From: Candidatus Aminicenantes bacterium | Lineage (GTDB): Bacteria; Acidobacteriota; Aminicenantia; Aminicenantales; Aminicenantaceae | Length of the DNA: 35,849 bases | Assembly: GCA_030673995.1 (NCBI GenBank) | Contig: DAOUYU010000001.1 | Coordinates: 1 to 35,849, forward strand | Reading direction: 5' to 3' | Part shown: positions 1 to 35,849 of the stretch, one piece after another | How the letters are laid out: every line of letters begins with the position of its first letter | Numbering within the stretch: position 1 is the stretch's first letter | The notes under the pieces: generated by a model | Seen by the model: only the letters and a program-made list of their open reading frames with translations | What the model was told of the DNA's origin: nothing | Databases searched by the model: none | Translations under genes and position numbers: made by a program

Positions 1-69
1 GTTGCCTGTCCCCTTTTTCCTAGCATTTTATTGCCCCCTTTTTCTGTGCCCTTTTTCTAGCATTTTATT
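1..69. repeat. Window-edge copy of a terminator-like half palindrome, plus two direct repeats CCCTTTTTC(C)TAGCATTTTATT at 11-32 and 49-69
   Basis: nt 1-20 GTTGCCTGTCCCCTTTTTCC equals the reverse complement of 25184-25204 apart from one fewer T. It is therefore one arm of the palindrome seen at 25186-25236, and its partner arm would lie outside the window. The direct repeat has a 38-nt period and a 1-nt indel. A third CCCCCTTTTTC motif sits at 34-44. Confidence 0.6.
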
Positions 70-89
70 CCTCCAGGCGAAGCCTTTGT

Positions 90-118
90 TTGCATAATGA
101 AGGGGCCTGTATTATACT
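90..118 (+). promoter_or_regulatory. Candidate sigma70-type promoter for the 150-3332 gene string
   Basis: TTGCAT (90-95), a 17-nt spacer, then TATACT (113-118). An AAGGAG Shine-Dalgarno at 136-141 lies 8 nt before the ATG at 150. This is a motif match only. Confidence 0.4.
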
Positions 119-149
119 AAGTTTTCATTTTTTTTAAGGAGTTACTCAG

Positions 150-1454
150 ATGAAAAACGTTCTCATAATGGGCGCGGCAGGAAGAGATTTCCACAACTTC
201 AACGTCTTTTTCAGAGAGAAGGAAGAATACCGTGTCGCAGCCTTCACGGCAACCCAGATCCCGGACATAGAGGGCCGAAAATACCCGGCTTCTCTTGCAG
301 GAACGCTTTATCCTGACGGAATTCCAATCTTTTCCGAGGAAAAACTTGCCACGCTCATTAAAAAACATGAAATCTCAGATGTTTTTTTCTCTTATAGCGA
401 TGTGCACTATGAATACATCATGCACAAAGCATCACAGGTATTAGCCGCAGGAGCAAGCTTTACTCTCCTCGGCCCTCAAGAAACGATGTTGAAGAGCAAA
501 CTCCCCGTGATCTCGGTCTGTGCTGTCCGGACTGGATGTGGAAAGAGCCAGACAAGCCGGAAAATTGCGCTTCTTATCAAAGAAAAAGGGAAACGTGTTG
601 TTGTCATCCGCCATCCTATGCCTTACGGAGATTTAGCGAAGCAGAAGGTTCAGCGTTTTGCTTCTTATGAAGACATGATAAAGCATGAGTGCACCATAGA
701 AGAAATGGAAGAATACGAGCCCCATATCAAGGATGGTATTGTCGTCTACGCCGGCGTGGATTACGGTGCTATACTCAAAGAGGCAGAAAAAGAGGCCGAT
801 ATCATTCTCTGGGACGGAGGAAATAACGACTTTTCATTCTACCAGTCCAATTTAGAGATTGTAGTCGTCGATCCTCACAGACCCGGCCATGAACTCCTGT
901 ATTACCCCGGAGAGGTAAATTTCAGGAGAGCCCATGTGTTAGTGATCAACAAGATGGACAGCGCCGAGAAAGAAAAGTTAAACCTACTCCTTGAAAACAT
1001 CAAAAAGTTCAATCCCGCAGCAACCGTTATCCGCGCCAACTCAGCAATTTCTGTCCCAGAAGGAGAAGAAATCTCCGGTAAGACAGTCCTGGTCATTGAA
1101 GATGGACCAACACTGACCCACGGAGAAATGCCTTACGGCGCGGGAGTGATTGCCGCTACGAGATACAGAGCCTCAAAAATCATAGACCCGAGGCCTTTTG
1201 CTGTAGGAAGCATCAATGAGACATTCCAAAAATACACCCATTTGGATAAAGTGCTTCCAGCCATGGGGTATGGAAAAAAACAAATGGCCGAGCTTGCCGA
1301 GACTATTGATAAAATCGAGTGCGACCTCGTGGTCAGCGGCACTCCCATTGACCTTGGCCGGCTGATCAAAACAAATAAAAGAATCCTTCGTGTCTCCTAT
1401 GAACTGGAGGAAATCGGCACCCCGGATCTTGAGGAGGTCCTGAAAGAATTCTGA
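150..1454 (+). CDS. P-loop protein of the COG2403 / cyclic 2,3-diphosphoglycerate synthetase-like family (often annotated as predicted GTPase)
   Basis: 434-aa ORF with a good SD. The N-terminus MKNVLIMGAAGRDFHNFNVFFR and the Walker-A-like VRTGCGKSQTSRK match my recollection of this family. Its stop overlaps the next ATG (TGATG). Confidence 0.55.
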   Translation: MKNVLIMGAAGRDFHNFNVFFREKEEYRVAAFTATQIPDIEGRKYPASLAGTLYPDGIPIFSEEKLATLIKKHEISDVFFSYSDVHYEYIMHKASQVLAAGASFTLLGPQETMLKSKLPVISVCAVRTGCGKSQTSRKIALLIKEKGKRVVVIRHPMPYGDLAKQKVQRFASYEDMIKHECTIEEMEEYEPHIKDGIVVYAGVDYGAILKEAEKEADIILWDGGNNDFSFYQSNLEIVVVDPHRPGHELLYYPGEVNFRRAHVLVINKMDSAEKEKLNLLLENIKKFNPAATVIRANSAISVPEGEEISGKTVLVIEDGPTLTHGEMPYGAGVIAATRYRASKIIDPRPFAVGSINETFQKYTHLDKVLPAMGYGKKQMAELAETIDKIECDLVVSGTPIDLGRLIKTNKRILRVSYELEEIGTPDLEEVLKEF

Positions 1455-2404
1455 TGAAAAGAAAAATCGCGCTTATTGCCTTCGGTGGAAATGCCATCCT
1501 CCCTGAAACACAGAGGGGACTCCAAACAGAGCAGATGAATAACGCCAAAAAAGCTGCCTCCCTAATGATCCATATCATAAAAAAAGGCTATGACCTTATC
1601 ATCGTTCACGGCAACGGTCCTCAAGTCGGCAATCTCCTCATTCAAATGGAGGAGGCGAGTAACAAAATTCCCCCTTTCTCTTTAGAAATTTGTGATGCCA
1701 TGACTGAAGGGAGCATGGGTTTTATGCTCGAGAAGGCCGTTATCAACGAACTCCGCAAGAACTCTCTTGACAAGGAAGTGGCCACATTGATTACCCAGGT
1801 GGTTGTCGACAGGGACGATCCCGCTTTTAAGAACCCCAGCAAGCCCATCGGCCCTTTCTACACAAAATACAGGGCCCGGATGCTTATCAAAGAGAAAAAA
1901 TGGAAAATGATAGAAGACTCCGGCCGTGGATACCGCAAAGTTGTCCCTTCTCCCAGGCCCATCGATATTGTCCCCAAGAGAATCATCCGGGACCTGATCC
2001 ATTCGGGAAAAATCGTCATCACATCAGGCGGGGGGGGCATACCAGTCATCATCAACTCCAGGGGTTTCTTTGAGGGAGTCGAGGCCGTTATCGACAAAGA
2101 TTATGCCGCAAGCCTTCTTGCCCGAGAAGCTAATGCAGAGCTTTTTATCATCTTGACCAACGTGGAACGGGTCTATTTGAATTACGGCTCTCCAGATGAA
2201 AAGCCCATCCCGGTCATGACGGTCGGCCAGGCTAAAAAACATCTATCCCAGGGACAGTTCCCAGCCGGTTCCATGGGTCCTAAAATCAAGGCTGCCATAG
2301 AATACATCGAAGGAGGAGGGAAAGAAATGCTGATAACCTCAGCTAATCAACTCAAAGCGTCTTTGATCAATCGTTCGGGGACGAAAATTAGACCTTTGCA
2401 ATAG
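1454..2404 (+). CDS. arcC: Carbamate kinase
   Basis: 316 aa. The N-terminal IALIAFGGNAILP, the HGNGPQVGN motif and the SGGGGIPV motif are typical of carbamate kinase (amino-acid kinase fold). Confidence 0.9.
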   Translation: MKRKIALIAFGGNAILPETQRGLQTEQMNNAKKAASLMIHIIKKGYDLIIVHGNGPQVGNLLIQMEEASNKIPPFSLEICDAMTEGSMGFMLEKAVINELRKNSLDKEVATLITQVVVDRDDPAFKNPSKPIGPFYTKYRARMLIKEKKWKMIEDSGRGYRKVVPSPRPIDIVPKRIIRDLIHSGKIVITSGGGGIPVIINSRGFFEGVEAVIDKDYAASLLAREANAELFIILTNVERVYLNYGSPDEKPIPVMTVGQAKKHLSQGQFPAGSMGPKIKAAIEYIEGGGKEMLITSANQLKASLINRSGTKIRPLQ

Positions 2405-2411
2405 GAAAAAA

Positions 2412-3332
2412 ATGTTGGAAGACTTCATTTCTGTACATGATCTAAGCCTTTACCAGTTCAGCAAAATACTGGACTTGACTCAGGAGATCAAGGACCACCC
2501 CCGGCGTTTCCAGAATAAACTCAAAAACAAAATCCTTGCAATGATCTTCGAAAAAGCCTCTTTACGCACCAGGATGACATTTGAAGTGGGAATGATCGAA
2601 CTCGGAGGGGAAGCTGTCTATTTGAGCCCATCGGATATCGCAATAGGCACAAGGGAAACCCCCTACGATGTAGGAAAGAACCTTGAGAGATGGGTGAGTG
2701 GCATAATGATCAGAACCTTTGCTCACAAGAATGTTATTGATCTAGCTGAAGCCTCTCGCATCCCTGTCATCAACGCTCTAACCGACCTCCTTCACCCCTG
2801 CCAGGCCATGGCAGATTTTTTCACTTTAAAAGAGAGGCGAGGAGACATGTTAAACCTCAAGCTGGCTTATGTAGGAGACGGTAATAATGTCTGTCACAGC
2901 CTTCTTTTTACTGCAGCAAAAGCCGGGAGCAAAATCAGTGTAGCGACACCTCCTGGATATGAACCCCAACCAGAGATTATCAAACAGGCAGAAGATGACG
3001 CTCAGGAAACGGGAGGAAGCTTCTTCTTCACAAATGACCCCGCTGATGCTGTCGAGGCTGCTGATGCCGTATATACTGATACTTGGGCTTCCATGGGACA
3101 GGAAAATGAAAAAGAAAAAAGAGCCGAAATTTTCGCTCCTTATCAAGTCAACAAGGAACTGATGGCAAAAGCCAAAAAAGACGCCCTTTTTATGCATTGT
3201 CTTCCGGCCCACCGGGGAGAAGAAGTCACGGATGATGTCATTGATTCTTCACAATCCATAGTTTACGATCAAGCTGAAAACAGACTTCATGTACAGAAGG
3301 TCATCCTGCTTTTACTCTTAGAGAAACAATAA
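2412..3332 (+). CDS. argF: Ornithine carbamoyltransferase
   Basis: 306 aa. Carbamoyl-phosphate motif S-L-R-T-R (a variant of STRTR), then HPCQ, DTWASMG and HCLPAHRGEE (the ornithine-binding DxxxSMG and HCLP motifs). Confidence 0.9.
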   Translation: MLEDFISVHDLSLYQFSKILDLTQEIKDHPRRFQNKLKNKILAMIFEKASLRTRMTFEVGMIELGGEAVYLSPSDIAIGTRETPYDVGKNLERWVSGIMIRTFAHKNVIDLAEASRIPVINALTDLLHPCQAMADFFTLKERRGDMLNLKLAYVGDGNNVCHSLLFTAAKAGSKISVATPPGYEPQPEIIKQAEDDAQETGGSFFFTNDPADAVEAADAVYTDTWASMGQENEKEKRAEIFAPYQVNKELMAKAKKDALFMHCLPAHRGEEVTDDVIDSSQSIVYDQAENRLHVQKVILLLLLEKQ

Positions 3333-3339
3333 AAAAACA

Positions 3340-5424
3340 ATGAGTGACAACAACGAAAATACAAAAATCACTGAAAAAGACCTTCTTTTTATCGAAAAAG
3401 AACTCTCTCAAACTAACAAAACTATCTCCTTCCACGAGTTGACAAAAAAACTGGCTTACAAAAAGACCTCCAGTCAACTGAGTAAAGAGGTCAAAATATA
3501 TGATCCCAGCTGCAAGTATGAAATCAACGACTTCATCTATAAAGAATATGACGAACCCTTGATGGTCAGCAGTAAAGGCGTAGAACTCTTTAAGGGAGCT
3601 GTTGTTTTAGAGGTCGTCAATAAAACCGCCTACGAAGATTACGGTTGTGAGATGTTGCAGGTTGATTATGCAGGAGGAGGATTTTTTCGGAAATACATGG
3701 ACTACATGAAGAAAGCAAAAGCTCAAGTTCTTCTCCCCTGCAATCTTGAAGGGAAAGCAGCTATCCCTGAAAAGATGGAAAAAAAAGAAGACCCACGGCT
3801 GACCGAGCTTCCTATGACAGATAGAGACTTAAAAGCCCTGGGAAAAAACATGAGAACAGCTTTACAAAAATCATCGAAATTCTTCAATTGGAACGAGTTT
3901 TGGCAACTCACAAAGAAACAAATAGAAATTAAGGATGAAAAAATAAAGGAGATTGAAAATCATATTCTAAAGGAGAAAGTATCGACAGCAACATCAGAGC
4001 TGGTGGATAAATTCTTTAACACGAAGAGTTCGGATGATCTTTTTGAGCTTTACTGTATGAGTTTAAACTTCATGCTCGAAAAAAAGCACAAGAAGGACTT
4101 TGTCTATGCTTGCCCTCTTGATTGGGGAAAATGGCATCTGAAGACAATACTCAATTCCTTGCCTAAGAATTTAGCCCTCTCGGCTCCAAAAGCCACGCTC
4201 CCTGTTTTCGCAGGCAAAGAAGAAGAGGAAACGATTCAAACCCAAGATTTCTCTCTAAAAATCTATCTCACCTGGAGAGAACTCCTTTCTGGGGGCATCC
4301 AAATTTCCAGAAGCCTCAATAAAGAGCTCTCTCCTTGTAGAGAATACATTTTTACCGATATTGAAGAAGGCAAGGATTACACTGTCTATCACTACCCACA
4401 GCACAGCTTTCTTCTGGGTTTAAAAGATTTCTACAAGAACAATAATGTTCCTCAGGGTGCAAGCCTGACATTAGAAAGGAAAGGAGTCAATCAATTCAGC
4501 TTCTGGTTGAAGAAATCAAAGAAAAAACTTTCTGCAATGAAAATGTCGTACAACCCTAAAGAAGATAAACTTTCTCTGGACGAAGAAGAACTCTTCACCT
4601 TCGCTATTCCCAATAAAATTATCCACATAGAGAGAGAAACCCTGAAAAAGCTCCTCTTGCTTTACCCAAAAAGAGATAATCTGGATCTCCATGAGTTTTT
4701 GGTTCTCATTTTTAAAAATTTTGGTATGGAGAACAAGAATTCTTCCCTTCATTTTCTCAGAGCTTATCATCTGATCGATGTTCTAAAATGCACTACCCAG
4801 GAAGAGGTTGAAAAAGCTCTACTCCGTTCAACAGAATTCTCACAATCCGAAAAATCCAAAGGTATCTTCTTTTACCATGAAATAATAAAAGTCGAAGAAG
4901 AAGAGGAGCCTGAAAAACCCGCTGTAATTATTCCTGAAATGCCTCCTGAGGAAGCAGTTGAAGAAGCCCCTCCTTTAGCCACAAGCACACAAGAAGCTCC
5001 TGTTGAGGAAATTCCACCGCCTGAAGCCAGGGAGGGAACGAAAGAAGTAAGAGTTGAAGTTCCTTTCGAACCCCTTGAAACAGAAATTGCAGGGAAAGAA
5101 AAAATTGAAGAGCCTCTGAAGCCAAAAAGAGAAAAGGTAACAAAGAAGCAAAGAGTAATGATGGAGGCCGAGAGAGTCCCTCGCGCAAGAAAAGGAGAGA
5201 AAAGATATATCGAAGAAAAAATTGAGCTCGAAGAATCCGAACAGGAGGCATTTTTAGCTGTTAAGGCCAAGGAGAAAAAAGAAGCTAAAGAAGAAAAAGC
5301 CACAGCACCCCCCGAGGAAAAAAAGAAAGAGTTTAAACGATATGTCTCCGAAGAACCCGCTTTTGGTCTCTTTGCTGAAAAGCTCAAAACAGCTTTAGAC
5401 AAAACAAAGAAAGAAAAGAAATAA
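3340..5424 (+). CDS. Hypothetical 694-aa protein with a roughly 180-aa Glu/Lys/Pro-rich low-complexity C-terminal tail
   Basis: Long uninterrupted ORF whose ATG follows 7 nt after the argF stop. No signal peptide or TM segment is visible and I recognise no family. The tail from about residue 515 is EEEEEPEKP...KKEAKEEKATAPPEEKKKE. Confidence 0.75.
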   Translation: MSDNNENTKITEKDLLFIEKELSQTNKTISFHELTKKLAYKKTSSQLSKEVKIYDPSCKYEINDFIYKEYDEPLMVSSKGVELFKGAVVLEVVNKTAYEDYGCEMLQVDYAGGGFFRKYMDYMKKAKAQVLLPCNLEGKAAIPEKMEKKEDPRLTELPMTDRDLKALGKNMRTALQKSSKFFNWNEFWQLTKKQIEIKDEKIKEIENHILKEKVSTATSELVDKFFNTKSSDDLFELYCMSLNFMLEKKHKKDFVYACPLDWGKWHLKTILNSLPKNLALSAPKATLPVFAGKEEEETIQTQDFSLKIYLTWRELLSGGIQISRSLNKELSPCREYIFTDIEEGKDYTVYHYPQHSFLLGLKDFYKNNNVPQGASLTLERKGVNQFSFWLKKSKKKLSAMKMSYNPKEDKLSLDEEELFTFAIPNKIIHIERETLKKLLLLYPKRDNLDLHEFLVLIFKNFGMENKNSSLHFLRAYHLIDVLKCTTQEEVEKALLRSTEFSQSEKSKGIFFYHEIIKVEEEEEPEKPAVIIPEMPPEEAVEEAPPLATSTQEAPVEEIPPPEAREGTKEVRVEVPFEPLETEIAGKEKIEEPLKPKREKVTKKQRVMMEAERVPRARKGEKRYIEEKIELEESEQEAFLAVKAKEKKEAKEEKATAPPEEKKKEFKRYVSEEPAFGLFAEKLKTALDKTKKEKK

Positions 5425-5429
5425 AACAG

Positions 5430-6515
5430 TCACAGAATTTCCCGCAACGAGCCTTTTCTCCGGGTCACCCCCACTTGATCCAGCAACTCAAGAAGAGGAA
5501 TGGCATACTTCCGGCTAAGTCCGGTCATCTTCTTAAAATCTGCAACCGTCAACTCTTTTTTCCCGAATTTTTTGATCCTGCTGATAATCTCATCCAACCA
5601 CCGGGAATGAAGGATCAATCCGTCTCTTCCCTGGACAATCTTTTTTCTCTCGATGAGCAGAGAAAGCATCCTGTCTAACATTTTTGAAGAGAGGCGAAAA
5701 CGCTTTTGAAGCTCCTCAAAAGAAAATGTACAAAATTCTCCTTTAAAGCACATACCCTCCAGGTCTTTTAAGATTTTTTCTTTTTCCGGGGTAAGAACAA
5801 CCATAAAATCAGAGAGCGAGAAGTTGTCTTCTAATGCCTTAATCTGGCCTGCACGCAATAGATGCTTCAGGGCCAATGACAAAATTCTAGAGTGAAGGTC
5901 AAATCTTTTTTTAACTCTCTCCATGGACACTCCCGGTTCCTCTGGATGCTTGTTATGAAAATGAACAAGAAAAGTCAGAATTTTCTGGCAGAGGAAATCA
6001 AGGCTTTCCTGGGAAATAAGAAAAAGAGGGGAAAAAGAGAGGATTCTTATTCTCCCCTCTTGCTCCAATTCCTGGGTCAAGCGAAGAAGGGACCTCTCGG
6101 TCAAAGAAGAAAAATTGATCGCTTCTCTCTCCTTTAAGCCCTTTATCCTCTTTTCCTGGATTAGGGCAAAAAGCATCAGCTTCTCATCTCCCTGTAGACA
6201 CTCAAGGAAGGCTATTCTTTTCTTTATTTTCTTTCTGCTTATTTTCTCCGAAAAGGGATTAAGAACAAGCCCTTCCCCTAAAAGGTTTTTCCCCTCCACT
6301 CCTTTGACCTCAAATTTATCTTTCCATCTTAACAGAAGGCACTTCTGGCAATGGATTCGGACAAAAGAAGGACCCGGCTTTTCCGTAAGAGCTGGCTCAT
6401 AAAAATAAAAAGAGGCAGGAATCTTTATCCCCTGGACAAGAAGCTGGGCCTGTAAGGGCTTTTCTCTGTCTACAGGAGAAATGTTGACAACCGCATCAAA
6501 ACAACCAGTCTTCAT
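5430..6515 (-). CDS. SelB C-terminal-only protein (beta-barrel domain III plus winged-helix domains; no GTPase domain)
   Basis: The C-terminal ...FKKMTGLSRKYAIPLLELLDQVGVTRRKGSLREIL matches the last SelB winged helix. The body is repeated helical WH-like modules. I place the start at the ATG at 6515, which overlaps the rnr stop as ATGA. The ORF-track extension to 6602 runs inside rnr in another frame. No G1-G4 GTPase motifs are present. Confidence 0.75.
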   Translation of the reverse strand: MKTGCFDAVVNISPVDREKPLQAQLLVQGIKIPASFYFYEPALTEKPGPSFVRIHCQKCLLLRWKDKFEVKGVEGKNLLGEGLVLNPFSEKISRKKIKKRIAFLECLQGDEKLMLFALIQEKRIKGLKEREAINFSSLTERSLLRLTQELEQEGRIRILSFSPLFLISQESLDFLCQKILTFLVHFHNKHPEEPGVSMERVKKRFDLHSRILSLALKHLLRAGQIKALEDNFSLSDFMVVLTPEKEKILKDLEGMCFKGEFCTFSFEELQKRFRLSSKMLDRMLSLLIERKKIVQGRDGLILHSRWLDEIISRIKKFGKKELTVADFKKMTGLSRKYAIPLLELLDQVGVTRRKGSLREIL

Positions 6516-8581
6516 CGAGCCTTTTTTTCCCTTTCTGCACTCAATATCAAGCTCAATCTTTTCAGGATAGGATCGACAGCAACACCAATCACTTTCACCC
6601 AATCCCCTAATTCAAATGTCCTCCCTGTTCTTCTACCGGTCAATGTTTTTTCAGATTTTTTAAAATAATAATCTCCATCCATATCTGAATAAGAGATAAT
6701 GCCACCAACAAAATAATCGGCAAGTTCGACAACCAAGCCAGCTCTGGTAATGTCTACAATTATCCCCTCAAATTCCTCTCCGAGCATTCTCTTCAGGAGG
6801 CGAAATATCCTCCATTCCATGAGATCTTTTTCTGCCACCCCTGCATTTCGTTCCTGCTGAGAACAGTGAAGAGCCAACGAAGAAAGAGCGGTCATCTTCA
6901 CTTTTTCTTGTCTGAGAACTGTCTTTAAAATCCGATGGACAGCCAGATCAGGATAGCGTCTGATAGGTGAGGTAAAATGAGTATATTCCTTTTTAGCAAG
7001 GCCGTAATGTCCCTCGTCCTCTTCAGAATAAACGGCTAATTTCAAGGATTTGAGAACCTGCAGATTGATAAATTTTTCCTCCGGCTTCCCCTCAAACTCC
7101 TTCAGAACATACTGCAGATCCCTCGAGTCGACCTTCTTTCCTGAGGGAAGGGAAAGGCCAAAATGAGACAGAATCTCTCTCAGCCTCTCCAGATCCTTTA
7201 AGGCCGGCCGCGGATGGATCCTGCGTATCAATGGAACATGTTTTTGGCTTAAAAATAAGGACACTGCCTCATTGGCTACAACCATGTATTCTTCAATAAC
7301 CCGGTGAGCCTCATTACGCTCAAAAGGCACGACCGAGTGGAGCCTCCCTTCCTTATATACGAGCTCCGGCTCCAGAATGTCAAAATCCAGACTTCCTTGT
7401 TTCACTCTTCTTCTTCTTAATATACGAGCCAGGTCCTCCATCATCAACAAAGCCGAAACTAAATGAGAATACCTTCTTCTCTCTCCCTTATCCCCCTCGA
7501 ATATTTTGTAAACAGAATGATACGTCATCCTCTCTGCTGTCCGGATCAAAGAGGGGTGAAATTCAGTCTTCAAAACCTCTCCGTCCCCGTCTATTTCAAG
7601 TAACACCGAAACGGTTAACCTATCCTCTTTAGGTCTAAGGCTGCATATATGATTGGAAAGCTTCTCCGGCAACATGGGAAGGGTAAGTTCAGGAAAATAA
7701 ACGCTCGTTCCTCTCTCAAAGGCCTCGCGGTCCAGGAAAGAGCCGGGCTTGACATAGTGGGAGACATCAGCAATGTGGACGCCAAGAAGAAAATGTCCAC
7801 TCTCAAGCATTTTTATGCTCACCGCATCATCAAAGTCTTGAGCACTTTCACCATCAATGGTCACAGTCATCCAGTTGCGATAATCTACTCTTTCTTTTTT
7901 ATCCTCCAAACAGATTTTAGAGGTGTACTTTTCAGCCTCTGTTAAAGCTTCTTTTGAGAAAAAAGAGGCTAAATCGTATCTCTGGATGATAACCCGTGTG
8001 TCGACTCCAGGATCATCAGGCATACCCAGAACTTCTTTTAGATGCATCGAATTCCTGTCAACCTCCACAATCATTCCGGGAAGGGGCGAAAGATTCTTTG
8101 TGGAGGCTAGCGGAATCTCTTCCGAGGAAGGGGAGTCGAAGGGGAGAAAAAAGGGTTTTCCCCATCGTTCCTTATAAAGACCAACTCTTCTTCTTTTTCC
8201 CCTTTTTACTATCCTGACCACCCGTCCTTCGGGCTTTCCCTTTTTCCCGCGCTCCATATAGAGGACCTCAACAACATCTCCCTGGAGAGCCCCTCCGGAG
8301 TAACGGCCAGGAATAAAGATGTCTCCCGTAGAATCTCCTTCAGGAGTGACAAATCCGTATCCCCTGAGAGAGGCGACAAGTCTTCCTTTAACCAGATTAG
8401 ACTTAGCAGGGATGAGATACCGTCTTTTCAATCTTAGAATCACTCCCTGACTTTCCAGCCGTCTCAGGCTCTTTTTCAGCGCCTGTCTTTCCCTGGGTGA
8501 GATGCGAAGCTGCAGGGTAATTCTCTGGAAACTCAAACCTTCCCTCTTTTTTTTCAACAGAGATATGACTTTGTTATCCAT
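6512..8581 (-). CDS. rnr: Ribonuclease R (RNase II/VacB family 3'-5' exoribonuclease)
   Basis: 689 aa. It has an N-terminal HTH/cold-shock-like region, an RNB domain with the HFTSPIRRYPDL signature, and a C-terminal S1 domain followed by a short basic tail. Confidence 0.92.
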   Translation of the reverse strand: MDNKVISLLKKKREGLSFQRITLQLRISPRERQALKKSLRRLESQGVILRLKRRYLIPAKSNLVKGRLVASLRGYGFVTPEGDSTGDIFIPGRYSGGALQGDVVEVLYMERGKKGKPEGRVVRIVKRGKRRRVGLYKERWGKPFFLPFDSPSSEEIPLASTKNLSPLPGMIVEVDRNSMHLKEVLGMPDDPGVDTRVIIQRYDLASFFSKEALTEAEKYTSKICLEDKKERVDYRNWMTVTIDGESAQDFDDAVSIKMLESGHFLLGVHIADVSHYVKPGSFLDREAFERGTSVYFPELTLPMLPEKLSNHICSLRPKEDRLTVSVLLEIDGDGEVLKTEFHPSLIRTAERMTYHSVYKIFEGDKGERRRYSHLVSALLMMEDLARILRRRRVKQGSLDFDILEPELVYKEGRLHSVVPFERNEAHRVIEEYMVVANEAVSLFLSQKHVPLIRRIHPRPALKDLERLREILSHFGLSLPSGKKVDSRDLQYVLKEFEGKPEEKFINLQVLKSLKLAVYSEEDEGHYGLAKKEYTHFTSPIRRYPDLAVHRILKTVLRQEKVKMTALSSLALHCSQQERNAGVAEKDLMEWRIFRLLKRMLGEEFEGIIVDITRAGLVVELADYFVGGIISYSDMDGDYYFKKSEKTLTGRRTGRTFELGDWVKVIGVAVDPILKRLSLILSAEREKKAR

Positions 8582-8583
8582 TT

Positions 8584-9285
8584 CTAGTAATAATAGAGAG
8601 AAATGTATGGAACTCTATATTTTTCCCTTAAAAATTTTACTGCCTTTATTTTGAAAATCCTTGAAAATTCCTCTTTATCCTTGAGTTCAAATTCTGCCAA
8701 AACCTCTCCTTTGATCTTTTCTTTCTCCTCGTCTGGAGTGTTCATGAAGAGAAGCTCCTCAATATCCTCCTCGATTCGTTCAAGCTCCTCTTCGTCAAGT
8801 CGAGTTTGAGACAGTATTTTCTTAGCTCGAGAAAACATTCCCTTCAAGTAGCCTATCGGAAAAGGGATCGTCTCTAAAAACCTTTTGACCTCTGCCTTTG
8901 CTCGTATTCTTTTCTCATCTCTCTCGACTCCCCTCCTTTTCTGCCCAACCTTTCTTTCTCTAGCCTGTTCAAAAGCCCTTAAAACCTGAAAATCACAGAA
9001 GCCAAGAGATTGGATTCTGGCCTTTCTTCCGGATTTTCTCCTGTAATTGGAAAAGGCGCTCTTCATGCCTTCCAAAACGATATAAAGAGGAATTTCCATT
9101 CTCTCCCATTTTGCAATGAGATCCTGCTCTCTTGAAGAAAGGAAGAAAGGAGCCCCACGTTCCATGAAGAAACGGCGGGCAATGGATTGGTAATACCTGG
9201 GATTCTCTATAATTATCTTTTCCTTATAAATAAGTCGGTTCTTGAATTTTGACACAAAAATTGTTGGGAGTGAAATGAATGTCAA
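8584..9285 (-). CDS. Hypothetical protein with a possible DnaD/DnaB_2-like helical domain and a charged C-terminal half
   Basis: 233-aa ORF with a TTG start that overlaps the coaX stop by 4 nt. An alternative ATG lies at 9165. The segment GAPFFLSSREQDLIAKWERMEIPLYIVLEGMKSAF loosely resembles the replication-organiser DnaB_2 motif. That similarity is weak and from memory only. Confidence 0.5.
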   Translation of the reverse strand: MTFISLPTIFVSKFKNRLIYKEKIIIENPRYYQSIARRFFMERGAPFFLSSREQDLIAKWERMEIPLYIVLEGMKSAFSNYRRKSGRKARIQSLGFCDFQVLRAFEQARERKVGQKRRGVERDEKRIRAKAEVKRFLETIPFPIGYLKGMFSRAKKILSQTRLDEEELERIEEDIEELLFMNTPDEEKEKIKGEVLAEFELKDKEEFSRIFKIKAVKFLREKYRVPYISLYYY

Positions 9286-10064
9286 GATTCAGGAACCAAT
9301 CCCATTTTTCTTTCATGAAGAATCCTCAATCCTTCCAAGACAAGATGGGGCTCTATATGGTCTATGGGCTCGATCTCATGGCTGATTTGGGGAGCAAAGC
9401 TTCCGGTAGATACGACGCTGGCTTCTTCTCCTAATTCTCTTTTTATCTCTTCAATGATATTGGAAATGAGGCCAATATAGCCAAAATAGAGGCCAGACTG
9501 CATGCTGGCTACAGTCGTACGCCCTATGGCTCTTTTTGGTTTCTTTATTTCAATACGGGGCAATTTGGCTGTTTTGAGGTAAAGAGCTTCGGCTGCAATC
9601 TGAATTCCTGGAGCGATAGCCCCGCCAAGGTACTCTCCTTTAGAAGAAACGGCATCAAAAGTAGTCGCTGTCCCGAAATCAACCACAATGATCGCTCCCC
9701 CCCATTTCTCGTAGGCTGCAACACTAGCGACTACTCTATCCGCTCCAACCTCAAGCGGATTTTCATAGAGAATAGCCATCCCTGTCTTTAGCCCGGGCCC
9801 AACAACAACAGACTTAATCCGAAACAGGCTCAGGCTTAAATCTTGAAAAACCGGTGTCAGCGGGGGAACGACACTGCAGAAATAAACGGATTTTATTTTC
9901 TCTACTTCAATCTTTGATAGAGACAGGAGGTTTAAAAGAGTTGCACTATACTCATCACAAGTTTTGTCCCCTTCGGTCCTGATCTTCCAGTGTTTGACCA
10001 GTCTCTTCGCTTCAAATATTCCAATTGCAATATTAGTATTACCTATATCTATTGCTAACAGCAT
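9282..10064 (-). CDS. coaX: Type III pantothenate kinase
   Basis: MLLAIDIGNTNIAIGIF N-terminus (ASKHA fold) and later DFGTATTFD. I prefer the ATG at 10064, which is preceded by AAGGAGG 6 nt upstream, over the GTG at 10085 used by the ORF track. Confidence 0.9.
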   Translation of the reverse strand: MLLAIDIGNTNIAIGIFEAKRLVKHWKIRTEGDKTCDEYSATLLNLLSLSKIEVEKIKSVYFCSVVPPLTPVFQDLSLSLFRIKSVVVGPGLKTGMAILYENPLEVGADRVVASVAAYEKWGGAIIVVDFGTATTFDAVSSKGEYLGGAIAPGIQIAAEALYLKTAKLPRIEIKKPKRAIGRTTVASMQSGLYFGYIGLISNIIEEIKRELGEEASVVSTGSFAPQISHEIEPIDHIEPHLVLEGLRILHERKMGLVPES

Positions 10065-10077
10065 GTTTTGCCTCCTT

Positions 10078-10824
10078 TTATTCACGCTTCGTTGTCTTTA
10101 TCTCTGCTGAAAAAAAAGTTCTCTTCTCGCCTTGACTTTCCAGGATCAACCCGCCCTGAGGATCAATCCCCTTATAAATGCCTGTCATTTCCCCTTTTTC
10201 CGTAATCAAAGTTGTCTCTTCTTCAAGGGACAAGGCAGAATTCTGCTGGAAAACACGGACAATCGCCCTTCCTTCACCATCTCTAAACAGACTATACCAA
10301 TGATTCAATGCACGCCAGAGGTTTTGAAGAAGAAGATCTTCACTCACCTTCCTTTTTGTAATGAGGGTCAGGGAAGTTGCCTGATGGCGAATTTCGTCCG
10401 GAAAATCGTCTTTCCCGTGGTCTACATTCAGGCCTATCCCGAGAATGACAAAATTAACTCTGTTCCCCAAAAAACCACTCTCGCAGAGTATCCCTCCAAG
10501 TTTTTCCTTTCCCCAGATTATATCATTGGGCCATTTCAGCTTGGTTCTAATGTCAAGCGTGCTAAAAATGGCTTCATTCACTGCCAATCCCGCCATAAGT
10601 GGAAGAAGGGAAATATTAGGGCGGGATGGATGGAGAATAACGGAAAGATAAATACCCTTTTCCCTGGCAGAGTACCAGCTCCTTCCCCTTGTCCCTTTCC
10701 CTCTGGTCTGCTCTTCCGAAATAATAACCGTTCCCTCTTTTCCTCCGGCCATAGCCAATTCTTTCGCTGCATCGTTGGTAGACGGGCAGCTTTTGATCCG
10801 GTGGATTTTCACCCCAATACGCAT
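10078..10824 (-). CDS. birA: Biotin--[acetyl-CoA-carboxylase] ligase (group I, no N-terminal HTH)
   Basis: 248 aa with STNDAAKE, the GRGTRGRSW biotin-binding loop and KWPNDI. Confidence 0.88.
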   Translation of the reverse strand: MRIGVKIHRIKSCPSTNDAAKELAMAGGKEGTVIISEEQTRGKGTRGRSWYSAREKGIYLSVILHPSRPNISLLPLMAGLAVNEAIFSTLDIRTKLKWPNDIIWGKEKLGGILCESGFLGNRVNFVILGIGLNVDHGKDDFPDEIRHQATSLTLITKRKVSEDLLLQNLWRALNHWYSLFRDGEGRAIVRVFQQNSALSLEEETTLITEKGEMTGIYKGIDPQGGLILESQGEKRTFFSAEIKTTKRE

Positions 10825-10858
10825 GGCCTTAAGATATGAACTAACCTGAATTATTCAT

Positions 10859-10977
10859 AAAAAATGCCGACACCTTCATTTTTCTTCAATAATATTAACA
10901 TTATAGCCCGTTTTTCAGTAAAATAAAGACTATCACTTTGTTTGTTGTAATATTTCTATCAAATGTCGGCATTTTTT
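10859..10977. repeat. Perfect 14-bp inverted repeat AAAAAATGCCGACA / TGTCGGCATTTTTT enclosing 91 nt of AT-rich DNA upstream of birA
   Basis: Arms at 10859-10872 and 10964-10977, read directly. On the minus strand the enclosed segment carries a TATAAT box (plus-strand ATTATA at 10900-10905), which could be the birA promoter -10. Confidence 0.6.
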
Positions 10978-10987
10978 ACCCTTCGGG

Positions 10988-11086
10988 CGAGCCGATCTCA
11001 CTGCATCGGCTTCGTTGCAGCCCATTCGCGGTAGTTCACTACAGCTTCATGGGCTGCGGCCTTGCCGCTACAGCAATCTCGACTCG
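10988..11086 (-). other. Long imperfect GC-rich hairpin beginning 22 nt downstream of the valS stop (possible 3' stabiliser, processing site or REP-like element)
   Basis: 38-nt arms at 10988-11025 and 11049-11086 with a 23-nt apical region that has its own GUAG/CUAC mini-stem. On the minus strand I count 26 Watson-Crick and 4 G-U pairs. On the plus strand those 4 become C-A mismatches, which favours a minus-strand RNA. Confidence 0.5.
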
Positions 11087-11107
11087 TGAATGATCCAGGC
11101 TAAAAGT

Positions 11108-13762
11108 TCATCCCTTATCAATGAGGGAGAGAATATGCTTGAAGTTCTTTTCAAGCTTTGTTTTCTTGCTCAAAAGCTCTGAAAGCCTGCCTTTTGTCTC
11201 CTGGGTGATTTCTTTTGGAGCTCGTTTAAGGAAATTGGCATTCTTAATCCTTTTTTCTAATTTTTCGGTTTCAACCTTGATTTTTGAGAATTCCCTTTCA
11301 AGCCTCTGTTTCTCCTGCTGCACATCAAAGATCGCTTCCTCAACGGGGATTGCAATTTCCCAAGAACCAACAATCCCTTTTAAAAGCTTCTTTTGCTTCG
11401 GAAAACGATCTAAAATTTCAATATGGCGGATATTAGCCAGAGACTGAATATAAGCCTCATTTCGATGAATAAATTGCTTCTCCTTATCTTCAATTACCTT
11501 TACCCATAGCTCAATTTTTTGCTTGGGGGGAATACGGTTTTCCGCCCTAATGGTTCTGATCCCCACAACCGCCTCTTGAAGCAATCTCATGTCTGTTTCC
11601 GCACTTTCATCTTTTAATTCCCCTCTCACCTGAGGGAAAGAAGCTGTGACCAAAGACTTCCCGGACAAATGGGGAAGATGCTGCCAGATTTCCTCGGTAA
11701 TGAAGGGCATAAAAGGATGGAGAAATCTCAGGATCTGGTCTAAGGTATCAACCAGGACTGCCTCTGAAGTCTTGTTTCCTTCTTTAAGATGAAGTTTGAC
11801 CAGCTCAATATACCAATCACAGAATTCATGCCAGATAAAATGATAAATTTTATCGGCCGCCTCATAAAACTTATAGTTCTCTAGAGCAAGACTTAACTCT
11901 TCGACAATCTTGACCGTTCTGCTGCGGATCCACCTGTCAGCCAGGGTTAATTCCCTTTCTTTTTGGTGAAATGTTTCTCCCCCGATGCTCATCAAAACAA
12001 AGCGAGATGCATTCCAGATTTTATTGGCAAAAGCCCGATAACCCGTCATCCTCTCTTCCGAGAGTGATATATCCATGCCTGGAATGGCTAACGCAGCCAG
12101 AGTGAACCTTAATGCATCGGTGCCGTATTTATCAATCATTTCAAGAGGATCTATGACGTTTCCCTCCGATTTACTCATTTTCCGCCTTTTAAAATCCCTG
12201 ACCAGCCCGTTGATAAAAACGTGACGGAAAGGGATATCACCGGCAAACTTAAGCCCCATCATGATCATCCGTGCAACCCAGAAGAAAATGATATCAAATC
12301 CTGTAGCCATAAGGTCAGTCGGATAGAATGTCCTGAGATCCTCTGTATCTTCGGGCCAACCCATGGTTACAAAAGGCCACAGAGCAGAACTGAACCATGT
12401 ATCAAGGACATCTTCTTCCTGAACGAGGTCGGAACTCTGGCATTTTTCACACTTTTTTGGCGCTTCCTCCGCAACAATGATATGCTCGCAAGCCTGGCAA
12501 TACCAGGCGGGAATCCTGTGCCCCCACCAGAGCTGACGTGATATGCACCAGTCGTGAATGTTGTACATCCATTCAAAATATGTTTTAGCCCACTTAGGGG
12601 GAATGAACTGGATCTCCCCTTCCTCAACCACTCTAATAGCTTCTTTGGTAAGAGTCTCCACACGAACAAACCACTGCCACGATAGATAGGGCTCGATAAC
12701 CGTATGACAGCGGTAGCAATGACCGACAGCATGCTGGTAATCTTCGCTTTTCTCCAGCAGGCCCATCTCTTTCAGCTTTGATAGCACTTTCTCCCGGCAC
12801 TCAAATCTGTCCAATCCTTTGAATTCCTCTCCTGCTTCGTTCGTCATCTTGCCTGATCCGTCGATAACGATAACCTGTGGGAGATTGTGCTTCTTCCCGA
12901 GTTCAAAGTCTACCGGATCATGAGCAGGCGTTACCTTGACCGCTCCGGTCCCGAATTCCACCTCCACCCTCTCATCTGTAATGACCGGAATCTTCCTGTT
13001 AACAAGGGGAAGAAGGACTGTCTGGCCCTGAATCTTGGCAAAACGCTCATCCTGGGGATGAACAGCGACCGCCGTATCGCCCAGCATTGTCTCAGGGCGG
13101 GTAGTGGCAACCGTTATATTCTCTTCTGAATCCAGGAGGGGATACTTGATGTAATACAGTTTGGCTTTCCTCTCCTTGTGTTCGATCTCGATATCTGAGA
13201 GAACTGTCCCGCAATGAGGGCAACGGTTAACCAGGTAGTAGTCCCGGTAGATGAGCCCTTCATGATAGAGATCAACAAAAACTTGTCTTACAGCCTTACA
13301 ATAATCCTCATCCAGGGTAAATCTTTCTCTCGTCCAGTCCAGAGAAGTCCCGAGTCTTTTCAGCTGATTAATGATGACACCACCATATTTTGCCTTCCAA
13401 TCCCAGGCAATCCTCAGGAACTCTTCGCGTCCGACATTCTCCCTGGTTAGCCCTTTCTCATCCAGACTCTGCTCGACCACGTTGTGGACAGCGATGCTCG
13501 CATGATCTGTCCCGGGAAGCCAGAGAGTATTATAGCCCTGCATCCTCCGCCACCGAACAATGATATCGGGCAAGGTAAAACACAGGGCATGACCTATATG
13601 AAGAGAACCCGTGACATTGGGAGGAGGAAGGACCATAGAAAATTTTTTCTTCGAAGACGTAACCTGGGGTGTGAACAGGCCTTCCTCGATCCAGAAACGG
13701 GACCATTTTTCCTCAACAGGCTCAGGGCTGTATGCTTTTTCCAGAATGTGTCTCTTCTTCAT
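11108..13762 (-). CDS. valS: Valine--tRNA ligase
   Basis: 884 aa with PPNVTGSLHIGHAL (HIGH motif), KMSKSEGN (KMSKS motif) and a C-terminal coiled coil. Confidence 0.95.
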   Translation of the reverse strand: MKKRHILEKAYSPEPVEEKWSRFWIEEGLFTPQVTSSKKKFSMVLPPPNVTGSLHIGHALCFTLPDIIVRWRRMQGYNTLWLPGTDHASIAVHNVVEQSLDEKGLTRENVGREEFLRIAWDWKAKYGGVIINQLKRLGTSLDWTRERFTLDEDYCKAVRQVFVDLYHEGLIYRDYYLVNRCPHCGTVLSDIEIEHKERKAKLYYIKYPLLDSEENITVATTRPETMLGDTAVAVHPQDERFAKIQGQTVLLPLVNRKIPVITDERVEVEFGTGAVKVTPAHDPVDFELGKKHNLPQVIVIDGSGKMTNEAGEEFKGLDRFECREKVLSKLKEMGLLEKSEDYQHAVGHCYRCHTVIEPYLSWQWFVRVETLTKEAIRVVEEGEIQFIPPKWAKTYFEWMYNIHDWCISRQLWWGHRIPAWYCQACEHIIVAEEAPKKCEKCQSSDLVQEEDVLDTWFSSALWPFVTMGWPEDTEDLRTFYPTDLMATGFDIIFFWVARMIMMGLKFAGDIPFRHVFINGLVRDFKRRKMSKSEGNVIDPLEMIDKYGTDALRFTLAALAIPGMDISLSEERMTGYRAFANKIWNASRFVLMSIGGETFHQKERELTLADRWIRSRTVKIVEELSLALENYKFYEAADKIYHFIWHEFCDWYIELVKLHLKEGNKTSEAVLVDTLDQILRFLHPFMPFITEEIWQHLPHLSGKSLVTASFPQVRGELKDESAETDMRLLQEAVVGIRTIRAENRIPPKQKIELWVKVIEDKEKQFIHRNEAYIQSLANIRHIEILDRFPKQKKLLKGIVGSWEIAIPVEEAIFDVQQEKQRLEREFSKIKVETEKLEKRIKNANFLKRAPKEITQETKGRLSELLSKKTKLEKNFKHILSLIDKG

Positions 13763-13813
13763 CGTCTGACCCCTAATAGTGTAGCAATTTGCGTGTGATT
13801 TTTCTTTATTTTT

Positions 13814-16800
13814 CTAATATTCAATAAAAACAGAATCTTCCCCTAATAAACCTTCTATTTTCCTCGATAAATCTTCGGAAAACAGTAGCCCCTGGACATC
13901 CCTGGCCTGAACAACTATCCGATAGGAAGGAGGAATCTCAAGCTCAAAAAACACAGGGCTATCTCCTCGATTTTGTTCCAGCATGTCTTTGAGTTCCTCA
14001 AATACAGACTCCTCTATGCCGGGAAGAAATATCCTCAGGATCACTCTTTTAACCTGATTCCGAAAAGCATCAGGCAAAGGCATAATCTGGAGAAGATGAA
14101 TCCTTCTGTTTTCTCCCTCTCCTAAAAACTTACCTTTAACCCAGACAAGATGATCCTGCCTGAGGTGGTCATAATATCTCTTATAGTTATCTGGAAAAAC
14201 CACAACCTCTATTCGTCCGCTCATGTCTTCTAAAATAAAAGTGGCCATTCTCTCATCTTTTTTAGTCTTAATGGATTTAATGGAGGAAATGATTCCTGCA
14301 ATGTGTATCTCACTTCCAAAATCCTTTTCGTCATCCAATTGATTTATGGAGTGGGAAACAAGCGTCTCCAACCGCTTCCCGAATTCGGCCAGTGGGTGTC
14401 CTGTGATATAGAATCCCAGGGCATCTTTCTCATAAGAAAGAGAAAGAGACTCATCCCATTCCGGCATCTGCTTCACTTCAGGAGGGATAGGGGGAGGTTC
14501 GATCTGGCTTTTTCCAAAGAGGAGACTCTGTTTCGAGGATTTGGCTCTTTGAATTTCATGGCCATATTCGATCATCTCATCTATCAGGTGAAACAGCTGG
14601 GACCTTTGCCACCCTAAGGAATCAAAGGCCCCTGCCTTTATTAAGCTCTCGATCACCTTTCGATTGACTGTTTTTGGATCAATCTCTTCAAAGATCTCAA
14701 AGGGCGAAGTAAACTTCCCTCTCTTATTCCTTGCTTGAATGAGTGAGCGAACCGCTCCTTCTCCGACATTCTTAATGGCTGACAAACCGAAGCGTATAGC
14801 TTCCTTTACGACCGTGAAATTGAAATCGCTCTCATTAATGTCAGGGGGAAGAACTTTGATTCCCATCTCTTTACATTCATTGATGTATTTAACGACTTGA
14901 GAAGTGACTCCTCTCTCAGCCTCAGAAGTCAAGAGCGCTGCCAGAAAATAATCTGGATAATGAGCCTTGAGATACGCTGTGCGGTAAGCCAAACAAGCAT
15001 AAGCAGCGCTATGGGACTTATTGAATCCGTAGCCGGCAAAATATTTTATCTGATCGAAGATTTTTTTTGCTTTAGCCTGACTCAAGCCTTTCTTTTTCGC
15101 TCCCTGAATAAATCTCTGCATTTGGCCTTTCATTATTGCCGTTTCTTTTTTACCCATCGCCTTCCGCAAGATATCGGCTTCAGCCATGGAAAATCCTGCC
15201 AGATCGGTCGCGATCCTCATCACCTGCTCCTGGTAAACAATGAGACCCTGAGTCTCTTTCAGGGCTGGTTCCAGCTCAGGGCATTCATAGCTAATTTTTT
15301 CCGGGTGGTTTTTGCGTTTTATAAATTCATCCGTCATCCCGCTTTTTAAGGGGCCAGGCCGGTAAAGAGCGTTCAGTGCAATCAGATCACGGAAGCTTTC
15401 GGGCTTAAAATTCCTGAGCAGATCCTTCATTCCGTGGCTTTCAAACTGAAAAACGCCATCTGTATTGCCTGTTTTGAAGACCTCAAAAGTTTTCTCATCA
15501 TCCAATGCAATATTCTTCAGATCTATTTTTTGACCTGTTTTTTTTTCGACAAGTTCAACTGTATCTTTAATAACGGTCAGGTTGCGAAGCCCGAGCAAGT
15601 CCATCTTGAGCAGACCAATAGCTTCAATATCCTGCATCGGAAATTGGGTCGTAATCTCCCCCTTTACTGATTGGTACAAGGGCATAAATTCTACCAATAG
15701 TTTTGGTGCAATTACGATCCCCGCCGCATGAATGGATGGATGCCGAACCTGTCCCTCTAATTTCTGAGCGACGGACAGGAGGTGGGCGATTTTGGTATCC
15801 TTATCTCTCAGCTCTTTTAACTGGGGGACCTCCTTCAGCGCACCTTGGATCGTCGCCTCTGGGCCGAAAGGAGGAATCATCTTTGCAATTTTGTCCACTT
15901 CCGGGAGTGGAACTTCAAGAGCTCTTCCCACATCCCTAACTGCCTGGCGGGCAGCCATCGTACCAAAGGTAATGATCTGGCTTACATTTTCCTGCCCTCC
16001 ATACTTCTTTTTGACATAAGCAAGAACCTCATCGCGCCTTCTTCCGCAGAAATCGATATCAATATCCGGGAGGCTTATTCGCTCTGGATTGAGAAACCTC
16101 TCAAAGAGAAGATCATATTCCATAGGATCAATATCGGTAATCCCCAAACTGTAGGAAAGCAGGCTGCCTGCAGCAGACCCTCTCCCGGGGCCAACAGGTA
16201 TGTTGTTGTTTTTGGCCATCTGAATGAGGTCCCAGACAATCAAAAAATATCCTTCAAATCCCATCTCCTTAACGAGCTTGACCTCCCTCTCCAATCTCTT
16301 TTCGTATTCCTCAATAAGAGAGGGCAGCTCATCCTTCCCTTTTTTCTTGGCGATGACCTGAATCTGATTCTGGAAACCTTCCTTGACAACTTGATCAAAA
16401 TATTCCCCTAAAGAGAATCCCTCCGGCGCCTTAAATTGCGGCAAGGAATATCCTGAAGAGGGAAAATCAAAATTGCACTGCGCGGCAATTTTGGCAGTAT
16501 TCTGGATGGCTTCAGGGATTTCTGCAAAGAGGTCTATCATTTCTGCACTCGATTTAAAATAAAACTCGTTTGTGCTGAAGCGAATTCTATCCTGATCTGC
16601 TACCTTCTTGTTTGTCTGGATGCAAAGGAGGATATCATGGCTCTCAGAATCATCTTTAGAGAGGTAATGAACATCGTTTGTGGCCACCAGCGGGAGTTTG
16701 AGTTTTCGAGCGAGGCGTATCAGTAAAGGATTGTTTTTTTTCTGTTCCTCCAGGCCGTGATCTTGGACCTCAATGTAAAAATCACCCTTTGAAAACAAAG

Positions 16801-17296
16801 AGGCATACTCAAGCGCAGCTTCCTCCGCCTTCTCCTCTTGATCCAATCCCAACAAGTAGTTAATCTCTCCTTTTAAACAACTGGAAAGCCCGATCAATCC
16901 CTCGTTATATTGAGCTAAAAGCTCTTTATCGATACGGGGTCTGTAGTAAAAACCCTCCAGATAGCTTTTGGTGATAAGCTGGCAGAGATTTTTATACCCC
17001 TTTTCATTTTTAACAAGGAGAAGCAGATGAAAGTGGACCGGCCTTTCTCTCCCGGGTTTTTTATCAAACCTGCTTTTTGGAGCAATATAGACTTCACAGC
17101 CCAGAATCGGTTTGACTCCTTTTTTCTTTGCCTGCTTGAAAAAACTCACCGCACCGAATATATTTCCATGGTCGGTCAAGGCTACTGCAGGCATGTCATT
17201 TTTATAAGCAGCTTCTACTAAAAGCGAAGTTTTTATAGCACCATCCAGGATGCTAAACTCTGAATGATTATGAAGATGAACAAACGAAAGTTCCAT
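13814..17296 (-). CDS. dnaE: DNA polymerase III alpha subunit
   Basis: PHP domain start MELSFVHLHNHSEFSILDGA, followed by polymerase core, OB-fold and C-terminal domains. I prefer the ATG at 17296 (GGGAG 5 nt upstream) over the ATG at 17308, which would overlap guaA. Confidence 0.93.
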   Translation of the reverse strand: MELSFVHLHNHSEFSILDGAIKTSLLVEAAYKNDMPAVALTDHGNIFGAVSFFKQAKKKGVKPILGCEVYIAPKSRFDKKPGRERPVHFHLLLLVKNEKGYKNLCQLITKSYLEGFYYRPRIDKELLAQYNEGLIGLSSCLKGEINYLLGLDQEEKAEEAALEYASLFSKGDFYIEVQDHGLEEQKKNNPLLIRLARKLKLPLVATNDVHYLSKDDSESHDILLCIQTNKKVADQDRIRFSTNEFYFKSSAEMIDLFAEIPEAIQNTAKIAAQCNFDFPSSGYSLPQFKAPEGFSLGEYFDQVVKEGFQNQIQVIAKKKGKDELPSLIEEYEKRLEREVKLVKEMGFEGYFLIVWDLIQMAKNNNIPVGPGRGSAAGSLLSYSLGITDIDPMEYDLLFERFLNPERISLPDIDIDFCGRRRDEVLAYVKKKYGGQENVSQIITFGTMAARQAVRDVGRALEVPLPEVDKIAKMIPPFGPEATIQGALKEVPQLKELRDKDTKIAHLLSVAQKLEGQVRHPSIHAAGIVIAPKLLVEFMPLYQSVKGEITTQFPMQDIEAIGLLKMDLLGLRNLTVIKDTVELVEKKTGQKIDLKNIALDDEKTFEVFKTGNTDGVFQFESHGMKDLLRNFKPESFRDLIALNALYRPGPLKSGMTDEFIKRKNHPEKISYECPELEPALKETQGLIVYQEQVMRIATDLAGFSMAEADILRKAMGKKETAIMKGQMQRFIQGAKKKGLSQAKAKKIFDQIKYFAGYGFNKSHSAAYACLAYRTAYLKAHYPDYFLAALLTSEAERGVTSQVVKYINECKEMGIKVLPPDINESDFNFTVVKEAIRFGLSAIKNVGEGAVRSLIQARNKRGKFTSPFEIFEEIDPKTVNRKVIESLIKAGAFDSLGWQRSQLFHLIDEMIEYGHEIQRAKSSKQSLLFGKSQIEPPPIPPEVKQMPEWDESLSLSYEKDALGFYITGHPLAEFGKRLETLVSHSINQLDDEKDFGSEIHIAGIISSIKSIKTKKDERMATFILEDMSGRIEVVVFPDNYKRYYDHLRQDHLVWVKGKFLGEGENRRIHLLQIMPLPDAFRNQVKRVILRIFLPGIEESVFEELKDMLEQNRGDSPVFFELEIPPSYRIVVQARDVQGLLFSEDLSRKIEGLLGEDSVFIEY

Positions 17297-17298
17297 TC

Positions 17299-18831
17299 TT
17301 ACTCCCATTCTATGGTTCCAGGAGGCTTAGAGGTAATATCATAAACCACACGGTTAACACCATCAACTTCATTGACGATCCTGTTCGATATTTGGGAAAG
17401 AAGCTGTGAGTCAGCAGGAAACCAGTCAGCCGTCATCCCATCCACACTCTGGACAAGGCGGACAGCAACAACGCTCTGGTACGTCCGCCTATCTCCCATG
17501 ACTCCAACTGATTTCACCGGGAGTAAAACCACAAATGCCTGCCATAACTTCCGGTAAATCCCTGCTCTTTTGATTTCCTGAAGGAGGATCTCATCGGACT
17601 CCCTTAAAAGCTTAATCCTCTCCGGTGTTATCTCCCCTACAATCCTTACTGCCAGGCCAGGGCCAGGAAAAGGGTGTTGAAAAATGAATTCTCTACCCAC
17701 TCCCAACTCCTCAGCCAGAGCCCTCACCTCATCCTTAAAGAGTTCTTTCAGGGGCTCGATGAGCTTAAACGGAAGCCGGGAGGGCAAGCCCCCGACATTA
17801 TGGTGAGATTTGATGGAGGCCGAAGGCCCTTTCACAGGTTGGCTTTCAATCACATCAGGATAGATCGTACCCTGAGCCAAATACTCAACCTCACCAATCC
17901 TCTCCGCTTCTTGTTTAAAAATGCGGATGAATATTTTTCCGATGATCTTTCTTTTTCTCTCCGGAGATATGACCCCCCTGAGCCCTTCAAGAAATGATAC
18001 AGAAGCGTCAACACCGGTGATATTGAGGGCAAATTTTCTGCGGAACTGCTCCATAAATTCCTGGTATTCCCCCTTTCTCAAAAGGCCAGTATCAACAAAA
18101 ATACAGAAAAGATTGCGCTTTACAGCTTTTTGGAGAATAAGGGACGTAACGAGAGAATCGACTCCCCCGCTGAGCCCGCAGACGACTTTCCCTGCCTTAA
18201 CATGCCGGCGAATCTCCTCTGCTTTTTGTTCTATGAAAGAACCCATCTTCCATTCGGCTCTCAATCCGGAGAGTGAAAAAAGAAAATTCGACAAAATCCT
18301 CTTTCCCTGTTTAGTATGGATAACTTCTGGATGGAACTGCACACCAAAAATTCTCCTTTTCCGGTCTTCCATAACAGCTGCATCACAATGAGCAGTCTTC
18401 CCTGATACAATAAAATCTGACGGAATTTCCTCCACCCTATCCCCATGACTCATCCAAACCTGATTCCCGCTCCTAACGCCTGCCAGCAAACCTTTTCTAT
18501 CTGTAACCTCAAGGGAAGCAAAACCGTATTCTCTCTTTTTCGATGAAGACACTTTCCCTCCTAAATGATAAGCCATAAGCTGCAAGCCGTAGCAGACACC
18601 GAGAACAGGAATTCCCATCTCGAAAATCTCTTTAGAAGCACGGGGAGCTTCTCTTCCGTAGACACTCTGAGGGCCTCCGGAGAGGATGAGAGCAGCAGGA
18701 TTTTCCTTTTTTAATCGGGGAGGGGAAACATTGAAGGGCAAAATCTCCGAAAAAACTCCTAATTCCCTTATTTTTCTTGCAATTAGCTGTGTATACTGGG
18801 AACCAAAATCAAGAACAACAACCTTATCCAT
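17299..18831 (-). CDS. guaA: GMP synthase (glutamine-hydrolysing)
   Basis: 510 aa. The GATase domain (VVLDFGSQYTQLIARKIRELGV, GVCYGLQ) is followed by the ATP-PPase SGGVDS motif and the conserved C-terminal ...PPGTIEWE. Confidence 0.95.
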   Translation of the reverse strand: MDKVVVLDFGSQYTQLIARKIRELGVFSEILPFNVSPPRLKKENPAALILSGGPQSVYGREAPRASKEIFEMGIPVLGVCYGLQLMAYHLGGKVSSSKKREYGFASLEVTDRKGLLAGVRSGNQVWMSHGDRVEEIPSDFIVSGKTAHCDAAVMEDRKRRIFGVQFHPEVIHTKQGKRILSNFLFSLSGLRAEWKMGSFIEQKAEEIRRHVKAGKVVCGLSGGVDSLVTSLILQKAVKRNLFCIFVDTGLLRKGEYQEFMEQFRRKFALNITGVDASVSFLEGLRGVISPERKRKIIGKIFIRIFKQEAERIGEVEYLAQGTIYPDVIESQPVKGPSASIKSHHNVGGLPSRLPFKLIEPLKELFKDEVRALAEELGVGREFIFQHPFPGPGLAVRIVGEITPERIKLLRESDEILLQEIKRAGIYRKLWQAFVVLLPVKSVGVMGDRRTYQSVVAVRLVQSVDGMTADWFPADSQLLSQISNRIVNEVDGVNRVVYDITSKPPGTIEWE

Positions 18832-18940
18832 GAGCAGATATTAGCACAAATTCGGCAACGCATCTCTCTATTTATTTATTTTTCTCCTTTTTCCTTTCAT
18901 ATAAAGTAAAAAAAGAGAACCGTTTCCATTTTTAGGCAAA

Positions 18941-19188
18941 GGTTTTGGGGGATAGACGCAGCGACCATTGAAGATTTAGCCTTCCCTAGCTTCTCTTCGA
19001 GGGAACCCAACGGAGTTACAAAAAAGAGAGCATAAGCGAAGGCTGAGTGTGTAGAAAACCGTGAGCAAGGCTGAGCGGGCAGGGTTCCTCTCCCGGAGGG
19101 AGAGGAGAGCGAAGCCTGTATCCGAGCGGGATTTCCTCGCTGGGGAAATCCCGCGTGTTTTCGAATCACTTAGCCTGAGCTTTTTTGA
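18941..19188. repeat. Copy of the mosaic structured repeat family (head GGTTTTGGGGGATAG + AGCGACCATTGAAGATTTAGCCTTC arm + X module + Y module)
   Basis: 18941-19075 aligns with 25294-25430. 19060-19188 aligns in inverted orientation with 35721-35849, with 8 mismatches in 129 nt by my count. It contains the hairpins CCTCTCCC-GGA-GGGAGAGG and GCGGGATTTCC-n7-GGAAATCCCGC. Confidence 0.85.
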
Positions 19189-19190
19189 AA

Positions 19191-19219
19191 TTGACTTCAA
19201 TTCTCTATTCTTTTATAGT
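19191..19219 (+). promoter_or_regulatory. Candidate promoter for apgM, implying a near-leaderless mRNA
   Basis: TTGACT (19191-19196), a 17-nt spacer, then TATAGT (19214-19219). The ATG at 19231 is only 11 nt past the -10 and no SD is visible. This is a motif match only. Confidence 0.4.
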
Positions 19220-19230
19220 AGTTTCTAACA

Positions 19231-20433
19231 ATGAACTGGAAAAAAATCGTATCAGAAGTAAGCATCCAATCCGATTCAAAAATCATTCTCTTAGTCATGG
19301 ATGGTCTGGGCGGACTCCCTGTCCAAGGAAAAACAGAGCTCGAAGCCGCCAATACTCCGCATCTCGACCATCTTGCAGCAAAGAGTGCGTGCGGCCTGAC
19401 TGATCCGGTTTTCATGGGGATCACCCCTGGAAGCGGCCCAGCCCACCTTGCCCTATTCAGTTATGACCCAACACAATACATTCTGGGCCGGGGAATTCTG
19501 GAAGCTCTTGGGTCTGATGTCGAAGTCGGGAAAAATGATTTGGTGGCCAGGGGAAATTTTGCAACATTAAAAGATGACCTCATTGTTGACCGCAGAGCGG
19601 GCAGGATCCCTACTGAAGAGAATGCAGCCCTATGCCAGAGACTCAATAATGCCCTAAAGGCAAGAATAGGGCTAAAAATCACCCTTTACCCCGCAAAGGA
19701 GCACCGTTTTGTTGTCAAATTCAGCGGAGAAGAACTTTCCGATGCCCTGACCGATGCGGACCCCCAGAAAGAGAACAAACCCAGGGTTTACACTTCACCT
19801 CTGTGCCCTGAAGCCACGAAAACAGCCCAGATTGCCAACGATTTCCTTGATGAAGTGACAGACATCTTAAAGGATTCTCCCAGAGCCAACACCGTGCTTT
19901 TAAGGGGATTCTCTAAATATCCCACTATCCCGACCCTGGTTGAACTTTTCAAATTAAAGCCAGCGGCAATAGCGAATTATCCAATGTATAAAGGATTAGC
20001 CAGGCTTGTCGGGATGGAAGTCCTGAAGGCAGGACAAAACTTATGCGATCTCTTCGATGCCGCGGAAAAACACTACAAAGATCATGACTTTTTCTATGTC
20101 CACGTAAAAAAAACAGATTCTGCTGGCGAAGATGGAAATTTTGAAGCAAAAAAAGAGGCGATTGAAGAAACGGACAAATACATTCCCCGTCTTCTTGCTC
20201 TCAAGCCTGACGTCCTGGTCGTTACATCTGACCATTCCACTCCATCTCTTTTAAAATCCCATTCCTGGCACCCCAATCCATTTCTCTTGTTCTCTAAAAG
20301 TGCCATAGCGGATAAGGTGATGACGTTTACTGAGAAAGAGTGCAGCCAGGGCTACCTGGGGCGATTTCAAGCAATCTACGCCATGCCCTTGATGCTGGCT
20401 CATGCCAGAAAATTAAAGAAGTTTGGAGCCTGA
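19231..20433 (+). CDS. apgM: Cofactor-independent phosphoglycerate mutase, archaeal/ApgM type
   Basis: 400 aa with ILLVMDGLGG, ANTPHLD and the late SDHSTP metal-binding motif of the alkaline-phosphatase superfamily ApgM group. Confidence 0.85.
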   Translation: MNWKKIVSEVSIQSDSKIILLVMDGLGGLPVQGKTELEAANTPHLDHLAAKSACGLTDPVFMGITPGSGPAHLALFSYDPTQYILGRGILEALGSDVEVGKNDLVARGNFATLKDDLIVDRRAGRIPTEENAALCQRLNNALKARIGLKITLYPAKEHRFVVKFSGEELSDALTDADPQKENKPRVYTSPLCPEATKTAQIANDFLDEVTDILKDSPRANTVLLRGFSKYPTIPTLVELFKLKPAAIANYPMYKGLARLVGMEVLKAGQNLCDLFDAAEKHYKDHDFFYVHVKKTDSAGEDGNFEAKKEAIEETDKYIPRLLALKPDVLVVTSDHSTPSLLKSHSWHPNPFLLFSKSAIADKVMTFTEKECSQGYLGRFQAIYAMPLMLAHARKLKKFGA

Positions 20434-20447
20434 GGATATTCACGTCG

Positions 20448-20476
20448 TTGACGGTAGTCGATTTATAGTATAAAAT
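20448..20476 (+). promoter_or_regulatory. Candidate promoter for the amidase/DUF362/polyferredoxin string
   Basis: TTGACG (20448-20453), a 17-nt spacer, then TAAAAT (20471-20476). This is a motif match only. Confidence 0.35.
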
Positions 20477-20488
20477 TAATAAGGTACA

Positions 20489-21646
20489 GTGATGAAGAGA
20501 CACAAGACCTTCAGGTCAGTGCCGTTCTTCCTTCCTTTTCTCTTCTTTCTCGCCATTCCTTCTCTACCCGACGAGAGAGTAGAAATTCTCAGCATTCGGT
20601 TCTTCACACATCCCTCATACACTCGAGTCGTCATCGATGTCGGGGAATTAAGGGAATACAGCTACAACCGGCTTAAATCTCCAGACCGAATTTATGTCGA
20701 TATCTACCAGGCAAAGCTGAATCCCATTCTCCACGAAAAAACAATCCTTGTTCAAAACGACTATCTCAGTCAAGTAAGAGTAGCCCAAAAGACCACTTCA
20801 ACCGTTCGGATTGTGGCAGACCTGGATCTCGATATATCCTCTTTTCGAGTCTGGCACCTCCCAGACCCATTCAGGATTATTATCGATATCCACCCTTCAA
20901 AGTTTTATCGGCCTTCTCAACCTACCTCAAAAAATATCAGCATCATTCGCCAGTTAGGTTTGGGAATCCAAAGAGTTGTCCTCGACCCCGGCCACGGAGG
21001 TACAGACCCAGGGTGTGTCGGGAAAAGTGGAACCCTGGAAAAAAATGTAGTCCTCGATGTTTCCAGGCTTTTGAAAACATTATTGGAAAAAGAGGGCCTG
21101 GAAGTGATCCTGACACGAGGATCAGACATCTTTCTTCCGGTTGAAAACAGAACGGTGATCGCCAACCAGAAACAGGCGGATCTCTTCATCTCCATCCATG
21201 CTAACGCTACTCGCAACCGAAAGCTTTCAGGCGTAGAAACCTTCTATCTCAATTTCAGCCAAGACCCTTCGGTCATCGCAACAGCGGCTAGAGAAAATGC
21301 AACGTCTACTAAAAACATCAGTAAAATGAAAGACATCATCGAGAAAATCATCCAAAACACTAAAATTCCTGAATCAAAAGAACTCGCCAAAGGCATTCAA
21401 AATAATCTCGTCCGGTCTCTCTCTAAAAAATACAGCAACATCAATAGCCTGGGTGTTAAAGGGGGTCCTTTTTGGGTTCTTATAGGAGCGGAGGTGCCTT
21501 CTGTTCTTGTTGAAATCTCTTTTTTGAGTAATCCCACTGAAGAGAAAAGACTGCAAAGCACTCAATACCGTCAACGTATTGCCCAGGGAATCTATGAAGG
21601 CATCATGGCCTATAAACACTCCTTGGAGAAAGGAACTGTCCAATGA
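20489..21646 (+). CDS. N-acetylmuramoyl-L-alanine amidase (Amidase_3) with signal peptide and N-terminal AMIN domain
   Basis: 385 aa. It has a hydrophobic N-terminus, an AMIN-like region (VRVAQKTTSTVRIVADL), and a catalytic domain with VVLDPGHGGTDPG, SIHANA and VLVEISFLSNP. The GTG at 20489 is immediately followed by an ATG at 20492, and either could be the start. Confidence 0.88.
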   Translation: MMKRHKTFRSVPFFLPFLFFLAIPSLPDERVEILSIRFFTHPSYTRVVIDVGELREYSYNRLKSPDRIYVDIYQAKLNPILHEKTILVQNDYLSQVRVAQKTTSTVRIVADLDLDISSFRVWHLPDPFRIIIDIHPSKFYRPSQPTSKNISIIRQLGLGIQRVVLDPGHGGTDPGCVGKSGTLEKNVVLDVSRLLKTLLEKEGLEVILTRGSDIFLPVENRTVIANQKQADLFISIHANATRNRKLSGVETFYLNFSQDPSVIATAARENATSTKNISKMKDIIEKIIQNTKIPESKELAKGIQNNLVRSLSKKYSNINSLGVKGGPFWVLIGAEVPSVLVEISFLSNPTEEKRLQSTQYRQRIAQGIYEGIMAYKHSLEKGTVQ

Positions 21647-22530
21647 AAAGAAGAGATTTTGTTAAGGAAATCACTCTGGGAAGCCTCATCCTGAAGTTCA
21701 ATCCTGCTCTCTTCGCTCAAAATAAAGGCCCGCCTGATTTAGCCTGGATCAAGGGCGATTCTCCAGCCCTGCTGACCAGAGAAGCCATCGCCACCCTTGG
21801 AGGGATGAAGCGATTCGTCTCAAAAGGGGACATCGTTATGGTCAAGCCCAACATCGGCTGGGACAGGCCTCCGAAACTGGCGGCCTGTACCAATCCTGAA
21901 ATCGTGAAAACTATCGTCGAACTCAGTCTCGAGGCAGGAGCAAAACAGGTTAATGTCATAGATAATCCCTGCAATCCGGCAAGAAGGACTTATGTTCGTT
22001 CCGGGATTGCTGAGGCCGCTAAAAAAGCAGGAGCAAAAGTATCCTTTCCAAATCCCCACCGGTTGAAAAAGGTGGCGCTTAAGGGCGAATGGCTTAAAGA
22101 ATGGGAAGTTTATACAGACTTTATCGAAGCTGACAAAATCATAAACGTACCCATTGCCAAGACTCACAGCCTGTCGAGATTAACCATGGGAATGAAAAAC
22201 TGGCTCGGGGCGGTGGGGGGAAACCGCAACCAGCTCCACCAAAAGCTTGACCAGGCAATGATAGACCTTGCTGCCTTCTTCAAGCCCTGTCTTACTGTCC
22301 TGGACGGCTACCGGATTCTCATCAGGAATGGGCCTCAAGGAGGCCGTCTCTCCGATGTCAAGCTCCACAAAACCGTCGTGGCAGGAGTGGACTATGTCGC
22401 AGTGGATACAGCAGGAGCGACTTTTTTCGAAATGAGCCCTCAAGAGCTGCCCTATCTTCAAATCGCCCACCAGAAAGGATTGGGGGAAATCAACCTGGAG
22501 AAACTTGTCATTGAAAAAAGAACGCTCTAA
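21643..22530 (+). CDS. DUF362 domain protein with twin-arginine (Tat) signal
   Basis: 295 aa. The Tat motif is in MKRRDFVKEITLGSLIL...ALFAQ, and the body resembles DUF362 (VMVKPNIGW..., KTHSL...). Its ATG overlaps the amidase stop (ATGA). Confidence 0.7.
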   Translation: MKRRDFVKEITLGSLILKFNPALFAQNKGPPDLAWIKGDSPALLTREAIATLGGMKRFVSKGDIVMVKPNIGWDRPPKLAACTNPEIVKTIVELSLEAGAKQVNVIDNPCNPARRTYVRSGIAEAAKKAGAKVSFPNPHRLKKVALKGEWLKEWEVYTDFIEADKIINVPIAKTHSLSRLTMGMKNWLGAVGGNRNQLHQKLDQAMIDLAAFFKPCLTVLDGYRILIRNGPQGGRLSDVKLHKTVVAGVDYVAVDTAGATFFEMSPQELPYLQIAHQKGLGEINLEKLVIEKRTL

Positions 22531-24091
22531 AAAATACAGAATTCTCCAGGCCCTCCGGATCCTCAGCCAAACCCTTTTCTTCCTCCTCTTTATCTATTTA
22601 CTCTTCGGAACTCACTTCCCAGGAGAAGACTATATAGGCCGGGTGGAGATTTTTTTCCATTTCGATCCCCTTCTTGCTTTGGCAACTTTTATCGCTTCCC
22701 GCACAATTTTCGTATCTTTTATTTTTGCAGCCTTTACGGTCATCCTAACTTTTGTCCTGGGGAGGGTGGCCTGTGGCTGGGTATGCCCCCTGGGTTCCCT
22801 CCACCAATTTTTCTCATTTATCTTCAAGAAATTAAAGCTCTTAAAACCGAAAAAGAATATCGACAACCGAACAGCCTGGAAATATTATCTCCTTTTATTT
22901 ATTCTTGTGGGGACACTTTTCTCCCTTGACCTGGTGGGTATTTTTGATCCCCTCTCTCTGCTCTATCGTTCTTTCGCAACAAGTGTTCTGCCAGCCTTCA
23001 GCCACGGTTTTTCCGCCTTTATCGGCCTTCTTTATCAATTCAACCTTTCTTCTCTGGGGGACAGCTTTTTTCAATTCTATGAAAAGCTGGCAGTCAATCC
23101 CACTTTTCTCCAGGGCTTTTTCATCGGAGTGCTCTTCATCGGCATCGTTCTTCTCAACATCTCCAGAGAGAGATTCTGGTGCAGGTATCTCTGTCCTCTG
23201 GGAGCCTTTCTTGGTCTCATCTCAAGGTGGAACGTCGTGAAGCTCAAAATAGACCCTCAAAAATGCATCGAATGCAACCTCTGCACCATCCACTGCCAGA
23301 CCCAGGCTAATCCCTTCCCTGAAGAAGAATGGAAAAGCTCCGAATGCGTTTATTGTCTTACCTGCAGCGCTATCTGCCCTACAAGCGCTATCTGTTTCCC
23401 GATTAAATCCACGCCTGAAAAAATCTCGCAAGTCGACCTTTCCAGAAGAAAACTCATCTTTACCTCTTTCCTAGGTGTGCTCACCGTCCCTTTTTTCCGT
23501 CTTTCTCCCTCTGCAAGGCGAGCCTCTCCGAAATTGATCAGGCCCCCTGGTGCTCTTCCAGAGAAGGCGTTCCTTCAGAAATGTGTCAAATGCGGCGAAT
23601 GCATGAAAGTCTGTCCGACCAATGCGCTCCAGCCCGCCCTGACAGAAGCCGGGCCGGAAGGGATCTGGACGCCTATGCTTGTTCCTAAAATTGGCTATTG
23701 TGAATACTACTGCTCTCTCTGCTCCCAGGTTTGCCCTACAGGAGCCATAAGAGAGCTAACCGTGGAAGAAAAAACGCAGATCAAGATCGGGCTTGCCTGG
23801 GTCGACAAAAACAGGTGTATTCCGTACGTCCTGGGAACTCCCTGCATTGTCTGTGAGGAACACTGTCCCACCTCTCCTAAGGCGATAAAACTTGTTAAAA
23901 TTGAAGTAAAGCTTCCCGATGGAAACATAAAAACTCCCGTGGCTCCGATCATCGATACAGACCTCTGTATTGGGTGCGGAATTTGTGAGACCAAGTGTCC
24001 AGTTGTCGATAAGCCTGCGATTTATGTCACAAGCGTGGGGGAAAGCCGTTCTGAGAGAAATCAGCTCCTGCTCGACATTATAAAAGAATAG
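22505..24091 (+). CDS. Membrane-bound NapH/MauN-like polyferredoxin (multiple 4Fe-4S motifs)
   Basis: 528 aa. TM helices are combined with CGWVCPLG and CRYLCPLG motifs, followed by six CxxCxxCxxxC(P/Q)-type motifs (CIECNLCTIHCQ, CVYCLTCSAICP, CVKCGECMKVCP, CSLCSQVCP, CIVCEEHCP, CIGCGICETKCP). No ATG occurs in the first ~340 codons. A TTG start at 22505 has GGAG 5 nt upstream and overlaps the DUF362 gene by 26 nt. Confidence 0.8.
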   Translation: MSLKKERSKKYRILQALRILSQTLFFLLFIYLLFGTHFPGEDYIGRVEIFFHFDPLLALATFIASRTIFVSFIFAAFTVILTFVLGRVACGWVCPLGSLHQFFSFIFKKLKLLKPKKNIDNRTAWKYYLLLFILVGTLFSLDLVGIFDPLSLLYRSFATSVLPAFSHGFSAFIGLLYQFNLSSLGDSFFQFYEKLAVNPTFLQGFFIGVLFIGIVLLNISRERFWCRYLCPLGAFLGLISRWNVVKLKIDPQKCIECNLCTIHCQTQANPFPEEEWKSSECVYCLTCSAICPTSAICFPIKSTPEKISQVDLSRRKLIFTSFLGVLTVPFFRLSPSARRASPKLIRPPGALPEKAFLQKCVKCGECMKVCPTNALQPALTEAGPEGIWTPMLVPKIGYCEYYCSLCSQVCPTGAIRELTVEEKTQIKIGLAWVDKNRCIPYVLGTPCIVCEEHCPTSPKAIKLVKIEVKLPDGNIKTPVAPIIDTDLCIGCGICETKCPVVDKPAIYVTSVGESRSERNQLLLDIIKE

Positions 24092-24119
24092 GGAGAAATC
24101 CTTTATTAAACTTTAGTGT

Positions 24120-24902
24120 TTAGGGAAGCTCCTTTATTATTGTAAACTGTACGGTCTTCAACAGCTCCCCCTCTGGACCGAGCACATTCACATGCCATTC
24201 TCCAATCTCGTGGTCCATGATATTTTTCGTGCTCCATGTACGCCAGCCAGAGCCTCCTATCGAAAGAGAAATCCTTGCCCTCTCTGTATCTCCGAAATAC
24301 CAGACATGGGTAATCTCAATGGGAGTTTCAGCTCCATCAACCTTTGTAAAACAGAAAAGCTTGCCCACCGTGGACTCAAACTCTTCTCCAACATCTACGG
24401 GTTCGCGGTCAACCGCATCCCGGCATACAACTCCTTCCGTGACCTGAAGAGCAGCCGTTCCCGGAGCTCTGACTATCTCTTCCCTGGGCACGCCTTTTAT
24501 TGTGAAGTTTAAGGTCTTCAACAACTCATCCCCTGGGCCAAGCACATCAACGTGCCAATCTCCCGTCTCGTGAGCCTGGATTGCCTTCGTGGTCCAGGTG
24601 CGCCAGCCAGAGGCTTCTACCGACAAAGAAACTCTCGATCTCTCGATCTCTCCCCAATACCAGACATGGGTAATTTGAATAGGTTCTTGAACTCCGATAA
24701 TCTGTGTAAAGCAGTAGAGTCTGTTCACAGAGGTCTCGAATTCATCCCCCACATCAACGGGTTCTCGATCAACAACATCCGCACAGATAACCCCTTTGGC
24801 CACTTCAACAGAAGCCTCCTGTGCCCTTACGGTCACTCCCAGATACAGAGAAAACATAATCAGAGTGGCTAAAACTAAAAGGCGTGAAAACTTTCTTTTC
24901 AT
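24120..24902 (-). CDS. Secreted protein made of two tandem DUF2914-like repeats
   Basis: 260 aa with a signal peptide (LVLATLIMFSLYLGVTVRAQE) and a strong SD (AAAGGAGG). There are two ~120-aa repeats (C.DVVDREPVDVG.EFE....L.CFT......PI.ITHVWY.G..ER.R.SL.....GWRTW.TK.I..HE.G.WHV.VLGP..ELLKT..FTI). The DUF2914 assignment is from memory. Confidence 0.7.
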   Translation of the reverse strand: MKRKFSRLLVLATLIMFSLYLGVTVRAQEASVEVAKGVICADVVDREPVDVGDEFETSVNRLYCFTQIIGVQEPIQITHVWYWGEIERSRVSLSVEASGWRTWTTKAIQAHETGDWHVDVLGPGDELLKTLNFTIKGVPREEIVRAPGTAALQVTEGVVCRDAVDREPVDVGEEFESTVGKLFCFTKVDGAETPIEITHVWYFGDTERARISLSIGGSGWRTWSTKNIMDHEIGEWHVNVLGPEGELLKTVQFTIIKELP

Positions 24903-25185
24903 AGCAGTCCTCCTTTAATTGAAAAGAATAAGGTTATTGAGTGATTCCACCTTTCTCCAATTTAAGCATAAATGATTGTTTTTAACAACAAAAAAAATCC
25001 CTTAACATTCATGTGGTTAAACTTGCAGCAACCAAATTCCCTCTATTTCCAAAACGATCTAAACGCCCTGGATTTTTTTCTCTTTTGGCAAATAAGCATT
25101 CAATAATCCAGGTTATATATTTTAGTCGATTAAGTTCACCCTTTACGGAAAGTTGACGAAGTCAACCGGCCGAGATGTTTGAAGG

Positions 25186-25236
25186 AAAAAAGGGGACAGG
25201 CAACTTTTTAATAAAAAGTAGCCTGTCCCCTTTTTT
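25186..25236 (-). terminator. Bidirectional intrinsic terminator-like palindrome
   Basis: A6-GGGGACAGGCAACTTTTTA-A-TAAAAAGTAGCCTGTCCCC-T6 forms a 19-bp stem with one A-A mismatch and U-tracts on both strands. On the minus strand it would terminate transcripts coming from etfBA after the repeat array. A second GTCCCCTTTTTT half-site lies at 25240-25251. Confidence 0.65.
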
Positions 25237-25257
25237 CTTGTCCCCTTTTTTCTCAGG

Positions 25258-25646
25258 CATTGTTCTTCTCCCATCTCCTTCTTTTCACTACCAGGTTTTG
25301 GGGGATAGCCGAAGCGACCATTGAAGATTTAGCCTTCGGAGCTCGGTCTTCGAGGGAAGCTGACGAAGTTATAAAAAAAAGAGGGCATACGCTCAGGCTA
25401 CGTGTGGAGAAAACCATGAGAAAGGCTGAGCAAGCACGGTTCCTCTTCTCTCTTTTCACTACCAGGTTTTGGGGGATAGACTAAGCGACCATTGAAGATT
25501 TAGCCTTCGATGTTCGCTCTTCGAGGGGACCCGACGGAGTCGGGCGGCGAGTATGTCTGAGCGGAGCGAGTTACGCAGCCGCCGAGAAGAGTGAATAGAG
25601 AATGGCGTTAAAAATCTGAAGGGGAGCGAGGCTATCCCCCAAAACC
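25258..25646. repeat. Two tandem units of the mosaic repeat family; the second is closed by a perfect 15-bp inverted repeat
   Basis: CTTTTCACTACCAGGTTTTGGGGGATAG occurs at 25281-25308 and 25452-25479 (171-nt period). GGTTTTGGGGGATAG at 25465-25479 pairs with CTATCCCCCAAAACC at 25632-25646. 25258-25310 is 53/53 identical to 35658-35710. Confidence 0.9.
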
Positions 25647-25649
25647 TTT

Positions 25650-26627
25650 TTATTCTGAAAGAACCTTCTTTACCTCCTCTTTAAGGTAAGGAATGACCTG
25701 AAAAAGATCCCCAACAATCCCGAAATCGGCAACTTTAAAAATAGAAGCCTCCCGATCCTTGTTCACGGCTACGATGTACTTTGAGGAAGACATCCCGGCT
25801 AAATGCTGAATCGCCCCAGAAATTCCGATAGCCATATAGAGATCTGGAGAGACGGTTTTCCCTGTTTGGCCGACTTGATGCTGATGGCCTATCCAGCCTG
25901 CGTCTACTGCAGAGCGGGAAGATCCAACGGCTGACTGAGGAAGCAGAGAAGTGAGTTCTCTTAGTAAGTCAAAATTTTCCGGGCCCTTCATTCCCCTTCC
26001 TCCTGAAACCACTATCTCAGCCTCGGTCACATCAATTTCTGCTCCTTCCTCTTTGAGAATCTCAACCACTTGAGCCTTGACCTGGTCTTCGGGAATAACC
26101 ACCTCTTTTTTAACCATTTCTCCCTCTTTCGCTCCTGGTTCCATAAGGGGAAAAACATTAGGCCTGAGCGTAACTATCTGTGGTGAAGACCTCAGAGTAA
26201 GGGTTATAAAAATTTTCCCGGCAAAAATTGGTCGGGAAACTTCCAACTTCCCATCTCGGCACGCCGTTTTTGTACAATCTGAAGCCACACTTACTCCAAG
26301 TTTGGCAGCCAGTCGTGGGGCAAAATCTTTGCCCAGGGAACTCGCTGAAAAAAGGATGGCCACAGGCTTTATCTCCTCCGCCAAGGAATGAAGTGCATGA
26401 GCATATCCTGCGGCAGAATAGTTGCGGAGGAGAGAATTTTCCAAAACATATACCTTTGAAGCGCCAAAGGGGAAAACTTCCGAAGCCAGGTTCTCTACGT
26501 TATGACCAATAAGAACAGCCGCAACTTCCGTTTTCAGGTCTTCTGCTCTCCTCTTCGCCTCGGAGAGTGCCTCCAGGGAGAATTTCTTGATTTTGCCTTC
26601 TCTTACTTCTATAAAAACTAAAATCAT
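25650..26627 (-). CDS. etfA: Electron transfer flavoprotein alpha subunit
   Basis: 325 aa with the C-terminal FAD-binding region ...DLYMAIGISGAIQHLAGM...IVAVNKD... typical of EtfA. There is no N-terminal ferredoxin domain. Confidence 0.9.
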   Translation of the reverse strand: MILVFIEVREGKIKKFSLEALSEAKRRAEDLKTEVAAVLIGHNVENLASEVFPFGASKVYVLENSLLRNYSAAGYAHALHSLAEEIKPVAILFSASSLGKDFAPRLAAKLGVSVASDCTKTACRDGKLEVSRPIFAGKIFITLTLRSSPQIVTLRPNVFPLMEPGAKEGEMVKKEVVIPEDQVKAQVVEILKEEGAEIDVTEAEIVVSGGRGMKGPENFDLLRELTSLLPQSAVGSSRSAVDAGWIGHQHQVGQTGKTVSPDLYMAIGISGAIQHLAGMSSSKYIVAVNKDREASIFKVADFGIVGDLFQVIPYLKEEVKKVLSE

Positions 26628-26640
26628 TCCATTCCTCCTC

Positions 26641-27423
26641 TTAGATAACCTTGGCTTCCTTGTGTAAGAATTCCACCATTTTCTTTGCAGCTTCAGCAGG
26701 CTCCTCTTCTATGATTTTCCCTGTCTGCTTTTGAGGCGGACTTTCCATCTTGGTAATCTCCAAACCAGAAGCAACCTCCTCAGCCTTCAATTCCAGCTCT
26801 TCAAAAGAAATAACAGGGATCTCCTTCTTTTTGGCCATCATAATCCCCTTCAAAGTCTCATATCGAGGCTCATTCAATCCTTTTTGTGCACTTATAACTG
26901 CGGGCAAAGAAAATTCAACTTTCTCCAACGCTCCCTCAATTTCTCGATGAGCAACTCCCTGATTTCCTTCCATTTCCAGCTTTGTCACGACATTAACCTG
27001 AGGCAATCCCAAAAGCTCAGCCACCATAGAAGGAACCTGTGAATTGTCCGCACCGACGGATTGTTTTCCAAACAAGAGGAGCGTATGGTCGGGGAACTTT
27101 TTCTCAACTGCCCTCGCAATAATCTTGGCCGTTCTCAATCCATCATATGATTCAGGGGCCTCATCCTTCACAAGGACAGCTTTATCGGCTCCCATTGCCA
27201 GACATTTTTTTAGAATAATCATTGCCTCTTCGGTTCCTATTGAAACAACCGTAACAGTACCGCCCTTGGCCTCTCGCAGGCGAATGGCCTCCTCCACTGC
27301 ATGCTCATCATAGGGGTTCAAAACAAAATTTAAGCCTTCTTCAATGATCTTCCCAGTCTCATTGCTAATCCTTATCTTAGATTCTGTATCAGGAACTCTT
27401 TTGACAAAAACTAATATTTTCAT
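26641..27423 (-). CDS. etfB: Electron transfer flavoprotein beta subunit
   Basis: 260 aa starting MKILVFVKRVPDTESKIRI, followed by NPYDEHAVEEA, which is typical of EtfB. Confidence 0.9.
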   Translation of the reverse strand: MKILVFVKRVPDTESKIRISNETGKIIEEGLNFVLNPYDEHAVEEAIRLREAKGGTVTVVSIGTEEAMIILKKCLAMGADKAVLVKDEAPESYDGLRTAKIIARAVEKKFPDHTLLLFGKQSVGADNSQVPSMVAELLGLPQVNVVTKLEMEGNQGVAHREIEGALEKVEFSLPAVISAQKGLNEPRYETLKGIMMAKKKEIPVISFEELELKAEEVASGLEITKMESPPQKQTGKIIEEEPAEAAKKMVEFLHKEAKVI

Positions 27424-27466
27424 CCATTCTCCTTATAAATTAGGGTAAGGCGCTTTTTTTATTGTT

Positions 27467-28741
27467 TTATTCTTCGAACTTTTTCAGAACAAGAGCCCCG
27501 TTTGTTCCCCCGAATCCAAAAGAATTACTCAGGGCATAATTTATTTCAGCCGGCCTGGATTTATTGGGAACATAGTCCAGATCACATTCTGGATCAGGAT
27601 GTTCATAGTTGATTGTCGGCGGAATGACCTGATTTTTCAGACATAGAGCCGTATAGCCAGTCTCGACTCCGCCTGCCGCGCCTAAAAGGTGGCCGGTCAT
27701 CGACTTGGTCGAACTTATGCTGAGCTTATAAGCGTGATCTCCGAAAAGTCTTTTGACTGCAAGCGTTTCGATTTTATCATTATAAGGAGTAGAGGTGCCG
27801 TGGGCATTGATATAATTTACATCTCCTAAATCGATACAGGCATCCTCAATAGCCCTTTCCATCGACCGTTTGGCTCCTTCTCCATCCAAAGAAGGAGCTG
27901 CAACATGATAGGCATCTCCGCTCATGCCGTAGCCAACAATCTCTGCATAAATCCGAGCATCCCGCTTGAGTGCTAATCCCAATTCCTCAAGAACAAGTAT
28001 CCCAGCTCCTTCTCCGACGACAAATCCATCGCGCTCCGCATCAAAAGGACGCGAGGCTCTCTCAGGCTCATCATTTCTTACGGAAAGAGCCCGCATAGCA
28101 CAAAAGCCCGCTACTCCGAGGGGTGTAATGGGTGCTTCCGCGCCACCGGCAAGCATGATATCAGCATCTCGCCTTGCGATGATACGGTACGAATCTCCAA
28201 CAGCATGGGTACCGGTTGAACAAGCTGTTGCCGTAGCTGAGTTTGGACCTCTGGCTTTGAATTTTATGGAAATCTGGCCCGAAGCTTCGTTAATGATGGT
28301 TTGGATTAAGAAAAAAGGAGAGACGCGGCCCGGACCTTTCTCCAATAATGTTTTATGTGTCTCCTCGATGGAACCAATTCCTCCTATTCCAGATCCGACA
28401 TAAACTCCACACCGGTCTCCCTCCAAACGGGCGATGTCGATACCGGAATCCTGAACGGCTAGTTGGGCAGCTGCCACAGCATACTGAATAAAAAAATCCA
28501 TCTTCCGCATCTCTTTTTTCTCAAAGAAATCCAGGGCGTCGAAATCCCAGACCTGGCCTGCAATTTTACTCGTGTATTGAGAAGCATCAAAGTGGGAAAT
28601 AAGGCCGATCCCGTTTTTTCCCTGGGAGATAGCTTGCCAATTTTTCTCCGTCCCAATTCCTAAAGGAGAGATCAGGCCGATGCCCGTGATGACAACCCGC
28701 CTCTCGGTAGACTTTCTTTTGGAAGAAAGGGACATTCCCAT
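27467..28741 (-). CDS. fabF: 3-oxoacyl-ACP synthase II
   Basis: 424 aa with RVVITGIGLISPLG, the active-site ATACSTG, then HGTSTP and GHLLGAAG, ending SNSFGFGGTNGALV. Confidence 0.93.
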   Translation of the reverse strand: MGMSLSSKRKSTERRVVITGIGLISPLGIGTEKNWQAISQGKNGIGLISHFDASQYTSKIAGQVWDFDALDFFEKKEMRKMDFFIQYAVAAAQLAVQDSGIDIARLEGDRCGVYVGSGIGGIGSIEETHKTLLEKGPGRVSPFFLIQTIINEASGQISIKFKARGPNSATATACSTGTHAVGDSYRIIARRDADIMLAGGAEAPITPLGVAGFCAMRALSVRNDEPERASRPFDAERDGFVVGEGAGILVLEELGLALKRDARIYAEIVGYGMSGDAYHVAAPSLDGEGAKRSMERAIEDACIDLGDVNYINAHGTSTPYNDKIETLAVKRLFGDHAYKLSISSTKSMTGHLLGAAGGVETGYTALCLKNQVIPPTINYEHPDPECDLDYVPNKSRPAEINYALSNSFGFGGTNGALVLKKFEE

Positions 28742-28758
28742 CTGGAGCTTTTTATTTC

Positions 28759-29004
28759 TTATTTAGGGAGATTAGCTAAAATATAGTCCATGGCCTTGCC
28801 AATCGTGGTTAGCTTCTCAGCTTCTTCATCAGGGATATCCATATTAAACTCATCTTCAAGAGCCATGACCAATTCTACGGTATCCAATGAATCTGCGCCT
28901 AGATCGTCAATAAAAGATGCTTCTGGAGTTACCTGCTCTTCGCTAATGCTGAGCTTATCCGCAGCAATGGCTTTTATTTTCTTTAATAATTCCTCTCTTT
29001 CCAT
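28759..29004 (-). CDS. acpP: Acyl carrier protein
   Basis: 81 aa with the [20 protein letters not shown] phosphopantetheine attachment motif. Confidence 0.95.
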
Positions 29005-29057
29005 CCTTTTCCTCCTCTTTTTAGTTTGGTATTTTCACTGAAATTACACTCATATTG

Positions 29058-29798
29058 CTACATAAACAGTCCGCCATTTACGCTTATGACCTGGCCTGTG
29101 ATATAAGAAGCTTCGTCAGATAGAAGGAATTTTGCGACGCGAGCTATCTCTTCGACAGTTCCAAACCTCTTAGCAGGAATCAAATCAATAAATGCCTTTT
29201 TCACAGACTCGGAGAGAGCTTTTGTCATTGGCGTATCAATGTAACCTGGCGCTATGGCATTCACAGTAATGCCCCTGGAAGCCACTTCCCTGGCCAGTGA
29301 CTTCGTGAAGCCGATAACTCCTGCCTTTGAAGCGGAATAGTTGCACTGACCTGGATTTCCTATCTGCCCTACGACAGAAGAGATATTAACGATTCGACCG
29401 TGTCGATTGTTAATCATATTCCTAATCAATGCTTTGGAAAAATTAAACACTCCTTTTAAGTTCACGGCTAATACTGCATCCCATTCTTCCTCGTTCATCC
29501 GCATAAGCAGACGATCTCTTGTTATCCCTGCATTATTGATGAGGTGATCAACTTTCTGGTGATTCTGTATGATCTTCTCTACAATTTCTTTAACCTGTTC
29601 CATGCGAGAAACATCTGCACAAAATGTAGAAGCTTTCCCTTTGTTATCCCTTATTCTGCGGGCTACATCTTCTAATTTTTCCTCTTGAATATCGACAAGG
29701 ATAACCTCGGCTCCAACCCTTGAAAGTTCAATCGCAATGGCTTCCCCGATTCCCTGAGAAGCCCCGGTAACAACTGAAATTTTCCCGTTAAAATTCAT
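29058..29798 (-). CDS. fabG: 3-oxoacyl-ACP reductase (SDR family)
   Basis: It has VVTGASQGIG, NNAG and YSASKAG motifs. I prefer the ATG at 29798 (MNFNGK...), 1 nt after the plsX stop, over the TTG at 29810. Confidence 0.88.
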   Translation of the reverse strand: MNFNGKISVVTGASQGIGEAIAIELSRVGAEVILVDIQEEKLEDVARRIRDNKGKASTFCADVSRMEQVKEIVEKIIQNHQKVDHLINNAGITRDRLLMRMNEEEWDAVLAVNLKGVFNFSKALIRNMINNRHGRIVNISSVVGQIGNPGQCNYSASKAGVIGFTKSLAREVASRGITVNAIAPGYIDTPMTKALSESVKKAFIDLIPAKRFGTVEEIARVAKFLLSDEASYITGQVISVNGGLFM

Positions 29799-29799
29799 C

Positions 29800-30813
29800 C
29801 TACGCTTCAACTTTGCCTAAAATATGAGGCAGATTGGCTATTTCATTCTGAATTTTTTCCTGCACTTTGTTCACCACAAAATCCTTGGCCAATCCTATAG
29901 CATTCTTCACAGCAGTGGGATTCGATCGTCCATGACCTATTATACAGACTCCGTTTATCCCTAAAAGCTGGGCACCTCCATACTCTGTGTAATCCACCTT
30001 TTTATAAAGTTTCCTTAAGTTCCTTTTCATCAAAAATAAGCCGATTTTAGCGAAAATATTCTTCATAATTTCATTGCGGGCCATATAAAAAATTGTCTCA
30101 ACCACTCCTTCACTGACTTTCAAGGCGACATTCCCGGTAAAGCCGTCACTCACTATGATATCGGCTTTCCCCGAATATGTATCTTTACCTTCTACATTGC
30201 CAATAAAATTCAAAGTGGAGGCTTGAAGCTTTTCAAAAGCCTCCCTGGTCAATTCATTCCCCTTCGAATCTTCCTCCCCTATACTCATCAGGCCTATTCT
30301 AGGGTTTTTTATGCCCATTACATTCTCCATAAAAATATGACCCATTACACTAAACTGTACTAAATGACTGGGGCGGCAGTTGACGTTTGCTCCCACGTCT
30401 ATGAGTAAAGTAAGGCCTTTTATTGTCGGAACAAGGAGAGACAGAGCGGGTTTCTCAACTCCTTTTAAAGCGCCTAATATTTTTTTGGATATATAGACTA
30501 TGGCGCCTGTATTTCCGTTGCTGACAAATGCCTCTGCATCTCCTTCCTTAACCAATTGAGTCCCGATGCGGATAGAAGATCTTTGTTTTTTTCTGAAAGA
30601 GAAAATCCCCTCGCCCATCCCAATGGCTTCGGAAGCATTGATGAAAGTAATTTTTGCGTTTGATTTGTTGATTCTCTCGAATTCCTTCTTTACAATTTTT
30701 TCATCCCCCACAAGAAGGATTTCAATCTTATGTTCTTGAGATGCTTTCACTGCACCTTCTACTATAGCTCGTGGAGCAAAATCTCCTCCCATAGCGTCAA
30801 CGGCAATCTTCAT
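29800..30813 (-). CDS. plsX: Phosphate acyltransferase PlsX
   Basis: 337 aa starting MKIAVDAMGGDFAP, with a later GFTGNV motif. It sits in the conserved position after rpmF. Confidence 0.93.
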   Translation of the reverse strand: MKIAVDAMGGDFAPRAIVEGAVKASQEHKIEILLVGDEKIVKKEFERINKSNAKITFINASEAIGMGEGIFSFRKKQRSSIRIGTQLVKEGDAEAFVSNGNTGAIVYISKKILGALKGVEKPALSLLVPTIKGLTLLIDVGANVNCRPSHLVQFSVMGHIFMENVMGIKNPRIGLMSIGEEDSKGNELTREAFEKLQASTLNFIGNVEGKDTYSGKADIIVSDGFTGNVALKVSEGVVETIFYMARNEIMKNIFAKIGLFLMKRNLRKLYKKVDYTEYGGAQLLGINGVCIIGHGRSNPTAVKNAIGLAKDFVVNKVQEKIQNEIANLPHILGKVEA

Positions 30814-30826
30814 TCATCCCTCTCCA

Positions 30827-31009
30827 TCACTCTTCGGTCCCTTCAATAACCTGCCTCTCCCGGTAAAAGCCGCACTCGGGACATACACGATGAGGTAACT
30901 TGGGATTTCCACAGTTTGAACACAGGGCTAAAGAGGGGACAGAAAGAGCGTCATGCGCTCTTCTTTTCTTTTTTCGTGAGTGGGAATGTCTTCTTTTCGG
31001 AATAGCCAT
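30827..31009 (-). CDS. rpmF: 50S ribosomal protein L32
   Basis: 60 aa starting MAIPKRRHSHSRKKKRRAH, with a CxxC...CxxC zinc ribbon. Confidence 0.93.
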   Translation of the reverse strand: MAIPKRRHSHSRKKKRRAHDALSVPSLALCSNCGNPKLPHRVCPECGFYRERQVIEGTEE

Positions 31010-31519
31010 TTATCTCTTAAATGTCTTTAATTTTTCGAGGCGAGGGTCAGAGATCTCTCTCACACAGGCACACCCGTCATCTCGTATGATTTTCCCGCAA
31101 ACTGGACAGATCCCCTGGCAATCTCCAGAGCATAACGGTTTGACAGGAAAAGCCAGATTTAATTGCTCCAAGATAATCTCTGTGACATCAATCTTATAGC
31201 TGGAGTAAAACAACCTGTGAATTTCATCGCTATCCAGCTGTTCCTTTGCATCCTCCAGCTCTTCAGGAAAATAAACAAGATCAAATTTAGAATCTATCGG
31301 AAATTCATAGGGAACAAGGCAGCGGCTGCATATGAGACTAAGGCACGTGACGATCTTCCCTTTCATCAATATCTCTTCTCCTGACTTTTTGATAGTGAGC
31401 TCAGCGTGGACGGGTTGAATAAAAACCGCATTTTCATCAACGAGGTCTACGCTGAAAAACTCAAAATCCTTTGAGATTTCCAGCCCTTCCTTTGGCAATC
31501 TATCAATATCTATAATCAT
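31010..31519 (-). CDS. yceD: YceD/DUF177 family protein (large-subunit rRNA accumulation protein)
   Basis: It sits in the conserved position upstream of rpmF and has a C-terminal CxxxCxGxCxxCG cysteine motif (CSGDCQGICPVCG). The ORF track starts at the TTG at 31531. I prefer the ATG at 31519 (MIIDID...). Confidence 0.8.
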   Translation of the reverse strand: MIIDIDRLPKEGLEISKDFEFFSVDLVDENAVFIQPVHAELTIKKSGEEILMKGKIVTCLSLICSRCLVPYEFPIDSKFDLVYFPEELEDAKEQLDSDEIHRLFYSSYKIDVTEIILEQLNLAFPVKPLCSGDCQGICPVCGKIIRDDGCACVREISDPRLEKLKTFKR

Positions 31520-31543
31520 CTTCTCTTCCAAATTAGTTTTTCT

Positions 31544-31571
31544 ATTATACCATCTTCCTTTTCTTTGTCAA
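31544..31571 (-). promoter_or_regulatory. Consensus sigma70-type promoter for yceD-rpmF-plsX...
   Basis: On the minus strand it reads TTGACA (31571-31566), a 16-nt spacer, then TATAAT (31549-31544). Both hexamers are perfect. Confidence 0.55.
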
Positions 31572-31586
31572 TAAAACCAATGGGGC

Positions 31587-31614
31587 TTGATATCTAGACA
31601 TCCAAGAGTATAAT
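31587..31614 (+). promoter_or_regulatory. Candidate promoter for polA, back to back with the yceD promoter
   Basis: TTGATA (31587-31592), a 16-nt spacer, then TATAAT (31609-31614). The polA ATG is at 31657. Confidence 0.5.
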
Positions 31615-31656
31615 AATTGAATCAGGATATAGACAGCATACCGATTGCCGATTTAA

Positions 31657-34332
31657 ATGAGAAAAGAAATACTCTATTTAATTGATGGGAATTCTCTCCT
31701 TTATCGCTCCTACTATGCTATTCATAATCTCACTACCTCTAGAGGATTCCCCACCAATGCCATCTACGGATTCATCAGTATGCTCAGAAAGTTAATAGAA
31801 CAAAAGAATCCACACTATCTTGGAATAGCCTTTGATGTCAAGGGGCCCACAATACGCCACAAGGTTTTCAAAGACTATAAAGCCCACCGTAAACCTATGC
31901 CTGAGGATTTAGTTGCTCAGGTCCCGGTCTTAAAGAAAATTATTAAGGCATTAAACATCCCTTACTTCGAGCACGAAAATTATGAAGCGGACGATGTGTT
32001 AGGAAGCCTGGCGCGGGTTGCATCCTCTCGAAACGTACTCACTGTCATTGTCACCACAGATAAAGATCTTTTCCAGCTCGTTGACAACTCAACAATCGTC
32101 TATAATCCTGTAAAAAAACTCCATCTGGACGAAAAAAAAGTAAAGGAATATTTCGGGGTCATGCCTTCCCAAGTCATCGATGTTCTTGCTCTATGGGGAG
32201 ACCCCACAGACAATATTCCTGGTGTTCCCGGGATAGGAGAAAAAACATCCAAGGCTCTCATCAACCAGTTTGGATCATTGGAGAATCTCCTCGAAAATCT
32301 GGATAAAATCGAGAAAAAAAACCAGAAAGAAAAAATCAAGCAGAACTTGGAACTACTGAAGCTTAGCCAGCGACTGGTAACGATTGAGAAAGACCTTGAT
32401 GTGAAACTCAACCTGGAAGAGCTTTCCATCTCAGAACCGAACTACGATGAATTGGCCACGCTCTTTAAAGAATTGGAGTTTTCTTTCCTCCTGTCCGAGT
32501 ATGTGGAAAAGTCAGAAAGCACTAAAAAACAATACAGGATCGTTTTAAAAGAAAGGGAGTTGCAGGAGCTTCTCAATCGGATAAAAAAAGCAAAATATGT
32601 ATCTCTTGACACAGAAACAGACAGCCTTTTCCCTACCCAAGCCCGCCTGATTGGCCTTTCTTTCTCCACAAAAGCCGATTACGCTTGCTATCTTCCACTC
32701 GGCCATGACTATCCGAATGCTCCTCGGCAAATTCCAAAAGAGAAGGCCCTTCATCTTCTCAAAGAAGTTCTTTCTGACCCAGGGATTAAAAAAATCGGAC
32801 AGAATATTAAATATGACTACATCGTCCTGAAAAAAGAAGGAATTCAACTGCGAGGCCTTGACTTAGACTCTATGATCCTATCCTACCTTCTGGAGCCGAA
32901 CTGGGGAAAACATAATTTGAACAAATTAGCATTAACTTATCTCCAGGTCAAAGCCATTCCTTATAATGAGATTGTCGGAAAAGGGAAAAATGAGGTCACT
33001 ATTAACAAAATCGACATAGAAGGAGTTGCCCCATATGCCTGTCAGGACGCAGATCTGGCTCTCCAGCTCAGCTCCCTTCTCTTGCCTAAGGTTAAAAAGG
33101 AAAAGTTAACCACGATTTATCGTGAATTTGAGCTTCCTCTGATCGAGGTTTTAGCTGATATGGAAATGTGGGGAGTAAAAATCGATACAGAAGCCTTAAA
33201 TAACCTGTCCGTAGAACTGAAAAGCGAGCTCAATCACCTCACAAAAAAAATCTATGAGATCGGCGGTGAAGAATTTAACATAAACTCTCCTCAACAACTC
33301 GCACGCATTCTCTTTGAAAAATTGAGGCTCCCTGCTTCAAGAAAAACAAAAATAACCAAAAGCTATTCTACAAACATTAACATCCTCAAGGAATTAGCCC
33401 GCACCTATCCTATTGCACAGCATACTCTGGAATACAGGCAGCTCACCAAGCTTAAAACATCCTATGCTGATTCTCTCCCTCTTCTCCTCAACGCCGAAAC
33501 GGGGAGAATTCACACCTCTTACAACCAAACGGTAGCTGCCACGGGCAGGCTTTCGAGCAGTGATCCAAATCTACAAAATATTCCCGTAAGAGGAGAATTG
33601 GGGATGAGATTCCGGCAAGCCTTCATCCCTGCTCAGGACCATATTTTTCTCTCGGCTGATTATTCCCAGATAGAGCTCAGGGTCTTAGCCCACCTGTCTG
33701 AAGATCCTACTTTAATAGAAACTTTCCTTCACGACCGGGATATTCACGAAGAAACCGCGGTTCAGGTCTTTGGAAATACCCTTATGCCTTCACTTGAGGA
33801 TCAGCGAAGAAGGGCAAAAATAATCAATTTCAGCATTATTTATGGAACATCGGCCTTCTCCCTGGCAAAAGAGCTCGAAACCTCCACATCTGAGGCTCAG
33901 AAATTCATAGATCTCTACTATGAGAAATACCCCAAAGTGCATGAATTTCTGGAAAGAAGAGTAAAAGACGCCCAGGAAAAAGGCTGCTCCGAGACTCTCT
34001 TTGGTAGGAAACGCCAGGTCCCTGAACTCCAGCACAAAAATAAATCGATCCAGCAGGCAGGCCGCCGCATCGCTCTCAATACTCCAATTCAGGGCACTGC
34101 TGCTGACTTGATGAAAAAAGCCATGATCGATATTTGGCGTGAGATAAAAAAACGAAAATTGAAGTCCAAAATGATACTTCAGGTTCACGATGAACTGGTT
34201 TTTGAAATCCCGGATGAGGAAAGAGATGAACTGGAAGCCCTCGTTAAAAAAAAGATGGAAAATGTCTTCCTGTTAAAGGTCCCCTTGAAAGTTCACCTGG
34301 GTTGGGGAGTGAACTGGGCTGAGACAAAATGA
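31657..34332 (+). CDS. polA: DNA polymerase I
   Basis: 891 aa. There is a 5' nuclease domain (LIDGNSLLYRSYYA), a 3'-5' exonuclease domain (SLDTETDSL) and a polymerase domain (RRRAKIINFSIIYG, QVHDELVFE). Confidence 0.95.
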   Translation: MRKEILYLIDGNSLLYRSYYAIHNLTTSRGFPTNAIYGFISMLRKLIEQKNPHYLGIAFDVKGPTIRHKVFKDYKAHRKPMPEDLVAQVPVLKKIIKALNIPYFEHENYEADDVLGSLARVASSRNVLTVIVTTDKDLFQLVDNSTIVYNPVKKLHLDEKKVKEYFGVMPSQVIDVLALWGDPTDNIPGVPGIGEKTSKALINQFGSLENLLENLDKIEKKNQKEKIKQNLELLKLSQRLVTIEKDLDVKLNLEELSISEPNYDELATLFKELEFSFLLSEYVEKSESTKKQYRIVLKERELQELLNRIKKAKYVSLDTETDSLFPTQARLIGLSFSTKADYACYLPLGHDYPNAPRQIPKEKALHLLKEVLSDPGIKKIGQNIKYDYIVLKKEGIQLRGLDLDSMILSYLLEPNWGKHNLNKLALTYLQVKAIPYNEIVGKGKNEVTINKIDIEGVAPYACQDADLALQLSSLLLPKVKKEKLTTIYREFELPLIEVLADMEMWGVKIDTEALNNLSVELKSELNHLTKKIYEIGGEEFNINSPQQLARILFEKLRLPASRKTKITKSYSTNINILKELARTYPIAQHTLEYRQLTKLKTSYADSLPLLLNAETGRIHTSYNQTVAATGRLSSSDPNLQNIPVRGELGMRFRQAFIPAQDHIFLSADYSQIELRVLAHLSEDPTLIETFLHDRDIHEETAVQVFGNTLMPSLEDQRRRAKIINFSIIYGTSAFSLAKELETSTSEAQKFIDLYYEKYPKVHEFLERRVKDAQEKGCSETLFGRKRQVPELQHKNKSIQQAGRRIALNTPIQGTAADLMKKAMIDIWREIKKRKLKSKMILQVHDELVFEIPDEERDELEALVKKKMENVFLLKVPLKVHLGWGVNWAETK

Positions 34333-34393
34333 AGCATGTTATTCTCTGTGACTCCGAAATTCCGCAAGAAGTGTTTTTTGCTGGGGAAGGGAG

Positions 34394-35524
34394 TTATACA
34401 TCCTTTTTATAAACACGATAGAGCTTATAAAGTTTTCCTCCCATTTTTTCCATCTCCGCTCTCACCTTTACGTTTTCTTCCATCTCATGGTGAGTATCCA
34501 TTATTTTCATTCCGGCCTCAGAGGCTGAAAGTATCATCTTTACGCCCATAAAGACATCCAGTCCCCGGCCTCGATACATCTCTTTTACGGCGCCTAAGAG
34601 CAAGTCCAGTTGCTTTGTTTTCTTTGCGGCCCTCAATATCTTCAAAAATCCGAATGGGAAAAGACGTCCCCTGGCCTTCTGAATGCCTTCTGTCATATCA
34701 GGAATGGCAACTATAAAGCCTATAATCTCACCGTCTTTCGTTGCCACTTTCACAAATCTTGGATCCAGAACAGGCATGTATCGATTCGCCAAATCGTCCA
34801 TTTCTTCCTCATCCAGGGGGGTATATCCATAAATATTGCTATCTGAATAACACTCATTCATCAGGCTAAGGACCGGTTTGATCCAAGGCTTCAGCTCTCT
34901 TTTATTCCTGAATTCTATGACTTTAAAAACTCCTTTTCTCTCCACTCTTTCTAAGATTTTCTGGTAGAACTCAGGGATCTCTTCAGGAACATCCAGCTTG
35001 TAAACAAAGTAATCCACATCTTTCGAATAGCCCTGCTTTTCTACCATGCCAGGGATCCATTCGAAGCTGTAATAGGTTGCGATAGTCGCGCGATTCTCAT
35101 ATCCTTTGATCAAAAAACCCTCGGGGTCTTGATCGGAAAATCCATACGGCCCGACAATCTTCGTCATCCCCTTCTTCCGGGCCCATGCTTCGACATAACC
35201 CAAAAGAGCACGAACGACCTCTTCATCTTCCCATGTTTCTAAATAACCAAATCGAGCTACTTTTTCCTTCCTTAACTCATTATAGCGACGATTGATGATT
35301 CCCATTATCCGTCCTACAACCTCTTCTCCACGGTAAGCAAGTAATATGACTGTGTCGGAATAGGAAAAAGCCTTGTTCTTCTTCGGATTGAAATATTTCC
35401 ATTCATCCAGATAAATGGGATGAACCCAATTGGCATGGTTTGCATGTATCCTCTCCGGAAGATAGATGAACTTTTTCAAATCTCTCCGTGTCTTTACTTC
35501 TCTAATATCAATATCCATTATCAT
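34394..35524 (-). CDS. GNAT-like acyl-CoA N-acyltransferase family protein, function unknown
   Basis: 376-aa ORF. The C-terminal region has an R-G-R-G-L motif (EMYRGRGLD) resembling GNAT motif A. Family membership is from memory and no substrate can be inferred. Confidence 0.5.
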   Translation of the reverse strand: MIMDIDIREVKTRRDLKKFIYLPERIHANHANWVHPIYLDEWKYFNPKKNKAFSYSDTVILLAYRGEEVVGRIMGIINRRYNELRKEKVARFGYLETWEDEEVVRALLGYVEAWARKKGMTKIVGPYGFSDQDPEGFLIKGYENRATIATYYSFEWIPGMVEKQGYSKDVDYFVYKLDVPEEIPEFYQKILERVERKGVFKVIEFRNKRELKPWIKPVLSLMNECYSDSNIYGYTPLDEEEMDDLANRYMPVLDPRFVKVATKDGEIIGFIVAIPDMTEGIQKARGRLFPFGFLKILRAAKKTKQLDLLLGAVKEMYRGRGLDVFMGVKMILSASEAGMKIMDTHHEMEENVKVRAEMEKMGGKLYKLYRVYKKDV

Positions 35525-35596
35525 TTTCCTCTCTTTACCAAGGCTCTATTTTTTAGATTTATATACTTATTAGTACACTGACCAAAAAAAATCAAT

Positions 35597-35849
35597 AAAA
35601 AGAGAGGGCATAAACGGAGGCTAAGGGTGAAGAAAACCGTGAGCAAAGCGGAGCAGACATTGTTCTTCTCCCATCTCCTTCTTTTCACTACCAGGTTTTG
35701 GGGGATAGCCTTGCTCCCCTTCAGAAAAGCTCCGGCTAAGTGATTCGAAAACACGCTGGATTTCCCCAGCGAGGAAATCCCGCTCGGATACAGGCTTCGC
35801 TCTTCTCTCCCTTCGGGAGAGAAACCATGCCCGCTCAGCCTTGCTCACG
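35597..35849. repeat. Copy of the mosaic repeat family, truncated by the window end (X module + Z/head + inverted Y module)
   Basis: 35658-35710 is identical to 25258-25310. 35694-35725 equals the reverse complement of 25615-25646 with 1 mismatch. 35721-35849 equals the reverse complement of 19060-19188. An internal inverted repeat pairs CGTGAGCAAAGCGGAGC (35638-35654) with GCTCAGCCTTGCTCACG (35833-35849). Confidence 0.85.

Follow-up and report, generated by a model that had tools for sequence, protein, structure and literature searches.

SelB is the textbook translation factor that reads mRNA structure, and its domains I and II bind GTP and Sec-tRNA. The DNA analyzed here, a 35,849-nucleotide stretch from a Candidatus Aminicenantes MAG (the window), carries a gene, here called selBC, whose product resembles the C-terminal part of this factor and which overlaps rnr, the gene for RNase R. 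What does such a partial protein do in a genome where no selenocysteine genes are found? It could be debris, one half of a divided SelB, a partner of the exoribonuclease, a DNA-binding regulator, or an RNA-binding factor in its own right.

Gene structure and operon context

The selBC frame comprises 361 codons, and its product begins MKTGCFDA (Table 1). The ATG (6515-6513) and the TGA of rnr (6514-6512) share the letters ATGA. At the other end, a 694-aa gene converges on selBC and ends at 5424, which leaves its stop 5 nt away from that of selBC (5432-5430). A TTG at 6602, in frame upstream of the ATG, falls within rnr, and the start at the MKT position is common to all selBC orthologues. A frameshift or assembly error concealing a GTPase domain was considered and ruled out, given the complete 689-aa RNase R upstream and orthologues that all begin at MKT. 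The preliminary description, made from the letters alone, had reported the 4-nt overlap, an upstream in-frame stretch that is the interior of rnr, the tightly packed birA-coaX-hyp-rnr string with selBC as its last gene, and the 5-nt distance between the convergent stops; all four agree with the sequence and the ORF coordinates. The birA-coaX-233-aa gene order is syntenic upstream in most related loci.

Two neighbors deserve mention. The 233-aa gene between coaX and rnr keeps its position in nearly all related loci, where its orthologues are about 210 aa long and share the N-terminal motif YFQxIARxFFxxRGAPFFLSSxELxxIxxWE. Its AlphaFold2 model is all-helical (pLDDT 88), its product has zero matches in Pfam, NCBIfam, PDB sequences, and Foldseek, and it directly precedes selBC in both genomes that lost rnr (see below). 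The product of the convergent gene has a Glu/Lys/Pro-rich tail and matched no Pfam or NCBIfam family; the gene adjoins argF in most related loci.

Table 1. Features of the selBC locus and of the compared loci (positions are those of the window unless a locus is named)
Feature	Position	Strand	Basis
selBC, GTPase-less SelB descendant, 361 aa	5430-6515	-	ORF and translation, Pfam wings, AlphaFold2/Foldseek; orthologues 360-362 aa
Domain III beta-barrel (EF-Tu/SelB type), residues 1-90	6246-6515	-	Model strands 2-86; Foldseek to EF-Tu domain III, SelB 5LZB/4ZU9
N-C spacer helix and winged helix 1 (WH1), residues 91-168	6012-6245	-	Model helices 94-152, wing strands 156-168; aligned to 1LVA from residue 115
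Winged helix 2 (WH2), residues 169-236	5808-6011	-	Pfam SelB-wing_2 at 181-227; model; 1LVA alignment
Winged helix 3 (WH3), residues 237-303	5607-5807	-	Model; matches to 1WSU, 2UWM, 2PLY
Winged helix 4 (WH4), residues 304-361, SelB signature TGLSRKYAIPLLELLDQVGVTRRKG	5433-5606	-	Pfam SelB-wing_3, 61.2 bits
ATGA overlap, rnr stop/selBC start	6512-6515	-	Sequence
rnr, RNase R, 689 aa, upstream neighbor	6512-8581	-	Pfam RNB (E 8.6e-110), OB_RNB, CSD2, S1
Tight gene string upstream (233-aa gene, coaX, birA)	8584-10824	-	ORFs overlapping or <=2 nt apart
233-aa gene without family match	8584-9285	-	ORF list
coaX	9282-10085	-	ORF list
birA	10078-10824	-	ORF list
Convergent 694-aa gene	3340-5424	+	
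rnr-(pgi)-full-length selB, locus L147	4262-8330		
rnr-(pgi)-full-length selB, locus L148	3841-7984		
rnr-(pgi)-full-length selB, locus L149	3896-8469		
rnr-(pgi)-full-length selB, locus L150	410-6612		
rnr-(pgi)-full-length selB, locus L151	810-9139		
889-aa frame, PGI domain joined to SelB-wing_3 C-terminus, locus L097 (genome G007, family f7)	5600-8269	+	
Long selBC version, locus L098 (family f11)	8005-9414	-	

Domain content and predicted fold

Pfam searches of the selBC product recovered SelB-wing_3 (PF09107; 61.2 bits against a cut-off of 23.2, residues 319-358) and SelB-wing_2 (PF09106; 33.8 bits against a cut-off of 22.3, residues 181-227), both above threshold, and no GTP_EFTU domain. 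The selB equivalog TIGR00475 covers the product at model positions 306-575 of 581 only, and its score of 64.4 bits falls below the curated cut-off of 242.25 bits. By family criteria the protein thus belongs to the Pfam SelB-wing families and is not a SelB.

An AlphaFold2 model built with 25 orthologues as input (pLDDT 89.3) places a barrel in residues 1-86 and, after it, winged helices in residues 94-168, 169-234, 243-303, and 304-360. The top Foldseek matches in the PDB are all SelB: 1LVA ranks first, followed by 5LZB_z (ribosome-bound E. coli SelB of full length, aligned over 367 columns) and by A. aeolicus SelB (4ZU9), and the barrel by itself matches EF-Tu domain III. When the family profile was compared with PDB sequences, 1LVA (M. 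thermoacetica SelB 377-634) was matched with an E value of 3e-31 over a span from WH1 to WH4. Domain I and domain II, the latter with the Sec-binding pocket, are missing, and the product begins at the domain III barrel. Pfam, model, and Foldseek together bear out the earlier assignment of domain III plus four winged-helix modules without the GTPase half. In terms of the A. aeolicus SelB limits (PMC4605307), the product consists of D3, the N-C spacer, and WHD1-4, starting at about the D2/D3 boundary. In SelB itself, WHD3-4 (WH3 and WH4) jointly hold the SECIS hairpin and D3 touches the T and extra arms of tRNA-Sec (PMC4605307). The selBC product is basic (pI 9.65), and its WH4 has a pI of 10.3.

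Linkage to rnr

The overlap with rnr had suggested a new functional pairing, and adjacency of the two genes is indeed conserved in relatives. Among the 77 order-level loci that have upstream sequence, rnr lies directly upstream on the same strand in 75; by a start-site heuristic the two genes overlap in 41 of these 75 (35 loci with a 4-nt and 6 with a 1-nt overlap), and they are no more than 35 nt apart in 62 of the 75. Co-expression of rnr and selBC in the MAG of the window is likely, because the genes overlap. A dedicated RNase R partner would use its winged helices to recognize either a hairpin or the site where mRNA enters the ribosome, and would recruit the exoribonuclease encoded on the same transcript, hold it back, or guide it. 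Besides the tight spacing, this explanation can draw on a linkage that persists in several families of the phylum while every other neighbor differs, and on the RNase R of the window, which ends about 30 residues past its S1 domain (...SLILSAEREKKAR) and so has a short tail only. E. coli RNase R carries a long Lys-rich C-terminal tail.

However, full-length selB has the same adjacency. In other Acidobacteriota families rnr is followed directly by a full-length selB with its P-loop present (genomes G165, G132, and G179), or by pgi and then a full-length selB (G133 and G151), and these loci share none of the remaining neighbors of the window (Table 1). Since the adjacency is found with full-length selB in those families, the rnr linkage predates the truncation, and since the short gene occupies the same place, it is the positional descendant of selB. 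The rnr-(pgi)-selB linkage seems old in the phylum. The linkage of the short gene is also loose in places: pgi is interposed between rnr and selBC in families f9, f11, and f12 and at loci L079 and L090; in family f7, where pgi precedes selBC, rnr is found on a different contig; and family f8 has neither rnr nor pgi near selBC.

Nor does the short gene depend on the presence of RNase R. Two order-level genomes (G121 and G122) have lost rnr precisely from the locus and encode no RNB domain anywhere, yet their selBC is intact at 361-362 aa. Another 8 of the 12 f8 genomes have the short gene and zero RNB proteins, so that at least 10 genomes hold it without an RNB-domain protein. Finally, no fusion of RNB and SelB-wing domains was found among proteins of 577-1837 aa; the chimeric 1050-aa query used in this search scored on its SelBC part and yielded only 23 full-length SelBs.

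Collectively, these findings make a dedicated partnership with RNase R unlikely. A role with RNase R is possible where both proteins are present; it cannot be the general function. We take the rnr-selBC overlap to be most plausibly a holdover from an ancestor with the order rnr-(pgi)-selB, and it serves as a caution that a tight, overlapping gene pair can be an inherited arrangement and not evidence of a new functional partnership. Of the preliminary proposal of a stand-alone mRNA-hairpin-binding protein acting with RNase R, the stand-alone hairpin binder survives as the best reading, while the new partnership is unsupported.

An unusual arrangement was seen in one f7 genome, G007, in which one open frame of 889 aa encodes a phosphoglucose isomerase domain and, at its C-terminus, SelB-wing_3. 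The relatives of this genome have pgi and selBC as separate genes, and the frame may reflect either a true fusion or an error in sequencing.

Phylogenetic placement

Trees of the shared region united all canonical SelBs, including the class's own full-length copies, in one clade (support 100/99), with the stand-alone proteins all on the other side of the tree. The selBC product of the window falls within a 54-row clade of stand-alone proteins only (100/99), and it is 91% identical to the protein of locus L011. Stand-alone-sized matches from outside the class sit tightly beside full-length SelBs in the tree and were set aside as probable gene fragments.

The short clade is nested in no acidobacterial SelB group of the sequence tree. 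An AU test rejected the grouping of this clade with 11 labeled acidobacterial full-length SelBs (p 0.00016); as those 11 lack monophyly among unlabeled SelBs, the test carries little weight. As the tree leaves the short clade unplaced among acidobacterial SelBs, the origin in place is drawn from synteny alone.

Conservation and selection

A large protein collection contained 940 homologues of the selBC product. Among the 120 homologues listed of these 940, nearly all are 360-362 aa long and come from Candidatus Aminicenantes metagenome bins. Orthologues carry the NCBI and JGI names "SelB C-terminal domain-containing protein," "hypothetical protein," and "selenocysteine-specific elongation factor" (JGI). 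In a sample of 121 genomes with the NCBI label Candidatus Aminicenantes, a class that we take to be the Aminicenantia of GTDB, the short gene is single-copy, present in 115, and uniformly about 360 aa long. Its dN/dS is about 0.11, close to the 0.086 of rnr at the same divergence (relatives about 60% identical), and 54 columns are invariant across 25 sequences with identities down to 53%. The gene is intact and maintained under purifying selection, not debris, and the decaying remnant that had been considered at first is rejected on these grounds.

The constraint is unevenly distributed along the protein. Within the family, conservation is highest in WH4 (mean top-residue frequency, 0.76), which keeps the canonical SelB motif as sRKYaIPLLExLD..T.R.G, and lowest in domain III (0.41), which is missing in several lineages, whose orthologues are 256-286 aa long. 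One consistent change in the signature is ELLD (Leu) in the short family for EyLD (Tyr) in canonical SelB, and with this Leu-for-Tyr change the specificity of the protein may differ from SECIS recognition. In family f11 the gene is longer, encoding 470-497 aa (loci L098, L099, and L100). The roughly 240 N-terminal residues of this version gave no Pfam or PDB-sequence match; it may represent a different stage of N-terminal remodeling.

Winged helices more often bind DNA. The tandem array could have been turned to the binding of double-stranded DNA, the usual ligand of winged-helix proteins, which would make the selBC product a sequence-specific DNA-binding regulator. The basic character of the product, weaker Foldseek matches to winged-helix arrays such as the DNA-bound TFIIIC tauB, and a weak Pfam eWH_GTF3C1 match (E 0.056) are in keeping with such a role. 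However, the strongest constraint lies on the SelB-specific RNA-binding motif of WH4, kept almost letter for letter, and the nearest relatives by sequence and fold are all SelB-RNA complexes, so that we regard a DNA-binding regulator as quite improbable.

Independence from the selenocysteine trait

The preliminary description had seen no selA, selD, or tRNA-Sec in the window, and this holds for the whole MAG (1.55 Mb, 83% complete). The 83%-complete MAG likewise yielded no second SelB-wing_3 protein and no SelB-type GTPase half; the gene that matches "selB" best is that of EF-Tu, with rpsJ/rplC-like genes next to it downstream. Across the class, a full-length SelB above the family cut-off is encoded in 21 of the 121 genomes and selD in 22, namely, the 21 with full-length SelB and 1 with a broken copy, and selD usually adjoins the full-length selB. 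All 21 genomes with a complete SelB retain the short gene as well, as a distantly related second paralogue, which lies at the rnr locus in, for example, G103, G009, G015, G045, and G109. Conversely, SelB and selD are both missing from about 94 of the 115 genomes with the short gene, the window's MAG included. A sample of the phylum outside the class (Acidobacteriota in NCBI titles) gave essentially only full-length frames of about 620-830 aa. The short gene is kept independently of selenocysteine use.

This distribution bears on a possible role in selenocysteine decoding, in which the protein would act as a SECIS competitor or chaperone beside full-length SelB. In E. coli, the C-terminal part of SelB, when isolated, binds SECIS and inhibits read-through of UGA, and 21 genomes of the class have the short gene together with full-length SelB and selD; both points speak for a modulator of this kind. 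It cannot be the general function, however, when some four-fifths of the carriers counted above lack SelB and selD, and we consider it very improbable. A non-functional selB remnant, or one part of a SelB divided between two genes, with the GTPase at another site, might be read from the position at the ancestral selB locus, the missing N-terminal half, and the incompleteness of the MAG, but it is contradicted by the uniform length and purifying selection seen class-wide, by the 21 genomes that hold the short gene in addition to a complete SelB, and by the finding of no SelB-type G-domain gene in 100 mostly high-quality class genomes without full-length SelB, where the best matches are EF-Tu-sized frames of about 400 aa.

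RNA structure, promoter, and terminator scans

No SECIS-like or other structured RNA was detected at the rnr/selBC junction, which folds no better than shuffled sequence (z +0.64). Rfam searches of the window found nothing relevant at gathering thresholds or at E values up to 5, and promoters and terminators predicted in 3200-14000 occurred at chance level. Neither the junction fold nor Rfam thus pointed to a candidate target RNA for the selBC product. A weak G-U-rich hairpin followed by a T-run (5429-5448, minus strand) lies over the selBC stop and extends into the convergent gene at its 3' end. It could serve as a terminator, though sites of this kind are no commoner than in shuffled sequence.

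Elsewhere in the window, a near-perfect hairpin of about 26 bp (25183-25240) flanked by an A-run and T-runs lies between two minus-strand genes and has a folding z of -6.2. It looks like a strong bidirectional intrinsic terminator, and Rfam returned chance-level miRNA and sRNA matches only.

A proposed stand-alone RNA stem-loop binder

The reading that we favor, with a probability of roughly 0.6, is that the selBC product is a class-specific, Sec-independent, stand-alone RNA stem-loop binder that descended in place from an acidobacterial selB. In this scenario an acidobacterial selB would have lost domains I and II at its own locus, while domain III, the spacer, and the four winged helices stayed. 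The short gene would then have been maintained, single-copy and near-universal in the class, regardless of selenocysteine use. With WH1-WH2 as a rigid arm, its product would use WH3-WH4 to hold an RNA stem-loop in the way that SelB holds the apical loop of SECIS, and would act as a stand-alone post-transcriptional or ribosome-proximal RNA-binding factor.

RNA stem-loop binding via WH3-WH4, outside selenocysteine, is the most likely activity, because the most constrained part of the protein is the SelB hairpin-binding module while the tRNA- and GTPase-facing barrel drifts or is lost. This prediction is argued from the retention of the WH4 signature across the family. A bolder version of the proposal is that the SECIS-reading, 30S-docking arm of SelB was turned, class-wide and after Sec loss, into a free-standing reader of mRNA or ncRNA stem-loops that acts where mRNA enters the ribosome or on structured RNAs and, where rnr is present, hands RNAs to RNase R or shields them from it. 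We offer this version tentatively and judge it doubtful; if true, part of a translation factor would have found new use as a subunit in RNA surveillance or regulation.

The descent of a stem-loop binder from selB would mean that the RNA-reading half of SelB outlived both the GTPase and the Sec trait across a whole class of widespread, uncultured sediment and subsurface bacteria. The class thus offers a natural experiment in what the winged-helix arm can do alone, and the selBC product offers a small, well-folded candidate RNA-hairpin binder.

Comparison with known systems

The NCBI label "SelB C-terminal domain-containing protein," the same name as on the orthologues, records the domain match only, with no function, phyletic pattern, or paper attached. 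A full-text literature search with this phrase found no paper, and literature searches found none describing natural stand-alone SelB C-terminal proteins. Three findings are new here: selBC is tied to the rnr-(pgi)-selB locus of the ancestor, selD and full-length SelB co-occur exactly, and there are f8 genomes without an RNB protein.

The selBC product and canonical SelB share the domain III barrel, the N-C spacer, and the four winged helices in identical order, as well as the WH4 signature, and the full-length selB of some Acidobacteriota also shares the position downstream of rnr, with or without pgi. In contrast, canonical SelB has domain I (GTPase, with G1-G5 motifs) and domain II (the Sec pocket), both of which the selBC product lacks, and the product scores 64 bits against the 242-bit SelB family cut-off. 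The selBC gene occurs in genomes without selA, selD, or tRNA-Sec, unlike the Sec-decoding trait of SelB, and its family forms a clade of its own outside every sampled canonical SelB, with a domain III that is weakly conserved and sometimes lost.

A second comparison is with the laboratory-made C-terminal fragments of SelB (M. thermoacetica SelB 377-634, 1LVA; WH3-4, 1WSU), which are likewise GTPase-free winged-helix arrays. In solved complexes such fragments bind the SECIS hairpin alone (1WSU, 2UWM, and 2PLY; PMC4605307). They are engineered cuts of a working SelB, whereas selBC is a natural gene with its own start codon, selected in Sec-free organisms, and its product also keeps domain III, unlike the fragments. 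Among the systems compared, it is these SECIS-binding fragments that the selBC product would probably work most like, with RNA binding as the predicted activity.

Follow-up and report, generated by a model that had tools for sequence, protein, structure and literature searches.

REP and REPIN elements are mobilised by RAYT transposases, enzymes of the Y1 HUH type (Bertels & Rainey 2011, PMC3116915; PMC3337134). The repeat described here, designated Y, resembles them in being short, non-coding, intergenic, hairpin-forming, present in tens of copies and long-lived in its lineage, and in both cases the active form is thought to be a single strand, with the enzyme encoded at an unlinked place instead of in the repeat. 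Their architecture is different: a REP/REPIN is a doublet of ~25-35-nt palindromes with a GTAG head, whereas Y is a ~150-nt three-way junction of 51 pairs with invariant loops, in which a GTAG-type head and inverted REP doublets are absent. Moreover, a REP/REPIN system is expected to co-occur with a single-copy Y1 (RAYT) gene and to flank it, while Y shows no co-occurrence with Y1.

BOX (boxA/B/C) and RUP of Streptococcus pneumoniae, ERIC/IRU of enterobacteria and Correia of Neisseria are modular structured repeats, and compensatory substitutions have been reported in some families of this type. They are either simple long hairpins or carry conserved terminal inverted repeats together with defined target duplications (TA for Correia). 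Y is likewise modular (T arm, linker and Y), has stable predicted RNA folds and is intergenic, often near promoters. Unlike these repeats, however, its termini covary freely, it has no fixed duplication, and it is conserved across an order and not a genus.

A structured unit of ~150 nt with a sharp 3' end abutting the flank, ssDNA-type biology and the lack of terminal inverted repeats are features that Y has in common with the IS200/IS605-derived PATE and with the TnpB omega-RNA scaffolds. The one-ended transposition of IS91 and other rolling-circle elements (Y2 HUH) offers another parallel, in which one end is sharp at the target, the other end is variable and no duplication is made.

The window analysed here (35,849 nt) is the whole contig C49 of a 1.55-Mb, 180-contig, 42% G+C assembly (G000) of a Candidatus Aminicenantes bacterium. 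Y is an uncatalogued ~150-base repeat, mainly confined to one order of Candidatus Aminicenantes (Acidobacteriota). No description of Y was found in the literature searched, no Rfam 15 family reached its gathering score anywhere in the window, and three divergent copies scanned permissively returned only noise (E > 0.01). With ~40 covarying pairs, an invariant unpaired core and tens of copies in a genome throughout an uncultivated bacterial order, the structural evidence for Y matches or exceeds what is usually required for naming a new RNA class. For the guaA-apgM locus the result is deflationary, as the apgM promoter is ancestral and the repeat probably a passenger.

The element between guaA and apgM

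An earlier reading of this DNA, made from the sequence only, had placed a 248-nt element at 18941-19188 between the divergent guaA and apgM genes, and this placement was confirmed. The element is a truncated composite of two dispersed repeats, in which an 80-nt left arm of a T element, a repeat bounded by terminal inverted repeats, is followed by a short linker and an intact Y (Table 1). The T right arm and its terminal repeat are missing at this locus. A 90-nt module of the T left arm recurs at 25280-25369 and 25451-25540 (family D2), and a complete T without Y is present at 25465-25648, with the right end CTATCCCCCAAAACCT. The linker extends a few bases into the match to the Y covariance model, R1, and is kept in contigs C74, C12 and C93 of the same assembly, as well as at the guaA-apgM locus of the same-genus assembly G001. 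The order of T left arm, linker and Y, closed by the T right terminal repeat, is found in C74, C12 and C93 and at the contig end of the window; ten further Y copies in G000 are stand-alone units.

Table 1. Coordinates of the features in the window
Feature	Position	Strand	Remarks
T element, left arm, ~80 nt	18941-19020	+	starts with the 16-nt terminal inverted repeat AGGTTTTGGGGGATAG at 18941-18956
A-rich linker AAAAAAGAGAGCAT, first part	19021-19030	+	connection between T arm and Y in copies of the composite subfamily 'T::Y'
Y, complete copy, ~150-nt structured repeat	19031-19186 (156 nt)	+	model R1, 186.5 bits, E = 1.8e-48
Junction zone, GAGCTTTTTTGAAA	19177-19190	+	occurs both at the 3' end of the element and in native DNA 5' of the promoter
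Second Y copy in the window	35720-35849	-	R1, 140.2 bits, model positions 30-156, 5' cut; T::Y subfamily
guaA (GMP synthase)	17299-18831	-	Pfam GATase and GMP_synt_C; divergent from apgM
apgM (cofactor-independent phosphoglycerate mutase, archaeal type)	19231-20433	+	PF10143 3.4e-47, PF01676 3.1e-43 (PhosphMutase/Metalloenzyme)
apgM promoter, ancestral	19191-19219	+	-35 TTGACT 19191-19196, 17-nt spacer, -10 TATAGT 19214-19219; 10/12 consensus matches
Helix P1a	19034-19037/19179-19182		
Helix P1b	19041-19049/19167-19175		long-range pairing of the sequence-only reading
Helix P2	19055-19059/19157-19161		AAAAC with GUUUU
Helix P3a	19060-19064/19121-19124		
Helix P3b	19068-19076/19109-19117		
Helix P3c	19086-19094/19098-19106		hairpin of the sequence-only reading, end of the P3 arm
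Helix P4	19126-19138/19142-19154		13-pair hairpin

Of the window-end Y copy (inverted-repeat pairs I1 and I2), the first ~29 positions fall beyond the end of the contig and are missing, and a T terminal repeat lies at 35693-35719, on the + strand side of this copy. Y and its companion repeats break Aminicenantes assemblies, and the window is an example of a contig that ends inside a Y copy. The match between the two copies had been counted as 8 mismatches in 129 nt; it is real, but amounts to 7 mismatches in 130 nt (19060-19189 against the reverse complement of 35720-35849), located at 19082, 19087, 19096, 19105, 19152, 19176 and 19185. Three of the differences do fall in one hairpin, with the stem TCCTCTCCC (19086-19094) paired to GGGAGAGGA (19098-19106), where the two substitutions 19087 C>T and 19105 G>A replace a C-G pair by T-A, the third change, at 19096, being in the loop. 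This swap is common to C74, C12 and the window-end copy and thus represents one inherited event, which is weak evidence alone but forms part of a consistent pattern. The long-range pairing proposed to close the domain also exists, with CACTTAGCC at 19167-19175, although its partner GGCTGAGTG lies at 19041-19049, one base away from the position first given.

The element had been described as ending 2 nt before the -35 box. TTGACT does begin at 19191, but the boundary is not exact: the last ~11 nt of the element (CTTTTTTGAAA), directly 5' of the -35 box, also precede the same promoter in the relative G020. The sequence CTTTTTTGAAAATTGACTTCAC is found 5' of apgM in G020 and the junction in G001 is identical, while full T::Y copies continue with GAGCTTTTCTGAAGGGGAGC... 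instead of the junction-zone sequence. Since CTTTTTTGAAA is present in G020, it is shared native promoter-upstream sequence, and the true boundary of the element lies within ~19177-19189.

The divergent order of guaA and apgM is found across the order and was kept in 21 of the 29 loci of relatives examined. TTGACT-17-TATAGT is the sole promoter-like site in 18780-19280 on either strand, and a search of both strands found none inside the 248-nt element. Its counterpart in the relatives, ATTGACTTCA-N17-TATAGT with a ~12-nt leader before the ATG, is kept 5' of apgM across the order (L200-L227), whether or not repeats are present; repeat-free spacers with the same promoter include L211, L213, L214, L215 and L227. 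The spacer in repeat-free relatives is only 80-130 nt long, and the ancestral spacer was probably of about this length. On the guaA side, a block GATTTTAGCAGA...TTGTAAAC is conserved across the order (window 18832-18880; loci L199-L228) and is the putative guaA promoter. This short region lies within ~45 nt of the guaA start and is left intact by the element.

The apgM ATG at 19231 is located 12 nt 3' of the -10 TATAGT. Both genes appear to be expressed from conserved promoters that lie only ~12 nt or less from the start codons, and no Shine-Dalgarno sequence is present (18832-18880, 19191-19233; L199-L228). With this spacing and without a Shine-Dalgarno sequence, the guaA and apgM mRNAs would be near-leaderless.

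It had been suggested that the element supplies or modulates promoter activity, and a comparison of orthologous spacers lacking it had been proposed as a check. The comparison refutes promoter supply. Because ATTGACTTCA-N17-TATAGT is kept in relatives whose spacer has no repeat, the apgM promoter predates the element and is not supplied by it. Modulation of this promoter is unlikely as a selected role, since Y is oppositely oriented in the same spacer of G008 and G020 and there is no family-wide orientation bias.

Comparison of G001, G008 and G020 indicates that the guaA-apgM spacer has gained repeats repeatedly. In G001 it contains the first 64 nt of Y, a full T, 24 native nt and the last 12 nt of Y, followed by the identical promoter junction, and in G008 and G020 it contains a T element with a reverse-oriented Y inside. 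That the element abuts the apgM promoter is largely explained by the layout of the spacer: with two promoters back to back, insertions are tolerated only between their -35 boxes. It can be regarded as a passenger between two back-to-back promoters, which would be neutral for apgM.

Fold and covariation of Y

Alignment of 14 copies from the same genome followed by RNAalifold, as had been proposed in the sequence-only reading, yields a consensus that is a three-way junction of 51 pairs with compensatory changes. The closing helix P1 is in two parts, with tandem G-A between them. A single Y copy has a minimum free energy of -87 kcal/mol (z = -8.2).

Covariation was scored in three sets of copies. 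Within G000, 97.6% of the cells pair, and there are 8 pairs with double changes, compared to 2.7 +/- 1.0 in shuffles. When the best copy from each of 20 genomes is taken, 94.9% of the cells pair and double changes affect 39 of the 51 pairs, the covariation score being 0.423 against 0.135 for shuffled and at most 0.08 for slid controls. In 72 copies from public MAGs the number of pairs with double changes rises to 45 of 51, with a score of 0.366 against 0.10 (shuffled) and ~0.05 (slid). None of 500 shuffles reaches the observed value in any of the three sets, and the slid scores are ~6-fold lower. The family-wide alignments were fitted to R1, by which pairing is favoured; both types of control, slid and shuffled, and the MAFFT/RNAalifold result, which was obtained independently, speak for a genuine signal.

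The G-U and U-G pairs outnumber the A-C and C-A ones, with 104 against 60 in the family set and 14 against 3 within G000. This asymmetry indicates that one strand folds, which at the guaA-apgM locus is the apgM-sense strand. The helices covary freely, but there is next to no variation in three segments that stay unpaired: GAGCGGGCAUGGUU, GAGAGCGAAG and CUCGCUGGGG, the loop of P4. The invariance is seen in two sets of copies, one of which was picked by one of the three segments and the other was not so picked. The earlier proposal that the folded form is under selection is thus borne out by family-wide covariation in every helix, the closing helix included, and at the family level selection on the Y fold is strongly supported.

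Distribution, genomic behaviour and candidate enzymes

A search of 61 related genomes with R1 found Y in 42 of them, from several families of one order, with at least ~49 copies in the richest genome, and none in the remaining 19. The genomes with Y include G002, G007, G010, G020 and G033, and those without it G005, G016, G019, G024, G029 and G034. The 1.55-Mb G000 contains at least 15 copies by nhmmer and 18 R1 matches at E<=0.001. Of 301 genomes sampled evenly over the phylum, only six carry Y: four belong to this order, one to a different family of the class and one to a different class. True matches in public genomes come almost entirely from Candidatus Aminicenantes or Acidobacteriota MAGs. 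Matches to a 17-mer in Streptomyces, Roseibium and others are the ~70 expected by chance, and none is matched by R1. The two same-genus assemblies differ two-fold in size, G000 having 1.55 Mb at 83% estimated completeness and G001 3.1 Mb at 79%, and the 18 R1 matches of the former compare with only two decayed ones in the latter.

Y is non-syntenic, and no recurrent protein family was found within 1.5-2.5 kb of 34 copies. It often nests in a reverse copy of itself, in the arrangement [reverse 3' part][full Y][reverse 5' part]; other copies are lodged within T elements or in the middle of other palindromes. The nesting junctions coincide with the P3 5' strand and the P4 loop, at points where these look like Y's own termini in reverse complement. 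Some copies lie exactly at the centre of long perfect palindromes, such as L072 (G002:C130), with 35/35 bp, and L061-L069 (G007), which suggests insertion into hairpin targets or inverted duplication of the flanks during insertion.

Ten presence/absence differences were found between congeners, comprising six loci of G000 that are empty in G001 and four loci of G039 that are empty in G053. At two more loci G001 keeps remnants of Y, left by a deletion between two 10-nt GAGCAAGGCT repeats and by insertion of T into Y, so that Y is ancestral there and has since decayed in G001. In every alignable pair of filled and empty sites, the empty site keeps 4-13 nt identical to the 3' terminus of Y, and the 5' side of the indel has an extra 60-190 nt, which is partial Y or DNA that is mostly unique. 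In all pairs compared the indel exceeds Y in size, and there is no clean single-unit insertion among them. The retained 3' end may reflect either microhomology-guided insertion or deletions bounded by the downstream promoters. Instead of a target-site duplication of fixed length, these comparisons reveal repeats of differing size (3-nt AGC, 11-12 bp or 15 bp) or no repeat at all. Pairing of the two ends of Y (P1) is kept with sequences that covary freely from one copy or genus to another, and there are no sequence-conserved terminal repeats.

The extra 5' segments beside the copies in G000 are unique, except for a short 'U' module in three copies and an abundant terminator-like palindrome, and 5' transduction was rejected on this ground. 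The U module, ~55 nt long (AATTTAGACAnnATAGGGACTTTCCTCATTTTTTCTTATTTTTTCC), always adjoins the Y 5' end (C146:2332-2392, C60:11443-11493 and, in reverse, C164:3189-3245) and resembles the terminal repeat GGAGTTCCCCCATTTTTTCT that brackets Y in G007. The palindrome, AAAAAGGGGACAGGC-loop-GCCTGTCCCCTTTTTT, occurs in the window at 25185-25237 and in at least 45 more places in G000 (e.g. C1:9682-9733 and C66 upstream of 18198). It is frequent in G001 too, and often lies just 5' of Y copies.

No autonomous element with Y ends was found in ~0.9 Mb of loci and the whole genome. Likewise, no copy split by kb-scale cargo turned up in a search for 5' and 3' motifs that are separated by 250-6000 nt and have complementary P1 arms. 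Where G039 has a Y, G047 has a 1.9-kb insert, which is an ordinary Na+/H+ exchanger gene.

Candidate enzymes were compared by their presence or absence over the 61 genomes. TnpB (PF07282) gave weak matches in 3 of them, none Y-rich, and on this ground Y was rejected as a TnpB omega-RNA. The reverse transcriptase RVT_1 (PF00078), found in 15 genomes, is absent from those with the most Y (G000, G002, G007, G010, G013 and G033). A retroelement origin (SINE-like, derived from a group II intron, or retron) was therefore rejected, since the enzyme is absent where Y is amplified. The Y1 transposase (PF01797) was detected in 27 of 39 genomes with Y and in 20 of 22 without it; G000, G002 and G010 lack this gene. 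None of the Y1 genes listed shares a contig with the listed Y copies. The scarcity of TnpB and the missing association with Y1 set Y apart from PATE and the omega-RNA scaffolds. Mutator transposases (Transposase_mut) are present in 26 of the 61 genomes but absent from G000, G001, G002, G010 and G013.

IS91-like Y2_Tnp genes, together with many short remnants, were found in 42 of the 61 genomes and in none of 14 controls, and include G000:C92:6-320. Y2 remnants occur in 10 of 11 Y-rich and in 11 of 19 Y-free genomes, and the association with Y is not significant. None of 16 IS91-like genes has a Y within 2-3 kb, nor do the flanks of these genes have any sequence in common with Y or T. In these respects Y differs from IS91, despite the similarity of the ends.

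Y was also rejected as a MITE of the DDE type, as it has no sequence-conserved terminal inverted repeats shared with an autonomous IS and no fixed-length duplication. The combination of invariant internal loops and free termini looks like the pattern of a functional RNA rather than of a DDE-type MITE.

Explanations for Y

Y is probably a non-autonomous, structure-dependent mobile repeat and a passenger at the guaA-apgM locus. This reading is favoured by the number and spread of the copies, the covarying fold, the nesting, the presence/absence differences between congeners, the decay of copies in G001 and the lack of a recurrent neighbour, of an orientation bias and of a conserved promoter or terminator. 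It would be a selfish mobile or recombining element without an enzyme of its own, and its folded single strand, either ssDNA or a transcript, would serve as the substrate of an unlinked enzyme. The fold would then be maintained by selection for propagation and not by a regulatory role in the host. At the present locus, a T::Y composite would have landed between the -35 boxes of guaA and apgM, the only permissive place, and would have been trimmed later. Against the mobile reading stand the failure to find a cognate enzyme among the families tested, the lack of fixed-length duplications and of sequence-conserved terminal repeats, the RNA-like pattern of conservation and the indels that always exceed Y in size. 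With no known transposase linked to Y, the invariant loops and free termini keep two other readings alive, one of a functional RNA and one of a self-propagating nucleic acid. To find what recognises the core of Y would be to find a new kind of bacterial mobile element or a new ribonucleoprotein.

According to the first of these, Y is a multi-copy, trans-acting structured ncRNA, a scaffold, guide or decoy for an unlinked protein, whose genes were duplicated and whose mobility is secondary. The unpaired segments that stay invariant across the order while the helices covary, the strand asymmetry of the wobble pairs, the compact three-way junction with tandem G-A motifs and the failure of any known transposase to track Y are all in line with such a function. 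It is nevertheless rather unlikely, as no conserved promoter or terminator was found around the Y copies, and their orientation and location are random and non-syntenic. P4 and the U-tract that follows it were rejected as an intrinsic terminator, because the U-tract belongs to P2, as its 3' strand, and has covaried to CCUUC outside this genus. Moreover, Y is missing from 19 of the 61 relatives and from most of the class, and its copies are disrupted by self-nesting and decayed in G001.

The second reading, that Y represents a new class of self-propagating structured nucleic acid, is unlikely. Its three-way-junction core would be either catalytic or the handle of an unrecognised enzyme, and it would insert by base-pairing or microhomology of its 3' terminus with the target, with no TnpB, reverse transcriptase, linked Y1, Y2 or DDE transposase involved. 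This would explain why empty sites keep 4-13 nt of the Y 3' end, why the 5' side is ragged and why Y homes into itself at terminus-like motifs.

It is quite improbable that Y acts in cis on its neighbours, by supplying or modulating promoters or as a transcribed leader, an insulator or an mRNA-stabilising structure. Six of 15 Y copies in G000 end 4-13 nt 5' of a native TTGAC (background 1.8%, P = 1.7e-7), and Y is enriched in promoter-bearing spacers, being found in 26 divergent against 5 convergent ones. Y and its companion repeats mark such spacers. However, TTGAC is already present at the empty sites in G001, for which reason it was rejected as a part of the element, and virtually no copy among ~145 taken from other genomes lies beside such a box, which makes the adjacency a lineage-specific bias. 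In tandem spacers 13 copies are sense and 14 antisense, with no bias to the neighbouring genes, and a cis-regulatory leader or riboswitch was rejected as there is no fixed orientation, position or gene set. The reversed Y in G008 and G020, the conservation of the apgM promoter in repeat-free spacers and the lack of a promoter-like site within the element weigh against a cis role as well.

A role as double-stranded DNA, e.g. as a binding array for nucleoid or recombination proteins in which the fold is a by-product of palindromic sites, could account for the invariant blocks as protein sites and for the presence of Y in spacers and its nesting by exchange at short shared motifs, but is highly improbable, since compensatory changes keep the pairing and not the sequence in seven helices, including non-palindromic long-range ones, and an excess of G-U over A-C is unexpected for a duplex-DNA site.

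Two further features were noted. The short motif CTCGTGAATAATCCAGG(T/C)TA is found beside repeat clusters and contig ends in G000, G001 and G011 (25100-25125 in the window; the start of L200; L205; C93:5170-5190), and could represent either a further repeat family or one end of a mobile element. A 260-aa open reading frame at 24120-24902 on the minus strand contains two tandem 300-nt copies with 73% identity (24137-24796), which look like an internal protein repeat.

Follow-up and report, generated by a model that had tools for sequence, protein, structure and literature searches.

The 3′ flank of etfA in a Candidatus Aminicenantes genome is a 'gene desert' of about 750 nt, filled with palindromes and repeats, which raises the question of whether it is a single functional array or something left behind by other processes. 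We followed this up in the window, that is, the whole stretch of 35,849 nt from contig DAOUYU010000001.1 (assembly GCA_030673995.1) that was analysed, and in related loci of other genomes and metagenomes. As argued below, we consider it likely that the flank is not one functional array but a nest of decayed relics of non-autonomous MITEs that were interrupted by one another.

Layout of the etfA 3′ flank

The etfA ORF lies on the minus strand (25650..26627, stop codon 25650-25652), its product carries ETF and ETF_alpha domains in a Pfam search, and etfB is located upstream of it. The ORF listing agrees with the earlier note, made from the sequence alone, in that no wider gap separates ORFs of at least 80 aa in the window than 24903-25649, inside which no ORF exceeds 74 aa. 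The same note saw two tandem units with a period of 171 nt in the right part of this gap. On reading the sequence, the head CTTTTCACTACCAGGTTTTGGGGGATAG was indeed found at 25281-25308 and 25452-25479, 171 nt apart, and repeat comparison (family D2) gave 89% identity of the two units across 90 nt. A tandem array, however, they are not: Tandem Repeats Finder calls no 171-nt array, and the units are alike over their first ~90 nt only, one then continuing into half of a module termed E2 and the other into the interior of a module termed E1. The flank is a nested composite of an E1 5′ fragment, an E2 half, a linker and an intact E1.

From left to right on the + strand, an orphan fragment of a long variant of E1 comes first (25150..25182, +; AAGTTGACGAAGTCAACCGGCCGAGATGTTTGA), consisting of the helix-6 hairpin and the start of helix 7. 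It matches, at 33/33 nt, an interior stretch of the long E1 variant of L017, L032 and L008, and a weak partial match to the covariance model was obtained at 25141-25177 (model positions 60-130). The palindrome E3 follows (AAAAAAGGGGACAGGC...GCCTGTCCCCTTTTTT, 25185..25237, no strand), a member of a dispersed repeat family that is also present at positions 1-21 of the window and in L050, L073, L031 and L075-L077. A palindrome had been noticed here before, but the length of 19 bp given for it was too short, as the arms measure 26 nt (25185-25210 and 25212-25237) and are 96% complementary. Its right arm takes part in an exact tandem duplication of 15 nt, TGTCCCCTTTTTTCT twice (25224..25253, +; period 15, 2.0 copies, 100% match in Tandem Repeats Finder). 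A degenerate tail of the E2 left half with linker, ...TTCTTTTCACTACC, occupies 25254..25292 (+); 25254-25310 is 98% identical to 35654-35710 (family D4), and the same junction precedes E1 in L008, L031, L032, L038 and L069.

The truncated E1 5′ arm at 25293..25369 (+) comprises the head and a conserved 25-mer (25313-25337) as well as the 5′ strand of helix 5 and some of helix 6, and is cut at ...GAAGT by the E2 half. It is this arm that shares the 89% identity over 90 nt (D2) with the intact copy, and 25289-25455 scores only 24 bits against the covariance model. The E1::E2 junction, GGAGT/TAYAAAAAAGAG, is found likewise at 19012-19020 of the window and in L069. The E2 left half (M1) spans 25372..25446 (+) and is 83% identical to 19017-19091 and 77% to 35595-35669 (D3); a 17-nt linker, TCTCTCTTTTCACTACC (25447..25463, +), connects it to E1 and is kept at the same position in L008, L031, L032, L038 and L069. 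The last piece, 25464..25647 (+), is an E1 module of 184 nt and the sole intact one in the window. Within it, GGTTTTGGGGGATAG (25465-25479) is perfectly complementary to CTATCCCCCAAAACC (25632-25646), the latter arm ending 3 nt before the etfA stop. This 15-bp inverted repeat had been taken, in one of two earlier readings, for a pair of transposon ends; it is actually internal helix 1 of E1. The true terminal inverted repeats (TIRs; 23-30 bp, GTAAGCATCTCC...) are seen farther outward in other genomes, as are the 9-bp duplications.

The modules also occur elsewhere in the window, at 18927-19189, 35595-35849 and 1-21, in line with the recurrence reported earlier. In the intergenic region between guaA and a phosphoglycerate-mutase gene, a second truncated E1 5′ arm (18936..19016, +), 74% identical to 25280-25369 (D2) and with the exact 25-mer at 18960, is joined to a complete E2 module (M1 + M3; 19017..19189, +). 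The 90-aa ORF 18897..19169 lies inside these repeats and is taken to be spurious. A TTGACT hexamer, 10 nt past the E2 end at 19189, reads as a -35 box by eye only. The third nest (35595..35849) is of mixed orientation, and the window ends inside it; its parts are an E2 left half (35595-35669, +), a linker, an inverted E1 3′ end (35693-35725) and an inverted E2 (35720-35849). Two inverted repeats tie it to the other nests, I2, with 33 nt 97% complementary to 25615-25647, and I1, with 130 nt 95% complementary to 19060-19189.

A search of the window allowing as many as 5 mismatches gave no end-like sequence, and no target-site duplications were found at the window copies. Locus L069, a close relative with ~95% identity to the window, carries an additional composite at ~24086-24095 in window numbering, where the filled site replaces 22 nt and shows no target duplication, and is without window 25141-25352; E1 abuts the etfA stop codon there too. 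Since the window copies have neither ends nor duplications and differ from a locus of 95% identity, we regard them as decaying relics, which have lost their ends, are interrupted by each other and by E3, and differ from L069 by indels. Their status as MITEs rests on homology of their cores to end-bearing copies elsewhere. One Logan contig with etfA stops 29 nt past the stop codon; it is because of the repeat relics that assemblies break at this flank.

Mobile form and insertion next to promoters

Exact copies of the 25-mer AGCGACCATTGAAGATTTAGCCTTC number 77 in GTDB genomes and come almost entirely from Candidatus Aminicenantes or binned MAGs, which places the repeat family far beyond chance, and E1 was found in ~20 species-level MAGs of Aminicenantes. 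The family is what the earlier note had supposed, multi-copy, non-coding and structured. The note's failure to recognise any named family was also borne out by Rfam, the papers searched, plasmids and phages. At the gathering score, Rfam had no match in the window or in 15 related loci, long variants and E2 included, and at E values up to 10 the region matched only microRNA-type hairpin models, and those only on E3. Plasmid and phage collections held no match to the repeats, and nothing relevant on Aminicenantes repeats, on structured RNAs or on the sequence itself was found among the papers searched. All-against-all clustering of ORFs within 3.5 kb of the 77 copies revealed no recurring ORF that might be a cognate gene next door, only spurious ORFs spanning the element itself; no pair of the 25-mer and the 3′ motif was separated by an ORF-sized insert, and no RAYT-like, IscB or TnpB gene was seen among the ORFs neighbouring the copies.

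In most species E1 lies between TIRs of 23-30 bp, GTAAGCATCTCCATTTCCGTGAT / ATCACGGAWWTGGAGATGCTTMC, and a second, diverged type of TIR, GGTTCTCTTCCATTTTGTGTGGGT, is present as well. Among the GTDB copies, perfect 9/9 duplications at zero shift were found in L013, L062 and L071, and a duplication match of at least 8/9 in 5/19, compared with 1.2% in the mismatched-flank control. Duplications of 9 bp are regularly present at the metagenome loci that were retrieved via the ends, with perfect matches in L105, L188, L184, L192, L082, L146 and L157, and in at least 10 elements overall. The scan of metagenomes for TIRs yielded at least 120 stretches. The MITE elements are 77-350 bp long and have no credible ORF. 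MITEs of 235 bp in L110, L170 and L192, bounded by TIRs and flanked by 9-bp duplications, have the complete E2 as their cargo. Further MITEs with the same ends enclose palindromes of unrelated sequence; E1, E2 and five or more of the unrelated cargos take a rod-like fold (z -3 to -6). E1 and the E2 half belong to the cargos that this MITE family, widespread in Aminicenantes, carries. The suggestion of a MITE-like element therefore stands at the level of the family, with TIRs and 9-bp duplications elsewhere, but not for the window copies themselves, which have neither.

Insertion sequences of 1384-1393 bp with the same ends were found in L186, L176 and L199-L203. Each has a single ORF of 425 aa, encoding an ISKra4/ISLre2-like DDE transposase of the Mutator superfamily, which matches Pfam UPF0236 with 75 bits against a cut-off of 24. 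The scores against the NCBIfam models of ISKra4 (162 bits, cut-off 205, E 2e-47) and ISLre2 (152 bits, cut-off 200, E 3e-44) fall short of the curated cut-offs, so that the transposase is a member of the superfamily outside both named families. Its homologues at E <= 1e-20 number 310 and come mostly from contigs of ~1.4 kb, and a DNA similarity search with the insertion-sequence contigs gave no useful matches for placing them in Aminicenantes. The GTAAGC ends and duplications of 8-9 bp gave a lead to the IS66 family, which was rejected on the enclosed ORF being UPF0236 / ISKra4-like. An ISBst12-group element is described as starting with GTAA and having an 8-bp repeat (PMC12898284), a likeness that we found to be superficial only. 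A 226-bp internal-deletion derivative of the insertion sequence also exists and forms no rod (z ~0); the E1 core is not derived from the insertion sequence.

The inverted repeats of elements in this transposase superfamily measure 18-39 bp and their direct repeats 8-9 bp, and TnGBS inserts 15-17 bp upstream of sigma-A promoters, a property common to ISLre2 and several ISKra4 elements (PMC3942029). The same preference is evident here. An outward-pointing -35-like hexamer stands exactly 16 nt outside the end at 35/203 distinct termini, against ~1 at other offsets, and at 15-17 nt in 43/203; 20 of the termini with the 16-nt distance also have a -10 at a spacing of 16-18 nt. According to crude ORF calls, 21 of the E1 sites are in divergent intergenic regions and 2 in convergent ones (2/47 convergent). 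The orientation of the core relative to the adjacent promoter is not fixed, the promoter being on the 3′ side in 8/29 and on the 5′ side in 7/34. Strand-specific placement relative to genes was also considered and rejected: the downstream gene is co-oriented in 37/47, but by symmetry this reflects a preference for the promoter side, and the clean comparison (++ 16 vs -- 8) is not significant.

From these results a mechanism may be proposed. In the mobile form, a module lies between TIRs of 23-30 bp, within a 9-bp target-site duplication; the ISKra4/ISLre2-like transposase, supplied in trans, would cut at the ends and paste the element ~16 bp upstream of -35 boxes of the sigma-70 type. A fold-back joining both ends seems to be what is kept, because all cargos of an origin other than the insertion sequence are long imperfect palindromes and nested insertions sit at hairpin tips, and such a requirement would in turn explain the rod shape and the compensatory changes.

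The end-less copies of the window lineage could instead have spread by a route different from that of the end-bearing MITEs, which would be REPIN-like movement via a RAYT or IS200-type single-strand transposase, site-specific insertion of one palindrome into the tip of another, or recombination between dispersed copies. The composite of E2 half, linker and E1 with the same junctions occurs at no fewer than eight sites in this lineage (at least 8), always end-less and free of duplications and with variable left boundaries; the E1::E2 junction is identical at three loci, nested elements are always at hairpin tips, the filled site of L069 swaps 22 nt rather than duplicating its target, and the one-strand wobble bias of E1 (see below) would fit a single-stranded DNA intermediate as well. 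Against this, neither a RAYT-like nor another recurrent gene was seen in the neighbourhood of the copies, the same modules are clearly mobile as TIR-bounded MITEs elsewhere, and variable truncation is equally expected from the decay of old insertions. We therefore regard a separate route as quite improbable and prefer the decay of transposase-mobilised MITEs.

Structure of E1 and transcription of the locus

Covariance model R1 recognises the E1 module at 25464-25647 with 221.7 bits (E 3e-54) on the + strand, against 32 bits on the - strand. The 15-bp helix 1 closes the module into a rod, which has conserved internal loops and, at its apex, a three-way junction; the fold energy is -88 kcal/mol (z -7.2) on the + strand and -71.8 kcal/mol (z -6.1) for a minus-strand transcript. 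The local hairpins CCCGAC/GTCGGG and GGCGGC/GCCGCC, which had been picked out by eye, are the covarying helices 6 and 7. In the first sample of copies, compensatory changes were observed in 25/60 pairs, with 97% of cells paired and a covariation score of 0.245, compared with 0.04-0.07 when the pairing partners were slid; a second sample, ascertained through the ends, gave 29/60 pairs with 90% of cells paired. Both counts exceed those of the slid controls (3-14/60). The copies are related, and the counts are not independent events. A DNA fold-back would yield the same compensatory signal as an RNA structure.

The two strands are not equivalent in this respect. G-U pairs outnumber A-C mismatches on the E1 + strand (54 vs 14 cells), as they do in the inner helices (13 vs 3 columns), an excess that hints at selection on a single strand. 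The structure had previously been assigned to a transcript in the sense of etfBA; the excess of G-U favours the + strand, which is antisense to it. The 25-mer is itself the search pattern, so its invariance among its own matches was discounted and re-measured in the end-ascertained sample, where it is exact in 10/18 copies. In that sample, gathered independently of the core sequence, the 3′ 20-mer GAATGGCGTTAAAAATCTGA is exact in 17/21 copies. Conservation extends to the asymmetric internal loops; loop and core are near-invariant across species while the outer helix is free to vary, and nested or variable-length insertions are located at helix tips. Such conservation of the core exceeds what mere fold-back needs. 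A protein-coding remnant (+ frame ...TRFWGIAEATIEDLAFG...) was also considered and discarded: reading of the alignment shows small indels that set copies apart near the head, and what is conserved is the nucleotide sequence, with paired changes.

These properties suggest another reading, namely that the E1 core is a functional structured RNA, either a mobile ncRNA gene or a cis element, riding between MITE ends; the window copy 25464-25647 would then be expressed as a + strand RNA convergent with etfA. The strong covariation in two independently gathered samples speaks for it, as do a three-way junction with covarying local hairpins that goes beyond a single fold-back, the G-U bias of the + strand, the contrast between invariant core and variable outer helix, the origin of the core outside the insertion sequence, and insertions of variable length at helix tips as in many structured RNAs. 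On the other hand, no promoter-like site precedes the core, either inside the element (L092) or, by promoter scan, in the window region; its orientation is free relative to the promoter and not clearly fixed relative to genes (16 vs 8); and the divergent regions offer no obvious transcription of E1. Moreover, several unrelated cargos are rods as well, which favours a generic requirement for fold-back, the counts come from related copies, and Rfam offers no matching family even when E values up to 10 are admitted. On balance, a functional RNA seems to us unlikely, and the nested relics of MITE cargos remain the preferred explanation.

As to transcripts from the other side, the predicted RNA fold of E3 reaches -43.2 kcal/mol (z -6.6), and a U6 run comes after the hairpin on either strand, which makes E3 a candidate bidirectional intrinsic terminator. 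A simple terminator scan listed nothing in the region; E3 escaped it because its stem and loop exceed the limits of the scanner. The etfBA transcripts would probably pass through E1 in antisense and stop at the E3 hairpin and U-run (25237 to 25185). Along the lines of the 3′ UTR in the etfBA sense suggested in the earlier note, the host might have co-opted the array as a 3′ UTR of etfBA, whose hairpins guard the mRNA from 3′ exonucleases and whose terminator is E3. The strong fold of minus-strand E1, the E3 hairpin with its U6 in the etfBA sense, and the position of E1 against the stop codon, retained in L069, are all consistent with such a role. The stretch from E1 to E3, with E3 itself, is nevertheless missing from the orthologous site in L069, at 95% identity, and consequently does not count among the operon's conserved features. 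Structural constraint points to the opposite strand, the terminator scanner is blank in the region, and the family adjoins promoters (-35 peak at 16 nt) and not gene 3′ ends. We find co-option as a 3′ UTR improbable, and interpret the position of E1 next to etfA as that of a decayed insertion.

Comparison with known systems

REP units are ~35 bp long and are moved by RAYT (Y1) transposases, with no duplications known. The nests described here resemble BIMEs, REP mosaics and REPINs in being intergenic mosaics whose small number of palindromic modules vary in order and orientation, polymorphic between close relatives, with some modules terminator-like. Unlike REP sequences and REPINs, the modules are 170-190 nt long, have DDE-type ends and 9-bp duplications elsewhere, and are accompanied by no RAYT-like gene that we could see. 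HEARO and omega-RNA, the mobile structured guide RNAs of IscB and TnpB, are similarly multi-copy, strongly covarying, ~200 nt long and often without an adjacent protein gene, but neither the HEARO nor the IS605-orfB motif has an Rfam match in the window or the related loci. IS200/IS605-type elements are not known to have TIRs or to duplicate their target, and their guide segment adjoins the scaffold; the elements here differ in having TIRs and duplications, with no IscB or TnpB nearby.

Examples of bacterial MITEs are Correia/NEMIS in Neisseria, ERIC/IRU in enterobacteria, RUP in Streptococcus pneumoniae and Nezha in cyanobacteria. The present family shares with them a size of 77-350 bp, the absence of an ORF, many copies in intergenic positions, TIRs in common with an autonomous insertion sequence, a fixed duplication of 9 bp, folding of the whole element into a long hairpin, and copies that decay and nest. 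It departs from them in that its partner is of the Mutator superfamily (ISKra4/ISLre2-like) and its insertion is targeted to promoters; in that one pair of ends bounds at least seven unrelated palindromic cargos, only one MITE being an internal-deletion derivative; in the E1 cargo, with its three-way junction and a core near-invariant across species; and in its host, Aminicenantes, for which no such repeats are described in the literature found. The repeat family is real and apparently undescribed, and apparently of an ordinary kind of selfish DNA; as far as the literature found allows us to judge, it is the first repeat family described for uncultivated Aminicenantes. In practical terms, the 750-nt desert, the two other nests and spurious ORFs such as 18897..19169 can now be annotated as repeat relics.

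The closest relatives of the mobile system are TnGBS, ISLre2 and ISKra4 (p-MULT 3 and 4; Guerillot et al. 2014, PMC3942029), with which it has in common a single DDE transposase (UPF0236), inverted repeats within the range of 18-39 bp, a duplication of 9 bp where 8-9 bp are published, and a sharp peak at 16 nt where insertion 15-17 bp upstream of the -35 is published. The promoter is mostly at one type of end here, which echoes the conserved orientation reported in PMC3942029. In contrast to ISKra4 and ISLre2, the transposase is a separate lineage, under both NCBIfam cut-offs, and the window differs from all three groups in holding end-less relics of cargo, not an insertion sequence. PMC3942029 covers insertion sequences, transposons and ICEs, and the word MITE is absent from its main text; apparently, as far as literature was found, these are the first MITEs linked to the promoter-targeting ISKra4/ISLre2/TnGBS branch. 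Given the sharp 16-nt spacing to the -35, each insertion marks a real promoter in organisms without genetics.

The Pack-MULEs of plants, which are mentioned in PMC3942029, offer a further parallel, being non-autonomous Mutator-type elements with foreign cargo and no transposase remnants that prefer the 5′ or promoter side of genes; the elements described here are, by contrast, prokaryotic, and their cargo is short, palindromic and non-coding instead of gene fragments. The parallel may be pushed further, to Mutator-like MITEs acting as bacterial 'Pack-MULEs' that set unrelated, conserved and structured cargos 16 bp upstream of host promoters, with E1 as a functional ssRNA or ssDNA element (it might insulate promoters, for example, act as a regulator or provide a scaffold for protein binding) and the etfA copy stranded or domesticated. 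We hold this extended form of the comparison to be doubtful, and favour the simpler likeness of non-autonomous Mutator-type elements carrying palindromic cargos to the promoter side of genes.

Make-up of the repeat region 3' of etfA

The minus-strand ORF 25650..26627 was identified by Pfam as etfA (ETF and ETF_alpha), with etfB and a ketoacyl synthase gene upstream and a DUF2914 gene downstream. The latter (24120..24902) contains a 300-nt direct repeat (24137-24436 versus 24497-24796, 73% identity, 360-nt spacing) and two Pfam DUF2914 stretches, and therefore carries a tandem domain duplication. The gap between etfA and this gene, 24903-25649, holds no ORF longer than 74 aa, in line with the earlier note, which had seen no credible ORF there. 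The repeated head CTTTTCACTACCAGGTTTTGGGGGATAG described in that note (25281-25308 and 25452-25479, spacing 171 nt) was confirmed, and so were the perfect 15-bp inverted repeat (25465-25479 versus 25632-25646), which ends 3 nt short of the etfA stop codon, and further modules at three other places in the window (18927-19189, 35595-35849 and 1-21). A palindrome does lie 3' of etfBA, with arms of 26 nt at 25185-25237 rather than the proposed 19 bp at 25186-25236. The idea of a tandem 171-nt array had to be abandoned: Tandem Repeats Finder reported none, and the two head-bearing units, 89% identical across 90 nt, differ thereafter.

Resolved against copies from other loci, the region reads as a series of nested pieces. 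First comes an orphan piece from a long variant of E1, at 25150-25182; the palindrome E3 follows at 25185-25237, and 15 nt of its right arm are duplicated (25224-25253). Beyond a linker at 25254-25292 lies an E1 5' arm that is cut short (25293-25369). A second module, E2, is represented by its left half at 25372-25446, and 17 nt of linker (25447-25463) separate it from the sole intact E1 module of the region (25464-25647). A covariance model built on 26 E1 copies gave the intact module 221.7 bits and the two E1 fragments 24 and 16 bits. The 90-aa ORF 18897..19169 (minus strand, GTG start) lies entirely inside an E1 fragment and an E2 repeat and is almost certainly not a gene. The sole other assembly with an identical etfA, Logan contig SRR26080958_263107 (L001), stops within E1, 29 nt beyond the stop codon; this repeat is a place where short-read assemblies break.

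E3 (AAAAAAGGGGACAGGCWACTTTTT ... AAAAAGTWGCCTGTCCCCTTTTTT) is dispersed over Aminicenantes loci (window 25185-25237 and 1-60; L050, L073, L031, L075-L077, L054 and L051, L numbers denoting loci from GTDB genomes or metagenomes). It resembles a mobile, REP-like terminator, and it was not among the sites listed by the consensus terminator scanner. In the window, etfBA transcripts would pass through antisense E1 and end at the E3 hairpin with its U6.

Distribution and fold of E1

The E1 25-mer AGCGACCATTGAAGATTTAGCCTTC had 77 exact matches in GTDB contigs (one genome per species), essentially all in Candidatus Aminicenantes or binned MAGs of about 20 species, including MAG RS_12_32, which is ~95% identical to the window. 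The family is apparently new to description, and the earlier note had likewise recognised no named repeat or RNA family: the window and 15 related loci had no gathering-score match in Rfam 15 (relaxing E to 10 brought up hairpin-type models alone, all of them on E3), no match was found among the plasmids and phages searched, and no description in the literature searched.

The RNAalifold consensus fold of E1 is a rod that is closed by the 15-bp helix and has a three-way junction at its apex; its internal loops are conserved. Compensatory changes were found in 25 of 60 pairs, with 97% of cells paired and a covariation score of 0.245, versus 0.04-0.07 with partners slid; covariation was repeated (29 of 60 pairs) in a second sample, collected via transposon ends and not via the 25-mer. 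That the 25-mer is invariant in the first sample is uninformative, the copies having been retrieved with it; in the ends-derived sample, 10 of 18 copies had it unchanged, and 17 of 21 had an exact match to its 3' partner GAATGGCGTTAAAAATCTGA. The window E1 folds with -88 kcal/mol (z -7.2) on the plus strand and -71.8 kcal/mol (z -6.1) on the minus strand. On the window plus strand, G-U pairs outnumber A-C mismatches 54 to 14 by cells and, by columns, 13 to 3 in the inner helices and 10 to 7 in the outer helix. If structure is kept on one strand, that strand is antisense to etfBA. The main rival explanation takes the E1 core for a functional RNA. It keeps some weight from the strand bias of wobble pairs, from the three-way junction and from the strong conservation of the asymmetric core; however, a promoter for such an RNA was looked for and none was found.

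E1 as cargo of a MITE family

In most species, the E1 core runs outward into 23-30-bp terminal inverted repeats (TIRs), 5'-GTAAGCATCTCCATTTCCGTGAT... / ...ATCACGGAWWTGGAGATGCTTMC-3'; a second, diverged type reads GGTTCTCTTCCATTTTGTGTGGGT. E1 copies are flanked by 9-bp target-site duplications: L013, L062 and L071 have perfect ones at zero shift, and 5 of 19 copies match at 8 or more of 9 positions, versus 1.2% in the mismatched-flank control. The MITE-like element of the earlier note is thus upheld by outer TIRs and duplications at other loci, but its supposed 15-bp TIRs only close the E1 rod.

Scanning metagenomes with the end pattern yielded at least 120 stretches, and 9-bp duplications are the rule among those listed. 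Between the common ends lie E1, E2 (235-bp elements; L110, L170, L192), and at least five further unrelated interiors. An insertion sequence with these ends is also represented by an internal-deletion derivative of 226 bp, and there are minimal elements of 62-99 bp in total length. All cargos not derived from the insertion sequence are rods (z -3 to -6), which weakens the functional-RNA explanation of E1, whereas the deletion derivative is not (z ~0). The additional MITE types, at least five (L119/L175/L196, L103/L129, L154/L100, L158/L169, L184, L095), have the same ends, 9-bp duplications and unrelated, rod-folding interiors; the L119 type carries GTATCTGAGCGG...GAGAATGAGCGA, resembling the E1 apex.

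In L186, the same ends lie 1393 bp apart and enclose a 425-aa ORF; homologous insertion-sequence copies occur in L176, L124 and L199-L203. The protein passes Pfam UPF0236, and its closest NCBIfam transposase models are ISKra4 (2e-47) and ISLre2 (3e-44), both below curated cut-offs. An assignment to IS66, prompted by the GTAA ends, was wrong, given this ORF. The 310 homologues at E <= 1e-20 are mainly on ~1.4-kb contigs, as expected for a multi-copy insertion sequence, which collapses in assembly. An AAA_14/DUF4143 ATPase gene and a DUF3800 gene adjoin its 3' side in L200-L203, which may be meaningful or not. The insertion sequence and the E1 MITE have only ~30 nt in common at each end; therefore, the insertion sequence is not the source of the E1 core. 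Its transposase, supplied in trans, would mobilise the MITEs, and the fold-back may be retained because it brings the ends together, which fits the nested insertions, always at hairpin tips, and the unrelated cargos, which are all rods.

A/T-flanked GGGGAC...GTCCCC hairpins related to E3 stand in place of helix 6 in E1 of L019, L021, L037, L039, L055 and L067. A palindromic repeat, GGGGTCAGGCCTTATCATA...GGCAAGGCCTGACCCC, inserted at the E1 tip in L014, L034, L053, L157 and L172, seems to represent one more family of nested elements. Two E1 copies of CSMAG_1012 (L035 and L054) are broken at helix 6 by one unrelated sequence, CAGACTGTGTCATAATTATTTTT..., which reaches the contig end and probably belongs to the end of a different insertion sequence that targets the hairpin.

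The window copies are relics: no end-like sequence was found in the window at up to 5 mismatches, and its copies have no duplications. Presence/absence polymorphism was seen against L069, the RS_12_32 locus, where a composite (E1 fragment, E2 fragment, linker, E1) absent from the window replaces 22 nt at window ~24086-24095, including the stop codon of a ferredoxin-like gene; window 25141-25352, E3 included, is absent from L069. Comparison of window 22505-24091 with reoriented L069 4560-4880 showed that the composite overlaps the 3' end of this Fer4 gene, replacing the last codons and stop, so that the protein's C-terminus and the stop codon now come from the element. The junction of E2 half, linker and E1 recurs at at least eight sites in the window lineage with variable left truncation, and an E1::E2 junction at three. 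The copy next to etfA has decayed to a remnant and is not an RNA dedicated to etfA.

Insertion next to promoters

We scanned 203 distinct termini for a -35-like hexamer (TTGnnn, at least 5/6) directed away from the element. It lay exactly 16 nt beyond the end at 35 of the 203 and at 15-17 nt at 43, against a background of ~1 per offset, and 20 of those termini had a -10 at proper spacing. The targeted promoter is mostly at the GTAAGC-type end. Because insertion targets promoters, E1 copies are found more in divergent than in convergent intergenic regions (21 versus 2). The E1 core is found on both sides of the targeted promoter, and this variable orientation speaks against a functional RNA; relative to genes, the orientation bias (++ 16, -- 8) is not significant. 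One apparent promoter, TTTTTTGAAA(A)TTGACTTCA...TTATAGT, was recognised by eye in two places: before a phosphoglycerate-mutase gene in the window (19180-19230) and after an E1 MITE with ends in L056. Two distant lineages seem to have an occupied site upstream of this apparent promoter.

The repeat family is real and of a known kind, MITEs. For prokaryotic Mutator-like elements, Guerillot et al. 2014 (PMC3942029) give 18-39 bp as the length of the inverted repeats and 8-9 bp as that of the direct repeats. In the same paper, the insertion site of TnGBS is placed 15-17 bp upstream of sigma-A promoters, and this site specificity is common to ISLre2 and several ISKra4 elements, with conserved orientation. 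There is a neat link between the MITE family and promoter-targeting Mutator-like transposases.
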